From contig DATBKQ010000123.1 of assembly GCA_036555825.1 (NCBI GenBank), positions 1-45,998 of the forward strand: DNA of 45,998 nucleotides, read 5' to 3'. The position numbers and the translations under genes are program-made. The notes under the pieces are model-generated. The model did no database searches. It saw nothing but the letters and a program-made list of their open reading frames with translations, and had not been told where the DNA came from. Below, one piece after another: positions 1 to 45,998 of the stretch (its first letter is position 1; the number at the start of each line of letters is the position of its first letter). The DNA comes from Acetobacteraceae bacterium (GTDB taxonomy: Bacteria; Pseudomonadota; Alphaproteobacteria; Acetobacterales; Acetobacteraceae).

Positions 1-1
1 G

Positions 2-472
2 GCGTTCCCCGCGCCGGCCGGCCCGAAGGGGCGCGCGTTCATGCCGGTGCTGGTCGGCGTGGCGGTGCCGAAGACCGCGCCCGACAGATCGGGCGCGCTG
101 CAGGTCATCGATTATCTGCTGAAGCCCGAGACGCAGATCGCCACATTGCGGGCGAGCAGCTTCTTCCCGGTGGTGCGGGTCGCATTGCCGGCGGACCTGG
201 ATCCGGGTCTCAAGCTGGAGGGGTCGGCCGTGGCGGCGCAGCAGAGCGCACCGGATGCGCTGCCGACCCTGCTGCCAGTCGGGCTTGGCACGCACGGTGG
301 CGAATTCGACAAGATATTTGTCGATACCTTCCAGCGCGTGGTGCTGCGCGGACAACCGGTGAAGCAGGTGCTGGACCGCGAAGCCGAGGAGATGCAGCGC
401 GTGCTGGACGCGGCGAAGGCGCCGTGCTGGTCGCCCGATCCGGTGAGCCAGGGCACCTGCAAGGTGAAGTAG
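2..472 (+). CDS. ABC transporter extracellular solute-binding protein (family 1, carbohydrate type), C-terminal part; 5' end outside window
   Basis: Frame open from the window edge to the TAG at 470-472. Translation ...AFPAPAGPKGRAFMPVLVGVAVPKTAPDRSGALQVIDYLLKPETQ... looks like the C-lobe of sugar-binding proteins. Immediately followed by two permeases and an ATPase. Confidence 0.75.
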   Translation, partial: AFPAPAGPKGRAFMPVLVGVAVPKTAPDRSGALQVIDYLLKPETQIATLRASSFFPVVRVALPADLDPGLKLEGSAVAAQQSAPDALPTLLPVGLGTHGGEFDKIFVDTFQRVVLRGQPVKQVLDREAEEMQRVLDAAKAPCWSPDPVSQGTCKVK

Positions 473-478
473 CCGGCG

Positions 479-1327
479 ATGCGGAGCCAGGCGCTGCGGC
501 CCTATCTGCTGATCACGCCGTCGCTGGTCTTCCTGCTGCTGCTGTTCGTCGTTCCGCTGGTGCAGACGGTGGCGCTGGCGTTTTCCACGCCGGCTGGCAC
601 GGGGCTCGGGAACTTCGCGCAGATGCTGGGCGATCTGGATTTCAATGACTCGGTGCGCAACACGTTCGCGCTGGTGCTCGCCGTCGTGCCGTTGCAGTTG
701 GCGGCGGCGCTTGGCATGTCGATGATGTTGCGGCATGTCCGGTGGGCGCGCGATGTCGTACTGTGGATCTGGACGATCCCGCTGGGCATTTCGGACCTGG
801 CCGCCGGCCTGGTGTGGCTGGCGATCCTGACCGACAAGGGCTACCTGAACACGATACTCTACCAGCTCGGAGCGATTCCCGGCCCGCAGAGCTGGCTGAC
901 CTACGAGACCCCAGGGGTGCTGTTCCTGGCCATCCTGATCGCCGAGTTCTGGCGCGCCACGGCGATCGTGTTCGTGGTGCTGGTTGCCGGCGTGCAGTTG
1001 ATCCCGAAGGAATACGAGGAGGCGGCCAGCGTGTTCGGCGCCAGCGCCTGGCAGCGGTTCCGGCGGGTGACGCTGCCACTGCTGCGGCCCTCGATCCAGA
1101 CGGCACTGATCCTGCGGACCGTGCTGGCGTTCGAGGCGTTCGCGGTGGTGCTGGCGATCGGCGGGCGGAACTTTCCCGTGCTGGTCAGCCAAGCCTATCT
1201 CTGGCAGTTCACCAATCAGAACTACAACGTCGCGGCCTGCTATGCCGTGCTGGTCACGCTGGTCTCGCTGGCGGCGACATTGGTTATCCTGATCGCGCTC
1301 AAGCCGCGCGCGGGAGAAGCCGGATGA
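479..1327 (+). CDS. ABC transporter permease (MalF/UgpA-like)
   Basis: 282-aa ORF with multiple hydrophobic helices and the permease EAA-type loop (IPKEYEEAASVFGASAWQRFRRVTLPLLRP). ATG lies 7 nt after the upstream stop. Confidence 0.85.
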   Translation: MRSQALRPYLLITPSLVFLLLLFVVPLVQTVALAFSTPAGTGLGNFAQMLGDLDFNDSVRNTFALVLAVVPLQLAAALGMSMMLRHVRWARDVVLWIWTIPLGISDLAAGLVWLAILTDKGYLNTILYQLGAIPGPQSWLTYETPGVLFLAILIAEFWRATAIVFVVLVAGVQLIPKEYEEAASVFGASAWQRFRRVTLPLLRPSIQTALILRTVLAFEAFAVVLAIGGRNFPVLVSQAYLWQFTNQNYNVAACYAVLVTLVSLAATLVILIALKPRAGEAG

Positions 1328-2130
1328 CCGCGCCGCGCCGCGTGTTGTTCGTCACCGGTGTGCTGCTGATCTGCGCCTGGACGCTGGTGCCGATCTATCT
1401 GGTGGCGCTTGGCGCCATCGGTGGCGCGTCGACGGTGTATGCATGGCCGAAGCCGTTCTGGCCAGCCGGTCTGTCGGCGGGCAATTTCGCGGCGTTTCTG
1501 CAGATCGAGGGACTTGGGCCGGCGATGCTGCGCAGCGTCGAGGTCGCCGTGCTGTGCATGGTGTTGTCGCTGCTGCTTGGCGCCCCCGCCGGCTATGCGC
1601 TGGCCCGCTTCGCGTTTCGTGGCGCCAACCTCTACCGGCTGATGATCCTGATGACGCGGGCGTTTCCGGTCGGCATCCTGGCGCTGCCGCTGGCGGTCAG
1701 CTTCGTGCACCTGGGCATCTACGACACGGCGTTCGGTGTGGCGCTGATGCACACCGCGCTGGCGCTGCCGTTCGCCGTGCTGGTCACCGCCAGCCTGTTC
1801 GTCGGCATTCCGCGGGAACTGGAGGAAGCCGCCTTGGTGTTCGGCTGCTCCGGCCCCGGCGCGTTCCGGCGCGTCGTGCTGCCGCTGGCGACCCCCGGCA
1901 TTGCCGCGACCGCCATCTTCGCGTTCGTGATCTCCTGGAACGAGGTGTTCGCCGCATCGGTGCTGACGGTGCGGAACAAGACGCTGACCGCCGATCTGCT
2001 GACATTGCTTTCCGAGGCGCCGCTGCAGTCGCAACTCGCCGGCGGGCTGTTGCTGATCCTGCCCTCGGTGTTCTTCATCTTTGTCGTGCGCCGTTATCTG
2101 TTCGCATTGTGGGGTGTTGCCAGCCGATGA
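1324..2130 (+). CDS. ABC transporter permease (MalG/UgpE-like)
   Basis: ATG at 1324 overlaps the upstream TGA (ATGA). Product MTAPRRVLFVTGVLLICAWTLVPIYLV... carries the EAA loop IPRELEEAALVFGCSGPGAFRRVVLPLATP. The tracked ORF 742-2130 is an off-frame-like N-terminal extension. Confidence 0.85.
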   Translation: MTAPRRVLFVTGVLLICAWTLVPIYLVALGAIGGASTVYAWPKPFWPAGLSAGNFAAFLQIEGLGPAMLRSVEVAVLCMVLSLLLGAPAGYALARFAFRGANLYRLMILMTRAFPVGILALPLAVSFVHLGIYDTAFGVALMHTALALPFAVLVTASLFVGIPRELEEAALVFGCSGPGAFRRVVLPLATPGIAATAIFAFVISWNEVFAASVLTVRNKTLTADLLTLLSEAPLQSQLAGGLLLILPSVFFIFVVRRYLFALWGVASR

Positions 2131-2143
2131 TCGGGTGCTGAGA

Positions 2144-3196
2144 ATGGCGGATATCCGCATCTCGATGGTCAGCAAGTATTTCGGCCAACTCGCGGCGCTG
2201 CGGGCCGTCTCGCTGGATGTAAGCGACGGCGAATTCGTCGCCCTGCTGGGGCCGTCCGGCTGCGGCAAGACCACCTTGCTTCGCGCGGTTGCCGGACTGG
2301 ATCGGCAGAGCAGCGGACGCATTCTGATCGGCGGGCGCGATGTTTCCGACCTGCCGCCCCGGGCGCGGGGGCTGGCGATGGTGTTCCAGAACTACGCGGT
2401 GTTTCCGCATCTTCGGGTGCGCGACAACATCGCGTTCGGTTTGGCGATGACGGGCTCCGGGAAGGATCGCATCGAACGCCAGGTCGCGCGCGCGGCACGG
2501 CTGATGCACATCGAGACGCTGCTCGATCGCTATCCGGCGCAGCTTTCCGGCGGGCAGCGGCAGCGGGTCGCGGTGGCGCGCGCGCTCGCGGTGGAGCCGG
2601 CAGTGCTGCTGATGGATGAGCCGCTGTCGAACCTGGATGCGCTGCTGCGTCTGGAAATGCGCACCGAGCTGAAGGCGGTACTGGCGGAGGCGCGCACCAC
2701 GACGTTGTACGTCACGCACGACCAGACGGAGGCGATGGGGCTGGCGGATCGCATCGCGATCATGCACGAGGGCCGCATCGAGCAGATCGGCTCGCCGCTG
2801 GAAATCTACCGTCAGCCGAAGTCGATGTTCGTCGGCGGCTTCATCGGCAATCCGCCGATGAACTTCCTGCGTCTTCCGGTCAGCGACCGCGTGGTGCGGC
2901 TGGGCAGCCTGACGCTGGAGCCGCCGGCGGGGGTCGACGGCGCCGTGCTGCTTGGCATGCGACCGGAGGATCTGGACGTCGCCGAGGGCGGAGCGGGTTT
3001 CGCGTTTCGCGTGCACGTGCCCGAGCCGCTCGGTCCGCACATATTGCTGACTGGCGATGTGGAAGGCCAAAGCCTGCGTGTTGCGGTTGCCTCGGACCGC
3101 GTGGTGCGGCCCGGTGATGTGGTGATGCTGCGGCCGAACACGGCGCGGCTGTCCTGGATGGCCCCCGATACGGGCCTGGCCCTGGAGGGCGCATGA
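2144..3196 (+). CDS. ABC transporter ATP-binding protein (MalK/UgpC-like)
   Basis: Start MADIRISMVSKYFG. Walker A GPSGCGKTT, signature [10 protein letters not shown], Walker B LLMDEPLSNLD, H-loop YVTHDQ. C-terminal regulatory/TOBE-like extension. Confidence 0.9.
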   Translation: MADIRISMVSKYFGQLAALRAVSLDVSDGEFVALLGPSGCGKTTLLRAVAGLDRQSSGRILIGGRDVSDLPPRARGLAMVFQNYAVFPHLRVRDNIAFGLAMTGSGKDRIERQVARAARLMHIETLLDRYPAQLSGGQRQRVAVARALAVEPAVLLMDEPLSNLDALLRLEMRTELKAVLAEARTTTLYVTHDQTEAMGLADRIAIMHEGRIEQIGSPLEIYRQPKSMFVGGFIGNPPMNFLRLPVSDRVVRLGSLTLEPPAGVDGAVLLGMRPEDLDVAEGGAGFAFRVHVPEPLGPHILLTGDVEGQSLRVAVASDRVVRPGDVVMLRPNTARLSWMAPDTGLALEGA

Positions 3197-4464
3197 CGGA
3201 TGTCAGCGAGCGGGCACGCGCCATTCTTCGCGGCAACGATCGCGGTGGCTACACGGTGCCCACCCACCGGCTTTATCCGTTTCAGTGGAACTGGGATTCG
3301 GCGTTTGTCGCGATGGGCTGGGCGACATTCGACGAGGCGCGCGGCTTCACGGAGGTGGATCGGCTGCTGGAGGGTCAATGGGACGATGGGCTGGTGCCGC
3401 AGATCGTGTTCCATGCCGCGTCCGACGATTATTTTCCCGGCCCGGCGGTGTGGGGGGTGAAGCATACGCCGCCGACCTCGGGCATTACCCAGCCGCCGGT
3501 GCTGGCGAGCGCGGTGCGGTTCATGTTGGACCATGCGCGTGATCGCGCCGCGGCCGAGGCGCGCGTGGCCGCGATCTATCCGCGGTTAGCGGCGTACCAT
3601 CGCTGGTGGCGGCGGGCACGCGACCCCGATGGCTGCGGCCTCGTCGCCACGCTGCACCCATGGGAAACGGGCATGGACAACAGCCCTGCCTGGGATGCCG
3701 CGCTGGCCCGGGTGCCGACGAGGACAAGCACCGCGGTGCAGCGGCGCGATCTGGCGCATGTCGATGCGGCGATGCGGCCGCGCGCCGCGGAGTACCAGCG
3801 GTTCATTCACCTGGTCGACCTGTTCCGGGACGTGGGCTGGCGGCCCGATCGGATGTTGGCGGCATCGCCGTTCCGGGTCGCCGACATCGCCACGAATGCC
3901 ATCCTGCTGCGCGCCGAGAGCGACCTGTTCGCGCTGGCGCGGCGGTTCGGCGAGGCGACGGAAGCAGGAGAGATCGCGGCCCGCGCCGCGTGCATGCGGT
4001 CGGCGATCGAAGGATTGTGGAACGCACGGCTTGGCGTGTTCCACTCGCTCGACCTGATCGACCGCAGTCCGATCGAGGTGGCGACGTCGGCCGGATTGTT
4101 GCCGCTGTACGCGGGTGCCGCGCATGCATCGCGTGCCCAGGCGATGGCGGCGACCCTGCGGCGTTGGGCGGGACAGGTCGGTTATCTCGTGCCGTCAACC
4201 GCGCCGGATGATGCGCGCTTCGATGCGTTGCGCTACTGGCGCGGCCCGGTGTGGGCGGTGGTGAACTGGATGATCGCGCAGGGCGCGGCGGAGTGTGGTC
4301 AATCCGACCTGGCCGCGGAGTTGCGGCGCGGGACGTGGGAGATGATCGCGGGCGGCGGGTTCAGCGAGTATTTCGATCCGCGGGACGGGCACGGCATCGG
4401 CGGCCGGGACTTTTCCTGGACGGCGGCGATCTATCTGATCCTGGCTGATGCCGGGATGAGCTGA
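3193..4464 (+). CDS. GH63-like six-hairpin glycoside hydrolase (glucosylglycerate/mannosylglycerate hydrolase-like)
   Basis: 423 aa; ATG overlaps the ATPase stop. Motifs YPFQWNWDSAF, HPWETGMDNSPAWD, YWRGPVWAVVNW and EYFDPRDGHGIGGRDFSWTAA match my recollection of the MGH/GgH family. Substrate not established. Confidence 0.65.
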   Translation: MTDVSERARAILRGNDRGGYTVPTHRLYPFQWNWDSAFVAMGWATFDEARGFTEVDRLLEGQWDDGLVPQIVFHAASDDYFPGPAVWGVKHTPPTSGITQPPVLASAVRFMLDHARDRAAAEARVAAIYPRLAAYHRWWRRARDPDGCGLVATLHPWETGMDNSPAWDAALARVPTRTSTAVQRRDLAHVDAAMRPRAAEYQRFIHLVDLFRDVGWRPDRMLAASPFRVADIATNAILLRAESDLFALARRFGEATEAGEIAARAACMRSAIEGLWNARLGVFHSLDLIDRSPIEVATSAGLLPLYAGAAHASRAQAMAATLRRWAGQVGYLVPSTAPDDARFDALRYWRGPVWAVVNWMIAQGAAECGQSDLAAELRRGTWEMIAGGGFSEYFDPRDGHGIGGRDFSWTAAIYLILADAGMS

Positions 4465-4490
4465 TCCGCCCCCCTCTTCCGGCGCTTCGC

Positions 4491-4886
4491 GCTCGAAACG
4501 CCAAGGGGATCATCAGCGACACTTCCTTCAAGGACCCGACCGATCCCCAACGGGTCAACGACGCGGGCTACAAACAGTGGCTCGCGTTCATGAACAAGTA
4601 CTACCCGGACGGCGACAAGACCGACAAATCAGACCGTCTATGGTTATTCTATCGGCGAGACGACCGCGCAGGTGCTGAAGCAGTGCGGCGACGACCTGAC
4701 GCGCGAGAACGTAATGAAGCAGGCGGCCAGTATGCACAATTTCAAGTTGCCGTGTTGCTGCCTGGCATCGCGATCAACACCAGCCCCACCGACTTCGAGA
4801 TGATCAAGCAAGCCCAGGTGCGGCGCTTCAACGGCGAACGCTACGTTCCATTCGGTCCCGTGCTCTCCGGCGCCACGGTCAGCTAG
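4491..4886 (+). pseudogene. Remnant of a LivK-type (branched-chain amino acid/amide) ABC substrate-binding protein gene; N-terminally truncated with two frame changes
   Basis: Frame A reads ...KGIISDTSFKDPTDPQRVNDAGYKQWLAFMNKYYPDGDKTDKS. A second frame reads TVYGYSIGETTAQVLKQCGDDLTRENVMKQAASMHNFKLP. Frame A resumes with VLLPGIAINTSPTDFEMIKQAQVRRFNGERYVPFGPVLSG. Only about the last 130 codons of a roughly 400-codon family are present. Confidence 0.7.
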
Positions 4887-4889
4887 TGT

Positions 4890-4935
4890 CCTGCCCCCGA
4901 AGTTCGTCGCATTCTGCGGCGAACGGAGGGGCAGG
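4890..4935 (+). terminator. Imperfect GC-rich hairpin downstream of the pseudogene
   Basis: CCTGCCCC-CGAAGTTCGTCGC / GCGGCGAACGGA-GGGGCAGG. The outer 8-bp stem is perfect, the inner stem is interrupted. No T-tract. Confidence 0.3.
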
Positions 4936-4988
4936 CCACTGAAAGCAAAGAACCGGGTAAAAGGCGATACGTCGCTCCCTTGTTCGGC

Positions 4989-5017
4989 AGGGTGAGGTCA
5001 GGTTGACCTCACCCTGC
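4989..5017. repeat. Palindromic repeat copy 1 (CAGGGTGAGGTCA-GGT-TGACCTCACCCTG), abutting the stop of the radical SAM gene
   Basis: Perfect 13-bp arms read directly. Its 27-nt core GGTGAGGTCAGGTTGACCTCACCCTGC recurs at 6847-6873 (24/27 identical, same orientation). Likely also acts as a bidirectional terminator. Confidence 0.7.
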
Positions 5018-5018
5018 T

Positions 5019-6797
5019 TCACTCGGCTGCCGGCACCGGAGCCGAGCGACCGGCGACTTTTCTGGCGTGCGCGACCGAGGCGACGGCGCCGGCGGTTTTC
5101 GTAAGCAGGTCGAGAGTGTCTTCTTCCTCGGTGGTGACGGCGGTCAGCGCCTGATCGATGTAAGCGCGTGCATCCGGGTCACGCTCGGCCATACGGCGCC
5201 AGTGCGCGACGCGCAGATAGATGGCAATCATGCGCGCATATTTCACCGCCGAGCTGCCAAGGAAGCCCAGCCAGAACAGCCAAACCGGCGAGCGTTTCAG
5301 CCCGGGCCGGAGCTCCGACGGATGCTTCAGCCGAAGGATGCCGCCCTGCAGCGGATGCACACGCTCGAGCTGCATCGTGGTGGCGAACAGGAAAAGGAGC
5401 GTCGCCAGGCTGCGCAGCGGGACCCGCGTCGCCGCCGCGCGCCTGAGCAGCGTCTGCATGTGATCAGGCGTGTAATAGAGCCCCCAGGCCTCCTGATAGA
5501 TACGCTCCCACGCCTGCTGGCTCATGCGAGGATGGCCGGTGCAGACGTGTTCCAGGTCGTAGCGGTTGAGGTCGGCATCCATGGCGATACCGTTCGTCCA
5601 TAGCTTCTGATGGTCCTCCGACCCTGGCAGCGGTGTCAGGCAGAAGAATTCCAGCATATCGACCGCAAGCTCCCGCTTGATGATCTCGATGTCGCGGCGG
5701 ATGGTCTCCGGCGTGTCGGCAGGGAAGCCCAGGATGTAGCCGGCGAGAGTGATGATGCCCTGTGCCTTCCACGCCAGCAGCATCTTGCGGTACTCGGTGA
5801 TCTTGTTCTGCCGCTTCTTGGCGGCGACCAGGTTGTCGGGATTGACGTTCTCCAGTCCGATGAACACGCGCGTGACGCCGGCGCGCTTGGCCTTCTCCAC
5901 GAAGTTGGGGATCCTGTGGCACAAGGTATCGACCTGGATCAGCAGTCCGAGCGGGATACCGTGCCGCTCCTTCAACTCGATCAGGCGGTCGAAGATCGCC
6001 TCCCAGTCCTTGTTGCGGGCAAAGTTGTCGTCGGTGATAAAGAACTTGTGGATGCCTTGCGCCCAGTTGGCGCGCACCAGCCGTTCCACGTCGTCGGGCG
6101 AGCGCGAACGCGAACGGCGGCCCTGCACGTTGATGATGGTGCAGAATGAACATTGATAGGGACAGCCACGCCCGGCGTCGAAGCTGGTGGCGCGGCCCAA
6201 GGTGTGACGCACGTAGCGTGCCGGCAGGATCGGCTCGGGAGTCGCCTCGAGTCCGGGCAGGTCCTTCAGGAAATCGTAGACCGGACGGAGCCGACCGGAG
6301 GCCGCGTCGCGCAAAACCCCTTCGAACCGGCCCTCGGCCTCTCCGGCGAACATCGCGATGCCCATCTCACGGCAGGCATCGAGTTCGACCGCCGAGCCAT
6401 CCAGCATCGAGAGGCAGCCCGACACGTGGAAGCCGCCGATCGCGACCTGGATGCCGGCCGCGCGGAACGGCCGAGCGATATCCAGCGCGCGCGGGTATTG
6501 GTTGGACTGCACACCGACCAGTGCGACCAGACCGAATCCCGCGTGCCTGCGCATCCGGGCGATCAGGCGCGGGATGTCGATGCGTGCGTTCATCTCGTCG
6601 ATTGCTTCGATGTCGAACGATACATCTCGCCCGAGCACTTGGCGCCGTGCACAATCCTCGGCGATGCCGTAGATCGCGGCGAGCGAATTGGAGGGGATCA
6701 TCGCGCGCCACCAGCGAATCACATAGCCATCGTCGTCGTAATGCGACGGCTTGAGCAGGATGAGTTGGAATCGCCGAATATCGGCGGGTGGCTGCAT
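5019..6797 (-). CDS. B12-binding-domain (class B) radical SAM protein, roughly 590-aa DUF4070-type family
   Basis: 592 aa. N-terminal Rossmann/B12-like region (LVALVGVQSNQYPRALDIARPFRAAGIQVAIGGFHVSG). Radical SAM cluster motif GCPYQCSFC (CX3CX2C). Long C-terminal extension. Confidence 0.8.
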   Translation of the reverse strand: MQPPADIRRFQLILLKPSHYDDDGYVIRWWRAMIPSNSLAAIYGIAEDCARRQVLGRDVSFDIEAIDEMNARIDIPRLIARMRRHAGFGLVALVGVQSNQYPRALDIARPFRAAGIQVAIGGFHVSGCLSMLDGSAVELDACREMGIAMFAGEAEGRFEGVLRDAASGRLRPVYDFLKDLPGLEATPEPILPARYVRHTLGRATSFDAGRGCPYQCSFCTIINVQGRRSRSRSPDDVERLVRANWAQGIHKFFITDDNFARNKDWEAIFDRLIELKERHGIPLGLLIQVDTLCHRIPNFVEKAKRAGVTRVFIGLENVNPDNLVAAKKRQNKITEYRKMLLAWKAQGIITLAGYILGFPADTPETIRRDIEIIKRELAVDMLEFFCLTPLPGSEDHQKLWTNGIAMDADLNRYDLEHVCTGHPRMSQQAWERIYQEAWGLYYTPDHMQTLLRRAAATRVPLRSLATLLFLFATTMQLERVHPLQGGILRLKHPSELRPGLKRSPVWLFWLGFLGSSAVKYARMIAIYLRVAHWRRMAERDPDARAYIDQALTAVTTEEEDTLDLLTKTAGAVASVAHARKVAGRSAPVPAAE

Positions 6798-6846
6798 TGT
6801 CTGTACCTGTCTACCGTAGCCGGTTCATGCGACGGGCTTAAAGCAT

Positions 6847-6873
6847 GATGAGGTCAGGTCGGCCTCACCCTGC
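6847..6873. repeat. Palindromic repeat copy 2 (GATGAGGTCAGGTCGGCCTCACCCTGC), about 50 nt upstream of the radical SAM start
   Basis: 24 of 27 positions identical to 4991-5017, same orientation. The hairpin arms are degraded in this copy. Confidence 0.6.
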
Positions 6874-6927
6874 TGCAGCTTTCCTTGGTTGAGCGCGTGA
6901 TGGCCGGGACAAGCCCGGCGGCGCCGC

Positions 6928-6947
6928 CGGCCACATCGATGTGGCCG
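6928..6947. promoter_or_regulatory. Perfect 20-bp palindrome CGGCCACATCGATGTGGCCG upstream of the radical SAM gene (candidate operator)
   Basis: Read directly. Lies about 130-150 nt upstream of the ATG at 6797 and about 115 nt downstream of the NiCoT stop. Confidence 0.3.
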
Positions 6948-7060
6948 ATTCATAATCCTTTACTGGCAATCATTTCGCACGGATGCCACAAGAGGGAATC
7001 GCTGGCAATGGCCGGCTCGCCTCTTCAGGGCGGCGCGGCGAGGCCGACACATGCGTTCCC

Positions 7061-8131
7061 TCAGCGCGCCAGCGTCGGCAATCGGTCGTAGCCTTTCCAG
7101 CGATAGATCAGCAGCGAGGCAATCCAGCTCGCGGCGAAGATGCCGGCGACGGCGTAGCCGAGGCTCGTCAGGTTATCGTTGAGCGCGGCGACAAGACTCC
7201 AGAAGGCGCCGTCGAGGCGAAGCCTGTCGCCGATCAGACCGAGTGTCTCGACGCCGCCGATGAAGATGGCAACGGCCACCGATGCCGCGGTGATGGTGAG
7301 GTTGTACCAGAGCTTTCGCAGCGGATCGACAAACGCCCAGCCGTAGGCGCGGACCATCATCACGCTGTCGGTGGTGTCCAAGAGGGACATCCCCGCGGTG
7401 AACAGGGCGGGGAAGATCAGGATGTTCCAGAACGACATGCCCTGTGCCGCCTGGGTCGCGGCGATGCCGAGCAGGCCGATCTCGGTCGCGGTATCGAAGC
7501 CGAGACCGAACAGGAAGCCGACAGGGTACATGCGCCATGAACGCGTGATGGCGCGGAACAGCGGGCGGAACAACCGGGTCAGCAGGCCGTGGCCGGACAG
7601 CAGCGCGTCGAGCGCGGTTTCGCTGACGGTCCCGCCCGCGCGAACGCGGACGAACGCGGCCCAGACGCCGCGCAGGACGAACAGGTTGGCGATGCCGATA
7701 ACCAGCAGGAACAGCGCCGATGCGACAGTGCCGACGATGCCGCCGAGATCGTGCAGCGCGGCAAGGCGGCTCTGGAAGGCGGTGGCCGTGGCGGCGATGG
7801 CGATCGAGGCGAGCACTACAATGGTCGAGTGGCCGAGCGAGAAGAAGAAGCCCGCGGCGTAGGGTGCCCTGCCCTGCTGCATCAGCTTGCGCACGACATT
7901 GTCGATCGCCGCGATATGGTCGGCGTCGAACGCGTGGCGCAGGCCGAACACGTAGGCGAGCAGGGCGATGCCGAGCAGCGTCGGACGTTGGGCGAAGGCG
8001 GTCCAGGCCCAGAGCCAGGTCGCGAGATTGGCGGCCAGCAGCAGGGCGTAGATCGTCGCCACCTTGGTGCCGGCGCGAGCCGGCATGTCGTCGAACGGAT
8101 TGGGCATTGGTGGTGTGTTCCCTGCCGGCAC
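7061..8131 (-). CDS. HoxN/HupN/NixA-family nickel/cobalt permease (NiCoT)
   Basis: Signature FGLRHAFDADHIAAIDN plus FFFSLGHSTIVV and LGFDTATEI. Eight predicted TM segments. The ORF opens with GTG at 8131; an in-frame ATG at 8107 is an equally plausible start. Confidence 0.85.
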   Translation of the reverse strand: MPAGNTPPMPNPFDDMPARAGTKVATIYALLLAANLATWLWAWTAFAQRPTLLGIALLAYVFGLRHAFDADHIAAIDNVVRKLMQQGRAPYAAGFFFSLGHSTIVVLASIAIAATATAFQSRLAALHDLGGIVGTVASALFLLVIGIANLFVLRGVWAAFVRVRAGGTVSETALDALLSGHGLLTRLFRPLFRAITRSWRMYPVGFLFGLGFDTATEIGLLGIAATQAAQGMSFWNILIFPALFTAGMSLLDTTDSVMMVRAYGWAFVDPLRKLWYNLTITAASVAVAIFIGGVETLGLIGDRLRLDGAFWSLVAALNDNLTSLGYAVAGIFAASWIASLLIYRWKGYDRLPTLAR

Positions 8132-8247
8132 ATTGTCTGAGCACGCGATTCACGCTTCCGGCGATACCGCCGCCAAGCGATCGCGTGCTATGCGCCTATC
8201 GTAAGGAAGCGCTAATCTGCCGACAAACGCAGCGGGGTTCGTTTCGC

Positions 8248-9204
8248 ATGATCACACGACGTGGTGCCGCCACCGGAATGGGCGCGCTGTTGCTGGCGCG
8301 GCGCGTGTGGGCGCAGGAGATGCCGAAGCCCGGCAAGCGTGACTGGGCGAAGGAGATACCGGTGATGCGCATCGGGCTGCTTGGCGGGGAGAACGACGCC
8401 GACCGGCTGGCCCGCGTCGATGGCTACAGGAAGCTGATGGAGAGCACGTTCGAGGTGCCGCTGAAGCTGCTGGTCGCCGCCGACTATGCCGGGGTGATCC
8501 AGGCGTTCGCCGCGAAGCAGCTCGAGACCGCGTATATGAGCCCGTCCGCGTATGCCGCCGCCTGGCTGGCGAGCGACGGCGACGTCGTGCCGCTGGTAGT
8601 GACCGAGGAGCAGGACGGCAGCAACTCCTATGTCGCGGTGATGTACACACGCGCCGACAGCGGCATCGGCTCGCTCGCCGACATGAAGGGCCATTCGCTG
8701 GCCTGGGCCGATCCGAACAGCGCGTCGGGCTATCTGATTCCGCGCGCCGAGTTCCGCGCGCAGGGGATCGATCCGGAGCCGGGGAAGTATTTCAGCCGCA
8801 CCGGCTTTGCCGGCGGCCACGAGCAGGCGGTGGTGGCGGTGCTGAACCACCAGTACGAGGCGGGCGTCACCTGGACATCGGGCATCGGCGACCCGGCGCA
8901 GGGCTACACGCGCGGCGCGCTGCGGATGATGGTGGACAAGCACATGCTGGACATGAAGGACCTGCGCATCATCTGGAAGTCGCGGCCGATTCTGAACGGG
9001 CCGCTGACCGTGCGGAAGAGCACGCCGGCGAGCTACCAGGCCGACATGCTGGCGTTCCACCTGGCGCTGCCGGCGGCGTATCCGGACATCTATCACACGT
9101 TCGACATGGGCAGCGGCAAGGGCTGGGTGCCGGTGAAGCACGAGGACTTCCAGGTGTTCATCGACATGCTGCAGCAGGAGGCGGCGCAGCGGCGGCACCG
9201 GTGA
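8248..9204 (+). CDS. phnD: Phosphonate/phosphite-type ABC transporter substrate-binding protein
   Basis: ATG at 8248. Tat/Sec-like leader MITRRGAATGMGALLLARRVWA. PhnD-like blocks IGLLGGENDADRL, DYAGVIQAFAAKQLETAYMSPSAY, SASGYLIPR. The tracked ORF 7720-9204 is an artefactual upstream extension. Confidence 0.8.
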   Translation: MITRRGAATGMGALLLARRVWAQEMPKPGKRDWAKEIPVMRIGLLGGENDADRLARVDGYRKLMESTFEVPLKLLVAADYAGVIQAFAAKQLETAYMSPSAYAAAWLASDGDVVPLVVTEEQDGSNSYVAVMYTRADSGIGSLADMKGHSLAWADPNSASGYLIPRAEFRAQGIDPEPGKYFSRTGFAGGHEQAVVAVLNHQYEAGVTWTSGIGDPAQGYTRGALRMMVDKHMLDMKDLRIIWKSRPILNGPLTVRKSTPASYQADMLAFHLALPAAYPDIYHTFDMGSGKGWVPVKHEDFQVFIDMLQQEAAQRRHR

Positions 9205-10064
9205 GCGGCGGCGCCCTCGTCGAGTCCGCGTTCGTCGCGCGCCGCCGGGCGCGGGTTGTTTCCGGGCTTGGTGTGGCATCGGTGCTGTGCGCGGCGCTGC
9301 TGCTGTCGGCGTGGGTGTCGGAGGCGTATCCGTCCTCGCTGATCGCCGGCGCGCCGCGGATCGGCGAGTATTTCGCCAAGCTGGTGCCCGATCTCTCTCC
9401 GCCGGTGCTGTTCGCGGGGACCGGGACGCAGGGGTCGGTCGCCTACTGGATGTACAGGCTGGACATCTGGCTGTGGCTCTTGTTCGAAACCAGCCAGATG
9501 GCGGCGCTGGCGACGCTCGGAGGGGCGGCGGTGGCGCTGCTGCTGTGCTTTCCGGCGGCGCGCAACCTGGCGCCGAACCGCGCGGTGTATCTCGTGTTTC
9601 GGCGGTTCCTGGAGCTGTTCCGCTCGGTGCCGGACATCGTCTATGCGCTGATCCTGGTGTGGACGTTCGGTGTGGGGCCGCTGGCCGGCATCCTGGCGAT
9701 CGCGCTGCACACCGTGGGGGCGCTGGGCAAGCTGTTCGCCGAGGTGGTGGAGAACGCGGCGATGGGGCCGTGGGATGCAATGCGCGGCGCCGGCGCGAAC
9801 TGGGCGAAGTGCGTGCGCTTCGGCATTCTGCCGCAGGTGCTGCCGAACTTCCTGTCCTATGTGCTGCTGCGCTTCGAAATCAACGTGCGCGGGGCGACGG
9901 TGATCGGGTTCGTGGGCGCCGGCGGAATCGGGCAGGAGCTGTATACGGTCATCAGCTTCAACTACTACCAGGAGATCGGCGCGATCGTGGTGCTGATCGT
10001 GCTGGCGGTCAGCGCGATCGACCTGACGTCGGAGTGGCTGCGCAGGCGAGCCATATACAAATGA
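9201..10064 (+). CDS. phnE: Phosphonate ABC transporter permease
   Basis: GTG at 9201 overlaps the phnD stop. PhnE-like blocks ETSQMAALATLGGAAVALLLCFPAARN, RSVPDIVYALILV, GAGGIGQELY. Confidence 0.8.
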   Translation: MSGGALVESAFVARRRARVVSGLGVASVLCAALLLSAWVSEAYPSSLIAGAPRIGEYFAKLVPDLSPPVLFAGTGTQGSVAYWMYRLDIWLWLLFETSQMAALATLGGAAVALLLCFPAARNLAPNRAVYLVFRRFLELFRSVPDIVYALILVWTFGVGPLAGILAIALHTVGALGKLFAEVVENAAMGPWDAMRGAGANWAKCVRFGILPQVLPNFLSYVLLRFEINVRGATVIGFVGAGGIGQELYTVISFNYYQEIGAIVVLIVLAVSAIDLTSEWLRRRAIYK

Positions 10065-10070
10065 AACCGC

Positions 10071-10142
10071 GGATGCACGCAGATGCACACGGATGGCCGC
10101 CGAGGCCTATCTGTGTTCATCCGTGTTCATCCGTGGTTGCAT
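10071..10142. repeat. Intercistronic imperfect inverted repeat built from tandem decamers
   Basis: Left arm GGATGCACGC-AGATGCACAC-GGATGG. Right arm contains the exact tandem GTGTTCATCC-GTGTTCATCC (10113-10132) followed by GTGG. The arms are roughly reverse complementary. Confidence 0.6.
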
Positions 10143-10150
10143 AGTTCTTC

Positions 10151-10978
10151 GTGTCCGACGCGGCGGACATTGCCGACCTTCGCACGCGCTTTCCGCGGGC
10201 GTTCGGTGCTCCGCCGCTCAGGCGCGCGCTGCGATGGTTCGGCGCGTTGCTCTTCACTGCCTGGCTGGTCGCGCTGTGTGCCTGGTTCGACATCACGCCG
10301 GCGCGGCTCACGCGCGGTGTATCGGGGCTGCTCGTCATCCTGCGCCAGATGATCCCGCCCGCCCCGGGCGCGCAGTGGCAGGATATCCTGCAAGGCTTGG
10401 CGCAGAGCGTGGCGATGGCGTTTCTCGGCACCTTCGTCGCCGCCGTGGTGGCGCTGCCATTGGGCTTTCTCGGCGCGCGCAACGTGGTGGTGAACGCGCT
10501 GACGCATTTCTCGATCCGCCGCGTGTTCGATGGTTTTCGCGGCGTCGATCAGCTCATCTGGGCGCTGGCTTTCGTGCGCGCGGTAGGGTTGGGGCCGCTC
10601 GCCGGGGTGATGGCGATCGCGGCGGCGGATATCTGCATGCTGGCGAAGCTGTTTGCCGAGGCGATCGAGAACGCCGATGCGCGGCAGACCGAGGCGGTGA
10701 CGGCAGCCGGCGGCACACGGCTGATGGTGATTCGCTTCGGGCTGTTGCCGCAGGTGCTGCCGGTGCTGCTGGCGCAGGTGCTGTACGCGTTCGAAAGCAA
10801 TACGCGGAGCGCGGCGATACTGGGCGTGGTGGGGGCGGGCGGCATCGGGCTGCAGATCGCCGAAAGGATCAAGGTGCGCTACTGGGACGAGGTGTCGTTC
10901 ATCATCATCCTGATCCTGCTGACCGTGGCGGCGATCGATCAGGTGTCGGCGCGGGTGCGGCGGCGGCTGATCGGGTGA
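10151..10978 (+). CDS. phnE: Phosphonate ABC transporter permease (second copy)
   Basis: GTG start. 275 aa, paralogous to the preceding gene (ILQGLAQSVAMAFLGTFVAAVVALPLGFLGARN, GAGGIGLQIAERI). Confidence 0.8.
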   Translation: MSDAADIADLRTRFPRAFGAPPLRRALRWFGALLFTAWLVALCAWFDITPARLTRGVSGLLVILRQMIPPAPGAQWQDILQGLAQSVAMAFLGTFVAAVVALPLGFLGARNVVVNALTHFSIRRVFDGFRGVDQLIWALAFVRAVGLGPLAGVMAIAAADICMLAKLFAEAIENADARQTEAVTAAGGTRLMVIRFGLLPQVLPVLLAQVLYAFESNTRSAAILGVVGAGGIGLQIAERIKVRYWDEVSFIIILILLTVAAIDQVSARVRRRLIG

Positions 10979-10981
10979 GCG

Positions 10982-11815
10982 TCACGACGGGTCCTCCAGC
11001 ACTCTGCGCAGGAAATCCCGCACCTGCATCTCCGCATCGCGTGCGGCAGCTTCGTCGTATTCCATCGAATGTCCGAGATAGCGGGTTGGCGGTAAGCGAT
11101 AATCGAAGCCGTGCCTTGCTTCGGGATAGAGGACAAGGTGGATCGGCATCCGCGATGACGCCTCGCGCCGTGTTCCGATATCGCTTTCATGGGCGGCCAG
11201 CTTTCGGCACTGCGCAGCGGACGCCCAGTCATCGCGCTCACCGATCAGGATCAGCGCCGGGGCGGTAAGGGCGCCGGTGCTGGCGCCGCAGTCTGGGTAG
11301 TAAGCGACGATCGCGTGAACACTCGCCTGCTCGGCGCGGCGGACGGCGCGTTCTTCCACGGCGGCGAGAGCTGCCGTCCCGCCCATCGACCAGCCCATGA
11401 TTGCCATCCTGGCACTGGCCACAAAGCTCTGTTCGCTCAGATAGCGCAGCGCGGCATAGGCATCGAGCATCTCGGCGGCGGCACCGATGCCGGCACTTCC
11501 ACTGCACATATTGGCATCACCCAGGCTATCCAATGCCAAGCCGACATAGCCCCAGGTTCTCAGGGTCGTGGCCGCGGCCGTATCGTGTCCGGTGAACCCG
11601 GGGCAGCCATGCAGCAGCACCACGGCGGGGAAACGGCCGGCCCCGTCCGGACGGGTCAAGAACCCGAGCAGTGGCGGCGTGCCGTTCCTGCCCGCAGGGG
11701 AGGCGGAAGCACGATGCGGCGCGACCTGCACGAGTTCGTCGGCGCGGCTTTGCGATTCGCCGGCCAATGCTGCAAGCGACAGCAGGACGGCAGCGGCGGC
11801 GTGGACGAAACTCAT
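10982..11815 (-). CDS. Secreted dienelactone-hydrolase-family alpha/beta hydrolase
   Basis: Signal peptide MSFVHAAAAVLLSLAALAGES. VVLLHGC, nucleophile elbow GWSMGG, later D and H (ERDDW, ARHGF). Its stop lies only 3 nt from the convergent phnE stop. Confidence 0.75.
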   Translation of the reverse strand: MSFVHAAAAVLLSLAALAGESQSRADELVQVAPHRASASPAGRNGTPPLLGFLTRPDGAGRFPAVVLLHGCPGFTGHDTAAATTLRTWGYVGLALDSLGDANMCSGSAGIGAAAEMLDAYAALRYLSEQSFVASARMAIMGWSMGGTAALAAVEERAVRRAEQASVHAIVAYYPDCGASTGALTAPALILIGERDDWASAAQCRKLAAHESDIGTRREASSRMPIHLVLYPEARHGFDYRLPPTRYLGHSMEYDEAAARDAEMQVRDFLRRVLEDPS

Positions 11816-13272
11816 CAGACGTGTGTTCCGTCCTCGCCCAGGTTCAGGTCGATCCGCAGCTTCAGCATCAGCGGGGTCTCCGGGTGGTCCGCCAGCACCA
11901 CGCCCGGCACCGCGCCGCCGATGTGCACGCCGTGCCTGGTATCGATCGCCAGATCCGATCCGAGGAAGTCGAAATACACCTCTGCCCCGTTCGGCCAGGC
12001 GGTCACCGGGAAGCCCGGTTGGCCGGTGTGGCAGAGCTTGTTCACCACGCCCTGCACCACCTTGTGGACCTTCAGCAACTCGGCGCGGCCGGTCAGTTCC
12101 AGGAACATCCGGCGATAGAATTCGCGCAGAACCGGCAGCCCGCCGCGCAGCACCATCGATGACACAACCGGGTTGCGCAGCAGTTGCTCATCGGGCGGGG
12201 CGAACAGTTCCAGCCGCGCACGGTTGTAGCCTGAATCGGCGATGCGGACCGGGCCCTCGCAGAACAGGGAAAGGCCGAGCGTCTTGCCGAGAAACGGATC
12301 GCGCGGGAACACCGCGCGCACGTTGTCGATGAGCAGCGCCTGGCCCGGCGGTGTCGCCGTGGCCGAGACCCGGTCCAACACCTGGCTCAGGTAGAAATGC
12401 GCGACATTCTCCGCGATGGCGAGCTCGGTCGCGGGCACGACGTAAGGGGTGCAGCCGTAGCGGCCGAGGATGGCCAGCTCGTCCTGGTCGAAGTCGCCGA
12501 TGCAGTGCACCGCGACCGACGGGCTGACGCAGCGCAGGCTGCCGAGAAACAGATGCAGCCAGCCCGCATCGCGCTGGCGGAGATAGAATGCGAGCACGGC
12601 GTCGCCGCCCGACGATGGTACTTCCGGAGCCGGCACGGTCGCACCCGTCCGGGGCAGCCAGGCGCCGGACAGCGGGCGCATGTGGACCACGTAATTGTGG
12701 ATCGCCTGGTCGATCGACCCAGCGATCGGCCCGGTGCGTCCGGCGACCTGGTGGGTCATTGCCGTGAGATAGCGCAGCATGCCGGAGCGCGTGGCGATGG
12801 TGGTGTCGGGATTCGAGAGAACGCAATCGCGGACATTGTGTGCGACGGCTTCGCCATACGCCTGCACCATCGCGTCGTGCACGGCGGGCGTGTCGCCGAT
12901 CCGGTTCCGGGTCGCGGTATAGACGATGTCGGCCGGCAGCGGTGTCGCGAACGGATCGGCCTCGAACACCATGTCCGACGGATCGATCAGCAGCACATTG
13001 GCGTAGCGTTCGCCATGCCGCAGCAGGAAATCCAGATAGCTGAAGTAGCGGCTCGCCTTGGCCGCCATGCGCGGCTGTGCCGATGGTGCGCTGCGCTCGA
13101 CCATGACGCCGAGAGCGCGAAGCCGGCGGATGGTTTCCGCGGCAACGTCTCGCACCAGCAGGCCAATATCGCCGGCGAAGCCCGTGCCGCGCAGCGAGGC
13201 GACGAACGGCTCGAGCCGGCGCATCGGCAGCGCCGTGCAGGCAGCCAGGACGAGGTTCTTCGAGCCATTCAT
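11815..13272 (-). CDS. Hypothetical protein with two tandem GT-A-like (nucleotide-diphospho-sugar-transferase-like) modules
   Basis: 485 aa. The halves align with each other (LVLAAC..FVASLRG..LLIDPSDMVFEADPF versus AVLAFY..FLGSLRC..LLIDNVRAVFPRDPF). Its stop overlaps the downstream start. Its start is 9 nt after the cca stop. Functional assignment is weak. Confidence 0.6.
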   Translation of the reverse strand: MNGSKNLVLAACTALPMRRLEPFVASLRGTGFAGDIGLLVRDVAAETIRRLRALGVMVERSAPSAQPRMAAKASRYFSYLDFLLRHGERYANVLLIDPSDMVFEADPFATPLPADIVYTATRNRIGDTPAVHDAMVQAYGEAVAHNVRDCVLSNPDTTIATRSGMLRYLTAMTHQVAGRTGPIAGSIDQAIHNYVVHMRPLSGAWLPRTGATVPAPEVPSSGGDAVLAFYLRQRDAGWLHLFLGSLRCVSPSVAVHCIGDFDQDELAILGRYGCTPYVVPATELAIAENVAHFYLSQVLDRVSATATPPGQALLIDNVRAVFPRDPFLGKTLGLSLFCEGPVRIADSGYNRARLELFAPPDEQLLRNPVVSSMVLRGGLPVLREFYRRMFLELTGRAELLKVHKVVQGVVNKLCHTGQPGFPVTAWPNGAEVYFDFLGSDLAIDTRHGVHIGGAVPGVVLADHPETPLMLKLRIDLNLGEDGTHV

Positions 13273-13281
13273 GCCCGCAGC

Positions 13282-14496
13282 CTACATCCGCCGCATCAGT
13301 TCCGCACGGCATGCCTCCTTGTCCGCGGCGCAGCCGCCGTCGCGCCACCACTGGCGGACGGCGCGCAGCAGGTTGCCGACGCGGGGGCCCTCTGGCTCCC
13401 CGAGTGCGAGCACATCGCGGCCTTCGAGCGGGAACACGGGACGCGGCATGGCGGCGAGCCGCGCACGCAGCGCCACCCAGTCCGGCGCCGCGCCACCGGC
13501 CAGCCAGGTGCGGCCGATCAGCGGCTCGGCCGGCTCGTCAGCGAGCAGCCGGCGCAGGGCCGGATCCTCGTCGCCGGGCCGCGGCACGGGACCGCGCCGC
13601 AGCGCGGCGAGGCGGTCGCGGTCGGCCGCGGAGAGTCGCAGCCGGGCCGCGAGCGCCGCGGCATCGCCGGTCAGGAGGGCGGCAAGCCGCAGGATCGGGT
13701 CGGCCGGCGCGCCAGCCTCGACCAGCGAGGCGAGAGGCGCGGGATCGCTGCCCTCGGGAAGCACGGCCGGCAGCACGCCAAGCTCGCCCATCAGCGCGAC
13801 CGCCGCGCGCGGGTCGGGCGCGGCGAGGATGCGCGCCAGCTCGCCCCAGACCCGCTCCGCCGAAAGCCGGGCGAGGCCTGGCACGCCGGCGCGGACCGCC
13901 GCCAGCGCGGCGGGGTCGGCGGCGGAGCCCGCGTAACCGGCGAAGAAGCGGAAGTAGCGCAGGATGCGCAGGTAGTCCTCGGCGATCCTGGTCGCTGGAT
14001 CGCCGACAAATCGCACGATGCCAGCCCGCAGGTCGGCGATGCCGCCGAAATAGTCGAACACCTCGCCCAGGCGCGTCATCGACATGGCGTTGATGGTGAA
14101 GTCGCGCCGGGCGGCATCGGCACGCCAGTCCTCGGTGAAGGTCACGACGGCGTGCCGCCCGTCGGTCTCCACGTCGCGGCGCAACGTGGTGATCTCGAAC
14201 CCCCGTCCGTCCGCGACCGCGGTTACCGTGCCGTGCTCCAACCCGGTGGGCACGGCGCGGATACCCGAGGCTTCCAGTGCCTTGGCGACCGCTTCGGGGG
14301 TGAGGGGCGTGGCCAGATCGATCTCGGCGACCGGGCGGCCGGCCAGGGTGTCGCGCACGGCGCCGCCGACCACGCGCGCCTCGGGCAGCGCGGCCAGCAC
14401 CGCGGCGAGGCCCGGGTCGGCCAGGAACGCGGGGGGCGGGATGCGAAGGGCGGGGAGGTCGGTCGGTGCGCCGCTCATGGTCGCTTGTTCTCTCAC
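13282..14496 (-). CDS. cca: CCA tRNA nucleotidyltransferase / poly(A) polymerase family protein
   Basis: GGAVRDTLAGRPVAEIDLAT, RRDFTINAM, and helical body domain. An alternative start MSGAPTDL lies 6 codons downstream. Confidence 0.85.
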   Translation of the reverse strand: MREQATMSGAPTDLPALRIPPPAFLADPGLAAVLAALPEARVVGGAVRDTLAGRPVAEIDLATPLTPEAVAKALEASGIRAVPTGLEHGTVTAVADGRGFEITTLRRDVETDGRHAVVTFTEDWRADAARRDFTINAMSMTRLGEVFDYFGGIADLRAGIVRFVGDPATRIAEDYLRILRYFRFFAGYAGSAADPAALAAVRAGVPGLARLSAERVWGELARILAAPDPRAAVALMGELGVLPAVLPEGSDPAPLASLVEAGAPADPILRLAALLTGDAAALAARLRLSAADRDRLAALRRGPVPRPGDEDPALRRLLADEPAEPLIGRTWLAGGAAPDWVALRARLAAMPRPVFPLEGRDVLALGEPEGPRVGNLLRAVRQWWRDGGCAADKEACRAELMRRM

Positions 14497-14745
14497 TCAG
14501 GGGGGCGGCGCGGCGTGGCCTGAGACGATCTTCCCGTCCTGCAGCCGGGCTGGTTCGTAGGTGGCGCCTGGCGGCAGGGCATCGTCCTGGCTGAGCCAGA
14601 TCAGGGCGCCCGCCAGTAAAGCGAGCACGCAGGCGGCGATCGCGACGACACGGGCCGGGGGGCCGCTCTCGGCCGCCATGAAGCGCCAGACAACAAACAG
14701 AACGAACGGCGCCAGGAACAGCGCCAGCTCAGCCAGTCGCAGCAT
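14497..14745 (-). CDS. Small two-TM membrane protein (DUF6111-like)
   Basis: The last 82 codons of tracked ORF 14497-14979 read MLRLAELALFLAPFVLFVVWRF...VVAIAACVLALLAGALIWL. The ATG at 14745 overlaps the NUDIX gene end. The upstream 78 codons are Arg/Cys/Ser-rich off-frame-like sequence. Confidence 0.55.
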   Translation of the reverse strand: MLRLAELALFLAPFVLFVVWRFMAAESGPPARVVAIAACVLALLAGALIWLSQDDALPPGATYEPARLQDGKIVSGHAAPPP

Positions 14746-15346
14746 GCGGCTCCAGCGCCCGCAGCTTCTGCGCCAGATGCACCAGGATTGCCGCCGTCGC
14801 ACCCCAGATGTAGTGCTCGGGGTGGGGCCATACCCAATACTCACGCCAGACGCCGCGCACGTGGTGGCGCTGGCGCTTCGGCGCATCGGGATCGAGCAGT
14901 GTCGCGATGGGGAATTCGAACACCGCCTCCACCTCGTCCGGCGCGGCGCGCAGCGAGAGCCCCGGCGGCAACAACGCAAGCACCGGGGTGATGCGATAGC
15001 CGGTGCCGGTCACGTAATCGGCCATCCGCCCGACAATCTCCACCCGCGACGGATCGAGCGCGACCTCCTCGCGGGCCTCGCGCAGCGCGGCCGCCTCGGG
15101 GTCCGGGTCACTGGCGTCGATGCGGCCGCCCGGAAAGCTCACCTGGCCGCCGTGCCTGTTCAGGTGTGCGTTACGCTTGGTGAGCAGGATGGCGGGCGGC
15201 GAGCCGAGAATGACCGGCACCAGTACCGCCGCCGGGATCGGCGGGCGGTCGAGCACCTCCAGCACATCGTCGCCGTGCGCGACCTGGCCCGGCAGCGGTT
15301 CGGCGACAATCGCGCCCAGGCGGGCGCGCAACTCGGCGGCCGTCAT
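14729..15346 (-). CDS. NUDIX hydrolase, CoA pyrophosphatase type
   Basis: NUDIX box GGRIDASDPDPEAAALREAREEVAL. The preceding LLTKRNAHLNRHGGQVSFPGG is typical of NudL/PCD1-type enzymes. Confidence 0.8.
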   Translation of the reverse strand: MTAAELRARLGAIVAEPLPGQVAHGDDVLEVLDRPPIPAAVLVPVILGSPPAILLTKRNAHLNRHGGQVSFPGGRIDASDPDPEAAALREAREEVALDPSRVEIVGRMADYVTGTGYRITPVLALLPPGLSLRAAPDEVEAVFEFPIATLLDPDAPKRQRHHVRGVWREYWVWPHPEHYIWGATAAILVHLAQKLRALEPHAATG

Positions 15347-15356
15347 CGTGTCGGGG

Positions 15357-15956
15357 TCATTCCTCGCCCGGAGGCAGCTCTCCTAGCGAGAAGAACCGGC
15401 CGCGGCTCCAGACACCCAGCATACGCCGGCAGCCCACCCATTCAGGCACCGCGAGCGCCACCAGCTCGTAGTAGACGGCGCGGTTGATGCGGGCCTCAAT
15501 GCCTTGGCGCACCAGGATGTACGGCGTCGGCTCGCAGGTGAGCAGGTCGTGGGCGACCCTGATCGGATGGTCGGGCCCGGCGGTCACCACCTGATCGACG
15601 TTGGTGCGGAACGACAGGGTCTGCTGCCGGCCGTCACCTACCCAGTCGAGCTCGACGGCGACAAACGGTGCGTCCTCGACCTGGATACGGCCGCGCTCGG
15701 CCGGGGTTTCCAGCCAGAAGGAACCGTCGGCCTCGCGTTTCAACACGCCGGAGAACAGGCAGACCAGCTCCTTGCGCTGGATCGGGCTGCCCCGATACAT
15801 CCAGGTGCCGTCGCGCTTGATGAGGAATGGCAGGTCGCCGCAGTTGACCGGCACACGGCGGGGGCGCGTACGCGCCGAGTGGCAAACGGTCCCGGGAATC
15901 GGCTCGGCCAGGGCCGCGGCTCGGGAAAGCGGCGCTGGAGAACTGGCCTCGTTCAC
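15357..15956 (-). CDS. DUF1285 domain-containing protein
   Basis: 199 aa. FLIKRDGTWMYRGSPIQRKELVCLFSGVLKRE...FWLETPAERGRIQVEDAPF matches my recollection of DUF1285, which commonly neighbours NUDIX and MoxR genes in alphaproteobacteria. Confidence 0.7.
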   Translation of the reverse strand: MNEASSPAPLSRAAALAEPIPGTVCHSARTRPRRVPVNCGDLPFLIKRDGTWMYRGSPIQRKELVCLFSGVLKREADGSFWLETPAERGRIQVEDAPFVAVELDWVGDGRQQTLSFRTNVDQVVTAGPDHPIRVAHDLLTCEPTPYILVRQGIEARINRAVYYELVALAVPEWVGCRRMLGVWSRGRFFSLGELPPGEE

Positions 15957-16074
15957 GTCTCCGTCTCCATCCCTGCCGGTCTTTAATCCATGGCGCCGAT
16001 ATAGGAAGCATCCCCCGGCACGTGAAAGTGCTTATATGGAAGCTTGGTAAGTTTTCTCCGGAGTGCACCGCTGT

Positions 16075-17083
<1,009 letters not shown>

Positions 17084-17091
<8 letters not shown>

Positions 17092-18016
17092 CGGCTCGGC
17101 TCACGCTGCGGCGGAAGCCAGGCGCGCCGAGGCGCTCGGGGCACGGCTGCCGCCGCTACTGGTGGCGGCGGAGCGGGTGGCGGCGACCGTGGCCCAAGGG
17201 GTGCATGGGCGGCGCCGGGTGGGACAGGGCGACAGCTTCTGGCAGTTCCGCCGCTTCGTCGCCGGCGACCCGATTGCGCGCATTGACTGGCGGCAATCGG
17301 CGAAGTCGGGCCGGCCGGTGCCGGACGGCTGGTTCATCCGCGAGACCGAGTGGGAGGCGGCGCAGACCGTCTGTCTGTGGCGCGACACCTCGGCCTCGAT
17401 GCGCTGGCGTTCGCGCGCCGCCGCGGTGGAAAAGCGCGAACGCGCCGGCCTCTTGCTGCTGGCGCTCGCGTCGCTGCTGCTGCGCGGTGGCGAGCGGGTG
17501 GCATTGATCGCCCCTGGGATCGCCCCTGGGATCGCCGCTGGGATCGCGCCCGGCGCGCGGCCGGTCTCGGGCCGCGCCGGGCTTGACCGGCTGGCGGAGA
17601 CGTTGGGCGCGCAGGCGAGCGACGACGCGGGCCTGCCGCCGCAGGTGCCGGTGCCGCGGCATGCGCGGGTGGTGCTGTTCGGGGATTTCCTTTCTCCGCT
17701 CGAGGAGATCCAGGCGGCGGTCGGCCGGCTCGCGGGGATCCCGGTGAGCGGTTACCTGTTGCAGATACTTGATCCGGCCGAGGCCGATCTGCCGTATAGT
17801 GGCCGCATTCGCTTCCGCGGATTGGAACGCGAGGGCGATACGTTGATCCCCCGCGTGGAGGGTGTGCGCGAGGAATATGGCCGGCGCCTGGCCGCGCAAC
17901 AGGAGGGTTTGGCGGCGATCTGCTCGGCCGCCGCATTCGGCTTTGCGATCCACCGCACCGATCATTCGCCGGAAACGGCCTTGCTCGGGCTTTATACGGC
18001 TTTGACTGCCCGATGA
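17084..18016 (+). CDS. DUF58 domain-containing protein
   Basis: HGRRRVGQGDSFWQFRRFVAGDPIARIDWRQSAK is the hallmark DUF58 block. TTG start overlaps the moxR stop by 8 nt. Confidence 0.85.
17511..17546 (+). repeat. In-frame 12-nt tandem repeat x3 (CCCCTGGGATCG, CCCCTGGGATCG, CCGCTGGGATCG) inside the DUF58 gene
   Basis: Read directly. Encodes APGIAPGIAAGIAPG. Confidence 0.9.
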
Positions 18017-20700
18017 TATTCGCCGCGCCTTGGATTCTGCTCGCATTGCCCGCCCTGCCGCTTTTGTGGTGGCTGCTTCGCGTCACTCCCCCGGCGCCGC
18101 GCAGCGAGAACTTCCCGGCGATCCGGCTGCTGATGGGGCTGCATGCCCGCGAGGAGACGCCGGCGCGCACACCGTGGTGGCTGCTGCTGCTGCGCATGGT
18201 TGCGGCGACCTTGGTGATCGTCGCGCTGGCGCGGCCGGTGCTGGATGCGGGCTCGATCCTGCCGGGTTCGGGCCCGGTGCTGCTGGTGGTGGACAATGGC
18301 TGGGCGGCGGCCGGCGACTGGCCGCGGCGAATGCAGGCGGCCAATACGGTGTTGGATCGCGCCGAGCGCGCCGGGCGCCAGGTCGCGCTGCTCGCGACGG
18401 CGCCGGACGAGACGGGCGCCGCACCGCAGGCGACCGCGCCGCTGCCGGTCCCTGACCTCCGCCCGAGACTGGCGGCGCTACATCCTGAGCCGTGGCCGCC
18501 GGATCGCACGACCGCCGCGGCGGCGCTGGCTGCCTGGCACCGACCCGGAACGGCGGTGGTCTATCTCGGCGACGGCCTGACACATGGCGGGGATTTCTCT
18601 GGCTTCGCGGCGGCATTGGCGCAGACAGGAACGGTGACCGAGCTGCGCAGCCGGACGGCGCCTGCGCGGTTGCTGCTGCCACCGCGGAACGAAGCGGACC
18701 GGCTGGTGGCCCGGGTGTCTCAGGCCCCGCAGCCGCTGGCAAGCCAGGCGGCCGTGCTGGCCCAAAGTGGCGACGGTCGCACCTTGGCGCGCGCCGTCGT
18801 TGACCTGCCAGCCGGGGCCAGCGAGGCTACCGCCGCGATCGCCCTGCCCCCTGAACTGCGCAACCGGCTGAACCGCCTGGTGCTGGAAGGTCCGCCGAGC
18901 GCGGGGTCCGTCGTGCTGCTGGACGAGCGGTGGCGCCGGCGGCCGGTCGGCTTGCTGGCCGGCGACCTTGCCACCGCCGACACCCCATTCGCTGGCTCGC
19001 TCTACTACCTGCGCCGGGCGCTGCTACCCTACACCGAGGTGCGCGAGGCGGACCTGGCGACGCTGCTGAAACGCGAGGTGTCGGTGCTGATCCTGGCCGA
19101 TCGGCCGCTGCCGAGGGGCGCCGAGAGGGACGCGCTGACGAAGTGGGTGGAACAAGGCGGGCTGCTGATCCGCTTCGCCGGTCCGCGCACGGCGGAGCAA
19201 CCGATCGGCGAGACTGACCCGCTGATGCCGGTCAAGCTGCTGGGCGGCGACCGGCAGCTTGGCGGCGCGCTGTCCTGGGCCGAACCGGCCGGCGTGGCGC
19301 AATTCAGCGCCAGCTCGCCGTTTGCCGGCCTGACCGTGCCGGACGAGGTCAGGGTGAGCCGGCAGGTGCTGGCCGAGCCATCCGCCGACCTCGCCAGCCA
19401 CACCTGGGCGGCACTGGCCGACGGGACCCCGCTGGTGACCGAGGCGGCGCGCGGGGCGGGCCGGATCGTCCTGTTCCACGTGACCGCCAATGCCGACTGG
19501 TCCAACCTGCCGCTGTCCGGGCTGTTCGTGGACATGCTGCGCCGGCTGGTGGCGCTGTCGGTGGGGGTGGCTCCGACATCGGACAACACGGTACTGGCGC
19601 CGGCCGAGACGCTCGATGGCTACGGCCTGCTGTCGGAGCCGCCACAGGCCGCCACCGGGTTGCCGGCGAGCGAGATCGCCAGCACCGTCGCCTCACCGCG
19701 ACACCCGCCCGGCTTGTACGGACCGGAGAACGGGCGCCGGGCGCTGAACCTGTCGGCCAGCCTGCCGGCGCCGGAGGCGGCCCCGGCGGTGGCGGGCGCC
19801 CGGATCGAGGACTACGCTGCCGCCGTTCCCGAACACGCGCTCGGGCCGCCGCTGCTGGCGGCAGCCGTCCTGCTGCTGGCGCTCGACCTGCTGATCGCGC
19901 TGGGGCTGCGGGGTTTGCTGCGGCCGGGCAGGGTGGGGGCGGCCGTCCTGCTGGCGGGTTTGATGGCCGTGCCGGGGGCGCACGCGCTGGAAACCGACAC
20001 CAACCCGGCGCTGGCCACGCGGCTCGGTTACATTGTCACCGGCGACGGCCAGTTGGACCAGGTGTCGCGCAGCGGGCTGGAGGGCCTGTCGGAATACGTC
20101 AACCGCAGGACGGCCGCGACGCTGGTGGAGCCCGACGCGGTCGAGCCCGGCAAGACCGACCTCAGCTTCTATCCGCTGCTCTATTGGCCGATCGCCTCCG
20201 ATGCGCAGCCGCTGTCGACGGACCAGGCGGCGGCGTTGAACGACTACATGAGCCGCGGCGGGATCATCCTGATCGACACGCGGGATTCCGGTTCGGGTGC
20301 CGGGTTCGCGCCGGGTGCCGAGGCGGCGTTGCAGCGGGTGGCGCAAGGCCTGGTGGTGCCGCCGCTGGCGCCGCTCACCACCGAGCACGTGCTGGCGCGC
20401 GCCTTCTACCTGTTGCAGGATTTCCCGGGGCGCTACACCGGCGACACGGTCTGGGTGCAACGCGATCAGGACCGGGCCAACGACAGCGTCAGTCCGGTGA
20501 TCATCGGCGGCAACGACTGGGCCGCGGCCTGGGCGGTGGACGATGCCGGACGCAATCCATACGCGGTGATACCGGGCGGGTCGCGGCAGCGGACGCTCGC
20601 CTATCGGTTCGGGGTCAATCTCGTGATGTACGCGCTGACCGGCAACTACAAGGGCGACCAGGTGCACGTGCCGGCGATATTGCAGAGGCTTGGGCAGTGA
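18013..20700 (+). CDS. Membrane protein with N-terminal double-TM (BatA_N-type) domain and C-terminal DUF4159-like domain
   Basis: ATGA overlap with the DUF58 gene. MIFAAPWILLALPALPLLWWLLRVTPPAPR...FPAIRLL is the aerotolerance-type N-terminal anchor. C-terminal FYPLLYWPIA...LNDYMSRGGIILIDTRD. 895 aa. Confidence 0.75.
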   Translation: MIFAAPWILLALPALPLLWWLLRVTPPAPRSENFPAIRLLMGLHAREETPARTPWWLLLLRMVAATLVIVALARPVLDAGSILPGSGPVLLVVDNGWAAAGDWPRRMQAANTVLDRAERAGRQVALLATAPDETGAAPQATAPLPVPDLRPRLAALHPEPWPPDRTTAAAALAAWHRPGTAVVYLGDGLTHGGDFSGFAAALAQTGTVTELRSRTAPARLLLPPRNEADRLVARVSQAPQPLASQAAVLAQSGDGRTLARAVVDLPAGASEATAAIALPPELRNRLNRLVLEGPPSAGSVVLLDERWRRRPVGLLAGDLATADTPFAGSLYYLRRALLPYTEVREADLATLLKREVSVLILADRPLPRGAERDALTKWVEQGGLLIRFAGPRTAEQPIGETDPLMPVKLLGGDRQLGGALSWAEPAGVAQFSASSPFAGLTVPDEVRVSRQVLAEPSADLASHTWAALADGTPLVTEAARGAGRIVLFHVTANADWSNLPLSGLFVDMLRRLVALSVGVAPTSDNTVLAPAETLDGYGLLSEPPQAATGLPASEIASTVASPRHPPGLYGPENGRRALNLSASLPAPEAAPAVAGARIEDYAAAVPEHALGPPLLAAAVLLLALDLLIALGLRGLLRPGRVGAAVLLAGLMAVPGAHALETDTNPALATRLGYIVTGDGQLDQVSRSGLEGLSEYVNRRTAATLVEPDAVEPGKTDLSFYPLLYWPIASDAQPLSTDQAAALNDYMSRGGIILIDTRDSGSGAGFAPGAEAALQRVAQGLVVPPLAPLTTEHVLARAFYLLQDFPGRYTGDTVWVQRDQDRANDSVSPVIIGGNDWAAAWAVDDAGRNPYAVIPGGSRQRTLAYRFGVNLVMYALTGNYKGDQVHVPAILQRLGQ

Positions 20701-20725
20701 GGGCGGCGGGGCCCCCTCCCGCCAT

Positions 20726-20748
20726 CCCCCTCCCGCGAGGGGAGGGGG
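20726..20748 (+). repeat. Intercistronic C-run/G-run hairpin CCCCCTCCC-GCGAG-GGGAGGGGG
   Basis: 9-bp perfect stem read directly, between the stop at 20700 and the ATG at 20760. A partial copy GCCCCCTCCCGCC lies at 20711-20723. Confidence 0.6.
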
Positions 20749-20759
20749 GGTCTACGTAG

Positions 20760-22865
20760 ATGCATCCCGTCGAGGCGATCGCCGCGCTGCGGTTCGAACC
20801 ACTGCTGCCGATTGGGGTGATCGCGGCGCTGGCTGCGCTGGCGCTGCTGATCGTGGCGCTGGCGGCGTTCCGCCGGGCGCGCGGCACCGCCTGGCGGCTC
20901 GCCGCCTTCGCCGTGCTGCTGCTGTGGCTTGCCGGCCCGCGACTTGTGCAGGAGAGCCGCGAGAATCTGCCGGACGTCGGGCTGCTGGTGCTTGATCAGA
21001 CCGCGTCGATGCAGGTGGGTGAGCGGGGGCGACTGGCCGAGGCGGCACGCGCCGCGCTGAGCCAGGAGGCCGCAAAGCTGCCCGACCTCGAGCTGCGCAC
21101 TGTCACCGTGCCGGAGAGCGGCGATGCCGGCACGCGCCTGTTTGCCAGCATCGACCGGGCGATGGCCGACATCCCACGGTCGCGTTTCGCCGGGACGATC
21201 GCCATCACCGACGGTCAGGTGCACGACATCCCCGAGGCCGCTCCCGGCGGCGCGCCGCTCAATGTGCTGATCCCGGCGGCGGGCGAGGAAACCGATCGGC
21301 GGCTGCGCGTCATCGAGGCGCCGAGTTACGGGATCGTCGGGAAGTCGGTTACCTTGCGGGTGGCGGTAGAGGACCTGGGGGTGGCGCACCCCACGCCGTC
21401 AGCCAATCTGACGATCCGGCGGGACGGCGAGCCGCCGCGCGTCGAGAGCGTGCCGATCGGCGCCGAGCAGCGGATCGAGGTGCCGATCACCCGTGCCGGC
21501 CCGACGGTCGTGGAGCTGTCCGCGAGCCCGTTGCCCGGCGCGGTCAGCAATATCAACAACCGCGCGGTGGTCGAGATCAACGGCGTACGCGACCGCCTGC
21601 GGGTGCTGCTGATCTCGGGTGAACCGCATCCGGGCGAGCGCACCTGGCGGCGCCTGCTGAAGGCCGATCCCTCGGTTGATCTGGTGCACTTCACCATCCT
21701 GCGTCCGCCCGAGAAGGACGACCTGACGCCGCTGAACGAGCTGGCGCTGATCGCCTTTCCGGTGCGCGAGCTGTTCCTGGACAAGATCAACGAGTTCGAT
21801 CTGATCATCCTCGACCGTTTCCAGAACCGCGGGCTGTTGCCGATGCCGTACATCGCCAACATCGCGGAGCATGTGCGGGCGGGGGGTGCGTTGCTGCTGA
21901 GTGTCGGGCCGGAGTTCTCCGGTGCTTCCAGCCTGGCGGCGACACCGATCGGCCAGGTGCTGCCGGGGGGCCCTGCCTCGATCAGTGCCGTGGTGGATGG
22001 GCAGTTCCGGGCGAGGGTCACCGATCTCGGCCAGCGCCATCCGGTGACGGAGGGTCTGGCCGGGGCCAATCCCCCCACCGATCCGAACGCCGCCCCGGAC
22101 TGGGGATCGTGGTACCGCCGCATTCAACCGGCGGACGTGCACGGCGAGGCGCTGCTGGGCACGCGCGACGGCCAGCCGCTGCTGCTGCTGGACCGGGTCG
22201 GCAAGGGGCGGGTCGCACTGCTGCTGTCCGACCAGATCTGGCTCTGGTCGCGCGGCCACCAGGGCGGCGGCCCGCAGGCGGAACTGCTGCGCCGCGTGGC
22301 GCACTGGCTGATGCAGGAGCCGGAGCTGGAAGAGAACGCGCTGACCGCGCATGTCGCCGACGGCAAGCTGTCGGTCGAGCGGCGCTCGACCGATCCGTCG
22401 CCGCCTGGCCAGGTGACGGTGACCGATCCCGACGGCAAGACCCAGACCCTGACGCTGCGACCGGTGACACCGGGGACAGCACGAGCCTCGCTGGCGGCGC
22501 CGACGCCTGGGGTGTGGCAGGCGAGCGACGGGTCGCGCAGCGCGTATGCCGCGGCGGGCGCGGCCAATCCGCTGGAATTCGCCGATCTGCGGGCCACCGC
22601 GAGTTTGCTGCGGAAGCTGGCGCGCACCTCTGGCGGCGGGGTGCACTTTATCGGCAGCGGCAAGCCGGGGGCGCCGCCGGATGTGCCGGTCCTGCGCCGG
22701 ACCGAGCCCGACCGGTCGGCGGCGGGCGGCTCGTGGATCGGGCTGGAGCGGCGGCACGACCATGTGGTGACCGGCATTGCGTCGCTCACCCTGTTGCCGT
22801 CCTGGGCAGCACTGCCGCTGATGCTGGGGCTGATCGTGCTGGCGTGGCGGCGCGAGGGGACCTGA
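20760..22865 (+). CDS. Membrane protein with vWA-like (MIDAS DxTxS) region, fourth gene of the MoxR module
   Basis: 701 aa. N-terminal TM helices, then VGLLVLDQTASMQVGERG resembling a vWA MIDAS strand. C-terminal TM anchor LTLLPSWAALPLMLGLIVLAW. Confidence 0.7.
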   Translation: MHPVEAIAALRFEPLLPIGVIAALAALALLIVALAAFRRARGTAWRLAAFAVLLLWLAGPRLVQESRENLPDVGLLVLDQTASMQVGERGRLAEAARAALSQEAAKLPDLELRTVTVPESGDAGTRLFASIDRAMADIPRSRFAGTIAITDGQVHDIPEAAPGGAPLNVLIPAAGEETDRRLRVIEAPSYGIVGKSVTLRVAVEDLGVAHPTPSANLTIRRDGEPPRVESVPIGAEQRIEVPITRAGPTVVELSASPLPGAVSNINNRAVVEINGVRDRLRVLLISGEPHPGERTWRRLLKADPSVDLVHFTILRPPEKDDLTPLNELALIAFPVRELFLDKINEFDLIILDRFQNRGLLPMPYIANIAEHVRAGGALLLSVGPEFSGASSLAATPIGQVLPGGPASISAVVDGQFRARVTDLGQRHPVTEGLAGANPPTDPNAAPDWGSWYRRIQPADVHGEALLGTRDGQPLLLLDRVGKGRVALLLSDQIWLWSRGHQGGGPQAELLRRVAHWLMQEPELEENALTAHVADGKLSVERRSTDPSPPGQVTVTDPDGKTQTLTLRPVTPGTARASLAAPTPGVWQASDGSRSAYAAAGAANPLEFADLRATASLLRKLARTSGGGVHFIGSGKPGAPPDVPVLRRTEPDRSAAGGSWIGLERRHDHVVTGIASLTLLPSWAALPLMLGLIVLAWRREGT

Positions 22866-23021
22866 CCCGGCCTTCCGGCCAGCCTCTCGGCCTCACCATT
22901 AACATCGTTCGCTCCCTGGTCCCCTTTCCAGGGGGGGCGCTCGTTGCCGATTTTGCGATAGGCAGCTATCGAGCCTTGCCTCAGGGTGCCGGCATCTTCT
23001 GCCCGACCGGGAGCGAGCACC

Positions 23022-24074
23022 ATGAGCACGGCCAACGCAAACACCACCGCGGCGGTGCGCCGCCGTTCGCTCTTGGCCGTTGCCGTGGCAGCGCCTGCGT
23101 TGCTTTCGGTCGCCTCGAATTCCGCGGCACAGGAGGCAGCACAATCGCTGCCGTCGTGGAACGATGGGCCCGGCAAGCAAGCAATTCTCGACTTTGTTCG
23201 CGCGACCACTGACCAATCGAGCAGGTCCTTCGTCCGACCCGAGGATCGGATTGCCACGTTCGACCAGGACGGCACGCTGTGGGTCGAGCATCCCGTCTAT
23301 ACCCAGGCAATGTTTGCCCTGGACCGCGTGCATGCAACGGCCTCGCACCATCCGGAGTGGAAGAGCCGTGAACCCTTCAAGGCCGTGCTCAGCAACGATA
23401 TGGGAGCGATCGCCAGGTTCTCGGAACGCGACTGGGCCGAAATCGTCTTTCTTACGCACAGTGGTATGAGCCAGGCGGAGTTCCAGAATGTTGTCCGGCA
23501 GTGGCTGGCCTCCGCGCGCCATCCGCGGTTCAAGCGGCCTTACGTCGAGCTGACCTACCAGCCGATGCGCGAGGCGATGGAGCTTTTGCGGGCCAACGGA
23601 TTCAGGACCTACATCGTCACTGGCGGCGGACAGGACTTCGTGCGCGCTTACGCCGACAAAGTCTATGGAGTTCCGCCGGAGCAGGTTATCGGTTCCCTGC
23701 TGGCAGTCAGATACGAAATAAAGAACGGTGTACCGGAGCTGATGCGATTGCCCAAGATGCTGTTCGACGACAACAACGCCGGCAAGGCGATCGGTATTGA
23801 TTTTTTCGTCGGCAAGCGCCCGTATGCTTCCTTCGGCAATTCCACCGGCGATCGGCAGATGCTGGAATGGACCGGCGCCGGCGATGGTGCGCGGTTGAAG
23901 ATGCTGGTGTATCACGACGATGCGCAGCGCGAATACGCTTATGGCCCCGCGGGAGGGTTGCCGGACACGCACGTGGGCACCTTCAACCAGTCACTGCTGG
24001 ACGAAGCGCATGCCAAGGGATGGGTGGTAATCAGTATGAAGAATGATTGGAAGCGGGTCTTCAGCTTCGACTAG
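23022..24074 (+). CDS. Tat-exported HAD-superfamily hydrolase (phosphatase-like)
   Basis: GGAG lies 8 nt before the ATG at 23022. Twin-arginine leader AAVRRRSLLAVAVAAPALLSVA. HAD motif I FDQDGTLW, motif IV GNSTGDRQM. Confidence 0.75.
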   Translation: MSTANANTTAAVRRRSLLAVAVAAPALLSVASNSAAQEAAQSLPSWNDGPGKQAILDFVRATTDQSSRSFVRPEDRIATFDQDGTLWVEHPVYTQAMFALDRVHATASHHPEWKSREPFKAVLSNDMGAIARFSERDWAEIVFLTHSGMSQAEFQNVVRQWLASARHPRFKRPYVELTYQPMREAMELLRANGFRTYIVTGGGQDFVRAYADKVYGVPPEQVIGSLLAVRYEIKNGVPELMRLPKMLFDDNNAGKAIGIDFFVGKRPYASFGNSTGDRQMLEWTGAGDGARLKMLVYHDDAQREYAYGPAGGLPDTHVGTFNQSLLDEAHAKGWVVISMKNDWKRVFSFD

Positions 24075-24134
24075 AGAGGTGGTTCCTTCAGCGCTCAGCC
24101 GGACATCAGCTCTGCAACGCCCCACCCCGCGCTC

Positions 24135-24153
24135 GTCGTGTCGCAGACACGAC
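24135..24153. terminator. Short hairpin between convergent genes (GTCGTGTC-GCA-GACACGAC)
   Basis: 8-bp perfect stem with a 3-nt loop, read directly. No U-tract. Confidence 0.3.
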
Positions 24154-24201
24154 TTCGGCACAATACCGCTTCGCATAAGTCGAGTCTCATGTTGCGCGGC
24201 A

Positions 24202-25761
24202 TCAGACCGACCGATCAGCGTCGGCCTCGGCCCAATCAAGCTCCTCCTCGATGCGATGGAATGCATCGTCGCCGATACGTTGCTCGCGGCGCAGCGCCGC
24301 GAGGCGGGCACGTTCGGACGCCAGGGCGATGCGCCGTAACGCACGGGCGCCGGTTGGGTCCCCAGCCTGATCCCCCGGCGGCGCACAGGCCTCCAGGCGC
24401 GCTCGGTATTCCCGCACCAACAGATGGCGAGCCTCCGCATCGCGGTTCCCATCGGCAGATGCGGCGAGTGCGTTCAGCGCGGCCTGCGCGGTTTCGGCAC
24501 GGGCGAGCGACACCTCGGCCTCGACCCTTTGGTCCGACGGAAGCGCAAGGTGGGACAGAAGTGGACGCAATGTCAGCCCCTGTAGCACGAGGGTGCCCAA
24601 GACCACGCCGAAGGCAGCAAATACGATCAGATCCCGCTGCGGAAAGCCGTTCGGCAGCGCCAGCGCCGCCGCCAGTGTGACGATGCCGCGCATGCCGCAC
24701 CAGGAGATCACGACCGCATTCTGCGCGCTGGGGGGTGGCATCGGCCAGCGCGTGTGCGCGCCCGGCTGGCGCTGCTTCCATCGGCTGCCCGCGTAGTAGC
24801 CGATCACCCACACGACGCGGACCGCGATGGTTACCGCGAGCACTGCTAACGCAAACCCTGCGTAGCGACCGATATCGCCGCCCAGGCGTGCGAGAATGCC
24901 GCGCAGTTGCAGGCCCACCAGGATGAAGGCGAGCACGTTGAGCACGAAGACAGCCACGTCCCACACGGCGTAGATGGCGCGTCGCTGGCGCGCGCCGGTG
25001 CGCTCCGGCGCGAACCGCGCGAGGGTGGCTGCGTAAGCGACCATTGTGAGGACGGGGGAGAGGCCGAGCGCATCGGCGAGCAGCCACACTCCGAATGTGC
25101 CGAGGAATCCGAGCACCACGCTCGCCACCTCGTCCTGCACATGCCCGATCGCGGCCATGTACCCTCGGGCGAGCACGATGCCCAGTGCCACACCAGCGCC
25201 GGCCGCCACAGCTTGTGCGGGTATCGTCCAGGCGGCGACGCCGCCGGCCGCGGCGCCCACGGCCAGCCGATACAGCAGCAGCGCCGAGGCATCATTGAGC
25301 AGGCTCTCGCCTTCCAGGATCACCAGCACCCGGTGGGGAAGGTGGACCTGGCGCAGCATCGCCGCGGCTGCCGCGGCGTCCGGGGGTGCCACGATGGCGC
25401 CGAGTGCCACCGCGGCGGCCCATGGCAGGGATGGCTCCAGAGAACGCGCAACCGCGGCTACGGCGAGCACCGTCAGCACCACCGCGCCGAGAACCAGCCC
25501 GCCGACAGGCGCCCAATTCTCCCGGAGGTCGCGCAGGCTTGCGTCGTAGGCGGCATCCAGCAGCACGGGGGCGACAAACAGGGCGAGCGCCAGGTCCGGG
25601 TCCAGTGCCGCCTCCGGCGTGCCAGGGATAAAGGCGAGCCCGGCGCCGGCCAGTGCGAGCAGCGTTGGCCAGGGCACCCCCAATCGAGGCGCGAGCAGCG
25701 CGAGGCCGACACCCCCAAGCAGCAATGCCAGCACGAATTCGAAAAGAGCCATCCCTCCCAC
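24202..25761 (-). CDS. Na+/H+ antiporter (CPA1 family)
   Basis: 519 aa, about 11-12 TM segments plus a cytoplasmic tail. FVAPVLLDAAYDASLRDL and ISWCGMRGIVTLAAALALP are typical of this family. The start may instead be MALFEF at 25752. Confidence 0.8.
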   Translation of the reverse strand: MGGMALFEFVLALLLGGVGLALLAPRLGVPWPTLLALAGAGLAFIPGTPEAALDPDLALALFVAPVLLDAAYDASLRDLRENWAPVGGLVLGAVVLTVLAVAAVARSLEPSLPWAAAVALGAIVAPPDAAAAAAMLRQVHLPHRVLVILEGESLLNDASALLLYRLAVGAAAGGVAAWTIPAQAVAAGAGVALGIVLARGYMAAIGHVQDEVASVVLGFLGTFGVWLLADALGLSPVLTMVAYAATLARFAPERTGARQRRAIYAVWDVAVFVLNVLAFILVGLQLRGILARLGGDIGRYAGFALAVLAVTIAVRVVWVIGYYAGSRWKQRQPGAHTRWPMPPPSAQNAVVISWCGMRGIVTLAAALALPNGFPQRDLIVFAAFGVVLGTLVLQGLTLRPLLSHLALPSDQRVEAEVSLARAETAQAALNALAASADGNRDAEARHLLVREYRARLEACAPPGDQAGDPTGARALRRIALASERARLAALRREQRIGDDAFHRIEEELDWAEADADRSV

Positions 25762-25904
25762 CTGCCATCATGGTCGCGCCACTCCAAGCGCGCAGGCACC
25801 CTTCCCTTCGTGCCGGACTTTGGCCGAGCTTTGGCGGCAGCAGCGGACGCTTGAGATTACACCCGGCGTTAAGCCGCAGCGGCCGATACTGCGGCCTTTG
25901 GCGG

Positions 25905-27530
25905 ATGCGGAGGTGGCTGGTGGGTATCGCGCTGCGGCGTGAGCGGCTGCGGGCCGCGCTGACCGAGATGGAGGCCGGTCAGGGCGAAGCGGCCGAGCGG
26001 ATCTGCCGCGGACTGCTCGGGCGGGATACGGCCGACACCGAGGCGTTGCTGCTGCTTGGGCTGGCTCTGGGGATCGAGGGCAAGGCAGAGGAGGCGGCAC
26101 CGTTTCTGAACCAGGCGGGAGGCGCGCGCGCCCAGTTCGCGCATCCCTGCGCCGATCTCGCGGCTTTGCTGATCGCGCAGGGCAAGGCGACGCTGATCGT
26201 GCCGCAATACCGGGCCTGCCTGAGGCTGGCGCCGGACGACCGGCGGCTGCGCTACGGGCTGGCCGAGTGCTTGCGCGAGCAAGGCGACGGCGAGGCGGCG
26301 CTGGCGGTGCTGGAGCCGCTACGGGGGGATCCAGCCGATGCCGAGCTGCACTACCAGGTGGGGATGGCGCTGGCAGAAGACGGGCGGTTCGCCGAGGCGG
26401 CAGAGCGGTTCCGGATGGCGATCGCCGGCGATCCGGCGCCGGCGGCGTTCTGGGCCAATCTGGGAGCGATGCTGAAGGTGGAGGGCCGGTTCGATGCGGC
26501 GCTGGAAGCGTACGAGCAGGCGCTGGCGCGTGCTCCGGACGACCGGCGGATCAGGGTCAACCGCGCCGTCGCCCGGCTGCACGCGGGGCGGTTTGCCGAG
26601 GCCTGGCAGGACGAGGACTGGGTGCTGGCCGAGCCTGGGCGGCCGAGCCTGCCGCTGACGACCCTGTTGCCGCCGATCTCGCGCCTGCCGGAGCTGGGCG
26701 GGCGGACGGTGCTGGTGGTGCAGGAGGAGGGGCTGGGCGATACGCTGCAGTTCCTGCGCTATCTGCCGTTGTTGGCGGCACGGGGCGCCAGGGTGACGGT
26801 CGCCGTGCCGGCGGCGCTGACCCGGCTACTGCGCACAGTCCCCGGGGTGGCGGAGGTGCCCGACGGCGACGCGCTGGTACCGGCGCACGATTTTCACTGC
26901 TCGTTCAACGGACTGCCGCGGGCGTTCGAGACCACGCTGGAGACGATCCCGTGCGATGTGCCGTACCTGGCGGCCGCGCCTGCGCTGGCGCGGGAATGGG
27001 CGGCGCGGCTGCCTGACAGTGGCCAGTTGCGGGTGGGATTGTGCTGGGCTGGCCAGGCGCGCCCATGGCTTACCGGGTTCACCGGGCTGGATCGCCGGCG
27101 CAGCACCAGCCCGGCGACGCTCGCGCCGCTGGCCGCGGTGCCGGGCGTGCAGTTCGTCAGCCTGCAGAAGGGGCCGGCGGCGGAGGAAGCGCGAGCCGCC
27201 GGTTTCGAGCTGCTGGACCTGATGACCCAGGCGCGCGACTTCGCCGACACCGCGGCGCTGGTCGCGAACCTGGACCTGGTGATCAGCGTCGACACCTCGG
27301 TGGTGCATCTGGCGGGCGCTATGGGCAAGCCGGTGTTCCTGATCGACCGCTACGACAATTGCTGGCGCTGGCTGAGCGGACGGGAGGACAGTCCGTGGTA
27401 CCCGACGCTGCGCATCTTCCGCCAGCGCCGCAGCGGCGAATGGGGACCGGTGATCGAGCGCGTCGCTACGGCACTCGCTGCAATGGCTGCCCGTCCATTC
27501 CGGGTGCGGCGATGCCGAGATGCCGCATGA
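25905..27530 (+). CDS. TPR-repeat protein with C-terminal glycosyltransferase family 9 (heptosyltransferase)-like domain
   Basis: TPR-like helices (AELHYQVGMALAEDGRFAEAAERFRMAIAGDP...). C-terminal TVLVVQEEGLGDTLQFLRYLPLL...DLVISVDTSVVHLAGAMGKPVFL. The start is uncertain; the tracked ORF begins at 25653 inside the antiporter gene. Confidence 0.65.
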   Translation: MRRWLVGIALRRERLRAALTEMEAGQGEAAERICRGLLGRDTADTEALLLLGLALGIEGKAEEAAPFLNQAGGARAQFAHPCADLAALLIAQGKATLIVPQYRACLRLAPDDRRLRYGLAECLREQGDGEAALAVLEPLRGDPADAELHYQVGMALAEDGRFAEAAERFRMAIAGDPAPAAFWANLGAMLKVEGRFDAALEAYEQALARAPDDRRIRVNRAVARLHAGRFAEAWQDEDWVLAEPGRPSLPLTTLLPPISRLPELGGRTVLVVQEEGLGDTLQFLRYLPLLAARGARVTVAVPAALTRLLRTVPGVAEVPDGDALVPAHDFHCSFNGLPRAFETTLETIPCDVPYLAAAPALAREWAARLPDSGQLRVGLCWAGQARPWLTGFTGLDRRRSTSPATLAPLAAVPGVQFVSLQKGPAAEEARAAGFELLDLMTQARDFADTAALVANLDLVISVDTSVVHLAGAMGKPVFLIDRYDNCWRWLSGREDSPWYPTLRIFRQRRSGEWGPVIERVATALAAMAARPFRVRRCRDAA

Positions 27531-28719
27531 TGGTGGGCGCGAGATCGACGACGTGAACCGGACCGGCGCGGGTGCCACCAGGGGTGAAACCGGAGCCGTC
27601 GATCAGCAGCACAGGTGACTGCTCGAACTCGCCCAGTCCGCCGTGCTGCCCGCAGCCGAGCCGGTCCGCCTTGTCCCAGCCTGGCTTCGCGGCCAGCGAG
27701 CGGCCTGGAACGCCGTACTGGTTGGGCGACGCATCTGCGGCGAGCGAGATGGCGAAGGCGAGATGATGGAGCGGCGCCTGGCCGATGGCTGCCAGGCCGG
27801 CGGCGTCGAACACCTGTCCAATCCAGCGCTGGGTTGAGAGAAAGGCGTGCAGCGCGGCGCGCCGGTCTTCGGCGTCCGGATGCAGATACAGGAGGCTGGA
27901 TGTGCCGCTGGACACCGCGACGATGTCGTTCGAGTCCGCGGCGGCCTTCAGGCCGGCGGCGACCAGTTCCGCCTCGATATCGACGATGCCCGATACGGTT
28001 TCGTGCCCGTGGTCGGAGCCGACCAGCAGCAGCACCTCGGCGTTGCGCAGCCGCCGCACGGCATCGATGACCATGCCCGCATTGCGGTCCGCCTCGCGCA
28101 GCACCGCGAGGTGTTCGGGGGAGCCGAGAGGCGCGTTGTGCTGGATGTGGTCCGGCTCGCCCAGCCACAGCAAGGCGAGCGCGGGGCTGCGTTGCCCAAG
28201 CGCGTCAGCGATGAACTGCTCGGTCATCGCCCGATCGCCGGCGGCATCCAGCGCGATGGGCAGCGGATCGAGCGGAGAGCGGCCGGGACCGAACGAGCCG
28301 GCGCGGTGATAGACATGGCCGTGGCCGTCCGGATCGTGCGCATAGGCCGCACCGGGCGAGACGTTGTTGTAGATGATGGCGCCGCCGTGCGCGGCGAGCC
28401 TTTCGGCCAGCGCCGGCATCGCGAGGGTGCATCCGGTGACCGAGCGCTTGTGCTCCAGGAAGCCGGGCAGCCCGGCATCGTGCGGCACCAGCCTGCCGTC
28501 TTCCATCAACGCGACTGCATTGCCCTGCAGCGTGTGCCGCGCCGGATGACAGCCGGTGGTAAAGGTCGCGGACACGACCCGGGTGGCGGAGGGGAACGCG
28601 CTGCGATAGGCCGGGAAGAATTCAGCCTGCGCGCGAAGCCGCGCGAGATGCGGCGTTCTGCCGGGATCGACAAAGTCGCGCCGCAGCCCGTCCAGGATCA
28701 CCACCACCACTCGTTTCAT
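27466..28719 (-). CDS. Alkaline-phosphatase-superfamily protein (type I phosphodiesterase/nucleotide pyrophosphatase-like)
   Basis: Start MKRVVVVILDGLRRD at 28719 in an ATGA overlap with the upstream stop. Metal/nucleophile motifs ILDGLRRD, FPSATRVV, GEPDHIQHN, GSDHGH. Confidence 0.75.
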   Translation of the reverse strand: MKRVVVVILDGLRRDFVDPGRTPHLARLRAQAEFFPAYRSAFPSATRVVSATFTTGCHPARHTLQGNAVALMEDGRLVPHDAGLPGFLEHKRSVTGCTLAMPALAERLAAHGGAIIYNNVSPGAAYAHDPDGHGHVYHRAGSFGPGRSPLDPLPIALDAAGDRAMTEQFIADALGQRSPALALLWLGEPDHIQHNAPLGSPEHLAVLREADRNAGMVIDAVRRLRNAEVLLLVGSDHGHETVSGIVDIEAELVAAGLKAAADSNDIVAVSSGTSSLLYLHPDAEDRRAALHAFLSTQRWIGQVFDAAGLAAIGQAPLHHLAFAISLAADASPNQYGVPGRSLAAKPGWDKADRLGCGQHGGLGEFEQSPVLLIDGSGFTPGGTRAGPVHVVDLAPTIMRHLGIAAPGMDGQPLQRVP

Positions 28720-30911
28720 GATGGACCTGTAGGCGGTTTGCCGACGGCGAACCGGCGGACCACGTTCTCGAGCAGGCGCGAAATCGGTCCCTCGAAGCCG
28801 TTGCGCCACAGGCTGCCGCAGAACGTAATCGAGCCGACGGAAAACACCGCGCCGCCGGACGGTGTGTCGAAATACACGATCTCGCCGCGCGCGAGATCGG
28901 CGACGGGTTCGCCGCTGATGCTGGCGGTGTTCGACAACAGCTCCTCGGGCACGGTCAGGAACGACGGCAGCGGGTTTTCCGAGCGCGCCAGGATCACCGC
29001 ATTGTCAGGCGTGCCCAACATGGGCTCGGCACGATCGAGTTCGAACCCGGCGGCGCCACCGCCCGACTGGCCGTAGTCGCCCAGGACGTCTTCCTCGATG
29101 CCGTCGAACATCCAGGCAAAGCGCGCCTCACGCGAGGCGGGCAGACGCCGATAGTGCGTGCCCTCGAATCCCGCCTGACAGGAGAAGCCGACCCCGACCA
29201 GCATCTGCGGCGGGCGGCGGTTGCGCCGCCACAGCCCGCCCAACTGCCCGTCCGTCTGGTGGTAGTACTCGCCCGGCTCGGCGGCCCAGGTCCGGATGCC
29301 GCCCTCGGCACGCCGCAGCTCGATCAGGTGCGGCGTCGCCCGGTGGCGCGCAATGCGCCAGTAGAAGCCGTTGCCGCCGAGATAACACAGCCGGCCGCCC
29401 TGCTTCGTGTAGGCGCTCAGCGCATCGAGCGTTCCGGCCGTGTGGTATTCCGGATGCGAGCCGGTGAGCACGGTGCGATAGCGCGCGATCAGCGCGACGC
29501 CTTCGTCATCGAGGTCCTCGTCGGTGAAGATGTCGAATTCGAAGCCCTTGGCTTCCAGCCAGGCGAGCAGGTGCAGATCGGCCGGGTAGTGGCGCAGGCC
29601 CGAACCGCGCGGGTCGGCGAATGTCATGAACCCAGGCCGCATGGTCAGGATCGGCCGGTGCCGCGTCGAGAACGCGATGCCGCTGCCGTCGCGATGCCTG
29701 TTGTAGAGGGAATGGCCGTAGGAGTGGCACGCGTTGGGATTGTGCGGATAGGCGCCCCAGGCGGCGACCCGCTCGAAATAGCCCTCATCGAGCGCGGAGC
29801 GTTCATGGTTGGCATAGGCCTGATAGGTGAAGGTCGATGCCAGGAAGACGATCGGCGCGAATGGTCCCTGCCGCTTCGGCAGAACGTAGAGCGGCAACCA
29901 GTCCTCGCCGCCCTCGCATGTCAGGTGCAGCGCATAGGCGCCGCTGCGCAGATCGTCCGGCACCGTCCAGGCGAAGTCGGCCTGCCAGGCGCAGTCGCTC
30001 AGGTCATCGTCGTGGAAGTGGATCGCGCCATAGTCGCGCGGCGCGTGGCGCCAGCACTGCTCGGTGCCGCTCCAGCGTGTCCCGACCACGGCGCGCGTGG
30101 GCGTATTGACCAGCCTGCCGGGGCAGGCCTGCGGCCCGGTATCGGTGATCACCTGCGTGTCGATGCCGCGGGAGAAGTCCCAGCCGGCCAGCAGGTCCGG
30201 CGCCAGAGCCTCCAATGTCGTGCCTGGGTCGGGCCATGATGCGACGAAGCGCCGCAGTATGGCGGGATCCTCGAGCTTGCCGGTGAAATGATGGCATGGC
30301 GCGGCGGCGTTCTCGGCGGCGATGATGACCTTGCCGCCGGCCGGCAGGCGCAGCCCATCCGCCTGGATCGATGCGGTCGCGGGCGATGCGCCGTCGAGCG
30401 GCTGTTGTCCGACCAGCACGCGGCCGGTGGCCGGATCAGCCGCGAGCCACACGCGGTACCAGCGCGACGCGGCGATCGGGGTGCCGGTCGCGACCACGAT
30501 CGGGCCAGCGGCTGACGTTATCCGGGCGCTGGCGCCGTGGGCGCCGATCAGCAGGACGACGCCGGCATCGCCGGTTTCCTGCGCGAGCAAGGCCTGTTCC
30601 TCTCCGGCGATGCCGGCGCGCACCAGCACGGTCCAGCTACGCGCGGCATCGGACGCGTGCGCCGGGCCGCGGTCGACGATCGCATACGAACCCCGGCGAA
30701 TCTCCTGACGACGGCCGGTGAACGTGGCATCGAACCGACGCGAAAGATCCTCGAAGCGAGCGCCCGGTCCGTGCGGATTCGGATCGCCGCTCAACACGCG
30801 TACGAGGCGCACGCGGTACGCGCCCGGGGCGTTCATGCCGACAAACGCCGTGAAGGTTTCGCCTGGACGATGGGAGAAACGGTCGAGATAGCCGGTGATC
30901 GGCGGTTCCAT
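28716..30911 (-). CDS. N,N-dimethylformamidase large (beta) subunit-like protein
   Basis: 731 aa. N-terminal LamG-like region, central and C-terminal blocks (FLASTFTYQAYAN, GSHPEYHT, YLGGNGFYWR, GGAAGFELD) as I recall for the DmfA2-like family. No small-subunit gene nearby. Confidence 0.65.
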   Translation of the reverse strand: MEPPITGYLDRFSHRPGETFTAFVGMNAPGAYRVRLVRVLSGDPNPHGPGARFEDLSRRFDATFTGRRQEIRRGSYAIVDRGPAHASDAARSWTVLVRAGIAGEEQALLAQETGDAGVVLLIGAHGASARITSAAGPIVVATGTPIAASRWYRVWLAADPATGRVLVGQQPLDGASPATASIQADGLRLPAGGKVIIAAENAAAPCHHFTGKLEDPAILRRFVASWPDPGTTLEALAPDLLAGWDFSRGIDTQVITDTGPQACPGRLVNTPTRAVVGTRWSGTEQCWRHAPRDYGAIHFHDDDLSDCAWQADFAWTVPDDLRSGAYALHLTCEGGEDWLPLYVLPKRQGPFAPIVFLASTFTYQAYANHERSALDEGYFERVAAWGAYPHNPNACHSYGHSLYNRHRDGSGIAFSTRHRPILTMRPGFMTFADPRGSGLRHYPADLHLLAWLEAKGFEFDIFTDEDLDDEGVALIARYRTVLTGSHPEYHTAGTLDALSAYTKQGGRLCYLGGNGFYWRIARHRATPHLIELRRAEGGIRTWAAEPGEYYHQTDGQLGGLWRRNRRPPQMLVGVGFSCQAGFEGTHYRRLPASREARFAWMFDGIEEDVLGDYGQSGGGAAGFELDRAEPMLGTPDNAVILARSENPLPSFLTVPEELLSNTASISGEPVADLARGEIVYFDTPSGGAVFSVGSITFCGSLWRNGFEGPISRLLENVVRRFAVGKPPTGPS

Positions 30912-30943
30912 GCGCGGAAGGCTGACGGGTGGTGCGCAGGACT

Positions 30944-30982
30944 GTCAAGGCGCGACCGCAATGGTCGTCGCAACACCTTGAC
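30944..30982. promoter_or_regulatory. Nested inverted repeat in the divergent promoter region (GTCAAGG-N25-CCTTGAC with an inner GCGACC/GGTCGTCGC pairing)
   Basis: Read directly. Sits between the DMFase-like start (30911) and the binding-protein start (31068). Confidence 0.3.
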
Positions 30983-31067
30983 GGCCCATCCGCGCCTCGT
31001 CACGGTTGATGCAAGCAGCGCAAGAATGCGATCAGGGATGGCGAGCGCGCCACCGGGGGGACTGCCG

Positions 31068-32636
31068 ATGATCCGACACGCCTTGTTCTCCACATTCACC
31101 GCGGTAGCGGTCTGCGCCGCCGTCCCGAGTTCGGCCGAGCCGTTCAAGTGTCCGCATGTCGGCGGCAATTTCACCTTCGGCCAGGAGGCCAATGTCAACA
31201 GCCTGGACCAAATGGCCTCGAGCACGATCTCGACCCGCAACATTGCCATGAACATGTTCGAATCGCTGATGACGCGCGACGAGAACTTCAATCCGATCCT
31301 GGAACTCGCCGACTCGATGGCAGAGACGCCGGATCATCTGACCTACACATTCAAGCTGCGGCAGGGCGTGCGCTTCCACAACGGCAAGGAGATGACCTCA
31401 GCCGATGTGATCGCCTCGTTCGACCGGTATGCGAAAATCGGACTGTTTCGCAGCTCGCTGGCGAACGTCGATCGGTGGGATGCCCCCGACCAATACACCT
31501 TCGTGATCCATCTGAAGAAGGTGCAACCGACGTTCCTGGAGATCCTCAGTTCGTTCAGCGCGCCGATCGTGATCGTCCCGGCGGAGGAGAAGGACGATCC
31601 GCCGATGCAACTGAAGACCATCGGTACAGGGCCGTGGCAGCTCGTGGAATCGGTCCCCGGCGGCTATGTCAAGATGAAGCGCTTCGAAGGCTACAAGCCC
31701 AACACGAACTTCGACCAGAAGACCGGTTTCGGCGGCTACAAGCAGGCCTGCTTCGACAGCGTGACCTTCCGCATCGTGACCGAGCCGCAGGCGCGCGTCG
31801 CCGGCCTGAAGACCGGTGAGCTGCAAGGCCTGGAGGACCTACCCACCAAGTCGCTGGCCGATCTGAAGAACGACAGGAACATCACCATCATCCCGCTGCA
31901 GAACTGGTGGATTCAGATCGCGCAACCGAACGTCTCGGTGCCGCCGACCGACAACCTGATGTTCCGGAAGGCGGTGCAGGCGGTGCTGGACATGGACGAG
32001 ATCATGGACGCGGCGTCGGACGGCAATTACCGGCTCAATGTCGGCTTCCAATATCCCGGCCAGGCGTTCTACTCGGACGCCGGCAAGGAGACCTACAACC
32101 TCAAGAATCCGGAGCTGGCGCGCAAATATTTGGCGCAGTCGGGCTACAAGGGTGAGCCGGTCATTCTGCTCACCGACAAGGACTACCCGGCAATGTACAA
32201 CTCCGCGCTGGTGATGCAGCAGGAGATGCAGGCGATCGGCATCAACGCCCAGCTCAAGGTGGTGGACTGGCCCACCTCGGCCAACATGGCGTTGAAACCC
32301 GATACCGGCTGGAACCTGTTCTACACCGGCTGGGGCACGCAGACGGCGCTGGGCGCACTGGCGACCATGCAGGTGTTCGTGCAGCCAGGCGCGGTGTTCA
32401 TGCCCAAAGGCGGGCAGGACGATCCGCAGCTTTTGGAATACTGGAACGAGCTGAACAGCCTGCCGACACTGGAGGGGCGCAAGCAGGCGTTCGCCAAGAT
32501 GCAGAAATATGTGCTGGAGCAGGTCTATACGATTCCGCTGGGCTCGCTGACCAAGGTGCAGGCGGTGCGATCCAAGGTGAAGGGCTATGTGCCGTATCGC
32601 ATACCGCGCATGTCGAACGTCTGGTTCGAGAACTGA
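31068..32636 (+). CDS. ABC transporter substrate-binding protein, family 5 (peptide/nickel/opine type)
   Basis: ATG at 31068 gives signal peptide MIRHALFSTFTAVAVCAAVPSSA. Family-5 block LTYTFKLRQGVRFHNGKEMTSADV. The tracked ORF 30537-32636 is over-extended. Confidence 0.85.
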   Translation: MIRHALFSTFTAVAVCAAVPSSAEPFKCPHVGGNFTFGQEANVNSLDQMASSTISTRNIAMNMFESLMTRDENFNPILELADSMAETPDHLTYTFKLRQGVRFHNGKEMTSADVIASFDRYAKIGLFRSSLANVDRWDAPDQYTFVIHLKKVQPTFLEILSSFSAPIVIVPAEEKDDPPMQLKTIGTGPWQLVESVPGGYVKMKRFEGYKPNTNFDQKTGFGGYKQACFDSVTFRIVTEPQARVAGLKTGELQGLEDLPTKSLADLKNDRNITIIPLQNWWIQIAQPNVSVPPTDNLMFRKAVQAVLDMDEIMDAASDGNYRLNVGFQYPGQAFYSDAGKETYNLKNPELARKYLAQSGYKGEPVILLTDKDYPAMYNSALVMQQEMQAIGINAQLKVVDWPTSANMALKPDTGWNLFYTGWGTQTALGALATMQVFVQPGAVFMPKGGQDDPQLLEYWNELNSLPTLEGRKQAFAKMQKYVLEQVYTIPLGSLTKVQAVRSKVKGYVPYRIPRMSNVWFEN

Positions 32637-32645
32637 GCTGGCGGC

Positions 32646-33596
32646 GTGGCCGGCGTCGTTCTCAGCCGCCTGGGCAGCGCGTTGCCGATCCTGCTGATCG
32701 TGTCATTGATCACCTTCGCGATGATCCATCTGATTCCCGGCGATCCCGCAGTTGCGATCGCCGGCCTGTCGGCGACGCCCGAGCAGGTGGCGAACATCCG
32801 CCACGACCTCGGCCTCGATCAACCGCTGCTGACGCAGCTCTGCCGCTGGTACGGCGGATTGCTGCACGGCGATCTCGGACGCTCGATCCTGCTGGGGCAG
32901 CCGGTGGTATACGCGACCGTACTGCGCCTGCCGGTGACGCTGGCCCTGTCGGCGTATGCACTGGTGATCACGCTGTTGATCGGCCTGGTCAGCGGCATCC
33001 TGGCGGCGCTGCGGCAGAACACCTGGGTGGATCAGGCGGCGATGCTGTTCGCCATGATCGGGATCTCGCTGCCGAATTTCTATCTCGGCCTGCTGATGAT
33101 CATCTTCTTCGCCGTCGAACTGCGCTGGCTGCCGACCGGCGGTTACGTCGCATTCACCGACGACCCGCTGGGCTGGCTCGCCACATCGACAATGCCGGCG
33201 ATCTCGCTCGCACTGCTGCTGGCGGGGCTGCTGGCACGCATCACCCGCTCCACCATGCTGGAGGTGCTGCGGCAGGACTACATCCGCACGGCGCGTGCCA
33301 AGGGGCTGCCGAGGCGGCAGGTGGTGGTGAAGCATGCGCTGTCGAACGCGCTGATCCCGATCACCACGGTGGTGGGCATCATCGTCAGCCTGTTGATCTC
33401 CGGCTCGGTGGTGACCGAGACACTGTTCTCGATTCCGGGCATCGGTCAGTTGCTGACCCAGGCGGTGCTGAACCGCGACTATCCGATGGTGCAAGGCGGA
33501 CTGCTGATCACCACGGCATTGCTGGTGCTGGTGAATATCGGCGTCGATGTCTGCTACGCGCTGCTCGATCCGCGGGTGCGCTATCGTGGCGGCTGA
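32646..33596 (+). CDS. ABC transporter permease (DppB/OppB-like)
   Basis: 316 aa. LITFAMIHLIPGDP and the EAA loop YIRTARAKGLPRRQVVVKHALSNALIP. Confidence 0.85.
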   Translation: MAGVVLSRLGSALPILLIVSLITFAMIHLIPGDPAVAIAGLSATPEQVANIRHDLGLDQPLLTQLCRWYGGLLHGDLGRSILLGQPVVYATVLRLPVTLALSAYALVITLLIGLVSGILAALRQNTWVDQAAMLFAMIGISLPNFYLGLLMIIFFAVELRWLPTGGYVAFTDDPLGWLATSTMPAISLALLLAGLLARITRSTMLEVLRQDYIRTARAKGLPRRQVVVKHALSNALIPITTVVGIIVSLLISGSVVTETLFSIPGIGQLLTQAVLNRDYPMVQGGLLITTALLVLVNIGVDVCYALLDPRVRYRGG

Positions 33597-34497
33597 CATC
33601 GCCGCGCTGGCCCTGCCGGCGGAGGAGCTGGAAGGCGAGGCTCCGGTCCGGCATCGCCATCCGGCGTGGGCCACGATGCGGCGGTTGCTGCATCACCGGC
33701 TGTTCGTCACCGGCCTGGCACTGTTCGCCATCGTCGCGGCGGTGGCGGTGCTGGCGCCGTGGATCGCGCCGGTCGATCCCAACAAGCTGGCGATGCGGCA
33801 GAAGTTCCTGCCGCCCTCAGCCGAGCACCTGTTCGGCACCGACAACTTCGGGCGGTCGCTGTGGTCGCGCGTGGTGTGGGGCGCGCAGTTGTCGATGTTC
33901 ATCGGCTCGGCCGTGGTGGCGATCAACGCGGTGTTCGGCACGCTGATCGGCGCGGCGGCCGGGTATTTCCGCACGCTCGACAATGTGCTGATGCGGATCA
34001 ACGACGCGCTGATGGCGTTCCCCGCGGTGCTGCTGGCGATCGGTGTAACGTCTGTCCTGGGGCCGTCGGTCAACGACGTGATCATCGCACTCGGCATTGT
34101 CTATACGCCGCGCACCGCGCGGATCGTTCGCTCGTCGGTGATCGTGCTGCGCGAGATGGAGTATGTGCAGGCGGCGGTGGCGGCCGGCGCGGGGCACTGG
34201 CGCATCCTGCGCCGGCATATCCTGCCCAATGCAATGGCGCCGCTGATCGTGCAATTGTCGTTCCTGTTCGCCTATGCGGTGCTGACGGAGGCGACGCTGT
34301 CGTTCCTGGGTGTCGGCGCGGTGCCGCCGACGCCCACCTGGGGGAACATCATGGCGGAGGGACGGCAGTACATGGTCGATGCGCCGTGGATCATCACCAT
34401 TCCAGGGGCCGCGCTGATGATCACCGTGCTTGGGCTGAACCTGCTGGGCGACGGCCTGCGGGATGTGCTGGATCCACGGCTACGGGTGCAGCAGTGA
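33586..34497 (+). CDS. ABC transporter permease (DppC/OppC-like)
   Basis: GTG at 33586 (11-nt overlap); ATG at 33676 (MRRLLHHRLFVTGLALFAIV) is the alternative. GC3-rich coding signal continues through 33597-33675. EAA loop YVQAAVAAGAGHWRILRRHILPNAMAP. Confidence 0.8.
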   Translation: MAADIAALALPAEELEGEAPVRHRHPAWATMRRLLHHRLFVTGLALFAIVAAVAVLAPWIAPVDPNKLAMRQKFLPPSAEHLFGTDNFGRSLWSRVVWGAQLSMFIGSAVVAINAVFGTLIGAAAGYFRTLDNVLMRINDALMAFPAVLLAIGVTSVLGPSVNDVIIALGIVYTPRTARIVRSSVIVLREMEYVQAAVAAGAGHWRILRRHILPNAMAPLIVQLSFLFAYAVLTEATLSFLGVGAVPPTPTWGNIMAEGRQYMVDAPWIITIPGAALMITVLGLNLLGDGLRDVLDPRLRVQQ

Positions 34498-34501
34498 CGA
34501 A

Positions 34502-34634
34502 GAAGGTTCCTCACGGAGACCACGAAGGAAGACGGAGGGCCACCGAGAAAGGAAAGGGCGCTTCGCGCGAAGCGCGCAAAATCCCTTCTCAGTGGCCCTC
34601 CATCCTATCTCCGTTTCCTCCGTGTGGAACCTTC
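34502..34634. repeat. 133-bp nested palindromic intergenic element (MITE/RIME/REP-like) inside the ABC operon
   Basis: Roughly 50-nt imperfect arms: GAAGGTTCCTCACGGAGACCACGAAGGAAGACGGAGGGCCACCGAGAAAGG against the reverse complement of CCCTTCTCAGTGGCCCTCCATCCTATCTCCGTTTCCTCCGTGTGGAACCTTC. The centre is the perfect 18-bp palindrome GCGCTTCGCGCGAAGCGC (34558-34575). Confidence 0.75.
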
Positions 34635-34660
34635 GCCGCGAACCCCACCGGCGCCAGCCG

Positions 34661-35632
34661 ATGAGTCTACTGGAAGTCGCCAATCTCACCACCGCCTTCA
34701 CCACTGCGCGCGATGAGATCACCGCCATTGAGGATGTCTCCTTCTCGATCGACGAAGGCGAGATTCTCGGCATCGTCGGCGAGTCCGGTTCGGGCAAGAG
34801 CGTCACCGCGCTGACCATCATGGGACTGCTGCCGCAACCGCCGGCGCGCGTCGCCGCGGGCGAAGTCCGGTTCGGCGGTCAGGTGCTGACCAGGCTCTCC
34901 GATGCACGCATGCAGCGCATCCGTGGCCCGGGCATCGCCATGGTTTTCCAGGAACCCATGACCTCGCTCAACCCGGTGTTCACCATCGGTGAGCAGGTGA
35001 TGGAGACGATCCGCGCGCATGAGCGCCTGTCGCAGCGCGCGCTCTATGCCCGTGCCCTGGAAATGCTGGAGAAGGTCGGCATTCCATCGGCCGCGCATCG
35101 CATGGTCGACTACCCGCACCAGCTCTCGGGAGGCCAGCGCCAGCGGGTGATGCTGGCGATCGCGCTGGCCTGCCGCCCGCGCCTGCTGATCGCCGACGAA
35201 CCGACCACCGCGCTGGACGTCACCATCCAGGCGCAGATCCTGGATCTGATCATGGACCTGCGCGACGAGTTCGGCATGGCGATCATCGTCATCACGCACA
35301 ACATGGGGGTGGTGGCGGAGACCGCGGACCGCGTGCTGGTGATGTATGCCGGCCGCATCGTCGAGGAGGCACCGGTCACCCACTTGTTCGACCGGCCGCT
35401 GCACCCGTACACGCGCGGGCTGCTTGAGTGCGTGCCCTCACTGGAGCAGGACCGCGATCGCCTGGTGGCGATCCGGGGCACCCTGCCGGACCCGGCACGC
35501 AGGCCAACGGGATGCCGCTTCGCCCCACGGTGCCCCCACGCGGTGCCGGCATGCACCCGTGCCGTCCCACCGCTGGCGGCTTTCAATCCCGGCCACACCG
35601 CCGCCTGCATCCGGGTGCCGGAGCTGACGTGA
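34661..35632 (+). CDS. ABC transporter ATP-binding protein (DppD/OppD-like)
   Basis: Start [13 protein letters not shown]. Walker [31 protein letters not shown]-terminal oligopeptide-type CxxC tail. Confidence 0.9.
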
Positions 35633-36618
35633 AGGCGGGCTTGCGCGCACCCTTGGTCGAGGCGGCAGGGCTAAGCAAGCACTTCCCAGTCCGATCCGGC
35701 GGGCTGTTGCATCGCCACGTTATCCCATTGCGTGCCGTGGACGATGTGGCGGTGCGCATCGAGCCCGGCGAGACACTCGGGTTGGTCGGCGAATCAGGCT
35801 GCGGCAAGACCACGCTCGGCCGGCTGCTGATACGGCTGATTGCGCCGACCGCCGGGAGCATCGTGTTCGACGGCGTGGACATCACTCGCCTCGATGGCGC
35901 TGCGTTGCGGGAGGCGCGGCGCTCGATGCAGGTCATCTTTCAGGACCCCTACGGCGCGCTCAATCCGCGCATGTCGGTGCACGACATCATCGCCGAGCCG
36001 CTGCTGATCCATGGAGCGCACCGCGGCGCCGAGACGCGCCGTCGGGTCGGCGCGATGCTGGAGCTGGTCGGCCTGCCGGGACCGGCGGGCGACCGCTTTC
36101 CGCACGAATTTTCCGGCGGTCAGCGGCAACGGATCGGTATCGCGCGAGCGCTGGTGCTGCGACCGAAATTCGTGGTGTGCGACGAGCCGGTGTCGGCGCT
36201 GGATGTCTCGGTGCAGGCACAAATCGTGAATCTGCTGCGGGACCTGCAGGGCGAGCTTGGCCTGACCTACCTGTTCATCGCCCACGATCTGGGCGTCGTG
36301 AAGCACATCTCGACGCGCGTGGCGGTGATGTATCTGGGCAAGATCGTCGAGCTGGCGGACAAACGCATCCTGTATTCCCGGCCGCTGCATCCCTACACGC
36401 AGGCGCTGATCGCCGCGGTTCCGGCCGGCCATCCGGCGCGGCGCAGCCACGGCCGCCGCGCGCGGTTGGCCGGCGATATTCCGAGCGCGCTGCAGCCGCC
36501 GCCCGGCTGCCGGTTCAACACCCGCTGCCCGCACGCCATGCCGATCTGCCGGGAGCAGGAACCCGAGGCCAGGCAGGTCGCGCCCGAGCACGTCGTGGCC
36601 TGCCATCTCGCAGCTTGA
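35629..36618 (+). CDS. ABC transporter ATP-binding protein (DppF/OppF-like)
   Basis: GTG at 35629 overlaps the upstream TGA. Walker [54 protein letters not shown] tail. Confidence 0.9.
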
Positions 36619-36781
36619 CAATCTCGCAACTTGACTCGGGGGCAAGAAATCTGATTGGTAACACTTACGTTACCGGCGCCGCCGTTTAGATTGGGTTTCG
36701 TGAGCCGGCGATGTCAGACTTTGCAGCCGTCTCAGAATTTGACCAGGACGATTTCGCCTGATCCCGCAGGAATGGCAGAAA

Positions 36782-37471
36782 ATGTTGGATGAGTTCGCCG
36801 AAGTCACGCTGCTGATCGCCGATCGGGCCACCCTGTTCCGTCACGGCCTGCTCGGTCTGCTGAAGGAGCACCGCCCAGGCTGGTGCTGTGCCGAGGCCGG
36901 TACGTTGGACGCGGCGCTTGCGCATTTGCGGGCGGAACCGGTCGATCTGATGCTGTACGACGTGCAGCTTGGCGGCGAGGCGGAGATCGCCAGCCTGCGA
37001 TGCCTGCGCGCCGAGTTTCCGCAGCAGTTGATCGTCGCCATGTCGGACAATGGCGACCGTGCGGCCATCCTGGAGTCGCTTGCCGCCGGGGCGAACGGCT
37101 ATGTCCTCAAGTCCACCACCCTGTCGCAACTGTTGCGCGCGATCGAGACAGTGCTGTCGGGAGCAGTGTTCGCGCCGGCCACGCTGACCGGTGCTGCGCC
37201 CACGCCCGCCAGGGTTGCCGCGCCCGATGTCAGCCCGTTGGTCGCCGGTCTGACCGAGCGGCAGATCGAGGTGTTCCGGCTGTTGTCGGAAGGCTGTGCC
37301 ACGAAGACGATCGCGCGGCGGCTGGGGCTGGCGATCGGGACGGTCAAAGTGCACCTGGCGTCGATCTATCGCGCGCTCGACGCACACAACCGCGTCGAGG
37401 CGCTGGCCAAGGCGCGCGGTGGCGTCCTGCATCCGGTGCCGGCACGCGCCTCGGAGTTGCTCGCCGCCTAG
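36782..37471 (+). CDS. LuxR/FixJ/NarL-family response regulator (receiver plus HTH), no adjacent kinase
   Basis: Receiver LLIADRATLFRHGL...DLMLYDVQL...VAMSD...GYVLKS. C-terminal LTERQIEVFRLLSEGCATKTIARRLGLAIGTVKVHLASIY. AGGAA precedes the ATG. Confidence 0.85.
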   Translation: MLDEFAEVTLLIADRATLFRHGLLGLLKEHRPGWCCAEAGTLDAALAHLRAEPVDLMLYDVQLGGEAEIASLRCLRAEFPQQLIVAMSDNGDRAAILESLAAGANGYVLKSTTLSQLLRAIETVLSGAVFAPATLTGAAPTPARVAAPDVSPLVAGLTERQIEVFRLLSEGCATKTIARRLGLAIGTVKVHLASIYRALDAHNRVEALAKARGGVLHPVPARASELLAA

Positions 37472-37512
37472 TCCGGCGCGCACGCTTTGGTCATCACGCG
37501 CCAGCAGCTAGT

Positions 37513-37965
37513 CTAGCTCTGCATCGGAAAGCAGGCCTGCGCCGTCAGGGATTTGTTCGAGAGCATCGGCAGGATGTTCGGGACGACCGTGGTGAACGTG
37601 TAGGTGATGTTGACCTGAGCGACATGGCTCGACATCCCGCTGCACGCGCCGCTGGCGGCGTTCGCGGTCAGGGTCAGATTCGATGCGGTGAGCGTGATAC
37701 CCCAGTTGGCCGCGAGGCCTTCGATGTAGCTCTGTGCATTCTGCTGGCTGAAGGCCCCGCCCGATGCGCAGGAACCGGCGAGGACGCCGATGCAGCGGGC
37801 TCCCTGAGCCGCCGCGGTCTCCAATGCCTCGCGCGCCCACAGCGCGCGGCCGAACTCGATGATGGCGAAGACACACATCAGCATCGCCACGGCGACGATG
37901 CCAAACTCGACCGAGGTTATCGCGCGGCGATCGTGTCGCAGGCGTACGGCAGGCCGGTCGCTCAT
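37513..37965 (-). CDS. TadE-like pseudopilin (Flp pilus assembly)
   Basis: 150 aa. N-terminal RRAITSVEFGIVAVAMLMCVFAIIEFGRALW is the TadE/TadG-type hydrophobic segment. ATG at 37965. The rest of tracked ORF 37513-38931 is out-of-context sequence. Confidence 0.8.
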   Translation of the reverse strand: MSDRPAVRLRHDRRAITSVEFGIVAVAMLMCVFAIIEFGRALWAREALETAAAQGARCIGVLAGSCASGGAFSQQNAQSYIEGLAANWGITLTASNLTLTANAASGACSGMSSHVAQVNITYTFTTVVPNILPMLSNKSLTAQACFPMQS

Positions 37966-38531
37966 TGTGTCTGCACGACCGATCCCGCGGTCATTGTCCC
38001 GCTGGTGGAGAACGCATAGCCGGCGAAGATGGGGCTGAAGCTGTAGCTTGCGCTGATGGTGACGAATTTGCCGGCGGTACTGCTGCTGCCGGTGCAGGTG
38101 GTGGTGGAACCGCAGGCGATGGCGCTGCCCCAGGTCCAGGACGTGGGCGATCCGCTCAGGCAATAGCAACTGTCGGCGTTGGCAGCGGTGCCGCTGGTCG
38201 TCGGGGTGGCACCGCCGGTGGTGGTCGCGGTCGGCCCGTTGTTCACCACCACGGTGACGGTGGCCGGCGGGTTGCCGTTGCCTTTCGCCACCAGGCTCGC
38301 GACCGCGCTCGCCAGTGTCGTGCCGCTGGTGGAACTGACCTGGCCGCTGTTCACCAGCGCGTAGTTCGCGCCGAGTGCGAGCGCCGCCTGCAGCCGGCTC
38401 CAGGTATAGACGGCGGATCCCAGGTCCACGATGCCGGCCAACGCCAGGGTGAACACCGGCACGAGCAGCGCGAATTCCACCGCCGCGACCGCGCGGCGCG
38501 CCCGTAGCAGGCACGGCAGAAGCCAGGTCAC
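37962..38531 (-). CDS. TadE/TadF-like pseudopilin
   Basis: 189 aa. RRAVAAVEFALLVPVFTLALAGIVDLGSAVY. Thr/Gly/Ser/Cys-rich C-terminal half. Overlaps the downstream gene by 4 nt. Confidence 0.8.
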   Translation of the reverse strand: MTWLLPCLLRARRAVAAVEFALLVPVFTLALAGIVDLGSAVYTWSRLQAALALGANYALVNSGQVSSTSGTTLASAVASLVAKGNGNPPATVTVVVNNGPTATTTGGATPTTSGTAANADSCYCLSGSPTSWTWGSAIACGSTTTCTGSSSTAGKFVTISASYSFSPIFAGYAFSTSGTMTAGSVVQTQ

Positions 38532-38534
38532 AGG

Positions 38535-40367
38535 CTATTGCACCAGCAGGGCGGTGGCCGACCCGATGTTCGCGGCGAAGCCGCTGCATGTGCTTGCGGT
38601 GGCCGATCCGCCGGTGAAGTAGACCGCGTTGGCGACGATCTCGAAGCAGGAGGACCCGCCGGTATTGGCGCCGCCGCTGAACTCGATGCTGGAGTTGGGG
38701 AAGTAAAGGACGCCGGCGTAGGTTCCGCTGGTGCCCCCGCTGAACATCTGCGCATAGGTCGTCACGGCGCTCGTGTAGTTGCTGGCCATCAGCACGCCCG
38801 GAATGCCGTTGGTTGCTCCGCTCGCAGGGGCCTGCAGATTTGCCGTCGAGCCGCCCGAGAATGTGTTGGTGCCATTGTCCACGATCGTCATGTGCGTCGT
38901 GCCGCTGCCGCATGGAGCGGGCGAACCGCACATGCTCGCACCGCTGGACACGACAAGATTGCCATTGATCTCCAGCAGGCTGTTACCGAAATAGGTCGGC
39001 CCGGAACTCAGCGTGACGTTGCCATTGACGTAGTACGTTCCGTCGCCGAACGTGAAGGTTCCGCCGCCGGAGCCAAGGCCGAGCGTGCTGTAAAAGTTGG
39101 TCGTCGGCGCGATGCTTATCGTCCGCCAGTTGACGGTCCCGGACAGGTTCACGACGCCGGACACCTGGTACACGTTGGCGGTAAGGGTGGTGGTGGAACC
39201 GCCGCCCGTGGTGATGCCGCCATTGACGTAAATCGTGCTGCCATTGGCGAGCGTCAGCACTCCGCTGCCACCGACACTGATGCCGCCACCGATCCAGAAA
39301 CTACCGGCATTCATGACCAGTTGATTGCTGCCGGTGGAGATGCCGCCGTTGATATACCAACTGCCGGCCGTACCATCGATCTGCAGGAGGTTGCCGCTGA
39401 CGGTGACGCCGTTCGTGACCGTGTAGTTACAGCCCGCTGTCGCCGAGATGTGCACGCTGACACCGCCCGAGACGCTGATGGACTTGATCGCGTAGCTGCC
39501 GCTGCTGCACGGCAACGTGCCCTTGTTATAGACGCCACCGGTGCCCGAGTAGTACGGATAGGTGGGATCGCTCGGCCCGGAGGGGCTCCAATTGAATTGC
39601 AGCGCGACCGTGCTTGCCGGCGTTGTCGGGTTGGACACGGTCCCGCTCAGGCTCGACAGGTTGCTGAATGCCGCCTGAACCGAGGAATTGCCGGCCACCG
39701 GGTCGGTTATGCTGCCGCTGTAGTTCTGGTTGATATTGTTGCTGACAGGCGTGGTCGTGATCGTCGCGCCGCCGCTGGTCGTGGCACTGCCTTTGGCATA
39801 GACGCCCTGCACCCGCATCGTGGCGCCGCCGCTGATCGCCAGGTTGCTTCTGGAGGCAATTGCGCAGCTCGATCCGGTGAGCGTTGCTCCTGCGTCCTCC
39901 TTGACGGCGGTGGTGGTGCCGCCGCTTGCCAAGCCGATAAGACAGGCCTGGCCGGTGGATTTCAGCTCGGCGTATGCGCTTGCGGCGACACTGGCCTGGC
40001 TCAGGCCGGTGTTGACCTGCTTTGACAGCCCTAGCGGGACGTTGCTGGTGACCGTCACCTGGACCGCCTGGTTGCCGTCGCCGGTCGGCGAATTCACCAG
40101 CGCCCCCACCGCGGCGCTGGAAGCGATGCCGTTCAGCGTCGCCACGCGCGAGATGGCGGCGTTCATGGCATCCGTGCTGCTGTTCTTCACATAGGCAAGC
40201 GCGCCGCTATAGGCCGCGGCATCGGCGACGCGCTGCACCTTCACCTTGGTCAGCAGGGCGTCGCCGTATTCCACCGCCAGGCCGGTGACGCCGATCAGCA
40301 TCGGGAATGCCCAGGCGGCCAGCACGCTGACGCTGCCTTCGCAGGCATGGCGGAACGATTTCGGCAT
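38535..40367 (-). CDS. tadG: TadG-like pilus-associated protein with Gly/Thr/Ser-rich beta-helix-like repeats
   Basis: 610 aa. N-terminal GSVSVLAAWAFPMLIGVTGLAVEYGDALLTKVKVQRVADAAAYSGALAY is the TadG_N type. Repeats of the form YINGGISTGSN / WIGGGISVGGSG / YVNGGITTGGGS follow. Confidence 0.75.
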   Translation of the reverse strand: MPKSFRHACEGSVSVLAAWAFPMLIGVTGLAVEYGDALLTKVKVQRVADAAAYSGALAYVKNSSTDAMNAAISRVATLNGIASSAAVGALVNSPTGDGNQAVQVTVTSNVPLGLSKQVNTGLSQASVAASAYAELKSTGQACLIGLASGGTTTAVKEDAGATLTGSSCAIASRSNLAISGGATMRVQGVYAKGSATTSGGATITTTPVSNNINQNYSGSITDPVAGNSSVQAAFSNLSSLSGTVSNPTTPASTVALQFNWSPSGPSDPTYPYYSGTGGVYNKGTLPCSSGSYAIKSISVSGGVSVHISATAGCNYTVTNGVTVSGNLLQIDGTAGSWYINGGISTGSNQLVMNAGSFWIGGGISVGGSGVLTLANGSTIYVNGGITTGGGSTTTLTANVYQVSGVVNLSGTVNWRTISIAPTTNFYSTLGLGSGGGTFTFGDGTYYVNGNVTLSSGPTYFGNSLLEINGNLVVSSGASMCGSPAPCGSGTTHMTIVDNGTNTFSGGSTANLQAPASGATNGIPGVLMASNYTSAVTTYAQMFSGGTSGTYAGVLYFPNSSIEFSGGANTGGSSCFEIVANAVYFTGGSATASTCSGFAANIGSATALLVQ

Positions 40368-40603
40368 TGGATGACCTCATCCTGATTTTCACGACTGCCA
40401 GCCGGGGGGCCGTACTCGGCCGGGCCCCGGCCGGCTCTTACAGAACAAACGCCACGGATTGGTATCATTTCTGGCGGGTTCCGGTTGCCTAGGCCGAACG
40501 GATTAGGCCGGCTGGCGCCGCCGGACAGACCATCAGGCGGAATGAATTTGCCGCTTCGTTTCGATAAGTTCCACCGCGACGCCAACCGGGAAGGAATTCT
40601 CCC

Positions 40604-41371
40604 ATGCTTGTCTTGCGGGTCGGTAACGCCACATTCTGCCGCGGCGGCAATGCCACGGTGCTCCAGCAGCACGGCATCCGCAGCGAACAGGCGGCAACAG
40701 GCCGCGAGGCGTTGGAATTCCTTCGCCTCTACGATTACGACCTGGTGCTGATGGACTTGCAGTTGCCGGATGTTCCGGCGTACGAGGTCGTACGCATGAT
40801 GCGCGCGGCTTCGTTGAAAACTCCCGTCGTGATCATGTCGGACACCGCGACCGTGCAGGCCAAGGTGAAGGCGCTCGACCAGGGGGCGGACGACTTTCTG
40901 CTCACACCGTGCGACGCGGAAGAGGTCCTGGCGCGCATTCGCGCGGTCGTGCGGCGCAGCCAGGGCCATACCAACTCCACCCTGACGCTTGGCCCGGTCG
41001 AACTGCTGCTGGATCGCCGCGACGTTCGCGTGCACGGCCAGTCGCTGCATCTGTCGCGCCGAGAATACGCGGTGCTTGAACTGCTGTTCCTGAAGCAGGG
41101 CCACATCCTGAACAAGGGGGCGTTCCTTACCCATCTCTATTGCGGGATGGATGAGCCGGAGATGAAGACGATCGACGTGATCATCTGCCGGCTGCGCAAG
41201 AAGCTCGCCGTTGCGGGCGTGCCGTCGCTGATCGATACCGTGTGGGGCTGCGGCTACATTCTGCGCGACCCATCGGCCGATCAGCAGGACGACCGGCGCA
41301 CGATGAACAAGCAGCCCAGCCTGGAGCGGATCGAGACCGGCTGGTCGACCCGTGTCCCGATCGCGGCCTGA
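40604..41371 (+). CDS. CtrA-like OmpR-family response regulator with degenerate receiver active site
   Basis: Colinear with CtrA: LYDYDLVLMDLQLPD, GADDF, VVRRSQGH, LSRREYAVLELL, HLYCGMDEPEMKTIDVIICRLRKKL, IDTVWGCGYILRDP. Positions 7-9 read GNA (CtrA EDD) and position 101 is T (CtrA K). GGAAGGA precedes the ATG. Confidence 0.85.
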   Translation: MLVLRVGNATFCRGGNATVLQQHGIRSEQAATGREALEFLRLYDYDLVLMDLQLPDVPAYEVVRMMRAASLKTPVVIMSDTATVQAKVKALDQGADDFLLTPCDAEEVLARIRAVVRRSQGHTNSTLTLGPVELLLDRRDVRVHGQSLHLSRREYAVLELLFLKQGHILNKGAFLTHLYCGMDEPEMKTIDVIICRLRKKLAVAGVPSLIDTVWGCGYILRDPSADQQDDRRTMNKQPSLERIETGWSTRVPIAA

Positions 41372-42155
41372 CCATCAGCCGGCGCACGGACGAAGCGATC
41401 CCGCGCCGATCTTCATCGCGGCCAAGGACTGCCTGCTCGCCGGCCTGTTGCTGCTGACGGCAGCATCGGCCTGCGCACAGCCGGCCATGTCGCTATGCGA
41501 ACGGGCCGGGCACGAGGCGGAACAGCGATATGCGTTGCCGGCCGGGCTGCTCGCGGCGATAGGCCGGGTCGAAAGCGGCCAATGGGACCTGTCGCTCGGG
41601 CGCGTGGTGCCGTCGCCCTGGGCGATCGATGCCGCCGGCCAGTCGGACCTGGCCGACAGCAAGCAGGCCGCGCTCGATCACATGCGACAATTGCAGGCGA
41701 ATGGCGTGCGCAACATCGATGTCGGCTGTTTCCAGATCAACCTGCAGGCGCATCCGTTCGCCTTCGCCGACCTTGATCAGGCATTCGATCCCGGCGCCAA
41801 CGCACAATACGCGGCACGCTTCCTGACCCTGCTGCACGCACGCCTGGGCAACTGGGAAGATGCCGTCGCTGCCTATCATTCCGCCGCGCCCGAACGCGGC
41901 GTTCCCTATCGTCAGCTCGTGTTCGCCAACTGGTCCGCACCGGAAGGGTGGCAGCACGCGCTGTCCGGCGCTCCGGCGCTGGCAAGGCCCTCGGAGCCGG
42001 TCAGGGTATTCTCGATCGGCGGCAGCGAAATCCGGGTCTGGACACCGAGCGCTGCCGGCAGTGCCGCGTCGTTCATCGCCATCGCCGGCGTTTCGCCGGG
42101 GCCGCTGCCGCGCGTGATTGCAGGCACTCCGGGTCAGCGGCGGCCTGGGACCTGA
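41352..42155 (+). CDS. Lytic transglycosylase (SLT domain) with signal peptide
   Basis: LLAAIGRVESG (catalytic Glu context), ...NIDVGCFQINL..., AAYHSA. Leader LLAGLLLLTAASACA. The only start that preserves the leader is GTG 41352, which overlaps the regulator by 20 nt. Confidence 0.7.
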   Translation: MSRSRPDHQPAHGRSDPAPIFIAAKDCLLAGLLLLTAASACAQPAMSLCERAGHEAEQRYALPAGLLAAIGRVESGQWDLSLGRVVPSPWAIDAAGQSDLADSKQAALDHMRQLQANGVRNIDVGCFQINLQAHPFAFADLDQAFDPGANAQYAARFLTLLHARLGNWEDAVAAYHSAAPERGVPYRQLVFANWSAPEGWQHALSGAPALARPSEPVRVFSIGGSEIRVWTPSAAGSAASFIAIAGVSPGPLPRVIAGTPGQRRPGT

Positions 42156-42157
42156 GA

Positions 42158-43345
42158 ATGTTCCGCGACATGGACTGGCTGGACGAGAAACGTGCCCGCA
42201 TCTATTGCGCGGCGGCGGCAATCGCCCTGCTCGGCGCGTTCGCGCAGATGCTGCTCGGTCTGCATCATGGCTACGACGCGCACGGCGACCTGCTCGGCGG
42301 CGATTATTCGAGCTTCTGGGCCGCGTCGCGCCTGATCCTTCTGGGCCGACCGGCGGACGTCTATGTTCCCGCGCTGCATCACCTCGCGGAACTGCCCGTG
42401 CTGCGGAACAGCTATTCCGCGTTTTATTATCCTCCGACCTACCTGGTTCTGTGTCTCCCGCTGGCGCTGACGGCGTTCTTCCCGTCGTTGCTGTTGTTCC
42501 TCGGCACGACGGGAGCGGCCTTCGCGGCTGTGCTGTGGCGGATCCTGCGGGCGCCGTGGAGCTTCGTCGCCGTCCTGGCGTTTCCGGCGGTTTACATCGA
42601 CATAATGCCGGGCCAGAACGCATTTCTGACCGCGGCGATCCTTGGCTGCGGCCTCGGCCTGCTGGGCCGCCGCCCCGGAGTGGCCGGCGCGATTCTGGGC
42701 CTGATGGTGCTGAAGCCTCACCTGGCATTGGCCGTACCGGTCGCCTTGCTCGTGTCGCGACGCTGGCAGACGCTGATCTGCGCGGCAGCGTCGGCACTGG
42801 GGCTGGTCGCGATCTCGTACGCGCTGTTCGGCTGGGGAACCTGGGCGGCATTCCTTGCAAATGCGCACGAAGCGCGCGAGACCCTGGAACAGGGGACGGT
42901 GGGCTTCGACAAGATGCAGAGCACCTTTGCGCTGGCACGTCTTCTCGGGGCGAGCGTCCCTGCCGCCTACGCACTGCATTCCCTGACAGCGCTGACGGCG
43001 ATCTCGGCGTTGATCTGGGCGCAGCGGCAGCAGACGGGCGCGGCCGCGGAGCGGGCGCTGATCGTCATTGCCTGCCTGCTGATCACGCCGTTTTCACTGT
43101 TCTACGACATGGTCATCCTCGCCCTCCCCTTGGCGTGGATGCTGTGCGAGTGGCGGCTGCACGGATTCCCGCCTTGGTCGAAACTTTTGCTGTGCGCGGT
43201 CTTGCTTGCCCCGGCCGTGCATCTGTTCTGCGGACCCGGTCCATTCGCGCTGCCGATTCTTCTGGTGTTCGGTGCCTACATTTTGCGCCGCGTGCCGATT
43301 ACCCGTAATGCTCCGGCGTTTTCCTGGCACGGAGCATCCGCCTGA
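42158..43345 (+). CDS. Polytopic membrane glycosyltransferase, GT87/DUF2029-like (GT-C fold)
   Basis: 395 aa, about 9-11 TM segments. Periplasmic-loop Asp context GDLLGGDYSSFWAASRLILLG, GQNAFLTAAILGCGL, MVLKPHLAL resemble PimE-type DUF2029 proteins. ATG lies 3 nt after the SLT stop. Confidence 0.6.
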   Translation: MFRDMDWLDEKRARIYCAAAAIALLGAFAQMLLGLHHGYDAHGDLLGGDYSSFWAASRLILLGRPADVYVPALHHLAELPVLRNSYSAFYYPPTYLVLCLPLALTAFFPSLLLFLGTTGAAFAAVLWRILRAPWSFVAVLAFPAVYIDIMPGQNAFLTAAILGCGLGLLGRRPGVAGAILGLMVLKPHLALAVPVALLVSRRWQTLICAAASALGLVAISYALFGWGTWAAFLANAHEARETLEQGTVGFDKMQSTFALARLLGASVPAAYALHSLTALTAISALIWAQRQQTGAAAERALIVIACLLITPFSLFYDMVILALPLAWMLCEWRLHGFPPWSKLLLCAVLLAPAVHLFCGPGPFALPILLVFGAYILRRVPITRNAPAFSWHGASA

Positions 43346-43372
43346 TGGCAACCGCCAACTCCATGTCAACCA

Positions 43373-43387
43373 TTGAAACCATTTTAA
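43373..43387 (+). promoter_or_regulatory. Near-consensus CtrA box TTGA-N7-TTAA upstream of flp
   Basis: TTGAAACCATTTTAA read directly, 111 nt upstream of the GTG at 43498. Overlapping ACCAT half-motifs (TCAACCAT, GAAACCAT). This is the most AT-rich stretch of the region. Confidence 0.4.
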
Positions 43388-43497
43388 AACTGCCCGCGTG
43401 CTCATCTCCGCCCACAGGTCCTAGGTGCGCGACACCAAGCCCTGGCCGATACGGTTCGAAATACAGCACTCGGTCCATCAAAAGAGGAGCGACGCAC

Positions 43498-43662
43498 GTG
43501 ATCCACTACATGAAGAGCTGGATTGAGCTGAGGACCGACCGTCGCGCCGTGACCGCGCTGGAGTATGCGCTGATCGCCGGCGTCATCGTGGCCACCGTGG
43601 TCGTCGGATTTCAGACCTTGGCGAACAACCTCTCGAGCAAGCTGGCTCTCATCACATTCTGA
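43498..43662 (+). CDS. flp: Flp-family type IVb pilin
   Basis: AGAGGAG lies 8 nt before the GTG at 43498 (ATG 43510 is the alternative). Product ...MKSWIELRTDRRAVTALEYALIAGVIVATVVVGFQTLANNLSSKLALITF carries the Flp motif XXXXEY plus a hydrophobic helix. The tracked 105-aa ORF is over-extended. Confidence 0.85.
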   Translation: MIHYMKSWIELRTDRRAVTALEYALIAGVIVATVVVGFQTLANNLSSKLALITF

Positions 43663-43678
43663 CGCCGGACATAAGCGA

Positions 43679-44197
43679 GTGCATTTCGCCATGTCCCTCC
43701 ATTGGTCATCGATCCTCGCACTGGGATTGCTGGCGGTCAGCGCTGCCATCATGATTGCGGCGGCGGTGCACGATGTCATCGCCCGCACCGTGCCCAACTG
43801 GATGGCTGCAACGCTCGCGCCGATCGGCCTTTCGTTGCAGGTTCTGCAAGGTCATCCGCTGATGGCACTGCTCGTAGCGAGCATCGTGTTCCTGCTGCTG
43901 GCGTTCTGCTGGCGCTTCGGCTGGATCGGCGGTGGAGATGTCAAACTACTCGGCGCCACCGCACTGGTGGTGCCACCTGCCCAGATCGCCACATTCATCA
44001 CCGCGGTCGCTCTGACCGGCGCCGTATTGGCGATCGTCTATCTGGCTGGACGCAGGATCGTTGCCGCGCCCGATGCCCGCCGCCCAACGCGGCTGCTCGC
44101 GCGGGCCATCCGTGTCGAGCGTTGGCGCATCCGCCGCGGCGGTCCGCTGCCTTATGCCTGTGCCATCGCGGCCGGGTTCCTTTTCATCATCGCCTAG
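43679..44197 (+). CDS. cpaA: A24-family prepilin peptidase CpaA/TadV
   Basis: Two catalytic Asp contexts: AAVHDVIARTVPN and GGGDVKLLGA. 5-6 TM segments. ATG 43691 is an alternative start. Confidence 0.85.
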   Translation: MHFAMSLHWSSILALGLLAVSAAIMIAAAVHDVIARTVPNWMAATLAPIGLSLQVLQGHPLMALLVASIVFLLLAFCWRFGWIGGGDVKLLGATALVVPPAQIATFITAVALTGAVLAIVYLAGRRIVAAPDARRPTRLLARAIRVERWRIRRGGPLPYACAIAAGFLFIIA

Positions 44198-44209
44198 GCG
44201 GAGCGTCCC

Positions 44210-45052
44210 GTGATTCTGCGCATCATGTTCTTCGCCCTGATGGCCATCGGCCTGGTGGGCTTCGGTACCGTCGCCTGGGTCGCCACAAGGCCACCGGCGC
44301 CGCCGCCCGCGGCGGTCGCGGCGGCGCCGCCTGCAAAGGCGGTTGTCCTGACCGTTGTCCACGCGATGCGTGCCGGCAGCATGTTGAAACCCGAAGATCT
44401 CGCATCGAAAGAGATCTCGGCCGAGGATCACCGGCCCGACATGAGCGTCGATACGCCGGACGCACGGCATTCGCTGTCGGGTGCCATGGTGCGCCGCAGC
44501 CTGAGCGCCGGGGAAGCAATCCGAGGCGGCGATGTGATGCGTCCCGGCGACCATGGATTCCTGGCCGCGGTTCTCGCGCCCGGCATGCGCGCGGTGACGG
44601 TCGGTGTCGATGCTGTCACCGGGTCGGCCGGCCTCATCTGGCCCGGCGATCGGGTCGACCTGATCCTGACGCAGACCATTCAGGAGCAGCAGTTGCCGAT
44701 CGGGCGGCGGGTGGCGGCGGAAACCGTGCTGTCGGATGTGCGGGTGATCGCCATCGATCAGCAACTCGTGCAGGGCGCGGAGGCGAGCGGGCCGGATGCC
44801 CAGGCGCGCACCGTCACGCTGGAAGTGACGCAGGACCAGGCGGAGCGCGTCTCGGTCGCCACGCGTCTCGGCCGGCTCTCGCTCGCCGTTCGGTCGGCCG
44901 ATTCGGTGCCCGGCGCGAAGCTCGCCGCGGCACCGAACACGACCTGGGCGGTCGATGTCTCGCCCGCGCTCGGTTCGCAGGCGCCGACACCAACGCAGAA
45001 CACGATCCGGATCTTCCAGGGTTCCTCCGACGCAAAGGAGTTCAAGTTCTGA
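44210..45052 (+). CDS. cpaB: Flp pilus assembly protein CpaB/RcpC
   Basis: N-terminal TM anchor, SAF-like domain (GSMLKPEDLA...GEAIRGGDV), then GMRAVTVGVDAVTGSAGLIWPGDRVDLI. GGCGGAG precedes the GTG. Confidence 0.85.
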   Translation: MILRIMFFALMAIGLVGFGTVAWVATRPPAPPPAAVAAAPPAKAVVLTVVHAMRAGSMLKPEDLASKEISAEDHRPDMSVDTPDARHSLSGAMVRRSLSAGEAIRGGDVMRPGDHGFLAAVLAPGMRAVTVGVDAVTGSAGLIWPGDRVDLILTQTIQEQQLPIGRRVAAETVLSDVRVIAIDQQLVQGAEASGPDAQARTVTLEVTQDQAERVSVATRLGRLSLAVRSADSVPGAKLAAAPNTTWAVDVSPALGSQAPTPTQNTIRIFQGSSDAKEFKF

Positions 45053-45998
45053 TGAAGTTCCTGCGCGAATCGATCCTGACCGCGGTCTTGATCGGCATCC
45101 CGGTCACCGCCCTCGCCCAGACACAGGCCGGCGCGCCTGTCGCCGTCGCCACCGACCGGACGCCTCTCTTGCTCGAGTCGGGGACCGGCAAGGTGCTCAC
45201 CCTGCACGCGCCTGCCGCCAACGTATTCGTGGCCGACCCGAAGGTCGCCGAGGTGCGTCCCGCCAGCGCCGCCAGCCTGTTCGTGTTCGGCGTTGCCCCG
45301 GGCCACACCACCGTCGCTGCCCTGGACAGCAACGGTCAGAGCATTGCGCAGTACGACGTGACCGTGCAGCCCTCGGCGTTCGGCGCCAGGCAGACCCAGG
45401 CGATGATCGCGCGGCTGGTTCAGGGAAGCCATGTCCAGGTTCAGCCGCAGGCAAAGGGGCTGTTGCTCAGCGGTGTAGTGGGAAGCGCCACCGACGCCGC
45501 CCAGGCCGTCGCGATCGCCAAAGGCTTTGCCGACGGCCAGAACGTGGAAAGCCAGATCAACATCGCCGCGCCGATCCAGGTCACGTTGCGGGTGCGCATC
45601 GCCGAGGTCTCGCGCGAGGTGATCCGCAATCTCGGGATCAACTGGCAGGCGCTCGGCACGATCGGCAGCATCGGCAAGCTGCCGGCGCTGACATTCACCG
45701 CGAACGGGCTGAGTGCAGTGAACTGCGCGGCCGGCGCGTTATTCAGCATCGCGTGCCAGGGCGCGAACTTCAACGGTGTGATCGACGCGCTCGCGCAGGA
45801 CAATCTCGCGCGCATCCTCGCCGAGCCCAATCTGACGGTGATGAGCGGCCAACCGGCGAGTTTCCTGGTCGGCGGCCAGTTTCCCATTCCCGTGCCGCAG
45901 CAGAACAACACGATCACGATCGACTACAAGAACTTCGGCGTTTCGCTGTCGTTCGTGCCCACCGTGTTCAGCGACGGCCGCATCAACCTGCATGTCGC
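45052..45998 (+). CDS. cpaC: Flp pilus secretin CpaC/RcpA, 3' end outside window
   Basis: Not in the ORF track because no stop is reached. My translation: MKFLRESILTAVLIGIPVTALAQ... ANVFVADPKVAEVRPASAASLFVFGVAPGHTTV (pilus-formation N domain) ... LAEPNLTVMSGQPASFLVGGQFPIPV (secretin domain). ATG overlaps the cpaB TGA. Confidence 0.85.
   Translation, partial: MKFLRESILTAVLIGIPVTALAQTQAGAPVAVATDRTPLLLESGTGKVLTLHAPAANVFVADPKVAEVRPASAASLFVFGVAPGHTTVAALDSNGQSIAQYDVTVQPSAFGARQTQAMIARLVQGSHVQVQPQAKGLLLSGVVGSATDAAQAVAIAKGFADGQNVESQINIAAPIQVTLRVRIAEVSREVIRNLGINWQALGTIGSIGKLPALTFTANGLSAVNCAAGALFSIACQGANFNGVIDALAQDNLARILAEPNLTVMSGQPASFLVGGQFPIPVPQQNNTITIDYKNFGVSLSFVPTVFSDGRINLHV

Follow-up and report, generated by a model that had tools for sequence, protein, structure and literature searches.

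A CtrA-like response regulator with a pseudo-receiver domain at the Tad pilus locus of uncultured Acetobacteraceae

Introduction

CtrA, known as a textbook example for its control of the Tad pilin gene, is the model for phosphorylation-driven control of the cell cycle and motility in the Alphaproteobacteria. The stretch of DNA analysed in this study (the window; 45,998 nucleotides, 68% G+C) carries, among its Tad pilus genes, a gene for a CtrA-like regulator whose receiver domain has a degenerate phospho-acceptor pocket, raising the question of how such a protein could act and on which genes. The evidence presented below suggests that the regulator is probably a phosphorylation-independent local switch for the pilus genes. 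All members of its family come from uncultured genomes. The features of the locus are listed in Table 1.

Table 1. Features of the regulator gene and of the surrounding Tad pilus locus, with positions in the window
Feature	Position	Strand	Evidence
NarL/LuxR-type response regulator gene flanking the Tad cluster	36782-37471	+	Pfam REC and GerE
Divergent operon: tadG (38535-40367), tadE (37962-38531), tadE (37513-37965)	37513-40367	-	Pfam Tad, TadE; gene calls on identical metagenome contigs
Degenerate second copy of the conserved element, top strand GGCGGAATGAATTTGCCGCTTCGTTTCGATAAGTTCCACC	40536-40575	-	30-70 nt upstream of the regulator ATG
ctrA-like atypical response regulator gene	40604-41371	+	ORF and translation, 255 aa plus stop
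Pseudo-receiver domain, residues 1-119	40604-40960	+	MAFFT alignment, family counts, AF2 model
Winged-helix DNA-binding domain, residues 145-220	41036-41263	+	Pfam Trans_reg_C
Variable C-terminal tail ending Ala-Ala	41273-41368	+	Tail comparison across the family
SLT-type lytic transglycosylase gene	41352-42155	+	Pfam SLT
GT87-family glycosyltransferase gene	42158-43345	+	Pfam GT87, 115 bits; start inferred
Conserved element upstream of flp	43372-43412	+	Fixed distance from flp in 24 loci
flp pilin gene	43498-43662	+	Pfam Flp_Fap; start regions aligned across loci
cpaA prepilin peptidase gene	43679-44197	+	Pfam Peptidase_A24
cpaB/rcpC	44210-45052	+	Pfam RcpC
cpaC secretin gene	45052 onward, to 45998, off the window edge	+	Translation

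Results and Discussion

Family assignment and selection

The regulator has the architecture of the OmpR/PhoB family, and both of its Pfam domains score above their cut-offs (Response_reg, PF00072, residues 11-113, 69.6 bits; Trans_reg_C, PF00486, residues 145-220, 63.4 bits). The highest-scoring NCBIfam model was the CtrA equivalog NF045991, but the score of 261.8 bits falls well below the curated cut-off of 350 bits and the alignment begins only at residue 15. With the same model, five canonical CtrA representatives scored 366-421 bits and other members of the regulator's family 225-250 bits. Identity to CtrA is 40-50%, with approximately 50% in the DNA-binding domain. An AF2 model of the protein (pLDDT 88) has a normal (beta-alpha)5 receiver fold followed by a winged helix, and its Foldseek matches are OmpR/PhoB-family structures, among them the atypical regulators HP1043, GlnR and RitR. 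The ratio dN/dS against close orthologues is 0.02-0.08, and the gene is under strong purifying selection. Annotation labels for the family differ between databases, with 'CtrA' given by IMG and a generic response regulator by NCBI.

The degenerate receiver

The initial annotation had read the protein position for position against CtrA from Met1, and a MAFFT alignment of the query with five canonical CtrA representatives, gap-free in the N-terminal region and around residues 51 and 101, agrees with it. Canonical CtrA begins MRVLLIEDD where the query has MLVLRVGNA, LLDLNLPD around Asp51 corresponds to LMDLQLPD, and TKPF around the switch lysine corresponds to LTPC; the substitutions first described (IEDD to VGNA, TKP to LTP, with Asp51 retained) are thus correct residue for residue. 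In full, the query receiver has G7-N8-A9 in place of Glu-Asp-Asp, F98 in place of Tyr, T101 in place of Lys and C103 in place of Phe, while D51 and S79 are kept.

These substitutions are common to the whole family, as the multiple alignment proposed in the initial annotation as a check now confirms. A search of 5.8 billion protein clusters (E <= 1e-20) returned 1089 relatives, the best 120 of which share the N-terminus MLVLRVG, and residues were counted in 116 full-length family members and 120 canonical CtrAs. Position 7 is Gly in 115 of the 116 family members and Glu in every canonical CtrA; position 8 is N, R, K, H, Q or T in the family and Asp in 120/120 canonical proteins; and position 9 is A, T or S in the family as compared to Asp in 119/120. 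Position 51 remains Asp in 112/116 (120/120 in canonical CtrA). Position 79 is Ser in 53 and Ala in 62 of the 116 (118 Ser and 2 Thr among the 120 canonical proteins), and position 98 is Phe in 105/116 as opposed to an invariant Tyr (120/120). Lysine, present at position 101 in all 120 canonical CtrAs, was found in none of the 116 family members, which carry T, V, M, A or S instead. The acidic pair and the lysine are therefore absent from all 116 members, and none has a complete phospho-acceptor pocket; with D51 present in the query and in 112 of the 116 relatives, the domain is also not an aspartate-less receiver (ALR). Since the substitutions are in frame and family-wide, they are neither a sequencing nor a start-site artefact. 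The ORF already begins at the first possible start codon past an in-frame stop, and so no N-terminal extension can restore the acidic pocket.

A 2025 review counts as a pseudo-receiver any receiver in which at least one of five conserved residues is missing (PMC12632262). The regulator's receiver has neither acidic residue and no lysine, a loss of three out of the five, and is a pseudo-receiver by this definition; the initial description of an atypical CtrA-like protein holds in this respect as well as in the NF045991 score. As the acidic pair and the lysine are gone, established receiver chemistry predicts that the domain would undergo no standard phosphorylation or dephosphorylation. The retention of Asp51 in 112/116 members could mean that this residue is still modified; the atypical regulator GlnR also retains its Asp, in a structural role (cited in PMC12632262).

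DNA-binding domain, dimer face and C-terminal tail

The winged-helix domain is complete. The recognition helix reads DVIICRLRKK in the query and DVFICKLRKK in CtrA, and the wing reads WGCGY rather than WGRGY; three of these differences, F193I and K196R in the recognition helix and R216C in the wing, are fixed between the 116 family members and the 120 canonical proteins. Such fixed changes in both DNA-contacting elements suggest an altered DNA specificity. The residues K87, D96, D97, E107, R111, R117 and R118 show little or no variation in either the family or canonical CtrA, and mapping by homology places these charged residues on what would be the alpha4-beta5-alpha5 dimer face of OmpR/PhoB regulators.

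The tail, approximately 30 residues that vary in sequence and length across the family, ends ...VPIAA in the query. A C-terminal Ala-Ala is found in 99 of 115 full-length family members and in 100 of 115 canonical CtrAs, and the query thus carries the same putative degron as CtrA. In Caulobacter, the terminal Ala-Ala of CtrA is needed for its ClpXP-dependent turnover. The conservation of these two residues suggests control by proteolysis, which is therefore a reasonable idea for the family as well. Cys103, in place of the Phe of the Lys-Pro-Phe motif, occurs in 111/116 family members and in 43/45 members of the sister subfamilies described below, and Cys180 and Cys216 are specific to the query's own subfamily. 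Cys103 sits at the former switch Lys-Pro-Phe motif, next to the former active site.

Linkage to the Tad pilus genes

The regulator gene is surrounded by genes for an ABC transporter, a NarL-type regulator, Tad components, SLT and GT87. The SLT gene overlaps its 3' end by 20 nt, and the two genes therefore probably form one operon. The true start of flp is the GTG at 43498 rather than the mechanical ORF start at 43345, and in the orthologous locus L005 the cluster carries on beyond the secretin gene with genes for CpaE, CpaF and TadB/C. No histidine kinase gene is adjacent to the regulator, and no kinase or Hpt gene lies within 10 kb; by its gene neighbourhood the protein is thus an orphan response regulator, although it may have a kinase encoded at a distance. 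The NarL-type neighbour is apparently phosphorylatable.

When one genome per GTDB species was scanned, 47 species proved to carry the family. Each is represented by a metagenome-assembled genome (MAG) from soil, peat or lakes, and most of these are labelled Acetobacteraceae. The order tadE-tadE-tadG <- -> ctrA-like-SLT-(GT87)-flp-cpaABC recurs in most of the 47 species. The SLT gene lies directly 3' of the regulator in 26/39 evaluable species loci (and also in the sister-subfamily loci L091-L093), tadE/tadG lie divergently upstream in 23/40, flp/cpaA/cpaB lie downstream in 19/29, and the NarL-type regulator lies upstream in 25/35. The GT87 gene differs among loci in both presence and orientation. 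In the group typified by L035, the Tad cluster is upstream on the other strand and includes a secretin, a TadG-VWA protein, an SLT-like gene and a TPR protein. The frame of tadG/E, regulator, SLT and flp-cpa genes is also found in the sister subfamilies B, C and D, and subfamily E has no Tad linkage. Four close relatives (L010-L013, 89-92% identical) have the NarL-type regulator and the ctrA-like gene, on which selection is strong, but Tad genes do not adjoin them. The regulator's link to the Tad locus, first noted in this single window, extends to most of the 47 species and to distant subfamilies.

Candidate DNA elements

A CtrA-type box had initially been proposed at flp. This proposal stands in part: an element is present there and is conserved, but it has variant GAAAC and WTAAC half-sites, and a consensus CtrA box is absent, with no exact TTAA-N7-TTAA match anywhere in the window. 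The core of the element is the direct repeat TGAAACCATTTTAAAAC at 43374-43390, 124 nt upstream of the flp GTG start, and it is followed by GTGCTCATCTCC. Twenty-four loci have TGAAACC-N6-(T/A)TAAC upstream of flp, with TG(G/C)TT..T.TCC a further 9-10 nt on, at a fixed distance; counted from a position 12 nt into flp this measured 112-140 nt, or approximately 100-130 nt from the true start. The two AAC cores of the repeat are 11 bp apart, which is the period of the CtrA box. The window also has a TTGA-N7-TTAA match at 43373-43387, the one behind the initial proposal, but relatives conserve a register 2 nt away and not this one.

A position weight matrix (PWM) trained on the flp sites was used to scan approximately 0.85 Mb of loci on both strands with a threshold of 14 bits. 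Every match at or above this threshold is located upstream of flp or of the regulator gene; the flp element of the window scores 47.7 bits, and flp sites outside the training set were recovered in L007, L016 and L049. Eight more distant loci have a bottom-strand match approximately 33 nt upstream of the regulator ATG, reading TGAAAC-N6-AAAAC-N10-GGTAAATTCCGCC. The degenerate copy at the equivalent place in the window scores below the threshold, and the region upstream of the regulator is conserved in nearly all loci. Repeats extend to the sister subfamilies, with both sites present in the subfamily B locus L091 and three 11-bp-spaced half-sites in the subfamily C locus L092.

There are several potential readings of these elements. 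The repeat resembles an ECF-type -35 (TGAAAC), and part of its conservation could reflect a sigma-factor promoter. It also resembles a weak canonical CtrA box, and the protein that actually binds it could be a canonical CtrA, should one be present; either that protein or the regulator would be a candidate for binding the flp repeats, and the helix and wing changes would fit a shifted half-site preference. Caulobacter CtrA uses a near-consensus box at -35 to activate pilA, the Tad pilin gene, and an AAAA-N7-TTAA site at fliL (PMC11264516). The logic proposed here therefore has a direct precedent, by which canonical CtrA could in principle also use the sites upstream of flp and of the regulator. 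Three further candidates were rejected: a loose-pattern match at 36684-36699 upstream of the NarL-type gene is not conserved and overlaps that gene's promoter-like -10 element, a sigma-54 reading of TGGCGGAATTTACC has the wrong spacing (judged by eye), and an EcfG-type reading (GGAAC-N16-17-CGTT) has spacing that is inconsistent across loci.

A separate clade of CtrA-like pseudo-receivers

When the protein library was clustered at 50% identity, all family members fell to one representative (385 bits), followed by the next representative at 239 bits. Several of the next representatives also begin ML.L..G and lack the lysine, and a profile search with them identified further subfamilies B (MLVLHVGEKPFRR), C (MLLLQIGTKPLRR), D (MLLLQIGDRPLRR) and E, of which B, C and D are approximately 40-45% identical. 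Forty-five sister-subfamily sequences have Gly7 in 45/45, Asp51 in 43/45, Lys101 in 0/45 and Arg196 in 45/45. A rough neighbor-joining (NJ) tree without bootstrap groups all pseudo-receiver subfamilies in one clade, and Caulobacter and the Rhodospirillales member Azospirillum fall in a different clade, that of canonical CtrA. The separate, deep position of the pseudo-receiver clade favours, but does not prove, an old paralogue, a status that would imply a canonical ctrA in the same genomes. Another representative, P0124, is a Caulobacter-like CtrA whose top 120 matches are all from Caulobacterales. A tblastn search of the window and of more than 90 further loci for canonical ctrA found only the pseudo-receiver genes and unrelated OmpR-family genes. 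The plasmid collection contained no family member, only canonical CtrA copies on chromids or plasmids, from Azospirillum, Methylobacterium, Sphingomonas and others.

Atypical OmpR-family regulators with pseudo-receivers are a known kind of protein. What appears to be new is a clade of this kind that derives from CtrA, is linked to Tad loci and possesses conserved operator-like repeats of its own: a description of the family was not found in the literature searched, which covered Tad regulators, pseudo-receivers, CtrA paralogues and the CtrA of Acetobacteraceae, and CtrA and pili are not mentioned in the 2025 pseudo-receiver review (PMC12632262). The initial annotation likewise noted no described pseudo-receiver CtrA paralogue dedicated to Tad pilus control.

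Proposed mechanism and alternative explanations

We favour, with moderate confidence, an explanation in which a CtrA-derived pseudo-receiver regulator would act as a phosphorylation-independent dimer on the repeats, switching on the Tad genes and feeding back on its own expression, with an output set by its amount. Closed to phosphorylation and dephosphorylation by the standard mechanism, the protein nonetheless keeps its (beta-alpha)5 fold, its dimer-face charges and a whole winged-helix domain, and as a dimer it would act on 11-bp-spaced direct repeats of the form TGAAAC-N6-WTAAC. One such repeat would serve the flp pilin promoter; the second, on the opposite strand in the regulator's own upstream region, faces the divergent tadG-tadE-tadE operon. 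Through both, the regulator would turn on the Tad pilus genes and influence its own expression. No kinase would set the output, which would instead depend on transcription, autoregulation and possibly ClpXP proteolysis through the C-terminal Ala-Ala. The pseudo-receiver state, the purifying selection, the Tad linkage and the conserved repeats are observed; the identity of the binding protein, the direction of regulation, the dimer and the proteolysis belong to the proposal.

The state of the CtrA pathway in the host family bears on this proposal. Brilli et al. (2010) found the CckA-ChpT-CtrA relay missing to different degrees in the Acetobacteraceae cluster, with Granulibacter lacking a ctrA orthologue. 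An alternative in which the regulator is the only CtrA-type gene left is therefore a real one; its phospho-control would have been lost as the relay decayed, and it would be a broader regulator of motility, envelope and pili. The family's IMG label, the C-terminal Ala-Ala that it keeps, and the strong selection on the gene in L010-L013, which have no adjacent Tad genes, are all consistent with this. However, the family forms a separate and internally deep clade outside canonical CtrA (by the NJ tree without bootstrap), with subfamilies approximately 40% identical, and the tight, ancient synteny with Tad genes points to a local role; in addition, the genome scan, made with six peptides, gave only MAG records for the family. 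On balance we consider it unlikely that the regulator is the last CtrA-type gene, and we likewise give little weight to the corollary that the Tad adjacency is merely its chromosomal home. It is also conceivable, although doubtful, that in Acetobacteraceae or Rhodospirillales with a decayed phosphorelay the ancient CtrA-derived clade took over the pilus arm of the regulon, with control by Ala-Ala-dependent proteolysis and/or Cys103 redox chemistry; in some genomes it may then be the sole CtrA-type regulator left.

A canonical CtrA, if encoded elsewhere in the genome, could instead bind the flp and tadG boxes, with the pseudo-receiver modulating it through competition for sites or through mixed dimers. 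The 11-bp spacing and the 3' TTAAC/ATAAC half-site are common to canonical CtrA boxes, the dimer-face residues (alpha4-beta5-alpha5) are common to canonical CtrA, and the DNA-binding domains are approximately 50% identical. Against these shared features, GAAAC invariably takes the place of TTAAC in the 5' half-site. Together with the changes fixed in the family's recognition helix and wing, this fits a distinct specificity better than simple competition. We regard this modulatory role as rather unlikely, and it seems similarly hard to credit that its effect would be to uncouple the pilus genes from the cell-cycle phosphorelay.

The proposed constitutive dimer also has to be weighed against a receiver that remains switchable through another input, such as non-standard modification of Asp51, a ligand or redox chemistry at Cys103. 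The persistence of D51 (112/116) and of C103 (111/116, and 43/45 sister members), together with the family-specific C180 and C216, would suit such an input, as would the presence among the structural matches of RitR, a response-regulator-derived redox sensor that depends on Cys, and of an apparently phosphorylatable NarL-type regulator as a conserved neighbour. Phosphoryl transfer chemistry is nevertheless not expected without the acidic pair and the lysine, and the conserved cysteines may be purely structural, making a retained input a decidedly improbable explanation. Finally, a decaying, non-functional ctrA copy, which the loss of catalytic residues might have indicated, is rejected as highly implausible given the dN/dS of 0.02-0.08, the same substitutions in hundreds of intact relatives, the confident fold of the AF2 model, and the synteny and upstream elements kept across loci.

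The family offers a natural case in which a master-regulator module has been split off and rewired: a large CtrA sister clade, maintained by selection, that kept the CtrA-type DNA-binding module and the connection to pili but no longer has the phospho-acceptor chemistry. The pseudo-receivers, whose activation mechanisms the 2025 review calls a mystery (PMC12632262), thereby gain a well-defined family for which candidate DNA sites are available. The family also provides a handle on Tad pilus regulation in abundant uncultured soil and freshwater Acetobacteraceae. In addition, automatic 'CtrA' labels for such genes mislead the inference of cell-cycle circuitry from metagenomes.

Comparison with known systems

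The regulator shares with CtrA of Caulobacter vibrioides and other Alphaproteobacteria (NF045991) the OmpR-type architecture, a gap-free alignment around the pocket, 40-50% identity and the C-terminal Ala-Ala, and the logic proposed here is that by which canonical CtrA activates a Tad pilin gene from an 11-bp-spaced direct repeat. It differs in its score (262 bits against the 350-bit cut-off), in the missing acidic pair and lysine, in its separate clade, in the F-to-I and K-to-R changes of the recognition helix and the R-to-C change of the wing, in the position of its gene inside a Tad cluster with no kinase nearby, and in the GAAAC rather than TTAAC 5' half-site of its candidate site.

Compared to other atypical regulators, namely GlnR of actinomycetes, HP1043 of Helicobacter, ChxR of Chlamydia and RitR of streptococci, the regulator similarly keeps the receiver fold and has lost catalytic residues, and like GlnR it keeps the Asp. 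Atypical OmpR/PhoB regulators act without phosphorylation, usually as constitutive dimers (PMC12632262). These four proteins belong to unrelated lineages with unrelated regulons, however, and none is derived from CtrA or tied to a pilus locus. PprB of Pseudomonas aeruginosa is likewise encoded by a response-regulator gene beside the tad locus and activates flp-tad-rcp, but it belongs to the NarL/LuxR type and has a kinase, PprA, that phosphorylates it. In type, PprB therefore resembles the regulator encoded at 36782-37471 rather than the ctrA-like regulator.

Table. Features of the window discussed in this section.
Feature	Position	Strand	Context
MoxR AAA ATPase, DUF58, BatA/DUF4159 and 701-aa protein genes	16063-22865	+	
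NarL/LuxR-type response regulator gene	36782-37471	+	Flanks Tad cluster
CCTAGGCC and TTAGGCC repeats, 14 bp apart	40488-40509		tadG/ctrA-like intergenic region
Cys103 codon	40910-40912	+	ctrA-like gene
Cys180 codon	41141-41143	+	ctrA-like gene
Cys216 codon	41249-41251	+	ctrA-like gene
GT87-family membrane glycosyltransferase gene	42158-43345	+	Between SLT and flp

Conservation of the ctrA-like gene and its regulatory neighbor

In the closest genome relatives (loci L010-L013, 89-92% identical), both the NarL-type regulator gene and the ctrA-like gene are retained (at about 8.9-10.8 kb in each locus), no Tad genes adjoin the two, and a sigma-70-family gene lies downstream on the opposite strand. 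Strong purifying selection nevertheless continues to act on the ctrA-like gene in these loci (dN/dS of 0.02, L010 versus the window). Three cysteines of its product are conserved to differing extents: Cys103, where K-P-F has become T-P-C, is nearly invariant throughout the pseudo-receiver clade, while Cys180 (in the transactivation loop) and Cys216 (replacing Arg in the wing) are fixed within the gene's own subfamily. By analogy with RitR, a role for these residues in redox or metal sensing is possible. Upstream of the gene, two or three copies of the CCTAGGCC/TTAGGCC-type repeats are kept in most related loci.

The NarL/LuxR-type regulator gene is a conserved neighbor, found in 25 of the 35 evaluable loci, and is similar in type to PprB, the Pseudomonas Tad regulator. 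In its pocket A-D replaces D-D; because the Asp, Ser and Lys are retained, the protein looks phosphorylatable. Its upstream region contains a conserved sigma-70-like promoter (CTTACG-N17-TAGATT, near 36690) as well as an inverted repeat, GTAAC-N6-GTTAC.

Canonical ctrA copies are annotated among the plasmid-collection matches (records H8-H25 and H43-H70) on small plasmids of Methylobacterium and Mesorhizobium (37-95 kb), on plasmids of 170-850 kb in Sphingobium and Sphingomonas, and on Azospirillum chromids; the copy in A. brasilense Sp7 adjoins fliI.

Start and copy number of flp

The start of flp is assigned, by comparison with relatives, to a GTG at 43498, which gives a 54-aa product, and the mechanically called 105-aa ORF (43345-43662) was rejected as an overcall whose spurious 5' extension contains the conserved promoter element. 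In one relative, flp occurs in three tandem copies (locus L007, 11760-13031), and the flp-trained matrix, built from the conserved elements upstream of flp, detects an element in front of the third.

Other genes in the window

The GT87 gene differs in presence and orientation across related loci, and its product might glycosylate pilin or the envelope. The MoxR-DUF58-BatA/DUF4159 genes form an apparent operon with the gene for the 701-aa protein, which had no Pfam match, and this region looks like an ordinary Bat/MoxR-type cluster.
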